A DNA stretch of 64,000 nucleotides, taken from Phyllosticta citribraziliensis (taxonomy: Eukaryota). The DNA lies in assembly GCF_038025025.1 (NCBI RefSeq), contig NW_027117349.1, forward strand, positions 62,001-126,000, read 5' to 3'. Position numbers and translations under genes: made by a program. Shown piece by piece: positions 1 through 64,000 of this stretch. The number at the start of each line of letters is the position of its first letter. Within the stretch, counting starts at the first letter, position 1. The notes below the pieces were generated by a model, which searched no databases, was not told the origin of the DNA, and worked only from the letters and a program-made list of their open reading frames with translations.

Positions 1-599
1 CAGCTGAGAGAGAAAAAATGCGCGAAAGGGACAGGGAGCTGGCTTCGCAGCGATTGGAAGAGGAGAAGAGAAGAGAAGACGCGGAAATGACTACCGACTC
101 GGAGACCGGGGAGAGAAGGAAACGGGCAAAAACGAAACGTGGCGGCGGCAAACGGAAGAAGAAGGGCGACGAGAGTGATACCGAAGGAGGGGATGGCTCA
201 GATGGTGAGGCTGGGGGTCGCCGCAGCAGGCGCAGGACTACCACTTCGGCCACGCCCGGCGACTCTGGAGATGAGCGACCTCGCAAGAAGAAGAAGAGAA
301 AGCTCGAGCGCAAGACGAAGCAGAACAGCAAGTTCAAGTCAGCCGAGTTCATTCAGAGCGACGATGACGACGACTTATTTGGGGACGACTCACCCCAGGC
401 TGGCAAGAAAGCTGCGGATGATGACGAGCGGGAAGGAGAAGCCGAAAAGACTCCGGAGAGTGATGATGAGGTTTCGGTGCAGAGGCAGCGCAAGTCCGCC
501 AGGGTCGTCGATGATGACGAGGAAGAAGACTCCGCCGAGCCAGCAAACGGTGCTGTCGACGGCGAAGGCGACACGCCGATGCCAGAAGCCGAGGAGTAG
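1..599 (+). CDS. CTR9: 3' end (partial) of Paf1-complex subunit Ctr9-like protein, charged low-complexity tail
   Basis: Open frame from the window edge to TAG at 597-599. 'EMTTDSETGER..KRKKKG..SDT..PRKKKKRKLERK..SKFKSAEFIQSDDD' resembles the C-terminal tail of fungal Ctr9. The TPR region would lie outside the window. Confidence 0.65.
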   Translation, partial: AEREKMRERDRELASQRLEEEKRREDAEMTTDSETGERRKRAKTKRGGGKRKKKGDESDTEGGDGSDGEAGGRRSRRRTTTSATPGDSGDERPRKKKKRKLERKTKQNSKFKSAEFIQSDDDDDLFGDDSPQAGKKAADDDEREGEAEKTPESDDEVSVQRQRKSARVVDDDEEEDSAEPANGAVDGEGDTPMPEAEE

Positions 600-1584
600 A
601 CGCGTCGGACAGGCTGATCGACAAATGAAGCCCTGCTTGGTGGTCCGGGTATCTGCATTAGCATGGGCGTCTGGAAAAATGGCGGGCAGTTCCGTTAGGA
701 AAGTTCATGCGACAGGTTGACGTGCATTTCTCTTCCTTGTGAACTCTCAATTACTTTGAAAATGGAGACTTCATTCTGTAGGTCATGGATGGACCGAGAC
801 GTTTGAACTCTATTCGTCGTGGTACTAATGCCATGTGTGAACCATCGGTCTCCTTTGATATTCGACCCAACCATGTTTAGGTGTGTTTGCCAGACAGAAT
901 TCCGTGATTCTTCAATGCTCGATTTTGCTAACAATCCCCGGCGGCGAAGCACTCAGCCCCAAGGAAATAGGACGTGATATCGGCGGATGCACCAAGTTTC
1001 GCGGTTCCGAGACCAAAGGCGCGGAGTGCAACGACTCAGGGATCAATTCTGTGAGCACCTCATACTGAAGGTCCACCACAAATAATCGGCCAAGACTGGA
1101 GACATCCGGAAGGATGAAGAAGGCCTTTCGTCATGCATGCACCATTGTATGCGTCAAGCTAGCCATGAAAAACGTTAGTATTCCCGCGCCGCAGCACCAA
1201 TACCCGGGGACTCATGGCGTGCTAACAAGTCTGGGAAAAGCGACCACAGACTACTGCGGAGAACACGGCCATCGCCATGGACGCCCAGCTCCCACGTCGG
1301 CTGGCCAATCGCGTCATCGGCTTTTGGATTGCACGATGCAACTTTAGCCCCACGACAGATTATCGCCATACGACCGCTTTCTTGACTCTCGAGTCTCGGC
1401 ATGCGTGAGTGGAAAGTGGGACGCGGTTTAAAATGTAGTTTGCTGCCCTCGTTTCGCAGTGATCAGTTTCGACGTCGAGCCAGCCCGACCGACTCTGTTC
1501 CTGTGACTCCCCCGCGACAAAGGCCAAGGGAAAGAGAGACGAACGCTTTGGACTGCCTCCCGATCTGCGCAGCTTCGTCAGGCC

Positions 1585-3846
1585 ATGGATGTCAACGCCA
1601 ACCCTAACGCACCGCGTTACCGCGCATCCCACGATGTCGAATCAAAGGGCGACCACCGCTTCTCTATACGCCGGATGGCGTCGCCCGGAGCCGAGTCGTC
1701 TGTCATCAAGACGACGGGCAGCATTGCTTTCGTCGGAGAGCAGGGTGCAAACGGCTCGATACCAACTTACCAGGTAGCGACTGGCGCTCCTGTGGAGAAG
1801 GAGTCTCCTCTGGGTTACGAAGTGAATTGGATTTCAATCATCTTCCTGAACATCTCGCAGATGGTCGGCACAGGTGTCTTTTCAACTCGTAAGTCATCAT
1901 TTCGTCTTTCCACGAAAGTTGCGCCTTTGTGCTGCATATTCAGCTTTCATCGGGGTCCCTTGTGCAAGGAAGAAAAGTTAGTTGACAAGCATATCCAGCC
2001 TCGACCATCCTCTCCGCCACAGGATCCGTCGGCATGAGCTTCATCTACTGGGTTCTCGGCTTTGTCATTTCCTGCTGCTCGCTCGGGACCTACCTGGAAC
2101 TGGCCTCGTACTTCCCCTCTCGATCTGGCAGCGAGACAGTCTATCTGGAAAACGCCTACCCGAGGCCGAAATGGTTCTTCCCAACGGCCTTTGCTGTCCA
2201 GACTGTAATTTTGAGCTTTAGCAGCAGTAACGCCGTGGGTAAGTTACGCATGCCTCTACTCGTGCCGGCAAGGTCGGGTCCAGGTTCGAGTAACAAATCG
2301 GATTAGTAGAAGCTGATATTTGTCAGTGCTTGCACAGTACCTCTTCAAAATGGCCGACCATGAAGCAACTGCCTGGGAGCAAAAAGGAGTTGCAGTGGCT
2401 TCGTACACAATTGCAACCATATGTATGGAATTCTCTACCTTGGCGTTTCAGATGTGTGCTTACTTTTCTGCAGTCATGATTGCCAACACCCGATTTTCAC
2501 TGCACATCTCAAACGCCATTGGACTGGTGAAAGTGCTCACTCTAGTTTTGTATGCATCTCCGACTTCTGTGTCATAGAAGTGCGTGGCTGACAGATTCCA
2601 CAGCATTAGCATCGCCGGTCTGGTTTGTCTTGGTGGAAACACCAAGGTGGCCGACCCGATGAAGAATTTCCACAACGCCTTTGCTGGAACATCGAGCAAC
2701 GGCTACAGCATGGCAAATGCGCTCGTGAAAATCACCTTCTCGTACTCTGGCTACCAAAATGCTTTCAACGTCATGAACGAAATCAAGGTAAGATGGAATG
2801 CACGACCTTTTGGGGGAGACAACTTGATAACACTGTCCCAAGGATCCTGTCAAGACGATTCGAAAGAGCGCGCCCGCGGCTTTGTTGGTTGTCGCAATCT
2901 TGTACATCCTCTGCAACGTTGCATACTTTGCAGCTGGTAAGTGCAAACAAACCCAGAACCAACCCTTTCGTCTATCATCCCAAGCTGACACGCCCAAGTC
3001 CCCGCCGAAGAAATCCTCGCATCCGAACAAACCGTGGCGTCGCTCTTCTTCAGCGCCATCTTCGGCACGCAAGCCGCGCGGGGCCTCAACTTCCTCGTCG
3101 TCTTGAGCGCCTTTGGCAATCTCCTCGCCGTGCTGATCGGACAATCGAGGGTGATTCGTGAAATCGGCCGACAGGGGATGCTCCCCTGGACATCTTTCTG
3201 GGTATCGACCAAGCCCTTTGGCACTCCTATGGGCCCTTATCTACTCAAAGTAAGTAGTCTTGATGATTCCGAGTGGACCACGGCAGCATTGACGATTTTT
3301 GCTTAGTGGGCGATGACAGTGCTGATGATATTGGCGCCGCCGGCTGGCGACGCTTTCAACTTCATTGTCGACCTGCAGACGTACCCCTCGGCCGTCTTCC
3401 TCTTCCTCATGACGCTCGGCCTCTACTTCATTCGCCGCCAGCGCAAGCGCATCGGTGCCGGCCGCAGCGAGTTCCGCTGTTGGGACTCTGCCATCATCTT
3501 CACGCTTGCCGTCAACCTGTTCCTGCTCATCATGCCGTGGTATCCGCCCCTCGGTGGCGCTACCGGAGGAGATGTCAGTTTCTGGTACGGCACGTACTGC
3601 GTGGTTGGCATTGGCATCATACTCGCCTGCATTGTCTACTACTGGCTATGGATCTTCGTGCTGCCTTACTTTGGCGGATACAAAATGCGGCAGAAGACGG
3701 TCACGCTGGACGATGGCTCGGTTCTGCACCAGCTCGTCAAGGTGCCGAATAGTGAGATTAGACAGTGGGACGAGGAGCATGATGCCGTAGGCAATGTCAT
3801 TGGAAGCGGCGGAGAGCAGTCAGTCGCCCAGCAGGAAAAACATTGA
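1585..3846 (+). CDS. APC-family amino-acid permease, methionine permease (MUP1/MUP3)-like; about 8 exons
   Basis: Motifs 'GAPVEKESPLGY', 'LNISQMVGTGVFST', 'YLELASYFPSRSGSETVYLENAYPRP', 'FSYSGYQNAFNVMNEIK', 'SRVIREIGRQGMLP', 'APPAGDAFNFIVDL' are joined across GT-AG introns (e.g. 1889-1998, 2259-2326, 3250-3306). Start is ATG 1585 or 1675. Confidence 0.88.
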
Positions 3847-4133
3847 ACATCTGGGAGAGGGACACGGTTGATGCTAGAGTCTTCAATGCGAAAAGAAGGA
3901 GCGACGCGAAAGATGCAGCAATTTGGGGCTTCAGGCTTTGAAAACCACAAGATCAGGGTACAAAAGAGGTCAAGAGAAGAAAATTATGAGTGACTTTCAA
4001 GAGACAATTTCAAGTATCAAATCTTCCTCGTTTTTGTCTAAGGTACATGAATAGGAGACGGCCGCCTGAGAATGCTACGCTGAATGATGGCCAGATGGCT
4101 AGAATGTATACATAATTAAAGCGCTTTCAATAC

Positions 4134-5828
4134 TCACGGCAACTTGAACCCACCAGCCTGCCTGTTGTTCCAGAAGCGGTGAGGGTCGACCGAATCCCTG
4201 ACCCGCTGCGCAAACTCTCGCGAGTCCTTGTGAATATTGGCCCAGTAATCCTCCCTCCAGTACCCGTCGTTCATGAAGACCGGTCTGTACACATCAGGCA
4301 GGCGACCATCCGAGACGCCCTGTTCGACAATGTCCTTCATGCCGCCGTACAGCTCAACAGTCTTCTTGTCGACGAGCGCGTCAGTGTCCGAAGTGCCGGG
4401 CCAGTACGAGTAGTCGAACTCGAAGATGATGCGGTCGGCGCCCTCGTCAAAGGCCATAAGATCACCGCCATTTTCCTGTGCAACCTTGGCGAAGAGCGTT
4501 GGGTACGGTTGGAACGCAAAACTGCCGACGAGTCCAAGGACCGTGGCCATGCTGTTCGTCACGTTCTCCCAGTGCTGGTAGCACGTCTGCAGGTGCGAAG
4601 CGGTGGTGTTGACGTCCGTGGCAAGCGGCGTTGTTGCCGTCGAGATGGTGTACACGGAGCCGTTAACGACGGCCCAGTTGTTGAAGGTCAACAGGTCGGC
4701 GTAGGTACGGTTCTTGCAGTTGTTGATGGTGGGATTGAGCGACGTGAACATGTCGAAGACGCCCGCGGGAGGCTCCGGTCCGTCGTAGAACAGGAAAATG
4801 ACCCACTGCTGGTAAAGACTCGCCACGGTGATTTCGGACGTGGCGATGATGGCGGCCTTGGGATCTGGGTAGTTTTGCGTGAAGTTTTGGACCGCGGCAA
4901 GAATCTCGTCATTCTGGTCACCGCCGAACCAGAGGTTACCGCCCCAGACCTAGGAAGTTCTTAGTCTGCAGCCGCCGTGGACGTGGTCAAAAAGGACATA
5001 CCTGGCCGTTCTCGCCAATGGGATGAGTCTTGAGAGTGTACGTCGTAACGACACCGAAATTCGGGCCACCTCCCTTCAGAGCCTTGTAAAGATCCGAGTT
5101 ATGGGAGCTCGACGCGGTCACGATCGAAGCGTTGGCAAGCACCACTTCGAACTCTTCCACATTGTTTGCAGCCCATCCATGTTGCGAGGAAAGAAAGCTC
5201 AATCCGCCTGCAGTGGTTAGCCGGTCATGTCGACGAGACAGCTCAAAATGTGAACGCTTACCACCAATAATGAAGCCACCAATCCCGACGTGACCGATGC
5301 GCCCGCCGACAGCGGCAACATTGTGCTCTTGGAGCGCTTCAATGAGGTCCTGCCACCGATTGCCAGCGCCAACGCGCACGGTACTGGTAGACGGATCGTA
5401 CGTGATTTCTTTCAGATTAACGGTGGAGATGAGCGGGCCGTCGCTGATACTCGAAAAGTTCTGGTTCGGGTTGTGTCCGCCAGACTTGACGGAAAATGTC
5501 TCGTTGTTTCCATTGAGGGCCTTGATGGCAGCAGCAACCCCCTGGGCATCGCTTGGCTCGATAATGCAAGCGGGCTTCAGATCCGCACATCCAACTGACC
5601 TGAGGGGCGCAAATGTAAGTCCGAGGAGCTTTCACGAAAGGACACATTTGGTGGTGCGTACCAATAAGCGTTACTTTCGTTGTCATATGCCGTAGACCCT
5701 GAGGAGGCAATGGTGAATCCGTCGACCGAGTTGGACTGCAATTGGGATGCCAGTGTATCGCAGGTCAAGGCACCAGCCGCAACAGTGCTGGCAAAGAGGC
5801 CAACGAGGGCGGAGGAGAGGAGAGACAT
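4134..5828 (-). CDS. Secreted FAD-linked oxidoreductase (FAD_binding_4 / berberine-bridge-enzyme-like); 4 exons
   Basis: Signal-peptide-like 'MSLLSSALVGLFASTVAA'. FAD-attachment motif 'FSVKSGGHNPN', then 'VGGRIGHVGIGGFIIGGGLSFLS', 'DLYKALKGGGPNFGVVT' and C-terminal 'RVRDSVDP..GGFKL'. First intron 5600-5661. Confidence 0.88.
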
Positions 5829-6625
5829 GACTGCTAGGGTATGACCAAACCTCGACGCTGACGAAACCACGGCATGTCAAGGCCGGCTCATGAGTACTTA
5901 TACAGGCTGCGAATCCACAGCAGGGTGGCGCGTGTGCTTGGAGGATCAACTCCCATGCGCCATCCGGGTGGCTTTCACGAAGAAACTTTGCTCGGGCATG
6001 GCCCAGACGACGAACAAGGGCGCTGCTGTCCAGAGGCCCACGTCTCGGCTTCGAACATGTCAGCCTACTGTACAATGATCATAGGGCTTAGCCCAACGAA
6101 GCAAAAGACTTGCCATCAACCTAGACCATGGTCGGGGGCGATTCCAAAAGAGGCTAGGGCGCGTTTGTTGTTTGATGGATTAAGGTTAGGATGGCTAGGT
6201 TTGGTAGTGCTCTGGGAGGCGTCATGGCGCGGTTTACTGGTCATCTTGGCGGGTGGTAGTGAAGCGGGCAGTGCTTAGGTACATGAAGGAGACGGCCAGC
6301 GGCATCGTGGGTCGAGTGCAGTGTGGCGAGTCTTGGTTGGACGCAGCAGAGATTCGTCTGCAACTGCAGGGTCGCTTAAAGAAAGAGGCAGCCGCCGGGT
6401 CGAGTGGCAGATTGGGATGAGCACGTCGGATTTCCATGGGGACGAAGATGAATCCGGGGTCATCGGGTGAGAAGCACGAGGCTCGGTCCGCATTGCCAGA
6501 CGTGCAGCCTCGCTTAACCTTCATCGTACTCGACATGCAACTCTGTTTCTTGTTTTCGTCCTTCTCATTGTTTCCATATGCTTGGGTATCAAGTGCCAAA
6601 TTCTCCAATGCCTTCGCCTTGCACC

Positions 6626-9600
6626 TCACGCATCAGGCGCCACAAAGACCTCAACCACTCTGAACATCCTCTGCCTTCTCAGCTGCTTGTCCTTCTCTTT
6701 TCCAGCAGACTTCTCCCCTGCCCGGATCATTGCCTCTGCCAGTGCCCCAGCCAAACCTTTCTCCACATTCTGTGCCGCACTCTTCTGCGCCTCGCTCGCG
6801 CTCCTCATCCTGCCTCCCACGGCTGTCAACGTTCTCTTGATTGGGCTGGTAGGGCTGTTGATATCCGCTGCATCCCCCTTGCCCGCGTTCCTGATCTCTG
6901 TAGCCACTCGGCCCAGCATGCTGGTCATGAGCACAAAAGTGACCGAGTGGTTGGGAGACTTTCCAATCACTTCCAATATCCATGTGCGCTCCTCGTCCCG
7001 GGATGGTTTTTTCTTGCTCTTGGCATGGTCGTCGTAGCCAGCTTCCAATTTCGCCCACAGTTCCGATGGTACAACACCGTCTTCCAGACTCAATAGGAAC
7101 AGGACAAGGGTCTCGGAGAGTGTCTCGAGCTTCATGAACGACGTGTCTTCGGCGTCGAATCCTTGCTCGATGGACTTGTCATCGTCAATCGCGTCAGCAA
7201 TGGAGCACTTCATCCTCTCCCTGGCGTCGGAATCCTTGAACGTCCAGCTTCCGGGAGCAAAAGGCCAGCCCGAGCCAGATGTATTTTGAGCAACCGCGGA
7301 CCAAGGCGCAGGTGTACCCTCCTCGTGGTCCACCATGCCCCACTCGGCCACCGCACGCTCAAGGAGATCTTCAAGAGATTCAGTCAGTCGGAATAGCTCC
7401 CGAGGGGCTGACCAAAACCTCGTGCCGGGGCTGCTGTTGGAGTCGTCGCTGTTGCGATCATCTTTACTCTTCTTGCCTTCATCACTGCTCATGCGTTGGT
7501 GTTGAAGCTTGCGAGCCCCGCCCTCTGGGATCCGGATGAGTTTGTCTATTGAACGTCCAAATGCCGACTGCTGCCATTCTGCTCGAATCGGGAGGAAATG
7601 GTCTCTTCCGTCATTGACTCGTAGCACAAGAATGTCTTCAAGCTGTGCTCGGTCCTCATTAAGGTCTCGGACAAGCTCCAAGTCATCGATCTTGATCTCC
7701 AGCTCAATGTTGCACGCTTCCCCAGGGTCGAGCGTGTAATGGGGGTTGATGGCGGCACCTGCCTTGTCAGGCTCGCGATCAAATCTCATCGACAGCCACA
7801 AGGGTAGCTTAGTCTCATCCTCGTCGCTACCAGGTTGGCCGAAGAAGCCGATTGTTGCAGGGACCTGGCCAGTGTTCGCAACCGTGACGTTACGGCGTTT
7901 GGCCTCAAAAATTCTGACAGGCCCGAAGTTGACGCCGTCAAAGCTCTGTTGCTTGCCGTCCACCGTCTCCTTCTTACTATGATCTCTCTCCACGATCAAG
8001 GTGACTCCCGGTCTTCCTTCGTTTTCTGCCCGGTCAAGTTCTTTGGCAACTTCGGCAAGCACATGTGCCTTGAGCTCGGCCACAACGCTATCATACTTGA
8101 GCCGGAAGACGGCGACGAGAGGTTTGTGATCCGATGACAGCACATCTTGGTAGGCGCCATAGTGCTCGAGCTCGATTTCATCATCAAAGCCCTCCTTGGT
8201 CGTCACCGTCTCTGGCTCCTCACCCGCGTCTGCAAACTCGTCATAGTCATCGTCAGCGTCTGTGGCAGGGTCATACTCGAACAGAACCTCATCGTCGTTG
8301 TTTGAGTCCAGTCCTTCCTTTTTCATCTCTTCATCGCGCTTCTGGATCTCCTCCTCCTCTTTGATCTTCTGCTCATAAGCTGACTTGTCGCGCCGCGTTC
8401 GGAAGAGGATGCGATCACACCAACTAGGGCACCGGCGCTTCTCGCTCGAATCAAAGACGCCAACAGTGCCAACATCGTACTTGTACGTCGGCAGAAAGTT
8501 GATTTCCCCTTCTCTCCATCCATCATGGAAGGCCTTTTTGGCCTTTTGCTGCTGACGCAACTCGTCATGCGGGAGGAGCGAGTCCAAGGTGGCCTGGAGC
8601 GAAGCAGGATCAAGACTTGCTGGCAGTGGTTCAGGTTCGAGCACGCCATCTGGATCGATGGATTCCGACGTGCTCTCAGCGTCATCCTCTTTGACCACGT
8701 CCAACGACGTCCGCGCAGAAGACGGATTGCTGACCTCATCACTGCCGGATGCCTTGGCTGATTTTTTGGCGACGTCGTACTCGTTGTGCGTATGTAGCAT
8801 CAGAAGCCGCCGGACATCATTTCCTGGCATCCCTTCCAGCCGGTAATTCAAGTCGCCAAACCAAAAGGCAAAGTCTTCTTCGCCCAGAGATTCATCATTC
8901 ACGTGGGACACGCCCATGGAGTCGACTATGGGATCGAATTTTGCCCGACTTGCGACCTGAGCCGCATCCCAATTCCGCCTCTCCAACGCCGTCTTGTCTG
9001 CGCCGGCCGCCAGGTGGCTGTTTATGAAGACCATCCTCGTTGTCTCTCCCAATACGATCCTCGCAGCAACGCCGCCCTTGTTTCCCATGTATCCCATGAG
9101 GCCGGTCCCCACGCTAGTTGTGCTGACAGATCTCACTTCTGGTGCGACAGACGGAGACGCGAAGACGAGCAGGAGAAGACCGATCAACTGTTGCTCGGCA
9201 ACAAGCTTGTATCCCTTCGGCAAGGCATCCTCCACCGAAGACTTGAACTTGGACGCAGTTGCAGGGTCCGTGTATGGTCGCAAGGCTTCGGCAGCCGAGG
9301 TAATGTCGACAACCTCCTGGAGGCCCAACACGTAGAGGTCTACATCGCCAGACACGTCCGTGGCACTCTCAGCTTCAGACGAAGCTGACTTTCTTCGGTC
9401 CGTCTCGTGCTCTTGCGCTACGCTACTGTCTTGGACGACTTCTTCGCTGGTTGTGGGTGCCGCGGCGGACTGTGAAGAGACAGCGGGGTCGAAAGCTGGC
9501 GAGGGGACGTCGAAAGGTTTGCCACGCACAAACCAAGATGCGACATCGTTGTGGGTGTCCTTGAACGAGGCGACGTTCCAGGAGCCAACCTTTATGCGGA

Positions 9601-9751
9601 TTTCCTTGGGACGCACGTACTCGGCTCGGCGGGCATATATGGCCTGGTGGAGGCTATGGGGAGTGGACGAGGACGCAGCAGCAAGGGCGGCAGGAAAAGC
9701 GCCTGGGATGGACTGGTCCAGCGAGGACGTGGGGTCGGTTTCGGGGGGCAT
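6626..9751 (-). CDS. OCRL/INPP5B-type inositol polyphosphate 5-phosphatase (5-phosphatase + ASH + RhoGAP-like region)
   Basis: Single long ORF with 'GSWNV', 'LGLQE', 'GYMGNKGGV', 'FINSHLAA', 'FWFGDLNYR', 'PTYKYD..RCPSWCDRIL', 'SDHKP'; then ASH-like 'TVANTGQVPA' and 'LEDILVLRVNDGRDHFLPI'. First ATG at 9751. Confidence 0.9.
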   Translation of the reverse strand: MPPETDPTSSLDQSIPGAFPAALAAASSSTPHSLHQAIYARRAEYVRPKEIRIKVGSWNVASFKDTHNDVASWFVRGKPFDVPSPAFDPAVSSQSAAAPTTSEEVVQDSSVAQEHETDRRKSASSEAESATDVSGDVDLYVLGLQEVVDITSAAEALRPYTDPATASKFKSSVEDALPKGYKLVAEQQLIGLLLLVFASPSVAPEVRSVSTTSVGTGLMGYMGNKGGVAARIVLGETTRMVFINSHLAAGADKTALERRNWDAAQVASRAKFDPIVDSMGVSHVNDESLGEEDFAFWFGDLNYRLEGMPGNDVRRLLMLHTHNEYDVAKKSAKASGSDEVSNPSSARTSLDVVKEDDAESTSESIDPDGVLEPEPLPASLDPASLQATLDSLLPHDELRQQQKAKKAFHDGWREGEINFLPTYKYDVGTVGVFDSSEKRRCPSWCDRILFRTRRDKSAYEQKIKEEEEIQKRDEEMKKEGLDSNNDDEVLFEYDPATDADDDYDEFADAGEEPETVTTKEGFDDEIELEHYGAYQDVLSSDHKPLVAVFRLKYDSVVAELKAHVLAEVAKELDRAENEGRPGVTLIVERDHSKKETVDGKQQSFDGVNFGPVRIFEAKRRNVTVANTGQVPATIGFFGQPGSDEDETKLPLWLSMRFDREPDKAGAAINPHYTLDPGEACNIELEIKIDDLELVRDLNEDRAQLEDILVLRVNDGRDHFLPIRAEWQQSAFGRSIDKLIRIPEGGARKLQHQRMSSDEGKKSKDDRNSDDSNSSPGTRFWSAPRELFRLTESLEDLLERAVAEWGMVDHEEGTPAPWSAVAQNTSGSGWPFAPGSWTFKDSDARERMKCSIADAIDDDKSIEQGFDAEDTSFMKLETLSETLVLFLLSLEDGVVPSELWAKLEAGYDDHAKSKKKPSRDEERTWILEVIGKSPNHSVTFVLMTSMLGRVATEIRNAGKGDAADINSPTSPIKRTLTAVGGRMRSASEAQKSAAQNVEKGLAGALAEAMIRAGEKSAGKEKDKQLRRQRMFRVVEVFVAPDA

Positions 9752-10047
9752 TCGTGCGGTGAAGGGTGAGGGAGAGAGAGCGAGAGGCAAGGCAAGGTAT
9801 GCTCACATGTCGGTACAGGGCAGGTAACAGAGTGACTGAGGGTGGCCGCGAATTAAGCGGGCGAGGGTTTAGCTATGACGCACTACAGATGTCTGCAATA
9901 ACGTGGCCGCCGCTCGGCTTTCCAACACCTCAGCCACAACACCACACCACAGTACCCCGCAGGTATCCATCCCCATCGTCATCCGCTTGGGAGTCCTCTC
10001 TTTCTACTTCCGTTGTGATATCTAGCATCCCCTTTCTTTTGCCAACA

Positions 10048-11043
10048 ATGTCTCCTTCCAAGGAGCCCCCCCAGTCCGACTACGACACAGACACCCTCCA
10101 GAACGACATCAACCTCAGCGTCCCCGTGGCCGGTCCTAGGACTACCGAAGTGCTCAATCTGTCCGTCTTGCGTCGCCAAGACCCCAACATCACCGGAATC
10201 CTCTCCATCGCCCCTTACGTTGTCTTGTACCAAATCTCCGTCGAGACCAGCACGTGGGAGAAATCGGGCACCGAGGGCACCATGTTCGTCGTCCAGCTCA
10301 CTAATTCTGAGATTGGTTCGACCCGATTTGCCGTCGTCATCCTGAATCGCCGCTCTCTCGACAACTTCATTGCCGAGCTCAAGACCCCTGAAGACGTCGA
10401 AGTCAACGAAGACTTTGTCATTCTCAGCGTTCCAACCGTCGACCAAGAAGAGTCTCAAATCTACGGCCTCTGGATTTTCTCGGAACCCCCTCCATCGTCG
10501 ACCGCCGAGTCTCGCGAGATCAACGCCCGCATGATCCAGGAATGTGCGCGCATGGCCGAGACCTCTCGCAAGGCCATGCAGCAGCTGAACCCAGACTACG
10601 CCAGCTCCGACCATCAGGAGGCGCCCCACTCCGTGCCCATGGGCCGCCAGGTCTCGCTGCGCGAGCTTTTTGGCCAACAGCGCGAGGCCGATGCCGACTT
10701 TTCCATCCACGAGCACGGAGCTCCGTCCGCCTCAAGTCTGCCAAAGCCGCCCGCTCATGCCATGCCAACTCCAATGTTTGCTCCGACTGCCGACACGCAG
10801 TTCTTCCACGCTGCGCCTGCCACCAAGAGCCCTGCCATCAACTTTTCAACGGCCCCTTCAGCCGGCATCCAGCACCACCAGTACCAGGCCCCGGCAGTCC
10901 AGCAGCACGCCCCGTTCCAGCAGCAGTTTCCCGCGCAGCAGCAGCAGCAGCACGGCGCAGTCCAGCCCGCGCCGACCAACGACGTCATGGGCAGAGATGC
11001 GTTGCTGAAGCTCTTCACGCAGCGCACAGACTTTGGTAAATAA
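10048..11043 (+). CDS. DCP1: mRNA decapping coactivator Dcp1 (EVH1 domain plus low-complexity tail); may extend by splicing to 11324
   Basis: 'LNLSVLRRQDPNITGILSIAPYVVLY..WEKSGTEGTMFVV..VILNRRSLDNF..IYGLWIF' is the Dcp1 EVH1 signature. ATG 10048 is in good context (acaATG). Confidence 0.88.
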   Translation: MSPSKEPPQSDYDTDTLQNDINLSVPVAGPRTTEVLNLSVLRRQDPNITGILSIAPYVVLYQISVETSTWEKSGTEGTMFVVQLTNSEIGSTRFAVVILNRRSLDNFIAELKTPEDVEVNEDFVILSVPTVDQEESQIYGLWIFSEPPPSSTAESREINARMIQECARMAETSRKAMQQLNPDYASSDHQEAPHSVPMGRQVSLRELFGQQREADADFSIHEHGAPSASSLPKPPAHAMPTPMFAPTADTQFFHAAPATKSPAINFSTAPSAGIQHHQYQAPAVQQHAPFQQQFPAQQQQQHGAVQPAPTNDVMGRDALLKLFTQRTDFGK

Positions 11044-12431
11044 AGACTCCTTGACCCCCCCTTTTCACCATCAGTCTTGATATATACTGCATCGCAGATG
11101 CTCCTGTCGAGACGCCTTTTGGCACCTTCACCAACTTCATCCAGGCCGATGATGCCCGGGTGCGCGCCTGGAGCCGCGCCAACCGTCCGCCTCCGGGATC
11201 GTCGCCGACGTACGTGACGACGTTTGTCAAGCGTCTTCCTAACGGCAAGAAGCTTCCTCCTGTCGTCACCATCACCAAGGGTTCCTCTGGAGGCTCTTCT
11301 GGAGAAAAGCCGGCTGCAGACTGAAGAGGTTTGTGCGAACTTCAGCCCTCGTCGGTAGCTCTACTGACCAACGAACAGATCAACAGCCGCAGAGTCTTGG
11401 GGCTTGCTTCGTCGACTGAGATGAATTCATCGAGGAAGCACTAGGGGAGCTGTATGAGCTGACGGAGTTTTGGGATTTCTAAAAACGGTGCTGGGGTAGT
11501 CCTTTTGGATATGGGATTTTCCTCTTGCGAAACGAGGCGTAGAGTGCGTCAGTCGGACAGATTGAGCATGGCGCATGGTTGGGTCATACGGCACAGGACC
11601 ACGTCTGGGCATACCAGAAAGACACAGACAGCCACCAGGGTCACAGAAGCCCTGTACATCAAATACCACAAATCACTTCTCTTTGTTCAACCACCTGCGT
11701 GAGCGAACGTACGGCCGAACAAACAAGATGACGAATAGGTCGGTAAGCAGGCTAGCACTGTCGACGCAAAAGCCAAAAAGCCAGTCCGCCGTCTTCACTT
11801 AGCCTCGGTCTGGCTTCACCACAGCAATCAAAGCTACATGTATTCGTTCGCTTCCGGCCGACAGGTGTCGACAGGCACGCCTAGCCGCCTGTCACCACGG
11901 CGATGGCGCCGTGATTGCTCTGGGAACTGATGGACAGACGTAGAGACAGACGGCACGGGACGGGACGACACGACTGCGCTGCGGCACAATGGATGGTTTG
12001 CGGCTCGCCGCAGTAGGTTCGGTTGTAAGGGCTAGCTACGTACGGTACACGGCCCATGACAACGGCAAAGGGTCCGCGAGCTTGTGCGAAAAAGGGGTGC
12101 GAATAGATACCAAGACAAAATAACTTTTTCTATTTGCTGAAGAAGCGGAACAAGACAATTCCCGGCGAACCAACCAAAACTAGGGGTAAGAGATGCGCAA
12201 AGTCTAGTAACGCCGAGAAACAAGGCAACGGCCAACGGAGAAGATGGACAAGAAGGACAGAAGCTTATGATGACAGTGGAGTGGTGGTGGCGGCCACTGA
12301 AATTGAAGAAACACCAGAAACGATGGACAAATACAACAAGAGAAGAGAACAAGAACCAAGTCTACAGAAGGGAAGAGTGTGCACGAGAAGGAAGAAGAGG
12401 ACCAAGACTAGACAGGGTAAGATCAAGGCGT

Positions 12432-13821
12432 CTACGACTCCGCCCGCACCATTTCACACACGTATTCGACCACCTTTTCAGCCACGGCCGCGCTGTGCCT
12501 GGGCTCGACGCAGAACCCGTGGGGGATCTCGTCAATGATGTCCATGACGGGTTTCCAGTCGTCCTCGGCAGGCTCGCTGCTGGCCCTGGAGCTGCTGCGG
12601 CGCGTCATTCTGGGCGCCGTCATGGTCGGAGTAGTCGAGCCGCTGTCGGTGTAGTTGGAGTTGGAGTTGGGGCCGGCCCTCCCACGCGACGCAATGAGCT
12701 CATCGCGGGTTGAGTCAGCAACCCAATGATCCTGGCGCCCGAAAAGGAAGTACATTTTGGGTCGCGGTTGCAGCAAGGGGCTTGGCGACGCTGCGCCCCA
12801 CAGCTCCGCATCCCATTTGTCTTCGGTGATGATTCGCAGCTCTTCTTGCGCCATGTGCAGTGCTTGGCGAATCCCGTAGCGTGACTTTACGAAACTGGTA
12901 GTCGTCCGTGCGGCATCTTCGGGCATGAAGAATTGGACCAATTGGAAGAAGAGCGCCGAGGGAAGCCAAAACGTGAGGAGTGTAACAAGAAGGTGGAGGA
13001 TCAGTGGAATATACGGTATTTGGAAGAGGGTCTATGCTCGTCGTCAGACTGGATTTTCGCAAGACGTGCCTTACAGGCATGAGAAAACTCACAGCAAATT
13101 TCTTGCCACTGTCGCTCTTCGCAATGTGCGTGACAGTCGGAAAGAGGGAAACGGCTCCGACTATTTTCCCTTTTGGCTCTTCGTCGTCGTCCTTGGACCC
13201 CGCGACGTTGAGCTTTTCTCTCCAACGGCGCAAAATCTCCATGGCAATGTAGGCGCCAACCGAGTGGCCCACCAAAATGATGTTGGGCTCTTCATCGTCC
13301 TCGAACCTTGGGTCAAAACCTCCTTGCTCTTGCGCCTGCTCTCGCAGGCCCTGGACGTGGTCCCAAAGGGCCCACTCGGCGCCCTCGATTTGCTCTTCGA
13401 GACCAAAGGGAGGCCTCGCTCCAGGTCTCAGACCGGCGCCGCGGCCACCGGCTGCCTCTGCTGGGTAGCCGCCGGCAGGGGCGCATCGCCTGCGCAAGAA
13501 GCCGCCTCGAGCCTCGCTCTCGAATCCAGATAGACTGCGGCCAAAGACATGGAAGTTGACCTGGGTCGATGGAGGCAGGCGGTCGGCAAGGCTAAGGTGG
13601 AGGTAGGAAAGAAAAAGGTCGTAGTAGCCAATGAGGCCCGGGTTGCCCGTGATGAAGTAGATGAGGTAATTTTTGCGACGGGGCTGGGGACCAGTTGTGG
13701 TGGGAGAAAGAGAATCGGAGCGCGATAGGAAGATTGAAGTTGGTTTGGAGGTGATGGGGGGAGTAGGAGGTGATGAAGGCGGCAGGGTTGCGGGCAGGTG
13801 GATGATGGTCGGAGCACGCAT
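12432..13821 (-). CDS. Lipid droplet-associated hydrolase (LDAH/YPR147C-like alpha/beta hydrolase); 2 exons
   Basis: 'IYFITGNPGLIGYYDLFL', nucleophile elbow 'GHSVG', 'LFPTVTHIAKS', 'FLFGRQDHWV', 'IPHGFC'. Intron 13032-13092. Confidence 0.85.
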
Positions 13822-13914
13822 GTTGAGATGTTGGAGTGAGAGGGAAACAGTGAAGAGCGAGCGAGCGGGCGAGAGAGAAGAAAAGTACTGTATTCAGATG
13901 TCGGGGCGGAGAGG

Positions 13915-14225
13915 ATAAGGAAAGGAAAGGAGAGGAAAGGAAAGGAAAGGGAAGGGAAGGGAAGGAGCGTGTGCGACTGGAGTTGAAGGAGAGGTGAGAG
14001 GTGAGAGTGCTCAGGGTCTGTTTGCCTTGGGTTAGGGCGGTCAGGGACGCATGGATAGGATAGGATAGGATGCCTTAGCCCCCCCGTTGGGTAACCGTCC
14101 TGCGATCTCCAACACCTTCACGGTGCAGCGCATCGCATCGCATCGCATCGCATCGCATCGCAGCGCAGCGCAGGCAGTGCGTCACCGCAACGACGACGAC
14201 GACGCCGACGACGACAACGACAACC
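13915..14225. repeat. Cluster of microsatellites: (GGAAA/GGAAG)n, (GATAG)n, (CGCAT)n, (GAC)n
   Basis: Short tandem repeats visible directly in the intergenic region upstream of the LDAH-like gene. Confidence 0.9.
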
Positions 14226-14691
14226 AAGATTTGCGCGATTACGGCGCATTGCAGATCTAGTCTCTTTGCAGCCCTGTCATCTTGACTAAGCCGTCAACAT
14301 CACCGCACCACCCCGCTGAGACACGCTGCATCTCGACATGCCGCCATCATCCTGCGAGTCATGCGACTACTCCCGCCGTCAGCTTTTCTTTATAGCAACA
14401 ACCATCCTTGCTTTACTATTTCTGCTTTGGGTCCGTGGCTGAACCCTCGACACATGCTCTCTGACTTGGTGAATGACAAGGATCAAAAGTTATATGCATT
14501 GATCGACTCTGCAACTTTGGCTTGTTGCCGATTGAACGCCTCAAAAAGAATCAAGGAGCCAAAACACAAAAGGGTATACCTCGAGATAAGAATGGAAGAC
14601 AAAAAGTCGCAAGGCTCTGGGGAACATGATGCTAAAGCACACACACGACGACAACGTCACCTCGCCCGCCCACTTGCACAATGAACGCGCG

Positions 14692-16169
14692 CTATGATGA
14701 ACCTGCCCTTCTCGAACTCCCCGCCTGGGTCCGAAATCCGCTCAAACTCGCGTGTCCTCGTTCATACGCCGAGTTTCGGTTGGCTCGGCTCTTGCCCTTT
14801 CGATCAACCTTTCTCGTCGTGCCGAAGAGCCATATCTTGGTCTTGCGCACCGCATCTGTCGTCAGCTGGAATGGGTACACAAACATGGTCCAGGCCGCGT
14901 TGATGGGCATCATGAAGACGGACCCGACAAAGTCAAACAGGAGCACAATCAGACTCGTTTGCTTCTTGTGCCCGCCGTGCGCCGCCGCTGCCGCCGCCAG
15001 TGCAAGGGCATCTTTGAGGCGGCTTTCCAGGTCCTGCAGCCGGGCCTCCGTCACCATCGTCTGCGTTGTTGCTCGCTTTTCATAGCGGCGGACGGCCCGG
15101 TTCAGAGCATCCAACTGCGGCTGGAAGCTCTGGCGAACAAGATTTACCACTTCGGCTGGCGCACCCGACGACTTGGCCGCGTCCTTGTTCTTGACCGCGG
15201 CGTTTTTGGAGACCATGTCGGCCATGTGGGTTTCGAGCTCGCCCACGCGCTGCCTCAAATCGCTCACCGACGACTCCTCTGGCCGCACTCCGTCCGGGTC
15301 CAGGTGGTCTCGGACGATTCGTTGCAGGTACAGGGTTCTTGCGCGTAAAAGACGCAGCAGGTGAGACGCAGGCCGGATTTCAGCCGCGAGTAAAAATATG
15401 GTGAGGTTGTAGTTGGAGACGAGCCCTTCCGATGGGCGTGATAGGGAAGCGCGGATGCCATGGAGGAGATAGGCTCCAAAGACAGGACCAACGAAGCATG
15501 CCGCCAGGGCGAGGAGCTCGTCTCGGCGCAGCTCTCTCACAGCCCGCGCGTATTCGGGCTCGGTATCAGCGCTAGGGTTGTCTGGTTGGCGGGTGGTCGT
15601 CTCTGGAGCCGTTTCGAGGTCAGCGAAGTCGTCGTCGTCTTCGTCGTCGTGGGCGCCAAGAGGGTCATCATGGTCGTCCTCTTCTGGGATGCGGTCGTCA
15701 TGGGTCGGGGTCGGAGTCGTGGCCGTGGCCGTGGCCGTTGCCAGAGTTTGAGCGGAGCGGTACCAGTCCCTGTCCAAGCGCATCAGCAATCGGATCCTTG
15801 CCGCCGACGCGGTCCGCCGAGCAAGCAGGGCTACCTACTGTGCCCAGGGAGTGAAGCTTACCATGGCAATCGCACACACCAGTTCAGCAGCACCGTGGCC
15901 AGGCCGAGAAGCAGGACGTCGGTCAGCACCTCGCTCCCATTGTTGAACAGCAAGCCCCCGATGGCAGGCAGGATGGCGAAGACCAGGGGCGCCGAGTGCC
16001 AGTGCGAGTTTTCGTCCTGCACCAGGTGGTCCATGCGGTTCGCCAGAGGGTCGGTCGAGGAGCGCACCGAAGAGAGGTCAGAGAGAAGCGACTCGCGGCG
16101 GCGCGGATGGTGACTGTCCCATGATGGAGTCGAGCGCTGGCGGAGGCGTGGTCTGTCGTCGTCGGCCAT
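14692..16169 (-). CDS. Conserved fungal membrane protein of unknown function with C-terminal coiled coil; 2 exons
   Basis: 'HWHSAPLVFAILPAIGGLLF..DVLLLGLATVLLNWCVRLPW|DWYRSAQ' joined by intron 15770-15861. Also 'LSRPSEGLVSNYNLTIFLLAAEIRP' and 'QLDALNRAVRRYEKR', typical of a conserved uncharacterised Pezizomycotina family. Confidence 0.8.
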
Positions 16170-17205
16170 GTTGTTGGCACACGGACGGGACGGCGGGGAG
16201 GCTGCGCGCCAGCATGGGCATGGTTCTTTTGCGCGCTGGGCTGGCTGGCTGGCTGGCTAGCTGGCTGCTCCCGTGGGTATGCAAGACGAGGTGATGTTGA
16301 GGAAGCGTGCAGAGTGTGGAGGGTGTGAGCGCGGTGCTTCTCCTGCTACCTATTGCGTGCGTCGTGCGAAGCCGAAGCCACAGACAGCCACCACCACCGA
16401 ACCCACTCGGCACCCGCCCCAAAGGTGGCCTTGACCATGTACATTACATGTAGGTACTCCCGCCGTGCATTCGCCATATATGCACCCCTCATCTCTTCAT
16501 CTATCGTTTTTGCCGCCGGCCAAAGCAATCATGTGAATCTGCCCGTCTCCACCCAGCCAGTCAACCTCAGCTCGTCACCTGCAACGCGCGCCATGGACCC
16601 TTCTCACCCACCACCTTTTTTTCTTCTGCAGCCTCTTCAAGCCAGTCCAAATATCGAATTTTATTCCATTTCCAAGAGTCCGCCCGCTTTGGCTACTTTC
16701 CTATATGTTCAAGTCGACTCCCCGCGCCTGCTTTCCTTCCCCACAATGCCATCATTCGCATTTCTTATTGAGTACTCGAAGCGGCAATCCTCAATAGCCC
16801 CCCAACACCGCCAAACCACCTTTTCACTCCATTTGATCCAGGGAGTGAAACTCGACGACTGACGAGCTGTCGGGATCATTATCCATATTCAATGTGTCTT
16901 TCCCAGCGTTATTGAGCTCAACACCATAGCTCGCCGTCATGACCGCCGGCCCCCCCTAATGCCATGGCCATATCCCTTCCTCAAGTCTTCATGCGTTCTT
17001 CTTTGTCCTTACTCGCCTTCTACTCTCCTCATCTTCTGGCATCCCTCAAGGCTTTCAGTCCGGTCCCGAACCAAGAGCTTCCATCTGCTGAGTTGGCTAG
17101 GCCGACAGTGGCCAGCATCCAAATCTCAGGGCAGCCAAAATCCTGAGCTCTGGAAGTCATACACGTTGCTCCTCATCTCTGCACCTACAGGTCCAACGAA
17201 GGAAG

Positions 17206-18874
17206 ATGTGGGATCCGCACAAGTCGTTGGTTTCCAGGTCGGACGAGTACCCGGTATTCCCCTTGGCCTACATTGTCCCCCTCCTCGCCACCATCGTCAT
17301 AATCCTCAACATCCCTCCCATGGTATGGCACTACAAGAACAAGAACCTCGCAGCTTGCACGCTGGTCCTGTGGATCATCCTCCTCAACTTCACCGTCTTC
17401 CTCAACCCCATCCTGTGGCCGAACGATGATCTTGCCCACTGGTTCAGCGGCGTGGGCGTGTGCGACATTCAAGTCTACTTCTTCGTCGGAACCTGGACTG
17501 GCATATCGTGCTGCCTGCTTTGCATTATGCGCGGTCTGGCTCGCATCATGGACACCAAAAACACCGTGGTCAGTTCAGAGAGCTCGCGGAAGCGCCACCT
17601 CATCACCGACGCTGTCATCTGCTTCGTCCCGGTCATCCTCCAAATGTCCACCTTTTACATTGTTCAGGGGCGGCGGTACTTCATCTACGGCATCAACGGA
17701 TGTGTGACCGTCTTCAATTTCAACTGGGTGGCAATCGTCCTTTTGGCCATGTGGCCCTTGGTCATTTGCACAGTGGTCGCAGTCTATGCTCGTAAGTTTT
17801 TGGTCGAGAGCCCCATGCTTTGGTTTGATACTGACATGTTCAGTTCTCATCCTCGTCCGTCTCCACCGATACAGAATCGAGTTTTCCCGCCTGCTGAGCA
17901 CGTCGGGAACGACCAAGTCACGCTTCCTCCGGCTGTTCATCATGGCCACCATCTCCGTCATAGTCCTGCTCCCCTCGCAATCATACGTGCTCTACGCCAA
18001 CACAAGGCCAGAGGGCCTCCATTATTCTTGGGCGGAGGTGCACAACAAATACTGGAATCACCCAGTCGCAGTATCGACGGGCGGACGACTGCGCTTCGAT
18101 AGGTGGATCTGGCTGCTCAGCGGGCTCGTGAACTTCTTGTTCTTCGGCCTGGGCGTGGATGCGTTTGCCATTTACCGCAAATGGTTCGGCGCCATAGGCC
18201 TCCACAAGCTCTGCTGCTGCGGTGCACGACGGCCCAGCATCTTGCCCCTGAGCAGCGTCTCGCAGCAGGCGTCCGTCTCGAAATCGCGCACCGGGTCCAG
18301 CCCCAGCATCAGGTCTCGCTTGACCTTTGGCCACAAAGCATATGTCGTGGCAACAACGGTTGACAGAAGCGCTGCTCCCAAGCCGCAGCATGCGAAGAAG
18401 AGGAGCCTCTTTACTTTCTGGCGCACATCCATCGACGAAGAATGCTCGCATCTCACCAGCAACACCGCCACCACCACGGCGGCAACGACAACAACACCGA
18501 CGACACCAAGCACGCCCGAAACGCGCAGTGGAATCGCCTCATCGGTGCCCTTCCCGCCCAACTACTCCTTGCGCAAGCCCAGCGCCGCGCCCAGCTACGG
18601 CACCGACGCGTCCGGATCGACCGTCATCGGCTCGCCCGTTTCGGAGAAGCGCTTCTCGGGCCTGCGCGAAATCGAGCTGGGGCCCGTTAGTCCGCGGATG
18701 ATGATGATGGGGAAGATGGCGGCGGCGGCGGCGGCGGCGGCGGGTGAGGCGAAGGAGGAGAAAGAGAGGGATGATGATCGCGCAGAGGACGCGCGCAGGC
18801 TCGAGGAGTACGTCGTTGATGAGCTGTGCTATGTCAAGAGCGATAAGGAGGTGAGGAAGCCGTGGACGCCTTGA
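17206..18874 (+). CDS. STE3: Pheromone (a-factor-type) receptor, Ste3/PRE-1 family GPCR; 2 exons
   Basis: Seven hydrophobic segments with 'WHYKNKNLAAC', 'NPILWPNDD..WFSGVGVCDI', 'YIVQGRRYFIYGINGC', 'KSRFLRLF', 'YSWAEVH', 'FLFFGLGVDAFAIY'. Intron 17792-17843 restores the frame. Confidence 0.92.
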
Positions 18875-21104
18875 TTGGGATGGAGGCTTGGAGAAGCAAG
18901 CAGGGGACATGAGGACCGAGGCACCACGACGGAAGACATTTCTTTTTGTTCGTTTTGAAACCCTCTTCTACCAACGCCGCAGCAGCAGCCACGCAGCGCA
19001 ATCTGCCTGCCTGCCCACCTACCACCTGGTAGCAAACGATTGGACGCACCATTTCTTTCCACAGCATACCCTTCCTCCCTATTCTCTTTGCTGACCACTC
19101 GTTTGGACGGATGGAGCGATGGGGACTTGTCCGCACCACATCATAGCGCTACACCCCACATGAAATCAACTAATTCAATTCAATTGCTTCAAGTCAATTC
19201 AACGCAATGCGGTGCAGCAGTACATAAATGCCGATTCTCCAAACCTCCAAATCCCTCGCAGCGCAAAACACTCCGCCCCCTCAACATCGGCCAAACACAT
19301 GAATTAGGTGGCCCAGGTAACAACTTGACCCAGTGCCCCCTTTTCCATCCACCGGCAAACGAGCGGGAGACAGGTGGGTGGGTGGGGACAGCCAGCGGCG
19401 GGCGGGCCGACCCGCGCCAGGCAACCGAACCGAACCCGGGCCAACCAACCTAACCTAACCGACGACCCCTGTCCGTACCTTGCCTGTGCTGCTCCCAGCA
19501 GCTTGCCGCATGTAGGAACAGTGTGGCCTGCCTGAGCCGCGCTGGACCCACTTGCTCGTCAGCCACTTGGCCCCCCCTGGCCCCCTTCCTTCCTTCCTGC
19601 CAGCTTCCCCATGTGTCTGTCTGTCCCCGGAACGCAACTCTGCTTCGATTGCTGCGTCTAGTCAGAGGCTGGAAACTAACGGTTCGGCTGGCTGCCTGGG
19701 GATCGAGGCGGGTGCGTCCCGTTTCGGTACGAGTGGAGGGAGCTGAGGGCGGGCTGCGGTTCGGGGAGAAGGTTGGCCTGAGCTGAACCGAACTGAACTG
19801 AGGGTGGAGCAGGGTGAAGGATGTTGGCCCCGGAGGCGCGTCAAAAGGCGGTCGGCTGGCAGCCAGCCGGCTGAACCCGCCGACGAGCACGACAAGGCTG
19901 GACGCAAGACGCACTTCATGGGATGTAGATCGACTGGTAGGTGTGTGAAATGGAGCGTGATCTCAGCTAGCTACGTAGCTACCGCGGCAAACAAGAGAAA
20001 TAAATAGATGCAAAGCCAAACAAGACCGGGCACCGACGCAACAGACGCAGCAATTAAGTAAACCAAACACGCGGCAAAACTGGTATAGCATGCAAAACTG
20101 AATTAAAACCAAATCCGAGGCAAAGAGACAAATGGACAGGAGCAAAAAATTCAGGAAAGAGCAAGCGCGGAAATCGCAAGAATCAAACGTATGCTTTTCG
20201 GGGGATGGCAACGCCGCACGAAGCGCGAGCCACAAAAAAGAAAACAAACTGGGGATTTATGGATAGAGCAGGTGCTGCCGTCATGTCGAAGCCGATGCGT
20301 CTCCAAGTGCATTCAATCCGCCAAGCCAAAATCTCGCGGAGATGTGAGGAAGGGGACGAATTTAAGAAAAGAGAAGGATAGATAGCTCGGCGCCCAACGA
20401 CAAGTAGAGCGTCGAGACAAAGGGCTACTAACGGGGGTATAAATTGTGAAGAGAAGCCAAAAAAAAAAAAAAAAAAAAAAAACCATCATCGAGGCGAAAA
20501 TCAACCGAGAGTCGACGCAATAACACAAATTGAAAAGTCAGAAATCACCCACGCCCCGAACGACACAAGGAGATAAATGGTCAAGCAAAAGATGGAAAGG
20601 CTTGATAAAGAGATACTGAAACTGGAACGAGAGAGAGAGAAAAAAGAAAGCATACAGACGTAATGATGGTTTTGCCTCCCAGTTCCACGCCGTGATCCAT
20701 GGAAAAGCGAGAAAACAACAAAGGGAGTGCCGTCTGCGATGCAGCGCATCGGCTTGCCCCTTTAGACTCCTTGGATGCGCCACTGGGCCAGGCCGAGCCA
20801 AGTCGAGCCCCCAAAAGGAACTCCTTTCCTGCCAACAAGCACTTCTCCTGCCACCTTCCTGTACTCGTCATGTCCAATCCGTCCAAAACACCATTGCCGT
20901 GACAATCTAGGAAAGGGGCCAGAAGAAGAAAAAACAATCGCCAGTGAAATCTACGTCATGGGAACGCTCCCAACGGCCGTCCTTAAGGTCCGAACAAAAC
21001 AAAGATCAAGAATTCCAAAAATAACAAGCTCGCACAAAACATCCACCGATGCAATCGAAAAGGCCACTTGGGTATCAGAGAAAATGGGGAGGAGTTATCT
21101 TGGC

Positions 21105-26074
<4,970 letters not shown>

Positions 26075-26750
26075 GTCGCGGCGACGAGGTATCCAAGGAG
26101 GAGCAACAGTTGTGTGTATAACGTCTACGGTAGAGGAAGATCCCCCAAGCCAGCCGGGGTTGGGTGTCGGTTAAGGCAGGGCTCGCGAAGATCCGACGGG
26201 TGGATCGGCGGGATGGGGAGCGAAGAGGTCGGAAGTGTCGTGGTCGGCGGCGTCTGCCTGCTGAGCTGATCGGAGGGCGATGCAGCCAGGCAGCCTGCTA
26301 GCGGTTGCTAGCCTCGAGATCAATCGACGCGCACCATGCAAGAGCCGGTGGTCGCGGCGCGGCGGGCGGCGGAGAGGTGCAGAGAGGGCGACGGCGGAGG
26401 AGAGGCGGAGCGGACGGGGTCGTGGCGTGGCCGAGGTGCGTCGGGAGCGAGAGGGAGAGAGGGAGGGAGGGGGGGAGAGAGAGAGGTGGTGGTGGTGAGG
26501 GACGGACGAGGTGGCAGCGGTGGTGAGGCTACTGCAAGCAAGGCGCGCAAAGGTGTGTGCAAGAAGGCGGGCGAGCCCCGAGTCGCGCGGGCGGCGGGCA
26601 GGGCAGGGCAGGGCAGGGCAGGACAGGGCAGGGCGGGCCAAACGGCGGAATTTGGCTGTGGCTGGCGACGGCAGCACAGACGAGGACGACGACGACGACG
26701 CGGTCGGGCGATGGGTAGGAACAAGTGGTCGGTAGGATAAGAGAATAGAG

Positions 26751-26752
26751 AG

Positions 26753-26807
<55 letters not shown>
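26751..26807. repeat. (AG)n dinucleotide microsatellite
   Basis: About 25 near-perfect AG units upstream of MED15. Confidence 0.95.
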
Positions 26808-26811
<4 letters not shown>

Positions 26812-27575
26812 TGGGCGAGTGAGAGGGCTCGAGGGTGGCGCTAGGCGGCGCAGGTGAGTTGCAGGACAGAGAGCAGAGGAGGGTGTGCGGTGGGTGTGGT
26901 CGGGGTCGGGGTCGTGTGGTGCATGGCCGGGGACCCGTGGCTTGCGACGTTGGTAGGGTCAACGCTGTATCGATGTGACAAGCGTTTGGCAAGGGCTGGC
27001 TGAAGATTACCGTAGCTGGCTGCCCTGCCCACCACACCACACCGCTTGCTTCTTCTCTGTCTGTCTGTCTGTCTGTCTGTCTACATACATGGACCTGCGC
27101 TCCTTGCGCTGGCTCGCCGCGAATCTCTCTTGACCGTCTGTCCCTCAGTTGTCAACTCCTCCCCCCTCCCCACACGCCAGGGGCCGCTCTCACTCTTACG
27201 CCCTACAGTAGTCGTCTTCACTTCGAAACTGATTCTGTCGACGCCATCATGCGCTCCACCTTGGCCCTCCCTACCGACGTGTTTCCGTGCCAATCCATCG
27301 CTGTCACTCGCGCAAACACCCTCTGCAACATCATTTTTGCATCCCACAGTACAACTCGACTTGGTGTCGCGCCTCGCGTGCCGGCCCTCTCTCATTTTTG
27401 GTTTTCCAGGTACACTGCTTCCGCCATCGCCGCAGCCCGCACAAGTGCCTACCTACCTACTTACATGCACTGCAGTCTATGCCTGCTGAATCCTAGTGCG
27501 TTCCGGAGTCCATCTGTTTTACCTGGCAACTAACCTGACATATCCGCTGCCGCCAAGAAAACCCTCGCTCAACCT

Positions 27576-28853
27576 TCAACTGACCATCTTCACCAATGAA
27601 TCCGCCACGTCCACAGCAAAGCCTTTGTCGTTAATCGCCCTATCATCGCTAACCACCCTAATCGACGTGCCCTGGAGACCCTGCTCGACCGCGGAAAAGA
27701 GAGCCGCATCAACGTCGCCGTCCTGGAAAGCCCCCCCGGCTTCGCTCAGCGCTGACACGCCCCCATTTGGAAGCCAAACCTCGACCATGCTCGCCCTCTT
27801 GTGCTTCTTGAGCTTGTCAGCAACAAACGCCCCCACCGATCGCGCCTCTTCGGCGTTGGTGCGCATCAACGTGACACTCGGATTGTGCTCGTACAGCTTC
27901 CTGCCTCTGTATTGAGAAGGGATTTGGTTGGGCGGTCCGAAATTCACCATGTCCGTCGCGCCAACGCTGAGAACAAGGGGTATCTCGGCCTTGATCGCAG
28001 CTTCAAGTCTTGTCGGCCCTGCCGACATGTTGCCGCCACAGATGTAGTCGCAAATCTCGGTCGTCGTGAGATCAATAATGGCATCCAGCCGGCCCTCTTC
28101 GACAAGCCGCTCCATTGCCCGTCCACCATGGCCTGTGGCGTGAAACACAAAGACTTCAAAGTCAATGTCTCGATTGGCCGTCAGATGGGCTCTGATCTCG
28201 TCGACACTTTTCGTCGTAACTCCAAACATGGTGATGCCGACTCGTACTTTTTTCCTGCTGCTCCCATTCGTTTCTCCCCTCGTCTCCCTCTTCTCTTGCA
28301 GCATTCGTTCATATGCACTCGCCATGCCCAAGATTGCGCCAGCAGCATTGGACAGAATGTTTCTCAGAAGCTCGTTCAACCCTGCAACGTCGACGACCGA
28401 GTACATCAAGGTAATGTCGGCTTCTCCCACGACGGGACCCGTGTCTCCGCTCGCAATGGTGCTCGTAATCAACTTGGGAAATCCCAGCGGCAGCGCGTTT
28501 CTCATGACACTAGCCGCCAAGCTCGTGCCCCCACTGCCTCCAAGACTCACGATGCCATGTGGCGCGCCCATGGGTCCCGTGGGCTGCTCGACCAGAGCCC
28601 TGACGGCATCCGTTGCGCACGTGGCCATGTAGCGGTTGAGCTCCCCGCGCGACAGCTCCGCAACGGGTGCATTGCGACCGTACTTGTGGACGAGCAACGA
28701 CTGCGGCATCGTAATGGCCGCATTTTCAACGTGCTGCCGGCCGACGTCGATGAGGGTCACAGTCGTGTCTGGATGCCTGAGGATCTGGTCGCGCAAGTAG
28801 AGCAGCTCAGGAAGCTTGGTGTCGCAGGTGCCAAGGAGGATGATATTTGGCAT
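27576..28853 (-). CDS. UPF0261 family protein (Tm-1 N-terminal ATP-binding domain-like), intronless
   Basis: 'LLGTCDTKLPEL', 'GGSGGTSLA', 'LPLGFPKLITSTIASGD', 'DITLMYSVVDVAGLN', 'VGITMFGVTT', 'FVFHATGHGGRAME', 'DLTTTEICD', 'GATDMVNFG', 'YEHNPSVTLMRT' are hallmark UPF0261 motifs. Confidence 0.9.
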   Translation of the reverse strand: MPNIILLGTCDTKLPELLYLRDQILRHPDTTVTLIDVGRQHVENAAITMPQSLLVHKYGRNAPVAELSRGELNRYMATCATDAVRALVEQPTGPMGAPHGIVSLGGSGGTSLAASVMRNALPLGFPKLITSTIASGDTGPVVGEADITLMYSVVDVAGLNELLRNILSNAAGAILGMASAYERMLQEKRETRGETNGSSRKKVRVGITMFGVTTKSVDEIRAHLTANRDIDFEVFVFHATGHGGRAMERLVEEGRLDAIIDLTTTEICDYICGGNMSAGPTRLEAAIKAEIPLVLSVGATDMVNFGPPNQIPSQYRGRKLYEHNPSVTLMRTNAEEARSVGAFVADKLKKHKRASMVEVWLPNGGVSALSEAGGAFQDGDVDAALFSAVEQGLQGTSIRVVSDDRAINDKGFAVDVADSLVKMVS

Positions 28854-30305
28854 TGTGGCGGAGCCCGTTTGCTTTTTCCCAAGTTCGCGAGCAACGGATT
28901 GCTTGGTCCAGACGCTGGTGCAGAGCCGTGTGGTTGGTGAGAGACGGGGGAGAGCGAGAGTGTGGTGGATTGAGTGGCAGGTTGGGCCGATCCAAGGTCA
29001 CTGAGGCTTGCTGACTTGTACTGGCTGACGACACGGTGACGAATGACAATCATTGCGAACCTGCAGGTGCCTCTTTTCAAGAAGGAATCTTGACCGATTC
29101 TCCAGCCGTGCAGCTTCAGCCATCTTGGGCTGCAGGGCTCACGACTGAACTGTACCCAGATTAAACACGATTGATGGCGCATCCAAAACGCCCTTTGCAG
29201 CCCAAGTCCACAGCGACGGACAATTGCTTGCTACTGGTGCCCTACGCGGCAGGAAACCAGCAAAACTGCCTTGCGGCCAGATGGCTCCCAATTCCCACAT
29301 GATGGAGCTTGCAATGCGGTTTCGGAGCTGGAGTTTGCATTCAACTGCTCCTCTTATTTGCCTACTCCTTCGGCGAAACCGAAGATTCTTTTCTCCAGCA
29401 CGGATTGCTCGAATGCTCCCTGTGGACACTATAAATCATATACAGAATGCTGCCTGTCACGAATTGAAGCCTCGGACAGTCGAGGTCAAATCAGTACAAG
29501 GCCGACTGCGAGTGACGCAACAAGTGCAGGGATCATGAACACGAACCCTCGATCGCATCTTTCGGCTCTGACTCTGCAGGGCAAAAGACTTCTTCTGCCT
29601 CCAATTGTTCGATTCCGAAGCTCACTGTCGACAACTCGTTGACAAAATGAAACATGTCCGCAGTGGTGAGCGCACAAGTCAGGGCCGCCCGTCAGGTCCC
29701 GCTCCCGCGCGTCCGCCCATCTACCTGCTCCACGGCACTGAGTTGGGTACGGTACGTAGGGTTGGGCTTGACCTTGCCCTTGACCTTGACCTTGACCCCA
29801 CCGCGTGCGCGCGCCTCGTCGTCTCCGTCGTCCGTCTCCACCGCACCGCACCGCACTCTCTCCCGCCCGGCTCCACCCTGCAACGCTGGTGACGTAGCCA
29901 GCCCATGGCACCAGACGTCCCTCTCTGCCGACGCATGTTGGGTTGCTGCTGCGACGGTCGGAAGTCATGGATGGCTCTGGGGCTATGGGTCCCTGAACCA
30001 ACAACAGTCGACGCCGTTGCAAAATAGCCTGCGTCGCCGACGGTGCCCTTCATTTGTGGGTTATTCACGGCCCCCGTTTGCTGGGTTCGACGTCATGTTA
30101 ACCTAACCTGCACCTGGCATGCATCAAGCTTCGCACCATTCATCTGTCTTCCGTCTGTCTCTCCAACTCACATCCTCGTCCCCCTTCTCTTCTGGCCAAT
30201 TCCACATTACCAATCCCACACGACACTTGACCTCGTTCTGTCCAACAGGACAAACCCTCGCTCGTCCAAACGCATTGCTCCGCCGCCTTCAACAACGTCG
30301 CTACA

Positions 30306-32037
30306 ATGCCGCCACCAACCGACCGCCGCGAGATCCTTGCCAAATTGCGCGCCCAGGTCGACGCGGGACGGCCTATCGTAGGCGCTGGCGCCGGTATGTT
30401 GACTTTAAATCATTCTTCTTGTGTCGTCTTCGGCCAAGTTTGTCGTTCCTTTCCGCGTCTTAGCTGTCCTGAGATGAGTCGAGGTGATTGATGAGACGAC
30501 GTTCCCATTCTCGTGAGAACACGACGGCTCGTTGTCTCCGACAAGACGTCTCCCTCATCCCTAACACCCGTCACCCATCACCCATCACCAGACATCTTTT
30601 CCGTCCATCGCGCGTGTCCACGCGTCCGTAAAAAAATGTTCGCATGCCGTCCCTTCCCCACACCTTCACCCTTGCCCTGGCCCTTGCCCCTGCCCATGTC
30701 TTTGCCCTCGTCCCTGTCCCTTACCAGCCGTGCGGCGCGCTCCTCCCGTGATCCGCTCACCACAGCCACAACCACGCCCACCGTGTGGTCAGCGAGAGAC
30801 GATACTTGCATCTTGGCTCTGGCATCGTGGAGTGGGCATCGCGAGGCGCGGGGAGGGCTTCCTCGCGGCATTCCGGTGCGGCGTAGCAGGGCACAGCGCG
30901 TGGCTTTCTCCCAAGCCTTGTTGTCACCATTCATTGCAGACACGACAGGTTGGCGTGGGACAGGAAGCATCATAAGCCGGCACGGAGCGGACATGGAGAG
31001 TCTCCGGTCCTTTGCTCCTCTAGAACCGGCCGTGAGAAGGACCATTAGACTTTCCATGGGGAAAATTGAGTGGCCAACTGCCCGGGGAATAGCATCAGGC
31101 AGTATGGCTGATTTTCATGGACTACAGGAATTGGTCTCTCGGCCAAGTTTATCGAAGAAGGCGGCGGTGACTTGATTGTCATTTACAATTCCGGTCGCTA
31201 CCGCATGGCGGGGAGAGGCTCGGTGAGTGCGACTTGTCCTTTGCTGCATCTCGTTGCTCGTCTCGTGATCGTGTGAGCGCGAGATGTAGAGGGCATGGAG
31301 ACAACAAGTTGACAATCAAGCAGCTAGCAGGTCTTATGCCATATGGTAGCGCCAACAAGACTGTGGAAGAAATGGTACGATTCGGCACCTCTTTCTCTTC
31401 GCCCTGACTGACCTGACCTCTTCAGACCCGCGAGATCCAACCCATCCTCTCGCGAACTCCACTACTCGCAGGACTCTGCGCAACCGACCCGTTCCTACCT
31501 CCCCTGACCCTCCTCCCGGAGCTGCGGCGACTGGGAATCGCGGGCATCCAAAACTTCCCCACCGTCGGCCTCATCGACGGCAACTTTCGCGCGCAGCTCG
31601 AGGCCACGGGCATGTCGTACGGCGCCGAGGTCGACATGATCCGCGACGCGCACGCCCTCGACATCCTCACCACGCCGTACGTCTTCGATCCCGAGCAGGC
31701 GGCCGCCATGGCGCGCGCCGGCGCTGACGTCGTCGTCGCGCACATGGGCTTGACGACGGGCGGCAGCATTGGCGCCACCGGCGGCGCCGCTGCTAAGACG
31801 CTCGAGCAGTGCGTCGACGAGATTCAGGCCATTCGCGACGCCGCCGTCGCCGTCAGGAGCGACGTTCTCGTGCTGTGTCACGGTGGCCCCATTTCTGCCC
31901 CGGATGACGCGCGGTTCGTCCTGAGTAGGACGAAGGGCGTGCATGGATTTTATGGCGCTAGCAGCATCGAGCGTTTGCCGGTCGAGACGGCGATTACGAA
32001 TACTATGAAGGAGTTCAAGGGCGTCGAGCTGGCGTAG
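30306..32037 (+). CDS. TIM-barrel 'signal transduction' / PEP-hydrolase-like protein (Tm-1 C-terminal domain-like); 4 exons
   Basis: Exons 30306-30393, 31128-31222, 31324-31374, 31425-32037 give '[92 protein letters not shown]'. Confidence 0.9.
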
Positions 32038-32182
32038 GGGGTACGTATGGTGAATGTCAGATATACTCAAACGAATGCTTCTCTTCGAATGGGACCCTTT
32101 GACTCTTTTGTGCACAGAAAAAGTGCAGGAATCCCTGCACTGGTACAACAATAGAAAAGGTAGCTACACAGTACCAAAACTT

Positions 32183-32318
32183 CACAGTGGATGTCGAAAA
32201 GAAAGAGATCCCATGGGTCTGGCTGCAAATATGAACGACTGCTCTCTAAGCGCGACTGCGGTAGCGAATTCATGCTCCTCAGCAGGAAAATGATCGAGTG
32301 GATTCGCCATCCATGGTA
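32183..32318 (-). mobile_element. Copy A of CACAGTG-ended short repeat element (putative non-autonomous DNA transposon/MITE)
   Basis: Begins CACAGTGGATGTCGAAAAGAAA. Subrepeat cores at 32208/32241/32274 (33-bp period). Degenerate opposite end TTCGCCATCCATGGTA at 32303-32318. Confidence 0.7.
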
Positions 32319-32499
32319 GAGTGTTGTCCGAGACACGCGCTTTCCTCGTCGACCATGTTTCTGTCTACCTAGTCAGTATTGCAAACTTTTCGCCTTGCAA
32401 TTCAACCAGACCAGACTGACCCAGAGCTATAAAGAGAGATCTCTCATCGCATACAACGTCCACCAAATTTAATCCAGTACGCACACGTTACAAAGAAAA

Positions 32500-33690
32500 A
32501 TGCAAGCACAACCAGCCGACTTGTCCGATGATGAGCTCGGTCGCCTCCTTTCACTCGACACCAAAACACCACCGCCATCACTGTCACGCTCCCCACTCAT
32601 GCCACAGCCGCCAACCTCCCCAGTCCGGCTGATTGGATATGGCGCCTGCGGTGCTATCTTCGCGCGCGACGACGCTACCAACGTCTTCAAACTAGCCAAA
32701 ACGCGCAACTACCAGCTGTGGAATGACTACGTGCAGCATACGTGCGTGTGGGAAGCCATACACGCTTTCGGGCTATACCACGAGACGGCTGTTCCCAGGC
32801 CGGGAGCGTTCGTGGCGGCGGAAGACGTGGAGGGCGGAGAAGGGGAGGGAAGAGCAAGACAATGGTGGAGTCGACATGGAGACCTCGCCGCCGCTGTAGC
32901 CGCAGGAAACAACGTCAACATGCCCACGGCAGTCCTGTCATCAGAGAAGATCATCCCGCTCCCACTCCCCCTGCGCAACGCGCTGATCCAGCGCTTCTGC
33001 CACCCGGACAACCAAGCCGCCGCCAGAGCTAGCCCCGGCAACGCAGACTGCCTCGTGCGCATATACTTGGGCAGCTACAGCAGAAGGACACGGGATGGCA
33101 GTGGTGGTGGGAGTGGTGCCTGGACCAACCGATTCTTCAGTCTTCGCAACTTCAAGCTGTACCTGGACCAGCTTCGCGAGCTGCGCGTGGACACGCATCG
33201 GTTGGCGCGCTATATGGCCGGTGCACTGGCGGCGATGCACTGGGGCGCGCGCGTCGACGCGAGAGATGTCGAGTTCGTCGTGGGCTCGCCCCCGTCCTCG
33301 CCCCCCTCTCCTCCCCGTTCTTCCTGGATCCCGCTGTCGTCCGCCCTCCTCAAAACCATGGCTCCCAATACCTCCACCTTCGATCTAGTTTACCCCCGAC
33401 AGCCGGACACGCCGCTACGCTTCTGGCTGCTCGACTTCAACCAGTGTGGCGACATGAGCTTCGATGAGGCCGGCGTGAGGAGGGCCGTCGACGCGTTTTG
33501 GATGAATGATCCGTACTACCCAAGACCGCCGCGGCGCGATGGGGTCGATGACTTTGAGGGCGCGCTGTGGGACACTTTTGTGGCGAGATTTTTGGAGATA
33601 TCGGAGATGATACTTGCGGGCGAGGAGCCAGGGGTGAGAAATTTGCCGGCGATGTTTGTGGATGCATTGGTGGAGAGGGCGAGGCGTTGA
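32500..33690 (+). CDS. DUF3669-family protein (atypical kinase-like motifs), intronless
   Basis: 'LWNDY..H', 'CLVRIYLG', 'FSLRNFKLYLDQL', 'MAGALAAMHWGARVDARDVEFVVG', 'WLLDFNQC', 'AFWMNDPYYPRP' match the fungal DUF3669 family. Upstream TATAAA at about 32428. Confidence 0.85.
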   Translation: MQAQPADLSDDELGRLLSLDTKTPPPSLSRSPLMPQPPTSPVRLIGYGACGAIFARDDATNVFKLAKTRNYQLWNDYVQHTCVWEAIHAFGLYHETAVPRPGAFVAAEDVEGGEGEGRARQWWSRHGDLAAAVAAGNNVNMPTAVLSSEKIIPLPLPLRNALIQRFCHPDNQAAARASPGNADCLVRIYLGSYSRRTRDGSGGGSGAWTNRFFSLRNFKLYLDQLRELRVDTHRLARYMAGALAAMHWGARVDARDVEFVVGSPPSSPPSPPRSSWIPLSSALLKTMAPNTSTFDLVYPRQPDTPLRFWLLDFNQCGDMSFDEAGVRRAVDAFWMNDPYYPRPPRRDGVDDFEGALWDTFVARFLEISEMILAGEEPGVRNLPAMFVDALVERARR

Positions 33691-33837
33691 GAGGAAGCCA
33701 CCGTTGAAGGAGTATTCATTCGCTGCTATACCTACGCTTAAGGAGCATTCATGTACTACTATAGTTGCGCTTAGGAAGTGGTCGTCCATTACCGCAGCCT
33801 GGCCATCGGAGTGCCATTTCTTTCGATGCCCAGTGCG
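33683..33837 (+). mobile_element. Copy B of CACAGTG-ended short repeat element
   Basis: Subrepeat cores at 33709/33742/33775/33808 (33-bp period). Ends ATTTCTTTCGATGCCCAGTGCG. Weak left-end remnant GGCGTTGAGAGGAAGCCAC overlaps the DUF3669 stop. Confidence 0.7.
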
Positions 33838-34517
33838 GGGGGCTAAAATCAATGTGGCCGTTGTTTAGGAAGTCGAGGACGAGCGACGTAACCCCGAAAG
33901 CGAGCTCTTTGTTTCGCTCGCAAGTGATGCAGAGCTGTACAGCGTTGAAATATCACCAAAGACCTGAGAGCATGCCTTGAATGCTCCCAGTCGCCATCTG
34001 GGGCAGCACAACTGCTCTCTATACCACGGTCGAGACAAACAAAATTCGTTCTTTGAGCTTTTGAGCTTTCTTTCAGAAGACCATGAATACTCCACGACCT
34101 CGGTGTTACAGTCAAGTGTCTCGAACAAGAGCTTTCGAACAACGTCGTAGCGCCCGCAAAGGTGAGAGTTCAGTCAGAGCACTGTCTTGGAAGCGCGTCT
34201 CGGCGCAGGCACACCTCAACGCAGCCTGGCTGTGCTCTGTCTCACCCCGAGAACTTCGTCAAGGGAGACGTCCCTATATCTACCTATCTTCGCTGCCACG
34301 TGTATCCAGTACCATTCAACATTCAACATCACTTCCAGTCTGCTGTGCAGCTTCCCTTGTAATTCCCCTTTTGTGCATTGATTTCATTCGATTCGATTTC
34401 CCTCCCATCTGCAGCCGGCTGCCTTTAATCGCACTATCGCACTTCCCCTTCAACGGCCACACATACAGTAATCTTAATCCGAAAGAAGTCATCCGTACAT
34501 ACCCAACCCGAGCCACC

Positions 34518-35085
34518 ATGTCCTTCTCCAACTCCCACAACAACGTCAACCAAACCATCAACCAAACCCAAACCGCGCACTACCACCACTCGTGCAGCGG
34601 CTGCCAGCACGAGCAAACCTGCGACCACAAATTCAACATCGTCGAAGACGCCTACGTGAAGCACGAGCGGCAGCTCGGCGAGCTGCAGAAGCGGACCGAA
34701 ACCACCGCCCTCAGTGTGCAATCCGCGGTCATGAAGGACGATGGGACACTCAGAGACCTCTCGCAGCAAAGCCAGCTCCACGACCGCATGTTCTGCATGG
34801 TGGAGAGGGCATACATGACGCAGGACCAACGAACGCATCGCCGAGCTGGAACGGCGGGTGGGAGAGCTTGCGAGCGCTGATCAGGTGGCCAGGGGTAGGG
34901 TGTGGGCGCAGGTGCGCCGCATCGACCGCTTGGATACTGCCCATTTGGATCTGGACGGGCGCATCGGCCGCTTGCATGCTGAGCATTCGGGTCTGGTGCG
35001 GCGCGTTGAGGCGCTCGAGGCGAGGGCATTGACGGGGCGTGGTGGGTGGAGGAGCGGCCGCCTGTCGCCCGATGAGGTCGAGTAG
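34518..35085 (+). pseudogene. Small coiled-coil hypothetical protein interrupted by a 4-bp duplication frameshift (pseudogene or sequence error)
   Basis: Strong-context ATG (gccaccATG) at 34518. AACG-AACG at 34828-34835; removing one copy gives a continuous ORF ending TAG 35085 with an internal repeat 'FNIVEDAYVKHERQLGELQKR' / 'FCMVERAYMTQDQRIAELERR'. Confidence 0.6.
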
Positions 35086-35387
35086 AGACGAGCTTGGGGC
35101 TCTGGGGCGTACATCCTCGAAAATAATGGACTGTGGGATCTGGGCATGGCTTTTTCCCGGTGGAATAATTGATCGTGTTCGTTCTATGGTCAGGAGATGA
35201 GAACTTGCCAGCTCGGTGATGCTTCCACGGCCGAGAAACTGTCATTCCCCCAAAATGACAATCCCACAAAGGAATCCGCCGTGCTCCTTTCACAACACAA
35301 GCGCGGTTAAAATCGTGTGAAGAATCCAATTGGGAAAAGTCTATGTCTAAATATGAGCAAGCACAGGGAAACAACATGCCTTCCATA

Positions 35388-36739
35388 TCAAGGTCGCGTG
35401 TGCCACCAGTCCTGAGTCAACTCAGGCAACGGCGAAGTCATTTCAGCACCAGCCAATGCCAGGTCAATTAGGCCCCAAAATCTCGGAGTGTCAAGACTTC
35501 GCGGAATACGAACACCAGGCTCACCTTTCTCGACTTTGGTGACCAAAGTCCTTCCAAGTTGTCCGACAGCCTTCATATCGCCCACGTGGGCTGGGCTCGG
35601 TATGTGGACACCTTCAGTCACGACTTCAACCCTGAATCTCTCGCCGTGGTCGTGGAAAATGTTGGGCTCAAATGCCGCGGCCAGGGCAAGAGGGTCGTGG
35701 AGAGGCGGACCTTCGACGAGCGCGAATTCTTCGGCATAGGTCTTTGCGAAAAAGGTCATGATTTCATGAAAGAGGGCACGAATGGGCGATGGGAGCGGCT
35801 TGTCCCCTAGGCCTTTGGGAATGCCTCCTGGGAGCCCGAGAAGTTTGCTCTGGACTTGATCGTTCCCAAGGACTTGATGAGTCAGGTCCAAGGGCGCAAT
35901 CGTGGTCTTGGGCGCCAGCACTGGATGTGACAAGAGGAACTGGGCGGCCTCAGGGTCGCAGTAAATCTTCTCTTCGTCAGTAGATGGAGGAAATAGTGTC
36001 TCGAGGGGCGCTTGCATTGAACTCGGCGTATGGCGTCCAATTGCCAAATCTTTCGCCCTCGCCTTGTACCTTGCCCAGTGGGGCATCGGTGAAGCCGCCG
36101 CCGATGGCACCACCCATGATGCTAAGACCTGCGAGATGCTCTGCAAGGTCGGGATGGTCTTGAATTGTTCGTGCAGCATTTGTCAAAGTTCCAGTCGCGA
36201 CAAGCCACGCCGTCTTGGGAGGAGTGTTGATGAGAGCTTGGTATGTTGCTTCCGAAGCCTCGACATGTTGCATGGCTGGCTTGACGGGCTTAGGCAGAAG
36301 AGTTGTGCCATCAAGTCCAGAATCGCCTGAATTCTTTCAGCAGGCGTCATGGTGGTGGTTGAAAGATTGTGTACCGTGGATGCTGGCTGCGTGGACCGCT
36401 TCCCGCACCAAGGGCTTGCTGGCTCCAGGGTAGACGGGAATGTCACGACAGCCAATCGCTTCGAGTATGCTCAGACTGTTCTGCGTGGTGTGCTCCAAGG
36501 AAGCATTTCCGTGGACTGAGCTGACTCCAAGAAGGTTGACCTTGGGATTGTGGGCGGCCAAGAGGATTGCAAAAGCGTCCTGAGACGGATATCAGAGATA
36601 GGACGAGAACGACGGTCGAGAATGGCGTACATCATGGCCTGCATTCGTGTTAGACATTGGATACGTAGCAGGGAACGAGAAGCAAACCGGGATCAACGTC
36701 AAGCCAGACAGGAGTGGCATTCGGCAGATGGTTTGACAT
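35388..36739 (-). CDS. URH1: Inosine/uridine-preferring nucleoside hydrolase (uridine nucleosidase); 5 exons
   Basis: Spliced 'VWLDVDPGHDDAFAILLAA', 'VSSVHGN', 'ATGTLTN', 'IMGGA', 'GNWTPYAEFNIYCDPEAA', 'PLDLTHQ', 'GPPLHDPLA'. Includes an 8-nt exon and a GC-AG intron. Confidence 0.9.
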
Positions 36740-37027
36740 GTTGGAAAAGGCGAGCAGACGGAGCGACAAAAGAAGTGGGAGACGCGTTGGATTTGGTGTA
36801 ACGTGTGGGACAGGCCAGCGGAGGTCGTGGCCGGGGGTAGACGCGGAGATAACTGATGAGCGGGCGATAGAGTTGAACCAATCAGAAGGTCGCGCGTAAG
36901 CTAAGCGTGTCCTCTGAACGAGAGCTGAACAGGACGGGACCCTTTCCTTGCCGCGACACCACAGCATGCAGTCCAGGAGGTGATTTTGCAAGATCGATCT
37001 CTCGACGCTTCGTCTCAATAAATAGCC

Positions 37028-38924
37028 ATGTTTGGCTACGAGTTTGTCGACCTCGACGAGGCTGCCAAAGTCGCTCGGCGACAGTCGCTGGACCTGTACG
37101 CATCAGTTGCCCAGTGGTCCATCTTTCCCATCCTCGCCCTCATCCAACTCTCAATTCTCTTGCAATGGACCATCACGAAATGTGCCCGAGAGGCACCTCG
37201 CTCGCCTCATCCCCAGCCCATGACCATCGGTCGCAGTCCATGGGTCACTCGCACCCGGGAATCCTGGACGAAGTTTCGATGGTGGGCCGATGAGCCACTG
37301 CGGAACGGTTGGTTCACTCGAGGAGAGACCATGCTCGCAGGTGTTTGGACTGCCTGGCTTTTGTTTCTCTGCGTTTTTCAAACAGGAAATGGTAAGTCAT
37401 TCCGCGAAACTTCTCGTTATGCAGGACTTGTGATTGAAATATCGGCTTCAAGCTCAAGGCTGTATTTCAAACCAAAAAAGCCCGCCAGTTGTAATACATG
37501 ATGCTGCAGTACATCTGGTTTCAATCAATGGCTAACTCAGAGTAGACTATCTTCATCTCACCAAACGCTTCGGTATTGTGGCTGCATCGCAACTCCCACT
37601 ACACTACCTCCTCGCCATGCGTTCAGCCTACTCTCCAATTCAGCTTCTCACTCGACTTTCTTACGAGCGCGTGATTGCTGTCCATGAACTCCTTGGGAAA
37701 ATCCTGACCTTTATATTTGCACTCCACGCAAGTTTCTACTTCAACTTCTTCGTCCAAAAAGGCTGGCTCTCAAAGCGTATACGCGATGTCGATGTCATCA
37801 CGGGCAGCATCAGCTTCCTCATGTTTGCGACTATGAGCACGACTGCGCTTTCGTTTCTACGCCACTGGAACTACCGCGTCTTCTACACTACGCACATTCT
37901 TCTCGCGCTCATCGTCATCGACCTGCTCATCTTCCATGTCTCCCACATACGGGTCTACGTCTTTGAGATGTTTGGCGCTTTTCTGTTACTTCAGCTACTT
38001 CGACAGGCCCTGACGCGTCAGTACTCGGGTACAATCGACCTGGTACCCGGAACCAACCTTGTGCAGGTCGTCATTCCACTGCCGACGGAAAAGGCAGCCC
38101 GTCGCTTCAAACCAGGACAGCATGTGCACCTGTCACGGCCGCTGCTTGGAAAAGTAAGCATGACCAGCGCTTTTGCCATGCGCTACCGTACGAACCCCTT
38201 CACAATTGCATCGGTCCCGCAAAAAGATAGGCAGATCTTGCTCGTCGCTCGTGCTCTTGATGGCAACACAAAATACCTGGCAAACATTGCTCGCTCCTTA
38301 CGCAGAGAAGATACTTCGGAAAAGTCCATCGCCTTGCCGCTGACCATTGAGGGTCCCTACGGTGCCGCAGGCTCGTTCCCAGATTTTAGGGAGTTTGACC
38401 GCGTCTTACTTGTTGCGGGTGGCGTGGGTGGCACCTTTACTGTGCCCATCTACCGCAATATCGTTGAGGCAGGACGTGAGGAAAACGCAATGCCTGTGGT
38501 TAGGGCGAGGGTCAAGTTTGTTTGGGCCGTTCGGAGGCTGGCTGAAACGAAATGGGCGTTGCCAGACCAGAAGCGGTCGACTGAGCCGAGCTTGAAAGAT
38601 CTTGAGCTATACGTCACGAGAAAAGTGGCCATGGAAGAGCACGGAGGCGATGATCACCAGGGATTGATGGAAGAATTTGAACTTGCAGAGAGCGAGACAT
38701 TCAACCGCGAGGATGAGCACGCTAAGAACCATGGCTGGAATATCGAGCAAGGCCGCCCTAATATTCCGAGGCTCGTCGAGGAAGCCTTCACTGGATTAAC
38801 CGGCCGAGTGGCTGTGCTTACATGCGGACCTCAAGGAATGGTCGCTGAACTCCGGCAGCAGGTCAAGAAGTGGGTGCACAAAGGCAGAGATGTTTTTTGG
38901 CACGCGGAACCTTTTGGATTGTGA
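37028..38924 (+). CDS. Ferric-reductase-like transmembrane oxidoreductase (FRE/AIM14-like); 2 exons
   Basis: 'GN|DYLHLTKRFG..ASQLPLHYLL' (intron 37392-37545). Heme His residues in 'VHELLG..LHASFY' and 'FYTTH..FHVSH'. FAD motif 'FKPGQHV..NPFTIAS', 'EGPYG', NADPH motif 'LLVAGGVGGTF', 'VLTCGP', C-terminal 'HAEPFGL'. Confidence 0.88.
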
Positions 38925-39068
38925 CAAGGATCAAACCGTTTTCGCGATGCACAATCTTCGTATGCGCGGTCTACAGGGATACACGAGACACCGGTCCAGA
39001 ATTCCATTACAACAAAACGCTCTTCTTGCACAACGCGCGCTAGCAGCAAAGACTCCGGGATCCGTCTC

Positions 39069-40049
39069 TCAAAGACTTGACTCAATCGCCATGACCTCTT
39101 TCACTCCTTCCTTCACCGCTTCGACCTGGTCTGCACTGAGCCTCTTCAGCGGTCTCCTGGGAAATCCGCCGTATCCGTAGTATGACTGAATGGCCGACTT
39201 GGTTCCTGGAATGGCCGATTTGGTGAGCACCCAGTCACCCTTGCTCAAGACCTTCTGGAGCTCAATAGCCTTGTCGTACTGGCCCTCGGCCCACAAGTTC
39301 CACACCTTGACGCACGTCTTGGGGAGGACGTTGGCGCCACCGGCAATGATTCCTGAACCACCGCTCGCGGCCGTCTGCGCCGTAAAATCAGCCATTCCAC
39401 CAAACGCCATGTAGCCACTGCCGTTGCTCTTGGCCGTCACTGCGTCCATCTCCAGCGCCACACGTGTCAGTTTGCCCGTGTTTCCACACGTAAATTTCGT
39501 TCCCACGATGTTGGCATGTTGGGCCAGCTTGATGAGAAAATCGCTGTCCATGTCAATTCCGGCGACGGCGCCGGGATAGTTGTAGATGATGACAGGAAGC
39601 GGTGATGCGTCAGCCACGCTAATGTAGTAGTCGTAGAGAGCAGCTTCGTCCATGGCGTAGCGGTAGTAGCTGGGCGGCACCAGCAAGACGTATTCGCCGC
39701 CAGCTGCCGCGGCCTCTTTGCACAGTTCAATGGTTCCACGTATGCTTTGCTCGCTTGCGCCTACGATGACGGGGACGTCATTGAAGCCGGCTTCGTCGAG
39801 GGCTTCTCGTGTTGCCTGCGTAACGGCCGTCTTCTCAGCACGCGTCAGGTGCACCGCTTCGCCGTTGCTTCCCATGGTGACGAGACCGACGAGACCGGCT
39901 TGAGCCAGACGGACGGCGTGTCTTTTGATGGTGGCAATGTCCAGCTCTTCGGTCGAGGGATCGAAAAAGGTCATGGTCGGCGAGTAAATTCCCGGCCGCA
40001 GGGGAGTCTGAGATCTCGAAGCGCCATTTGGATGCCCGTTTTCCGACAT
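39069..40049 (-). CDS. gaaC: L-threo-3-deoxy-hexulosonate aldolase (DHDPS family) of D-galacturonate catabolism
   Basis: 'PGIYSPTMTFFDP', 'VTMGSNGEAVHL', 'IIYNYPGAVAGID', Schiff-base Lys in 'GTKFTCGNTGKLTR'. Lies head-to-head with gaaA, as established in Aspergillus niger. Confidence 0.9.
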   Translation of the reverse strand: MSENGHPNGASRSQTPLRPGIYSPTMTFFDPSTEELDIATIKRHAVRLAQAGLVGLVTMGSNGEAVHLTRAEKTAVTQATREALDEAGFNDVPVIVGASEQSIRGTIELCKEAAAAGGEYVLLVPPSYYRYAMDEAALYDYYISVADASPLPVIIYNYPGAVAGIDMDSDFLIKLAQHANIVGTKFTCGNTGKLTRVALEMDAVTAKSNGSGYMAFGGMADFTAQTAASGGSGIIAGGANVLPKTCVKVWNLWAEGQYDKAIELQKVLSKGDWVLTKSAIPGTKSAIQSYYGYGGFPRRPLKRLSADQVEAVKEGVKEVMAIESSL

Positions 40050-40644
40050 GGTTTTGGAGACAAATGCAGCAATGCGCCTCGGGAGTAGCAAACAAAACGA
40101 GGGGAAAGACGGCAGGTGGATGGAAGGCGTCTAGCTCGAGCCAGAGGCTGGCAGCTTTATAACAATGTTTGCAGCAGCAGCGCAGTCGGCATGCCGACTG
40201 CCGGTCACAAGCCCACTTTTGCTCGCGACAACTAGCGCAGCGAAAGAGGCGGCACTGGCGGATCAAAGACAGAGCGTGGAGGTGGATCATGCGATGGCAC
40301 CTTCCGGACGCAGTGCGAGTGCCCAATCGGTTTGGCCACGGCCAAGGGGCAATGCTGGCGGGCGCTGGGCGTGGGGTGTTGGTTTGGACATTGTCAGGTG
40401 GCTGATGAGGCCGGAGTAGTTTTCGCGCGAATCAGAAAGCGTGGGGTAGCTCTGGGGGGCTGGTGATCCCCGCTGCACCTCTGCCCCACCGCTCCCCGTC
40501 TCTGCCCCTCACGACTGTTTTTCCGCCGAAAACCGCTACCTTCAAGGAATCCGGAACGCGATATGCTTCTTCAACTCCTCTCTCCCGCTTCACTCCTCGT
40601 CCTCGTTGACTCGTCCCCTCCTCTCCCCCGCAGCATTCGATCCA
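40050..40644. promoter_or_regulatory. Bidirectional gaaC/gaaA promoter
   Basis: 595-bp spacer between divergent starts. TATAAA on the - strand at 40156-40161, perfect palindrome 40182-40201, near-GARE at 40254-40262, and several SYGGRG (CreA-type) hexamers (e.g. 40276, 40371, 40441). Confidence 0.7.
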
Positions 40645-42048
40645 ATGGCGCCCCTCAACGTTCTCATGGTATTTGTGCCCCGCTTCCACCCGGACACCAT
40701 GCTAACCGCGTCTCCAGGTCGGAACCGGTGAGTACACCACCGGCTTCGTCGGTGGCGGTGCTTCTGGTTCAGACAAGAAGGTTGGCGTTGTTGGGCTTAC
40801 CCTCTTCGATCTCCGTCGGCGAGGCAAAATTGGTGGCCTCTCCATGGTGGGCACTTCAGGAAACAAGTTCCCGGCCATACGTATGCGCAGTCTCACGAAC
40901 GCTCCTTGAGCCCCGCTGAACGATTTCAGGCGATCACTTGCACAAGAACATCACCCAGGTCTACAATGGCCTGGATACCTCGTTTGACTCGTTCCCGGCC
41001 AACGACAGGCGGGACCCAGAAGCCTACAAGGCAGCCATAGACGCGCTCTCGCCCGGCGACGCCATCACCATCTTCACCCCTGATAGCACGCACTATCCAA
41101 TTGCGCTGTATGCCATCGAGCGCAAAATCCACGTGCTGGTCACCAAGCCTGCGGTAAAGACTCTTGAAGACCACCAGAAGCTTTTGGAAGCCGCCCGCAA
41201 ACATGGCGTCTTTGTCTTCGTCGAGCACCACAAGCGATTCGATCCAGCTTATGCCGACGCGCGCTACAAGGCCAAGAAAATGGGCGACTTCAACTACTTC
41301 TACAGCTACATGTCGCAGCCCAAGTCGCAGCTCGAGACGTTCAAAGCCTGGGCCGGAGTGGACAGCGACATTAGCTATTACCTAAACTCCCACCATATCG
41401 ACGTCAACGCATCCATGGTTCCCGACTTCAAGCCCGTTCGGGTTACAGCGAGCGGCGCGAAGGGCATTGCCACGGATCTGGGCTGCGCGCCCCAAACAGA
41501 GGACACCATTACGTTACTTGTTGATTGGGTAAAGAAAGATGATGACTCGAAGCATGCTACGGGAGTCTACACTGCGAGCTGGACGGCGCCGCAAAAGGCT
41601 GGTGTACACAGCAACCAGTACTTTCACTACATGGCGTCCAAGGGAGAGGTCAGGGCAAACCAAGCCAAGAGAGGCTACGACGTGACGGAGGACGACGGAG
41701 GACTGATGTGGTACAACCCGTAAGTCGCCCCTGCGTGGGGGTCCAATGGCTGTGAACGCGCGACGACTGACGCTTTCTGGCAGCTTTTACATGAAATACG
41801 CACCGGACGAGAAGGGCAACTTTGCAGGCCAGAGTGGATATGGCTACATTTCATTCGAAAAGTTTGTCGACGCGATCAACGAGTTGAAGACCGGCGAGAC
41901 GTCTCTTGACGACCTGGACGCTCGTGGTCTCCCAACTCTGAAGAACACTCTCGCAACGGGCGCCATTTTGGAAGCTGGGCGACGATCATTGGATGAGGGC
42001 CGACCTATAGAGATTGTTGAGGAAGATGGATCTTGGCGCTTGAGTTGA
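40645..42048 (+). CDS. gaaA: D-galacturonate reductase (Gfo/Idh/MocA family); 4 exons
   Basis: Exons 40645-40668, 40718-40880, 40930-41719, 41784-42048 give '[35 protein letters not shown]', 'IFTPDSTH', 'VLVTKP', '[10 protein letters not shown]', 'SYYLNSHH'. Confidence 0.92.
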
Positions 42049-42239
42049 ATACGGCTTGAAGAAGTTGAGTCGGTGTTGCATATCATCGGCCATGGTTCGT
42101 TACAGGAGCATTTTCGAAAGGTATAGAGGGACTGCGGTTCTCTGACGCGATATGACATTTCGTCGCCATTTCATGTTTGGCCAGATTCACGAACACTCTT
42201 CCTCGAAGGGGTTTTACAAGAATTTATCATGTCTGGAGC

Positions 42240-42305
42240 TACGATGACATCCAGGGAGCATTCATTCACTACTGCAGATGAAGCTAAGGAGCTGTCGGAC
42301 CCACA
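42240..42305 (+). mobile_element. Degenerate fragment (copy C) of the CACAGTG-ended element
   Basis: ACATCCAGGGAGCATTCATTCACTACTGCAG..GCTAAGGAGC matches the first subrepeat of copy E (ACATCTAGGGAGCATTCATTCACTGCTACAG). The termini are eroded. Confidence 0.55.
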
Positions 42306-42453
42306 ACAACTGCCTGTGTACTGATTCCCATTATTTTGACAGCCTGAGGCTTTTGTTGGGGTACTGACCGCTGGCACCAAGATTCGAGTTCTAACTAAGA
42401 TAGGTAGGCACCCAGCTCCTCATCACTTCTCTCTTTCTCATTGCAACTCTGGC

Positions 42454-42613
42454 TATTGCACTTCTGACTGCGTCTGCCGTGGTCGCACTTTCATCCAAGT
42501 CAACACATTTGTTGATCTGGATCACAGCTCGAATATTGCGCTTCTGGCTGAGTCTGCCATGGTCGCACTTCAATCCAAATCAACAACTCTGTTGATCTAT
42601 ATCACAGCTCGAC
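42454..42613. repeat. Two-copy 80-bp tandem duplication
   Basis: 42454-42533 and 42534-42613 align without large gaps (TATTGC.CTTCTG.CTG.GTCTGCC.TGGTCGCACTT..ATCCAA.TCAACA...TGTTGATCT..ATCACAGCTCGA). Confidence 0.9.
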
Positions 42614-42852
42614 TATTTAGGTCCGTTTTCTCCTTCGACTGATGCCATATTTCGTTCTCTTTCCGTCGTACAAAGCTCCTTCTCATAGCAATTTTCGCAC
42701 TCCGATTAGTTCTCACAGCACCCAAAGCCCTTCCCCCTACAACTCTTGTCACCTCGGCACGACACCCGCTTCTCCGTCAGGTATGTCATCATGATGTTGG
42801 TGTCTAACACAAATCATCGCTAACATGAACAGACCAAGATCATCCCGCCAAC

Positions 42853-43701
42853 ATGGTGCTTCCCTTCCCATACCGTTTGATTACGGCCTGGATCAACAAC
42901 CCAAGCCCCAATCCACTCGACGGTCCAACTTTGGAAGTGGTGGAGGCGCCCTGGACCTGCCAGAGTAGGCCCGACATGGGCACGAGTCTATCCAAGTTCT
43001 GGATCGGGCTGGGGGGATGTTTATCACTCGACATGGCTGCCGATGCATGGCAGAATTCCGGTTTTTCTCCCCGGCTTCTTCACTGTGGCAGCAAAGACCA
43101 CTTGGACAAGTGTGTGGTTGAGTGGTTTGACGCCCGCGCCGCTCACGAGCAGCAGCTCGAGTATTTCGAGACCGTGCTACAATATATCGAGCACAATATC
43201 CTGAACGTGAGGGGAATCGATTATGCGGCTTCCGAGGAGTATATTGCGTACCATCTCTCTAGCCTCCAGGATCTCAACAAAGGATATGGGGGCATCCGCG
43301 ACCAAGAGATCCGGGGAACATACCTGGTCCTGAGCAGCGCCGCCCGGGGTTTTGAGCTTCTTTCCGGTCCCGAAGAACGCATGAGCATCCTCAAGCAGCT
43401 CATGCACTCGTTTGAGGATCTTTTGGTGGTCGAAACTGAAGAGGAGACGACTGGGGTCAGGATCGTCGATCGCGTCAACGCCCTCGTCCGCGAGTATGAG
43501 CGCGTCCTGGACTGGGCCCGGGAATGCGTCACTGCCGGCATCAACGCCCTCCCCCTCAGCGACGAGCGCTTCCTGGACTGGGTCCGAGCAAGCGGCACTC
43601 CTACCACCTCCACCACTACCACTACCACTACTACCACCACTACCACCACCACCACTTCCGAGAACAGCAGCAGCAACAACCACAACAACAACAACAGCTG
43701 A
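42853..43701 (+). CDS. Hypothetical (probably lineage-specific) protein with polyThr/Asn tail
   Basis: 282-aa ORF with coding-like composition. A canonical intron (GTATGT 42781, GCTAAC, CAG 42832) just upstream of the ATG indicates transcription. No family recognised. Confidence 0.55.
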   Translation: MVLPFPYRLITAWINNPSPNPLDGPTLEVVEAPWTCQSRPDMGTSLSKFWIGLGGCLSLDMAADAWQNSGFSPRLLHCGSKDHLDKCVVEWFDARAAHEQQLEYFETVLQYIEHNILNVRGIDYAASEEYIAYHLSSLQDLNKGYGGIRDQEIRGTYLVLSSAARGFELLSGPEERMSILKQLMHSFEDLLVVETEEETTGVRIVDRVNALVREYERVLDWARECVTAGINALPLSDERFLDWVRASGTPTTSTTTTTTTTTTTTTTTSENSSSNNHNNNNS

Positions 43702-45688
43702 AATGGTTGACCAGGAAAGGGACCTTACTGTTCCAGCCCACCAAGGCCAACGACATCGACAAGATACGCGGGTCAAACACATCATGTGGATGGACTGAGT
43801 CCAGTCGCCTCCACCACTCTCTGCATTTCAACATCGGCTACTTTTCCTCCCCATTCCACCCGAGGACCGCAAAATCATCCATCCTCCGAGGCCCGAAACC
43901 CTGGAAGCTCTCCCAGCTCACCGGAGATTCAGGCATGGACCTCATCTCACATCACTCCTGCTTCCTTCTTCACAGCAGCACAATGTGTTTGTTTTCATCT
44001 TTGGCTTTAGTGTACAGGATTGGCATGACATGTGTTGCATTTGTGTTTTATGCCAGGCGCATTTGGATTGGGAAATCAAACGGAAGATACCCCATCAAGA
44101 CTTTGCATTTTTGGAGAGAATCGAAATGGAATGTTCATGAATAGATTATTTTCCACCCTCTTCTTTCTGGCAATGACGTGCTACGGTGATGTTCCCATAT
44201 GGGATCAAGTGTGAGGAAGTATGCTGCAGACTTTGGGTAAGCCTGAGAGGAAGACAGCTAGAAAGGGGTTCAAGGGTACTTCAATTCGAGGTAATTCCTT
44301 CGTACATTTATCAGTTGTCTGCGGCCTGCCTTGATACGCAGCGTTACCCTCGACCCGGATCAGAGAATGATTATTTTCAGTTCCACGAGACCACTGCTTG
44401 ATGAGAGGATGATGGATCCTTTGTGACTTTATTATGGTACTGAAGGGAGAGTCCTTCTAATGCGGTTGTGTGCGAATGTGTCCAGAGATAAGAAAAGATT
44501 GCAACTTATGGTTCGGCCTTGTTTGTGTGTATGTGTGTCTAGGCTGTGGTAGAAGAGATGAGTAAGGTGGTGTGACAAAGAAGCTGAGCTGCCAATTCAA
44601 GAGTTGAATGCTTCTCGCGCGTCCATCAGCCCAGTGCTCCGGAACCGGTACTGTTGCAACAAACAACACCCTATTAGGTTTCTGGTGTTGTCTGTACACA
44701 GCACCTTAATGCTGTCTTCACACAAAAGTAACACAGCGCGCCAAATAATGTATATCCTCTTCTGAATTCCAACGATATATCTGTAGGTGTCCCTGCTTCT
44801 ACTCACCATTTCCAACACACTCATAAAACAGAAAAGACATGCAACAAGCCCTGCCACCGCTCCCTTCCCGCTTTAATCGTCCTTCCATTCTCTCACTTAC
44901 CCCTGCCTCCACCTCCGCCCCTGAAAAATTGCCGAAGTGCCCCCTTATTTTCCCCGTGCACCACACCCCACCAAAAAAAGGACAAAACGTACGGCAGCCG
45001 GGATTCGCTGCTGGTCACCCACGCAACTACTAATCGGCCGCAACGTGGCTTATCTATGGAAGAGCGGACGGGGTTCCGAGTTTTCCACGTGCTATGGTCG
45101 TACGTGAAGGAGAAGCTGGGAACCAAAGATTATGTAGTAAATTGTATTGGGATCGGGAGGAGGGAGCAGGGGAGATTTTGGGTTCTTGCTGTGTCTGGGT
45201 TTGAGGGAATTTAGATTGTATGGTGGTCATCGTGGCGTTGTCGGCATGTGGTGTTGAAAGAAAAGGGTCACGGGAGGAAGTCGAGCGCGACACATGGCTA
45301 GAACATCGCACTATGTGGAAGCCGCGGATCCAGGCGTGCCACCTTGCAGATGGGCAAGGTACTGTTAGTGACGACTGCTTTTTACTCAATCGAGGCCGAG
45401 ACTACCACATGCAATGCTTGAAGCACGAGTACAGCGAACCGCCAGCCGACTTCGATATTGCTACTGGAACTGGTGGGCCTGTTCGCGTTAAACAGAGATA
45501 GAGTGCTCCTCGGTAGGCTTATCGATGAAATTTCCTATTATTCTTACTTTGGTTCCTTCAAACAATTTGTTCGATGACTTTCTCCCCATACTTTTAGTCT
45601 TGATCCATGACGGCACGAAAACGCGACGAAGGTCTTTCCCACTGGCCAAGAACTTACACGGAGAACACTTCCACAACACCTTTCCTCC

Positions 45689-48600
45689 TCATTGAGCCGT
45701 CCACCACATCAACACTCCAAGCGCTCCACTGACAATCAAGTGGAATCCCACACTCCACGCCATGGCATACAGATACTTCGGACTGAAAACCGTCCAAATG
45801 AACAAATGCGTCCGCAAGACTGTGCAAGCAACCATGACAGCCACCAAAGCAGCACCAGTCCAAGCCGTCAAGCGCGCGAAATGAGCCCACCAAAACTCGT
45901 CTGCGCTCTCTTCTTCGCCCTCGGTTTCCGCTCTGGCCTTGCGCCATTTCGAGGCTTCTTTCGACGCCGCGGCGACGGCTTTTTGCTCGTCCATGCCGGA
46001 TTTCGTCAACGTCTCGACGATGCGCTCGTAGCGCTGCGTCTCCATCATGTTGCGCATGACCTTGCGACCACGGATCCAGCGCGCTGCGTCCAGCAAGCCG
46101 AGGACGGACGCACTGGTCCAGAAGATGGGGCCGGCCCAGTTGGAGACGAAAAGGAGGATGCCGACGGCGACGATGTTGTACGAAGCGACGCCGTTGTAGG
46201 CGTTGCTGAGGTCGACGCTCGATATGGCGTTTGAGTTGCCAAGAGCGAAGAACGACGTGTGGGATAGTAAGAGCGCGGAGACGGTCTGTTCCAGCGGAGT
46301 AAGGTTCAGCTGATCCAGATAGCGCTTCTGCGTCTGGAAAAGGAGGATGAGTGGGATGTTGGTTGCGCGCGTTTGCGTCAGCAGAATCAGCGTCAGGAAA
46401 TCGTGGAAGGCGTCGCTGATGAGGGAGCCGGCGCGACGTGGACCCTCGGCGGCCTCGCGAAGGTACACCCATGCGATGCCAATGAAGGCTCCAACGAAGA
46501 CGCAGCGGGCAAGGCGGATCAGGCCTAGGTTTGAAAGGAAGGCCAAGGCAGCCGGAGAGGCACCCCGTACGAGTTCGGGTGCGTCTCGCGCTGTAAAGGA
46601 CAACTTGAAGAGGAATGCGATGGCAACCAAAAGAATGGTGTTGACAGTGGCAAAACTCTGCAGTTGGCGGGTATTCCGAGTCTCGCCTAGGCGGCGCGTA
46701 AGGTGCGTCTTGATGCGCAGGAGCAGGTGTATATAAACCATGCTCACCAGCGTCCAAAGAACGACCGGGTGGTTGAGAATGAAGCTGTGGGCAATGTCTG
46801 GGGCTCCAGCATGCTTTTGCCCAGTCTGATTCCAGCGACGGATGACACGATGGGCCAAGAGCAAAGCTGCAGCCGCAGGCGCAGCCGTCTTGAAGCTCGT
46901 CTTGCGAGCCTTGTTGAGGAAAAGAAGTACGAACCATCCCGTAGTGATCCAGTACCAGAAATGTTGTTCTTCCTCCACATAGCTGCTGGCAAACATCATG
47001 ACACCATAGAGAGCCGCAACTGCCGTGTAAAACAAGCCAGTCGCGGTGATATGCGTCAGGTTGTTCGATAGTGCCAAGAGAGTGAGAACAACACTGATAG
47101 CAGCCAGCGCGGCTCCTGTGACGAGGAGGGTCAAGTTGTAGTTGCTGGCTGTGCTACTGAGTATGTCTTGAGCTGAGCGGCAGAACTAGATGATGTTAGT
47201 GGTAGGTCAAGCTTCGACTGGGTAGGATATCCAACCTCAGCAAGGGGTTCTATGACGTCTTCCGACTTTGGCCGTGAATTGCCTGCAGCTTGGAAAACGT
47301 TCGTGACAGTTCGCCACTTGCAGGCAAGCTCCTCTGCACTGGATGAAGTGGAGACGCATTCGACTGGTGCAAACGGATCGTCGAAAGCTGGGTTAGGGAA
47401 GGTTGCCTTTACAATCTTCAGAATTTGGAGTGCGTTTCTCAGAAGAATTTGAGCCCTATCGTTGCCTACTTACAAGTCAGCTGGGCCATTTGTGCAGAAT
47501 CAAGAGGGAAAGGGATATATCTACCATTCGGCCACAACGGGAGAAAGTCAGTGATGAATACCCCCAAGTTGTTCAGGGGTACGGGGAATCCCAAGAGGCC
47601 GGCCAATGTTGGAGCAATATCAGACTGCTCGACTTTTGAATAGTAGTCAAAGTCGCCCGAAGGATTGGTCGGGCAGGGGAGTCCTTTGGAAATTTTCTTG
47701 AGCTTTGGGGACATGAAAACCAGGGCTGGAGAAGTCTCGCCAGGCGCCGAGCCGCCATGGTTGCCGCCGTCATTCATCCCGTGGTCTCCACATAGGATAA
47801 GGAGAGTCGATTTGAGATGCGATTGGGTCTCAATGGCACTGTACACCTGTTTGACTATGCCGTCCATTTCCGTCTGCTTGGGTATCATATTAGGTCTAAG
47901 AATTGTCAGCCTCCATGAACAAGTTCAACATTTTTGCTCATACCCAAAAGGCCCAGTCTTGTGGCCAATATGATCCAGCCCCAAATAATGCATGATCAAA
48001 GCATTCCAATCTTGTTTGCGCAGCTCATCAGGCACATGTCTTGTCACGTTATTATCGACCTCAGTAAAATCCTGCCAATTTGTCTCAGCTCGATTGATAT
48101 TATATACACATAGCGGGCACCACTGACCGAAACGAAGAAGCTGGAGGTCCCGTCATGGCGTTCGAAAGTCTCAGGAAACAATCTTAGCCAGGTGTCGTCC
48201 CCGTACATTACAAGTTTCCCTGCTTTTGCAGTCTTCAATTGTGCCAGCCACGTATCTTGGTGTGCGAGATTAGAGGAATCATCGGTCTCGGCGAGGTTCA
48301 GAATCACATCGAGGAAAGACGGAATGGAGCCGGTGGTCATGGATTTCACGCGTGGCATCGTAACCGTCGGTGACCTCGCATTGGCTGTAAAAGGAAGCGC
48401 TGCCCCAGAAGAAATCAAACTGCACCTGGTCAGTGTCCATTAGAAATCTGGGGGGGCATTCCAAGTTCTTACCTTTGAGTAAATTCAAACCCAGAGTTGT
48501 TAGAATAGACAAAATCGCTAGCTTGGTCAGTACGAGTATTCCAGCAGGGATCCTCTCACAGCTACCTTCTCAGGGCGTCCACGACCATGAATACGACCTT

Positions 48601-48765
48601 GTCGAATGGAGCTTCCGGAGGAGCTCCATATTCAAGAGCCTCATGCTGGGCAAGGCCTGGAAGAAATGGCTTGTACGGAAAGAAGCCAATGGCGAAGGCA
48701 AGGACGGCGACGGGGAGAAGAAGATTGGCGGCCGCGAGGAGTACCCTTTGGGCGGTTGAGGGCAT
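45689..48765 (-). CDS. GPI7: GPI ethanolamine-phosphate transferase 2 (Gpi7/Las21/PIG-G); about 7 exons
   Basis: 'GFFPYKPFLPGLA', 'FDKVVFMVVDALRSDF', 'PTVTMPRVKSMTTGSIPSFLD', 'YGDDTWLRLFP', 'HYLGLDHIGH', 'GDHGMNDGGNHGGS', 'SSYVEEEQHFWYW', 'RTHLFIWTVFSPKYLY'. Confidence 0.93.
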
Positions 48766-49123
48766 GACGGAGTTTTGCGCGGCGTCACGATGGGCAATCC
48801 GGTCACTCCATCGATGCAAGTTGGCGGGTGGAGATGGCTTGGAAGCTCCCTGGCGCGCAAGCGTCGCGAAATCACAAGGCGGCAGTCCTCGGCCGCCGTG
48901 GGGGCCGCAGGGGTCATGTTGCCGCAACGTCACCGATTCAGGAACCGCCCGCCGCGCCAGCGACCAGGTAAGCCCTCCCAACAACCCGGAGCCTTTGAGC
49001 TTTGCCGTCTCTCGCAGACCTTTTCAATTCGACCTTTGTTCGTGCTGCAATGCCACGGCTGCACCAGCAGTAAACCTACCCCCCTCGATATCGACGCGCA
49101 TCTCTCCAACCCACATTTCCATC

Positions 49124-51130
49124 ATGGCGCCGCCTGTTAGCTTCACAAAGGCTACCTTGTCCTACCCCGTTTTCGCCGCCGACTTCGATCCCTACAACAG
49201 AGGCTACCTGGTTGTCGCTGGAGGAGGCGGTGAAAATCGCAGCGGTGTTCCAAACAAAATCACGCTGCTCGATGCCTCTTCGCGCTCGACTCTCGACGTC
49301 GTGTCGGAAATCGACCTTCCTCGCGATGAAGATGCGGTAATGTCCTTGGCCAACCTGGCCTCCAAGGACGGCCTCGTCACTTTGGCTGGCATCAACTCAT
49401 CAGAGAAGAGCCGCTTGGGCGACAACAACCAGCACTTGCGCGCTTTTGCAATCGATTATCCAAAGAGAACAAAGAATGCCGAGGGCTCGGAGGATAAAGC
49501 CCAAGGTCAAGAGGAAGGAACTATATCTCCTGCAGGCAAGACAAAGCTGTTCAAGAATCCTACTGCAGAGGCTTCCAAGAAAGAAAACTACCAGCGCATC
49601 CTTCGACTGTCTCCGGCGCAAAAGCGCGAATCCGCGAGCAAGAGAATAGGTGCTATCGCGACAGGCCTCAACCCAGAGTCGGAACTTGTTATCTTCGACG
49701 CGACCACCGCAACACCCACGAACGCCGAAGTCATACAAAGGATATATCCCAAAGAGGGCAAGGAAATCAACGACATTGACATCGCCGAAGAGTCTGAGGG
49801 CGAATTCTCGGTGACATATTGCACGGACTATCAGGTGTTCGTCCGACGGTTCGGATACGACTTCGCGAAGAAGAAGAGCGACTCGAAAAGCAAAAGTGAG
49901 GGTGAAATGGTTGCCTACACCTTACCATTCAACGATGTTTTTACGCCGGGACCGAGACCTATCATCAAGTACCTCCGATTTCTCACACCGCACCACATCC
50001 TCCTCTGCGCCAACCTGCCACAACGCAAAGGGGCCGAACTGCTCGTACTACGCAAAGAACCATTCCGGCCAGGCGAGATCATTCTCCGGAAGAAGCTTCC
50101 AAAGCGCATAAAGGCTGCCAGTGGCTTGGATGTCTGCGCGCTTGATGTGGACCGCAATACTGGTGCAAGGCAGATTGTTGTTGCCGTGGCTGGACATGAT
50201 ATTTCCATCGAGGTCTACACCCTGGATTATTCGGGCGACAAGACCGACTCCATAAGCAAGTTCTCCAGCTTTACGACACTCCGAGATGTGCATCCCATTC
50301 AGATGACGAAGCTTGCTTTCTCCAAGTTCCATTCCCCTTGGCCAATTTCTTCGTCAGAGACGCCAAAGAGCCCGGGGCCTCAATATCTGCGTCTGGCATC
50401 AACCTCACTTGGCAACACTGTTGTCGTAGACACCTTCTCCCTCAGCCCTGTCCAGCCTAGGAAACCCTATTCCCGCTATGTTCTCACGAGACCACGTGGC
50501 GCCGTCTCGGCGGTGTTTGATACCGGCTTCCCACTCCTGGTCATCGGCTTCGCGCTCTTGGTCACTCTTCTGCTCTTCCAGTCTTACATCGACATGCGTT
50601 CAAATGCAAATGGCTATCCCAACACCATTCAACTCGTGCCAGAGAGCCTGAGGAGTGCTCTTGCGAGAATGAATGTACCGCTGCCACCTGGCGCTCGAGT
50701 TCCTCAGATCAATGTTAGCCCCACAGAAGCGTCAGCCTCCTTGGCTTCTGTAGGCACCGAAGCCACGGAGAAGGCAAAGGCATCAGTTTTTCGCCTCCAG
50801 GATGTTTTGCAACAATACTCTATCTACCCCTCGTCAGGCTCCAACAGTGACGCAAAGGCAATCGTCATTCGTCAAGACTCCGGTTCTTCGCCTGATGAGG
50901 AAGAACCTCGCTTTGAGACCGCCGTCTTTGACTCAACGGCCGACGCACAACGTGCGGATCCGGAAGCGAAGCAATGGGACGAGCTCAGTGAGGAGCAACA
51001 GCAGAAGTGGAAGCAACGATTGCTTGCGGCTGGCGCGTGGACGGTGGAAGAGGGAGAGACGATACTCAAGGTGGTAATGTGGAGAGAGGTCGCAAAGTTT
51101 GTAGGCGGTGTAGTGAATGAAGCCCTCTGA
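49124..51130 (+). CDS. SEC12: Sec12/PREB-like WD40 guanine-nucleotide exchange factor for Sar1, with single TM helix
   Basis: N-terminal 'LSYPVFAADFDP..LVVAGGGGENRSGVPNKITLLD' (K-loop GGGG motif), beta-propeller-like body, TM 'GFPLLVIGFALLVTLLLFQSYI'. ATG at 49124. Confidence 0.85.
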   Translation: MAPPVSFTKATLSYPVFAADFDPYNRGYLVVAGGGGENRSGVPNKITLLDASSRSTLDVVSEIDLPRDEDAVMSLANLASKDGLVTLAGINSSEKSRLGDNNQHLRAFAIDYPKRTKNAEGSEDKAQGQEEGTISPAGKTKLFKNPTAEASKKENYQRILRLSPAQKRESASKRIGAIATGLNPESELVIFDATTATPTNAEVIQRIYPKEGKEINDIDIAEESEGEFSVTYCTDYQVFVRRFGYDFAKKKSDSKSKSEGEMVAYTLPFNDVFTPGPRPIIKYLRFLTPHHILLCANLPQRKGAELLVLRKEPFRPGEIILRKKLPKRIKAASGLDVCALDVDRNTGARQIVVAVAGHDISIEVYTLDYSGDKTDSISKFSSFTTLRDVHPIQMTKLAFSKFHSPWPISSSETPKSPGPQYLRLASTSLGNTVVVDTFSLSPVQPRKPYSRYVLTRPRGAVSAVFDTGFPLLVIGFALLVTLLLFQSYIDMRSNANGYPNTIQLVPESLRSALARMNVPLPPGARVPQINVSPTEASASLASVGTEATEKAKASVFRLQDVLQQYSIYPSSGSNSDAKAIVIRQDSGSSPDEEEPRFETAVFDSTADAQRADPEAKQWDELSEEQQQKWKQRLLAAGAWTVEEGETILKVVMWREVAKFVGGVVNEAL

Positions 51131-52522
51131 TCGATAAAGGCAGGGACATGGTTTGTAATGAATTGATGGACTGTATAGTCTGAATGTATAGACATCCTTT
51201 GAGGCGATCAGATGGAGAGGCTACTCATGCTTGGTCATGTGCTGTTCTCCGACTTGTTGGACTACACTGTCTCATCGATTTTGTCGCGCCCAACGAAATA
51301 ATCTCTTTGAGGAGCTGGACAATGTGATTGATGAGAATCGCATGCTTCGTCGGTAGGAATTGATTCGGTCCCTTGGAATGGATGATCACCATACACAAAA
51401 AGGCTTTCAAGCGAGGGAGTCGAAGACTTGTCTTATCATTGTGCACACTCTGGCGTCAGAATGGTATGGCCAAGCATCGGGGAGATTGAAGATTGACTGG
51501 AGATATCACTGAGCGGGTTTCCCGAATGCTATGCCCAGAGTGGCACGCACTTCCAAGTCAAACATGTCAGCTAGTGCGGTAAACACTGGCGGTGATGTTG
51601 TCGCAACATAGGTCACTAGCATCAGTTCTCAATTAGGGGTCTCTGTTGCCGAACAACACTCAGGGAGGATGCAACAGGTCATCCCAACAATACGTACTCA
51701 GTGAGAACGAGGACCATGGCTCGCTGGAGAACAAGATGCAGGTACACTGAGAGTTGGCTTCCTAGTTGCTGCTCCGGTGCCTAGATGCAGGACATGCATC
51801 CAGGGGTAAAGCTAATCCTGGTGCCCCAAGCGATGCATGGTACACCATGTTCTGGTCTCACTGGCCAGCAAATCGGCTGGGCTACCCTGAGCGATGTGGA
51901 GGCTCCCGCTGGCGTACCATTCTCGGTGCTTCCGCTCCAGGGAAGGCTACAGTAGCAAGGGATAGGGGAATCTGAAGTGCCGAAGGGTAGAGGATGGGTT
52001 GGTCGAGCTTTGGCAGCCATGACAGATGCTGGATTCGGTGAGAGCGATGCAGCCTGGGATGCACCTTGTAGAAAGCAGGAGACAGCTGGGAATAGCTTAG
52101 GGAAGGGGTGCTCTCAAAGATGGTGCTGTAGGAGTCGGAGGAGAGGCGGAGGGCGCTGTCAAAGTCGGTCCAACGATGCCGTGGAGTGCAACAAGGGTTG
52201 CGGTCAGGCCGAGAGCTGGTTGTCTTGTTTCCGCGTTGTTTGGATGGTTTCAAGTCGCAGTGGCACTTGTTGTAGTTGAACAGCACGGCGGGGTGGCGGG
52301 GGGCAACGGTTGGCGGCGACGGCGACCGGGACTTGTGGGGATTGCGCGCCTACCCTTACCAACAGGGTCTACCATGCCGACCGGGACGGAGTTTCTGTTT
52401 AGACCCCCTACGATACGATTCGACGACGACAACAACACTCAACCACCAGACGTCTCTCGCTGCGCCCTTCACTCCCCTCTTCACTTCTGCCAGAGCACAG
52501 CTGCCAATGAAGCGCACGCACC

Positions 52523-54681
52523 ATGGCTCCCCTTGAGCAGCAGTGGGTCATTGTGCAGCAGAAAACCTTCACCAAATGGTACGCTTACCGTAACCCCCCA
52601 CTCGCCCGCCGCCCTTTGTATCCAGGCAGGACCCCTCTCTAACGACCCTTTGCCACGCTTCTGCAGGCTGAACAGCAAAATCTCGACCCGTGGTCTCGTC
52701 ATCTCCGACCTTTGCACCGACCTATCCGACGGCGTACTCCTCATCCACCTGCTCGAGATCCTATCCCAAGAGTCCCTCGGCAAATATGCCGCCAAACCCA
52801 AGCTGCGCGTCCAGAAGTTTGAAAATGTCAACAAGGCGCTCGACTTTGTCCGCGGCCGTCATATCCAGATGGTCAACATGGGCGCCGAGGACATTGTTGA
52901 CGGCAACCGCAAGATCATCCTCGGCCTCATCTGGACCCTGATTCTGCGCTTCACCATCTCCGATATCAGCGACCAAGGTCTGAGCGCAAAGGAGGGTTTG
53001 CTGCTGTGGTGTCAGCGCAAGACGGCGTGCTATGACGAGGTCGACGTTCGGGACTTTTCAAGCAGTTGGAGCGATGGTCTGGCCTTGTATGTGAATGGGA
53101 TGCGATCAGAGGTGGCTTGAAACTGACAAAGGCTTGCAGCTGCGCCTTGCTTGATATTCACCGGCCGGATCTCATTGACTACGACGCCCTCGACAAAAGC
53201 GACCACCGCGGTAACATGAAGCTCGCCTTTGAACTCGCGGCCCAGGAAATCGGTATTCCAGACCTGCTCGACGTCGAGGACATTTGCGACGTTGCCAAGC
53301 CCGACGAGCGGTCGCTCATGACCTACATCGCCTATTGGTTCCACGCCTTCTCGCACATGGAGAAGGTCGAAAACGCGGGGCGTCGCGTGGAGAAGTTCGT
53401 GCAGAGCATGCAAGGCGCTTGGGAAATGCAAAACTCTTTTGAGCGGCGCATGAGGGAGCTCTTGCGTCACATTGCGGAGCAGCAGAAGAAGTGGGAAGAG
53501 GCCGTGTTTGACGGCTCGTATGCCGACGCCAAGGAGCAAGCGGCCGAGTTTACGCGCTACAAGAAGGGCAAGAAGCGGGAATGGGTCGCCGAAAAGTCTG
53601 ATTTGGTCGGGCTGTTGGGCAACATCAAGACGAAACTGGCAACTTACCGCTTGCACCCATACGATCCTCCGGAAGAGCTGAGCCTGGGCACGCTCGACAT
53701 CGTGTGGGCGAAATTGACAGAAGCTGAACGAGCCAGGAGCCAGGTCATCAACGAGACGATCAGAGAGTAAGTTGGATAGACGTCGTGCCTTGACGATACT
53801 GACAGACGCTACAGTATCAAAAATGCGCTACGCCGCTCGTTTGCCGACAAGGCCAATGACTTTGCGCTTGCCCTCAAGACGCTCTCGAGCTCCATTTCGG
53901 GACTCGAGGGCGACGTCGAAGACCAGCGCAAGCACACGCAACTGCTGAGCGAGAGCTTGGGGCCGCTGGACCAATATTTGGATATGATTTCCGGGCTTGA
54001 CCAGCAGTGCATCGAGGCCAACATCGAGGAAAACGACTACACGACGTACACGTACGACGAGCTGGACTACGAGCTCGGATTGGTCAAGGCTAGTGTTTCG
54101 AAGAAGCTCGCCTTTTTGGAGAATCAGATGGTGGCTCGCAACATGACCAACCTGACGCCGTTCCAGCTGGAGGAGTTTGAGTCGGTGTTCCGGCACTTTG
54201 ACCGCGACTTGAGCAACTCGTTGGCGGAGCTTGAGTTTTCGGCGGCGCTGGCCAGCCTGGGATTGATATACGACGAGGACGAAATGCACGAGAGGTTCAT
54301 GGAGACCAGCCAAGGGACAAACTACGTGACATTTGAGCAGTTCATCCGGTTCATGGTGGACGAGACGGAGGATCAAAACACGGCCGAGCAAGTCTTTGAG
54401 AGTTTCAAGGAGGTGGCAGACGGCAAGGTAGGCGAGCAACGGCCCGAGGTGACGTCTGAGGGATGCAGCTGACACAGTGGCAGCCATACGTGACCGAGAT
54501 GGACCTCCGCCACTCGCTCGTGCCAGACGAGATCATCGACGACCTGGTCAAGACGATGCCGGCGCACAAGGGCCCGGACTTGCAAGAGGACCGCGACCTC
54601 GCCAAGTACGACTACATCACGTACATGAACCATTTCATGGGGAGCGACAAGAACGGAGCGACCAACGGATCATCGCACTGA
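52523..54681 (+). CDS. ain1: Alpha-actinin (2 CH domains, spectrin repeats, EF-hands); 5 exons
   Basis: 'QQKTFTKW|LN', 'DLSDGVLLIHLLEIL', 'GAEDIVDGNRKIILGLIWTLILRF', 'SAKEGLLLWCQRKT', 'KPDERSLMTYIA', EF-hand 'FRHFDRD'. Confidence 0.93.
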
Positions 54682-56110
54682 GGGGAGAAGCGAAGGAGCA
54701 ACCCAAGTTGGTGGAGATGGCGCGTGCTGTGGCGCTGAGCACGGCGGCCTTGTCTTTTTTGGCTCACTGCCGCTCCTTTTTTTTTTTCTCCCCCTCTCAT
54801 ATTTCGTTCCCCCTTTGATCTGCATTGGAGCGGCATTGACGGCTCTTCTCTCGATGCGGAGAGAGAGGAGTTTGAATCTTTTCTTGACAAGCAGCGGCGT
54901 TTCTTTTGTATTTTGTAGATACCTGGAGTGGACAGATTTTATTTCATGGACAGGGCATAGTCAAGGTGGGGAGGCGCATGTAATTAGCTCAGCGTCACGG
55001 CAGCAGGGCGCGCAACGGGGAGACGGGAAGAGCGGGAGGGCGTGGGAATTTTGATAAATTCAAAGAGAATAAATTCAGAACGAGATCGATGGCCATGGGC
55101 GATGTGCATGGATGGATTTGGACGAGGTGGTGAGGTGGGCGTTTTCTGAAACACGGAGGGCAGCGTGGTGAAGCAAGGACGGATCGTGGGCGGCGGCGCG
55201 ACAGTTTTGGCTTCACGTCGGCGGCCGCACGACGACGACAGCTGAGAGCTTTGAGTACGGGATTGGAATGCGTCGAAAGAAGGGCGTTGGCTGTTAGGGG
55301 ATGGTTGGTGCGGTGCGGTAGGGCGAGCGGTAGTTGGTTCTTTTAGCACGAGGGAGAGGGAGAGGGACAGAGAGACCCCGACGGCGACCCCTGCCTACAG
55401 TACCCTACTCTACCCTACCCCGACTGAGACCCCGGCAGGGCTAAGGGCGCGCTAGCACCGCCAGCCAAGTAGGCAAGTTACTGAGGTGCCCGCGCCCGCC
55501 CCGCCGCCCCTGGAGCTGGAGACTGCCACGGAGCACCTCTCACCTCTCACCACTCACCTCTCACCTCTCTCCCTCTCTCTGACCGCTGCCGTCCAACCAT
55601 CTGCTCCCGTCGCCTTCGTCTGTCGCCCACGTCACATCCACACGACACACGACACACGACACGCTCCACGTCCACCTCTGCAGAATTCCCCAACCCAACT
55701 ACTCTCCTCACTGTTGGTCTCTACCCTCGGCTCAGATCACCACCCAGTCGGTGCCATCCGCCCACCAGTGCCCGTCGCTCGCTGCGCGCGCGCATGAGCC
55801 TCAGCGACTCCATTCCCTCTCCGTTCCATACATGTAATTGCTGCCCCTCGCTCGCCCCTATACCCTCCGTCGACGACTCCTCCCGCCGCCGCCTGGACCT
55901 CCTCCACTACCCACCTCCCGGGAGCCTGACTCTGACCTGAACAATCTCTCCACCCTTCCCACATACCCTCCCCATCGAGACCCGCTCTGCTGCCCTCATC
56001 TGCTCCTGGCCACCGCAACCACGGACAATCACCACCACCGACTTGCCTCTCCTCACGCCCCCCACCCGACTGCACTTCGCGCTCTCTCGCCCGGAGACGA
56101 GTCGCTCGTC

Positions 56111-58891
56111 ATGGCGTCAGGCTCGCACCCGTAAGTTGTCTTGTTGCGTCCCCCCAAAGATCCGTTTGTCCTTGCTGCCCGCCGAGCCTGCCCTCTGCCA
56201 TCCCATCGCAGTTCGCTTGACAAAGACGGCGCCCGAGATGTGCGCCTCGCCCGAGCTTTGACTCCCAGGCGGTGTCCGGCTGACCCCTTGTCCTTCCAGA
56301 ATGTATACCCGCGAGCAATTCATGAATCCGGGTCCCGCGCCCCGTCCTCCCACCGACCGCCCGCGACTCGCCCTCACTCCTTCTGTCAACAACCTCCCGG
56401 GGAACATGTCGCAGATGAGCCTCAATTCCATGACGCTCAATGGCTCGACCCTAAACGGCTCCTCCACCTCGCTGGCCCGCGCCTCGACCTCCTCGGAGAA
56501 GACGGGCGGAATCATCAAGGATGGCTACGCCAAGGTCAAGGAGGATGGCATCGTCAAGGGCATGTTTTGGAACGAGCGCTTCCTCGTCCTCCGCGAGTAC
56601 CAGCTGGACTTTTACAAAAACAACAACACCCCAAAAGTCTCCTTCACCATCCAACTCCGCGATGTGACCAACATTCAGCGGTCGGAAGACTACCCGTTCT
56701 CCTTTGAGATTACACGAACAACCAGCACCGCCAGCGCCGCCTCGCCGCCCCGCGATGGCCCCACCAAGCTGCTCATTTGCAAGGTCGAGACGGACGATGA
56801 AGTCTATGGTTGGATAGACTCCATCTACCAGCGCTGCCCCAGCATGGGCGGCGTGAGCAACCCCACCAACTTCACCCACCGCGTCCACGTCGGCTTCGAC
56901 CCCACTAGTGGTGCCTTTGTCGGACTGCCGACCGAGTGGGAGAGGCTGTTGACAGCGTCTGCCATCACCAAGGACGACTACCAGAAGAACCCCAAGGCCG
57001 TCCTGGAAGTTCTCGAATTCTACACTGAGAAGCTTGTCAAGCGTGACGACCAACCTCAATTCTCCGGTAGCGTCACCCCTTCGCCAACCAGCGAGAGCCC
57101 TAACAAGGGTCTTGGTTACACCGCCGGTGGCAATTCTGTAGCTCCTCCACGCCCCGCACCACCCAACGGCTACCAGCGCCAGGACAGCTACAGTACCGTC
57201 AAGACTAATGGAAGCGGCACTAGCCAGCAATCATACCAGCAGTCTCAAGCCGACGCACGCCTTGAAGAGGAGAGACGCCGCAGGAAGGAAGACGAGCTGC
57301 GGAGGCAGCGCGATAGGGAGGACCAGCGTCGGGAAGCCGAGCGCAGGGAACGCGAGGAACTGGCCGCATACAATGCCTCCCTCCCTCAAAAGTCGCTTCC
57401 TATGGCCAAGCAAGAAATCGGTGGCGGTTACGATGATAGGAATGGCAGCCCTGCGCGTGCCCAGCAAGACCGTTACAACCCCTCGCGTCCGGCACCGTCG
57501 ACGCCGAACAAGCAGCCCCCGGGCGCCCTCCGACAAATGGCCGCCCAGCGTCCTGCTCCGCCCGCACCAAGCAAGTCTGCTAATGGCAGTTCGACCAAGA
57601 TTCCACTCGCAAACCACAAGCCCCACCCTAGCCAGCAGAGGTACGCTAATCCTGTGCGGACATCATTCATGCTTGTTGCTAATCTAGTGTCTGCAGCGCT
57701 CGCATCCCAGCAGCACCGAAGCCTCTCAATGTTGCCACCAAGCAGCCCACGGGCGCTCCGAAGAGTGATGCTGTCAAGGCCGCCGAGGCCGCTCTTACTG
57801 GCCCCGCGAAGAAGGAGGAGGCTCCCCGCAAGGAGGTCCGCATGTCGAGCATGTCCGAGAATGAGGTCATGGCCAAGCTCCGTGAGGTCGTCTCCAAGGA
57901 TAAGCCGCTTGAGTCGTACAACAAGCAAAAGAAGATTGGCCAGGGCGCATCTGGTTCCGTCTATGTCGCCAGGATCCGTGAGAGTGCTCCCTCGCCAATG
58001 GCGCGGCAACTGTTGGCCGCGAACGGACCTCGCGCCCAGGTCGCCATCAAGCAGATGGACCTCCGCAACCAGCCCCGTAAGGAGCTCATTGTCAATGAAA
58101 TCATCGTCATGAAGGACTCCAAGCACCCGAATATTGTCAACTTCCTCGATGCCTTTCTGCAAGAGGAGCAATCGGAGCTGTGGGTCGTCATGGAGTTTAT
58201 GGAGGGTGGTGCCTTGACGGATGTCATTGACAATAACCCGTCCATCAGCGAGGACCAGATCGCTACCATTTGTTTGGAAGTGAGTGTCCCAAATTCAACT
58301 GCGTGAAAATCTTACTAACCCGATTCCAGACTTGCAAGGGTCTCGAGCACCTGCACAACCAGAACATTATCCACCGTGATATCAAGAGTGACAACGTTCT
58401 TCTTGACAGCCGCGGCAACGTCAAGATCAGTAAGTTCACACGAACCTGCCAAGAAGACCCATGCTTACACTGTTACAGCCGATTTCGGTTTCTGCGCCAA
58501 GCTCACCGAGCAACGCAGCAAGCGTGCCACCATGGTCGGTACTCCCTACTGGATGGCTCCCGAGGTCGTCAAGCAAAAGGAGTATGGCAGCAAGGTCGAC
58601 ATCTGGTCTCTCGGCATCATGGCTATTGAGATGATTGAGTCTGAGCCGCCCTACTTGAACGAGGAGCCGCTCAAGGCCCTCTACCTGATTGCGACCAACG
58701 GCACTCCCCGCCTTAAGAAGCCCGACAAGCTGTCCAAGGATCTCAAGGCTTTCCTCAGCGTCTGTCTTTGCGTCGACGTGCGCTCGCGCGCTACGGCCAC
58801 GGAGTTGCTGAGCCACGACTTCCTCAAGAACGGCTGCCCCGTACCCAGCCTGTCATCTCTCCTCGCTTTCCGCAAGAGCGGCTCTCACTAG
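56111..58891 (+). CDS. CLA4: PAK kinase Cla4/Chm1 (PH + CRIB + Ser/Thr kinase); 5 exons
   Basis: PH '[23 protein letters not shown]', CRIB '[16 protein letters not shown]', kinase '[10 protein letters not shown]', 'VAIKQM', 'HRDIKSDN', 'DFGFCA', 'GTPYWMAPE'. Introns 56131-56299, 57641-57696, 58280-58329, 58430-58478. Confidence 0.95.
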
Positions 58892-60399
58892 ATGACGAAC
58901 CTGGTGCACCCTGCACCTTGACCTGTTGATCTTCTTCCTCCATCTCTCCATTTTCCATCTCGGGCGTGCGGTTCTTACCCTTGACTACTTGTCTCTAATG
59001 AGAATCTATTTGATCCATTCCCTTCTGCAGCGCACAAGTTGGCTAGGAACCGAACGCTCCAGCAAGTCTCGTCCCTTGACGTGCGCTTCGTCCGTCGGCA
59101 ACCATTGCGCGCGTGCCAATTCGCCGGCAGCTTCACACCGTTACGCCTTTAGTTTTTAGAGATGATGATACCATGGAGCCGTTTACTTTTTTGCCTCTCA
59201 AGCGTCTCGATTCCTCTTTGTTGAGAAGTAGGAAGAACGCGAGCACGGGGGAGAGACGGAAGGACGAAGGGAAAACGGAACCGGTGAAGAGGACAAAAGA
59301 AGACACGATTCGATCCTGGTCAAGTTTCAACGGCATACAGGAACATACTTCAAACAACAACAATCCCTCAAAAAAGAATGAAAGATACCCAATTGCGACA
59401 ATCCAAAGCGGTCGATCGAATCAAATGATCGGGAGACATGGATGCTGGAAGAAAGAGGAAATTCAATCAAAACAAAGTCAGTCCAGTTAGCGAGATTTTT
59501 CTTTGGGTTCCGAGCAGAAGCAGCAGCAGGTAGCAGTTTTTGAAAATGGCGATGCGAAGAGTTTTCCTCCTTTTTTCCATTTTCTTCCTCTCTCCGCGTC
59601 TGTCTTGGGAGCATTCGTACACGTGTCTGTCTGTCTGTTTGCTTGCTTGCTTGTTTGCTTGTTGGTTTTTCAATGCAAGAGAGAACATTTTCTTCATTGT
59701 TAACTGTCTCCTTTGGCACAGTTCCTCTGCGTCGGCCTCTTTCGTCCTGCCCCGGTCTGCCACTTTCCTGGCCGGGACTTTCTTATCTTTCCTTGCGATC
59801 GCGCTCTAATCACCTTTTATCGTCGTTGTCCGTCTTTTGTTTCTCTGGGGAGGTGGAGTTTGGAGGCGCCTTTTTCTTCTTGTTTCTTTCCTCCCCTTCC
59901 TCTTCCTCCCTTCCCTCCCAACCCGGCCTTCTTGGAGCCAACGGAGCGCGTCATCAATGATTGGCGCGGCGGCGACGTCCTTGGCCGAGCCATGTCGGGT
60001 CTGGTGGGTGCGGGTGGACGATCAAGTGCAATGCATAGAGCGGGGCCAGATTGGACGGATGGGCGGACGGACGCAGACGGCAGAGGGGGGGTCCGCTCCG
60101 GTTGTGGGCAGAGTACTGATTGAGCGATGGATGAGATCACGGCCGCGGAACGAACGAACGACCTGATAGAGCGGGAGGGTCTGGGGCTACGGAGGCAGGC
60201 CGAGGGAGTGAGGGAAGGAAGGAAGGCTTTGCGCCGCCGTTGCGATGCACTGGCGAACGGGTTTCCATTGGGTTGGTGGGATGGGACGGGATGGAATCGG
60301 ATGGGATGCTTGTATTTGCACTTGCTAGGGCGCGCAATATGACTTGTCAAGACCACTTGCTTTGGCCGTCTTCTAATGTCTTGCTGACAGATACACAGG

Positions 60400-60648
60400 C
60401 ACAGTGGGTGTCGAAAGAAAAGCGACAGACCTGGCAACGTGAGTACAGCTACGGAGCATTCATCTACAACTGCAGTCGCGCTAATGGAGCTTTCATTCAC
60501 TGGTGCAGCCACACTTTGGGAGCTTTCATCTGCTGTCACAGTCGCGCTTGCTGGTGAGGAACATTCAATTACAATGGCAGGTTCGCTTAGGGAGCATTCG
60601 TTCACTGCTGCGTCTTAATCTAGAGTCTCGTTTCGTTGCGTCACTTCA
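60400..60648 (+). mobile_element. Copy D of CACAGTG-ended short repeat element (longest copy, 5 full subrepeats)
   Basis: Starts CACAGTGGGTGTCGAAAGAAAAAGCGACAGACC. Cores at 60453/60486/60519/60558/60591. Eroded right end CTAGAGTCTCGTTTCGTTGCGTCACTT. Confidence 0.75.
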
Positions 60649-62266
60649 GACGAAACACAACGCCTTCATCGCTCAGCCCAGCGTCCCACCATAGGCTCAA
60701 AACCTGGCGCACGTCCTCAAGGCTAGAATCGACACCGATGCGCTCGTCGTCGGGCACGGAGAAGTCGAGGCTGCTACGCAGTAACTGCTCACACAGTGGG
60801 CAGCCTGCCTGCTGCTGCCGCGCATGCCATTCGGCGAACAACGACGCCTGGAGCGGCACGGCTGTGGTCTGGCGCCCCAGGAGGTAGTCTCTCACAAAGT
60901 TGAAGTGATGGCGGGCGAACCAGCCGGCGCCAGGAGCGTCATCTGCGTCGTTGTCGTCGTCGTCGCTGCTGTACGTGTCCAGCAAGATGCGGCCGACGCA
61001 ATCGTGGTCCCAACCTTCGCTTGTCACGCCTACTGAGTCGATGAGGCGGCGCATGTGCAGCGAGAGGAGCGGAGGCTTCTTTGATGATGACGAGGAGGAG
61101 GTATTGGCAGCAGTGGACGAGAAGGTGTCTCGCAGCTGCGCCATCAGCTTCTCCCACGTCTGATCAGACTGTGGAAACACACGTTCCCCATCGTCATCTT
61201 CCCACCACTCACCCGCGTACTCGGTGAACGCGTCGCCGCTACAATCCTGGTACGGGGAAAGCAGGACGTAGTCGAGGCTGAGGTCGCGCAGCGTGCCGGC
61301 CACGCGCCCCACAAAGGCGAGCAGTGAGTCCGTCGACGTGATGAGCCGCGAAAGGCGTACTTTGGAGAGGTTTGGCGAGAGGGCAAACCCTTGGAAAGGC
61401 TTGAGCGAGTCTCGTCGGTGGAAGTCGTTGGCGCTGCACGAGTCGATTCCGCAGTCCAGATGCAGCGACTCGAGCGCGTTTTCGCGGTGGCTGCACAGGC
61501 AAGCCAGACTGCGGTTGTCGCAGTGCTCGTCATATTTTTCGCCGGGCTGGACGTCGCGCAGGTCGAGATGCTTGAGCATGCTGAAAAAGGATGCCGGTGG
61601 TGGCAGAATCTTGATGCTGCTGCTTTTGCCGTGCGCATCTCCTTCTGTCCTTCGTCTCCGCTGCTCCTCTTGGTACCGCCAGATGTTGTTGAAGCTTCGT
61701 CCCGACGCGTGGGCCCAGCGGACTGATTGTATCGTGCGGAACCAGCGAGCAGGGAAGCAGTGCATCCGCTGGGTCAAAGCGAGCAGGATGATGTCCATGG
61801 AGGGATCCCCCCACCCCATCGATCCCTCCCTCAACACGGACGATACGCGTTCGAGGTTCCGCAGCTCTCTAATGGCGCGGAAGAGCGCTCGCAGGGTGGG
61901 CAATATGGGATTGCTGGCTTGGAAGCCGTCCGGGTCGTCGAATGTCGCTAGGTAAAGATTCAAAAGGATGCAGTTTCGTTTGTCCTTGCAATCCGGAGCG
62001 CTGGCGCGAGTGAAGCGGCCCACTCCTGTCACCGCCACTAGCTCTTTGATGCAGAGAGCAAGCGCCGGGTTGGCGGCAATGCCAGACAGAGCTCGAATGC
62101 TGTCGGGGTCGAGTACGTCCACCTTGACTTCTCTGAAGAGGTGCCGCGACGTTGTGAGCCCAAATGACTGACTCACCAATCGCATGGACTGCAGCGTTGG
62201 GACGTCTGTTTGTCCGAGAATCAAGTCTTTGAGCTCCTCTGGGAGCTGCGGAAAGAGTGAAGACAT
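60641..62266 (-). CDS. F-box domain protein with LRR-like C-terminal region, intronless
   Basis: N-terminal 'LFPQLPEELKDLILGQTDVPTLQSMRLVSQSF..LFREVKV' is an F-box signature. 'LKHLDLRDV', 'LESLHLD', 'LSKVRLS', 'LRDLSLDYV' are LRR-like strands. First ATG at 62266. Confidence 0.78.
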   Translation of the reverse strand: MSSLFPQLPEELKDLILGQTDVPTLQSMRLVSQSFGLTTSRHLFREVKVDVLDPDSIRALSGIAANPALALCIKELVAVTGVGRFTRASAPDCKDKRNCILLNLYLATFDDPDGFQASNPILPTLRALFRAIRELRNLERVSSVLREGSMGWGDPSMDIILLALTQRMHCFPARWFRTIQSVRWAHASGRSFNNIWRYQEEQRRRRTEGDAHGKSSSIKILPPPASFFSMLKHLDLRDVQPGEKYDEHCDNRSLACLCSHRENALESLHLDCGIDSCSANDFHRRDSLKPFQGFALSPNLSKVRLSRLITSTDSLLAFVGRVAGTLRDLSLDYVLLSPYQDCSGDAFTEYAGEWWEDDDGERVFPQSDQTWEKLMAQLRDTFSSTAANTSSSSSSKKPPLLSLHMRRLIDSVGVTSEGWDHDCVGRILLDTYSSDDDDNDADDAPGAGWFARHHFNFVRDYLLGRQTTAVPLQASLFAEWHARQQQAGCPLCEQLLRSSLDFSVPDDERIGVDSSLEDVRQVLSLWWDAGLSDEGVVFRLK

Positions 62267-62552
62267 GTTGTTGTTGCTGCTACGGTCAACTGTTGTCGTC
62301 GGCAAGGAAGTGGCGTTGGCGGTAATGGAGAAGGCGCGAGGTAGAAGCGCGCTGCGTTAACTTAGATGCGACGCGTCGCCTCGTGACCGTTTGCGGCCAA
62401 GTTTTCCATCTATCTTAGCGATGGACCTGTCATGATTGATGCTGTACAATGAGCGGTGCGACGTTCTCATATGCTGTCTGGACTTTGTGGTTGTTCGCTT
62501 TTTATGCATGTGCGCGGCGCGTTTGCCGCTTTTGGTTCCACCACGGAGGTAG

Positions 62553-62737
62553 CACAGTGGGGTTCGAAAGAAATGAGACTCCCTAGGTTTACATGCAGCA
62601 GTGAATGCATGCTCCCTAAGCGCGACTGCAGTAGTAGATGATTGCTCTCTAAGTGTAGCTGTAGCAGTGAATGAATGCTCCCTAGATGTGCTCACATTGC
62701 TGGGAGGTCTGTCGCATTTCTTTCGGCACCCACGGTG
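62553..62737 (-). mobile_element. Copy E: best-preserved 185-bp element with both terminal inverted repeats
   Basis: Left CACAGTGGGGTTCGAAAGAAATGAGAC. The right end reads CACCGTGGGTGCCGAAAGAAATGCGAC on the - strand. Cores at 62578/62611/62644/62677 (33-bp period). Confidence 0.82.
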
Positions 62738-63496
62738 GGATTACGCGCCGCGCATGACTGCCATGCTGGTTGGACGGCTGTCAATTCCTGTCTATCGAGT
62801 AACGGGCTCCTACGCTCCTACCCCTGCAGAAATAGTGCCCTGTTCCATTTGGCGACGATGGAGATGGATCATCATGACCATTGGACTCCACTGACGATTC
62901 GTGTGGCGCATGCCCAGAACATGAAGCTTCATCGTGCCTGCCTCTGTGGAAGATTGAAGTGGATTCCATTGGCTTAGGAAGGCGACAGGTCTCTCGCGAG
63001 TTGTGTGCAAGGAGAATGAGGGGACGGCCAGTGTCATGACTGGAGAAAAAAGGACACAACAAGTCTCCTGAAACACACGATGCGAAAGAAAAAAGAAGAA
63101 GTCAAGAACACCGACCCGTCTGTTCCCATCTGTTGATTGCTCTTATCTATCAAATGTTCATGTCAAATCCATCGTATTGTCACCTACTGGATGCGGGTTC
63201 GAGTGTTGATCGAAGCGAAGATAGAACATCAGAAAGCAAGGCCGGATTGAAACTTGCGTACCATGTGCACCCAATGGAGTCTTTCTTAACGTGAAGATGA
63301 TTTCGGTGATTGAATGGTGGCCTAATGAATCGTCGAATCATTGACAACTTGAAGTGATTCCCTGGTCGTGAGGAGTGTTGTTGAAGCTCTGAAGGTTGCG
63401 TGTGCTTCGAGCATCGGTTGTGGTGAGTCGAATGAAGGTCGCAGGTCAAAAGTTTAGTATTTATAAATTGAAAAAGTCATAACTCATTCAATAACA

Positions 63497-63594
63497 TCCG
63501 TTATGGTCTAGTGGCTAGGATTTGTCGCTCTCAGTAGAGGCTCTCAAGCTGTACAAGCGCCGACAAGGCCGGGGTTCAATTCCCCGTGACGGAA
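63497..63594 (+). tRNA. tRNA-Glu(CTC) with 26-nt intron (63534-63559)
   Basis: Acceptor stem TCCGTTA/TGACGGA, D-arm with TGG (A box), anticodon stem TGTCG/CGACA, anticodon CTC at 63530-63532, T-arm CGGGG-TTCAATT-CCCCG, downstream T-tract. Confidence 0.95.
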
Positions 63595-63902
63595 TTACCT
63601 TTTGCTTTTGTCTTCCAATATCTTTTTGTGTGGCGAAAGCCATCGTCGAGCTTTTGCGGGGCAGTTTTGGGCCAACCTAGGCGCAAGAGACCGAGTTTTC
63701 GGTCGCATTTAGACGAAAAACACCAGAAACTGACGCCGGACTACGAAATATAAGTATCACAAGCTACTGCATGTGTTTTGGGTCAGTGAGTGGTCCAGGG
63801 GGCTGTGGGTTGGGTTTCAGGGGGCGGTTGTTCCCCTTACCCTGCTCCCCGCCGGTCGTCGCACAGCACCTGGAACGGCACTACGCGCTGCCGTTTTGTC
63901 CT

Positions 63903-64000
63903 CACAGTGGGCGTCGAAAAAATGAGATCTCCCGGCACAGCGAATGTGCTTAGGGAGCATCCATTTACTACCACAGCTGCGGTCAGGGAGCAGTCGTTCA
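63903..64000 (+). mobile_element. Copy F of CACAGTG-ended element (runs off window end)
   Basis: CACAGTGGGCGTCGAAAAAATGAGATCTCCC followed by GCTTAGGGAGCATCCATTTACTACCACAGCTGC and the next unit GGTCAGGGAGCAGTCGTTCA. Confidence 0.75.

Follow-up and report, generated by a model that had tools for sequence, protein, structure and literature searches.

The 64-kb window (the whole stretch of 64,000 nucleotides that was analysed) contains six related copies of a short, non-coding inverted-repeat element, beginning at 32183, about 33690, 42247, 60400, 62553 and 63903. The best explanation as a whole, which we consider probable, is that they belong to an old and decayed family of non-autonomous MITEs mobilised in trans, with the EnSpm-like side favoured as their affiliation. 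Such an element would carry at each end a terminal inverted repeat (TIR) of about 27 bp, CACAGTGGGYGTCGAAAGAAATGMGAC, and between these ends 33-bp tandem units in varying number, with no coding capacity of its own. Its movement would depend on a DDE transposase encoded at another place, which would recognise the TIRs and cut at the CAC..GTG tips; the copies would be cut out and pasted in trans, inserting into gene-flanking DNA. In this genome the family is a fossil, the copies in the window being old and immobile; their age follows from a mutual identity of about 70%, from their decayed ends, and from the presence of at least one copy at the same locus in relatives.

A genuine MITE family with sharply defined ends is evident from the matches to its TIR pattern, the six places returned by BLAST and the exact match boundaries in contigs of a relative, run X13. 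Common to the copies are a terminal inverted repeat, CACAGTGGGYGTCGAAAGAAATG, and internal units of 33 bp. The TIR pattern CACAGTGGGYGTCGAAAGAAAT, with up to three mismatches allowed, matched the window five times (60400, 62553 and 63903 on the plus strand, 33816 and 62716 on the minus strand), against a mean of 0.00 in 100 shuffles, and the TIR consensus proposed in a first-pass annotation of this DNA was thus borne out. There is a sixth end at 32183, which has one inserted nucleotide; it lies outside the five pattern matches and was recognised by eye and by BLAST. When the two longest copies were used as queries in a sensitive BLASTN search of the window, the hits fell exactly on the places at which the first-pass annotation had counted at least six related copies, with no similarity beyond them. 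The places stand as claimed, with qualifications: both ends are present in three copies only (32183-32319, 60400 to about 60649, and 62553-62737), the match at 42247-42296 is a fragment, and the copy at 63903 is truncated where the window ends. Complete copies span 137-250 bp and are non-coding, and pairwise identity among copies is 68-78%, about 70%. The number of 33-bp units differs from copy to copy and the ends stay conserved; the tandem units were also recovered by repeat search (families D2, D5 and D6). We found CACAGTGG as an exact match seven times in the window, where 2.72 occurrences are expected. Four of the seven are family ends (32183, 60400, 62553 and 63903), as had been noted earlier, and the other three (17769, 54473 and 60792) are unrelated to the family. 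CAC occupies TIR positions 1-3 in five of the eight ends and CACAGTG is exact at four; the heptamer variants among the window ends are CACAGTG, CACCGTG and CGCACTG. None of the 41 window ORFs of at least 150 aa that were scanned has a transposase domain, these being ordinary fungal genes, which agrees with the earlier statement that the window holds no transposase. No Rfam family matches any of the copies.

The focal element, copy E (62553-62737, minus strand relative to the A-end-to-B-end orientation of copy D), is a complete MITE of 185 bp, recognised from the sequence, the TIR pattern and BLASTN, and is the only complete copy with both ends well preserved. Its left TIR, the B-end (62553-62579, plus strand), reads CACAGTGGGGTTCGAAAGAAATGAGAC, and its right TIR, the A-end (62711-62737), reads CACCGTGGGTGCCGAAAGAAATGCGAC on the minus strand; the two are identical at 22 of 27 positions. 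Inverted-repeat search and alignment show that its A-end resembles the left end of copy D in sequence, with 30 of 33 positions in agreement. Folded as a single DNA strand, copy E is predicted to form a terminal stem (z = -2.83 against 200 shuffles). The internal array at 62594-62684 (plus strand), found by repeat search, consists of 2.8 copies of the 33-bp unit (TRF period 33, 72% matches) and confirms the unit length reported before. We also examined whether these units might be reiterated TIR-adjacent sequence, that is, extra transposase-binding sites, and rejected this, as the local alignment score of 9 was equalled in 259 of 2000 shuffles.

The other copies are preserved to different degrees. 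Copy A (32183-32319, minus strand; 137 bp) has the left TIR CACAGTGGATGTCGAAAAGAAAG and a decayed right TIR, which reads CTACCATGGATGGCGAA on the minus strand. Copy B (33696-33837, plus strand) retains internal units and the right TIR, CGCACTGGGCATCGAAAGAAATG on the minus strand, and its left end has decayed. Copy C (42247-42296, plus strand), detected by repeat search and BLASTN, is an internal fragment of 50 nt that comprises one and a half units and has no TIRs. Just downstream of it, at 42454-42613, are two tandem 80-bp units that are 84% identical. Copy D (60400 to 60649, the end being approximate; plus strand), of about 250 bp, has an intact left TIR, a degenerate right TIR and more 33-bp units. 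Copy F (63903-64000, plus strand) begins with the left TIR CACAGTGGGCGTCGAAAAAATG, followed by units, and is interrupted by the window end.

To see the family outside the window, we compared the window with contigs of the public sequencing runs X1, X2, X6 and X13. Run X1 yielded short contigs identical to the window, while X13, X2 and X6 represent relatives that have 11-21% of 31-mers in common with it. Matching in X13 contigs begins at 60398 (9 contigs), 60399 (7) or 60400 (12), 28 contigs in total, and at the focal element it begins at 62553 (12 contigs) and ends at 62737 (6 contigs), so that the match boundaries fall exactly at CACAGTG and CACNGTG. The X13 flanks beyond these tips are mutually unrelated, with a consensus agreement of 0.44-0.47. 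Sharp, fixed ends within unrelated flanks indicate a dispersed mobile element with its tips exactly at CAC and GTG, and together with the TIRs and the non-coding nature of the copies they uphold the earlier description of a non-autonomous inverted-repeat family. At position 62702 the family was covered by 29 contigs in X13, 9 in X1, 5 in X2 and 2 in X6. The heptamer is not invariant within the family, because an X13 subfamily ends with the complement of CACAGCGGGCGAGG, which gives the variant CACAGCG in a relative. Elsewhere, a scan with the TIR pattern found five loci in metagenome contigs, five in prokaryote genome contigs and none in viral contigs; these 10 loci were rejected as extra copies and ascribed to chance, as only 21-40 nt around the motif match and internal units are present in 0/10.

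The same contigs give information on age. One X2 contig spans 62541-63123, that is, copy E together with its right flank, and copy E is therefore present at the same locus in a relative; it, at least, is older than the split from the relatives. Copy D is probably older than the split as well: an X13 contig runs across it, skipping internal parts, and extends into the gene next to it. Insertions that predate the split are consistent with the roughly 70% identity among the copies. Among the joints listed in the run contigs, none removes a copy precisely, as an empty site would. A separate joint in an X13 contig (59915 to 60015) replaces a 99-bp stretch of the window, 59916-60014, by 2 letters, and by eye the ends of this stretch show no inverted repeat or duplication.

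Target-site duplications (TSDs) were sought in the flanks of the three two-ended copies, with flank lengths of 2-10 bases and each boundary shiftable by up to two bases, which amounts to 225 boundary-and-length combinations for each of the three copies. At the observed tips of these old, about 70% identical copies, no duplication of any length from 2 to 10 was found in A, D or E (0/3), in agreement with the first-pass annotation, and decay of TSDs is expected at this level of identity. The 5-bp flanks are GGTAG/GGATT for copy E (left and right, respectively, as had been read before), AACTT/AGTGT for copy A and ACAGG/ACGAA for copy D, and in none of these three old copies do they match. Nor is there an exact match of 2 or 3 bp at the tips of the same old copies, the closest being AGG/ACG at copy D (2/3). 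With shifted boundaries, copy E gave a near-match of GGTA/GGGA (3/4, both boundaries shifted), and copy D gave GATACACA/GAAACACA, a match at 7/8 positions that appears only when both boundaries are moved outward by two bases. This copy D match is probably due to chance; we doubt it because it was found among 225 combinations for each of three copies and in an ACACA-rich stretch. If real, it would fit a superfamily with 8-bp TSDs and not the CMCT clade.

The dinucleotides immediately outside the eight window ends are TT, CT, CC, GG, GT, AG, CC and CT, and TA is found at 0/8. TTAA is the TSD of piggyBac/Kolobok elements and TWA that of PIF/Harbinger elements; TTAA, TAA or TTA is present at 0/8 ends, which speaks against these superfamilies. 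The X13 flank consensus at the tips is GC, AC and CC, and not TA. At the 60400 end, a G stands just outside CAC in 16 of the 28 X13 contigs, of which 9 have GG, and the X13 consensus beyond 62737 begins with CC (62738-62739). This suggests a GG..CC extension that would make the TIR 2 bp longer, or a target preference there. In the window, GG is found outside CAC at one of the eight ends.

Among known superfamilies, the one we favour most, tentatively and from sequence features, is the EnSpm/CACTA-Mirage-Chapaev side of the CMCT clade. This placement is suggested by the CAC..GTG tips (three bases) together with flanks that lack TA, TTAA and TWA, by which other superfamilies were excluded. Elements of the CMCT clade (EnSpm/Mirage/Chapaev/Transib) are described as having CA..TG termini and TSDs of 2-5 bp, and fungal EnSpm elements as having CAC..GTG tips and 3-bp TSDs (PMC12730594). 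The family resembles EnSpm/CACTA elements in its CAC..GTG tips, its non-specific flanks and its internally repeated sequence (PMC12730594). It differs from them in that its tip is CACAG and not CACTA, in that the expected TSD of 2-5 bp is not visible at its copies, and in that no Transposase_21-type partner is found among the window ORFs scanned. There is also a difference in hosts, since the fungal EnSpm examples described are from rusts and Agaricomycotina, whereas the host of this family is a Dothideomycete; according to a survey, CMC/EnSpm elements in fungi occur mainly outside Ascomycota (PMC5751038). Zymoseptoria tritici (Mycosphaerella graminicola), another Dothideomycete, is reported to have CACTA elements, and its MITE families have TSDs of 2 bp, 5-6 bp or 8-9 bp (PMC4522978). 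Compared by description and not by sequence, the Z. tritici MITEs are similar to the family in being short Dothideomycete MITEs in gene-rich DNA; those copies that are shorter than about 200 bp are described as lacking a clear RIP bias, and some of the families have TSDs other than TA (PMC4522978).

Of the readings that compete with an EnSpm-like one, the one that survives best, though unlikely, is that the family consists of MITEs of a superfamily with TSDs of 7-9 bp (Zisupton/KDZ-, Merlin-, hAT- or P-like) whose TIR starts two bases further outward, as GG CAC.... The copy D match of 7/8 two bases outside both tips would suit it, as would the X13 contigs, where GG (9/28) or a single G (7/28) precedes CAC and CC follows the other end. 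KDZ elements are described with CA..TG termini and 7-bp TSDs (PMC12730594), and one M. graminicola MITE family has TSDs of 8-9 bp (PMC4522978). However, at the offsets used for copy D, copies A and E give only 1-2 matches out of 8, GG lies outside CAC at a single window end, and the 8-mer of copy D was picked from the full search space in the ACACA-rich stretch mentioned above. As regards hAT elements in particular, their third terminal base is stated to be always G (PMC1131882), whereas that of the family is C.

Below it we place an impala/mimp-like Tc1/mariner MITE with two extra outer TIR bases (CA followed by CAGTGGG...), which is improbable. A TIR of about 27 bp, small size and a gene-flanking position are typical of the mimp MITEs and impala of Fusarium, and the family resembles these in TIR length, in element size, in its gene-flanking position and in having CAGTGGG close to its tip. 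This stretch starts at TIR position 3 and is identical to the opening seven bases of the mimp motif CAGTGGG.GCAA[TA]AA (PMC6131394), and Tc1/mariner is given as by far the commonest DNA transposon of fungi (PMC5751038). Against this stand the two extra outer bases, CA, which as CA..TG are inverted and conserved and hence belong to the element, and the absence of a TA duplication, with TA at none of the eight window ends and not in the X13 flank consensus. The sequence after GGG is also different: with one N and up to two mismatches, the mimp motif matched 0/8 family ends, and its variant with NN matched only the end at 63903, at two mismatches, in a count at chance level. The earlier judgement that the family is not mimp/impala-like is supported. 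The published description of Paracoccidioides Tc1/mariner elements contains no TIR with CAGTG or CACAG.

The first-pass annotation had linked the family to Transib and RAG, and this part of it is not supported. It is very doubtful that the family represents the non-autonomous remains of a Transib-like transposase lineage (RAG1-core-type) in Dothideomycetes, or of another CAC-ended lineage that is as yet undescribed. The specific form of this idea, a Transib-derived MITE with a RAG1-core-like transposase, 5-bp duplications and a CACAGTG homologous to the RSS heptamer, is highly improbable. What speaks for it is the family's CAC at positions 1-3 in five of eight ends, with its first seven bases identical to the RSS heptamer at four, an A-rich tract inside the TIR, and a Transib transposase reported from one fungus, soybean rust (PMC1131882). 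The Transib TIR is described, however, as 38 bp long and composed of a CACAATG heptamer, a spacer of 23 bp (or 12 bp) and an A-rich nonamer, with GC-rich TSDs of 5 bp (Kapitonov and Jurka, 2005; PMC1131882). In the family, the TIR is about 27 bp and has no nonamer separated from the heptamer by 12 or 23 bp: the A-rich tract falls at TIR positions 15-21, which leaves a spacer of 7 bp, and positions 20-28 (AATGAGACT, AAAGCGACA, AATGCGACA) and 31-35 are not A-rich. Further, a 5-bp TSD is seen at 0/3 complete, old copies, no RAG1-like gene is present among the scanned window ORFs, and the heptamer itself varies in the family (CACCGTG, CGCACTG, CACAGCG). In the Pfam-based survey of fungi, as far as its available text goes, Transib is given as the one superfamily missing from fungi, with 0 transposases counted (Muszewska et al., 2017; PMC5751038), and CAC..GTG ends are described as common to the whole CMCT clade (PMC12730594). 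The likeness to the V(D)J heptamer is a shared clade trait or chance, and does not count as evidence of a RAG-like enzyme. If true, the Transib-like reading would put a RAG-related clade into Ascomycota, where transposase surveys found none. Of similarly slight probability is that the copies are no transposon at all and instead a dispersed regulatory or structural repeat, or satellite remnants, mimicking a MITE: all of them adjoin gene ends, tandem 33-bp units make up the bulk of each and the three complete copies show no TSD, but inverted terminal repeats have identical sharp boundaries in many unrelated flanks of a relative, the ends are conserved where unit number varies, and Rfam has no match.

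The window is gene-dense fungal DNA, which encodes a STE3 pheromone receptor, Med15, a PAK-type kinase, fimbrin-like CH domains, a GPI-ethanolamine-phosphate transferase and others, and every copy of the family lies within a short intergenic spacer adjoining gene ends. Copy A sits inside a divergent promoter region, and the decayed left (inner) end of copy B adjoins the end of a DUF3669 ORF, 32500-33690, at its final codons and stop. Copy D overlaps the stop codon of an F-box-like ORF, 60641-62305 on the minus strand, and copy E lies about 250 bp upstream of that ORF. Copies A and B (32183-33837) are in inverted orientation around one ORF of 396 aa, with their better-preserved TIRs outward; the ORF at 32500-33690 has a DUF3669 domain and a kinase-like start, GxGxxG...K, with the glycine loop read from the sequence. 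Copies D and E (60400-62737) are likewise in inverted orientation, around the F-box-like orphan ORF. A search of 5.8 billion proteins gave three matches to the latter, one of them the window's own protein, and the named relatives are from Phyllosticta citrichinensis (88% identity) and P. citriasiana (44%), with no others; the host is accordingly a Phyllosticta-like member of the Dothideomycetes. We considered the A/B and D/E pairs as composite or autonomous elements and rejected this, as the enclosed DUF3669 and F-box-like proteins are not transposases; the outer flanks of the pairs show no duplication beyond GG/GG. Other features were observed in the window. A dispersed 5S rRNA gene lies at 44986-45105 on the minus strand (Rfam RF00001, 83 bits) and accounts for the depth spike at 44668-45334 in all four runs. 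The Med15-like ORF (21105-26096, minus strand) contains long CAG/CAA repeats of the polyglutamine type at 23924-25415, with a matching repeat at 43596-43703.

We found no description of the family TIR or of a relevant Phyllosticta MITE in the published literature, Repbase and Dfam being outside this comparison, and among the matches listed for CACAGTGGG and six 12-mers of the TIR in the literature there were only unrelated occurrences. The family is thus an unclassified, CAC-ended fungal MITE family, uncatalogued as far as the literature goes, with Repbase and Dfam outside the comparison. It also calls for caution: termini of the form CA(C)..(G)TG are found throughout the CMCT clade, and a CACAGTG tip alone is therefore no sign of kinship with RAG or Transib. 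The importance of the family would rise only if a RAG1-like partner appeared. For the genus, whose mobile elements have hardly been described, the finding adds one inactive MITE family. Several gene-flanking spacers can moreover be recognised as derived from transposons, which aids their annotation and the comparison of promoters and 3′ regions among Phyllosticta species.
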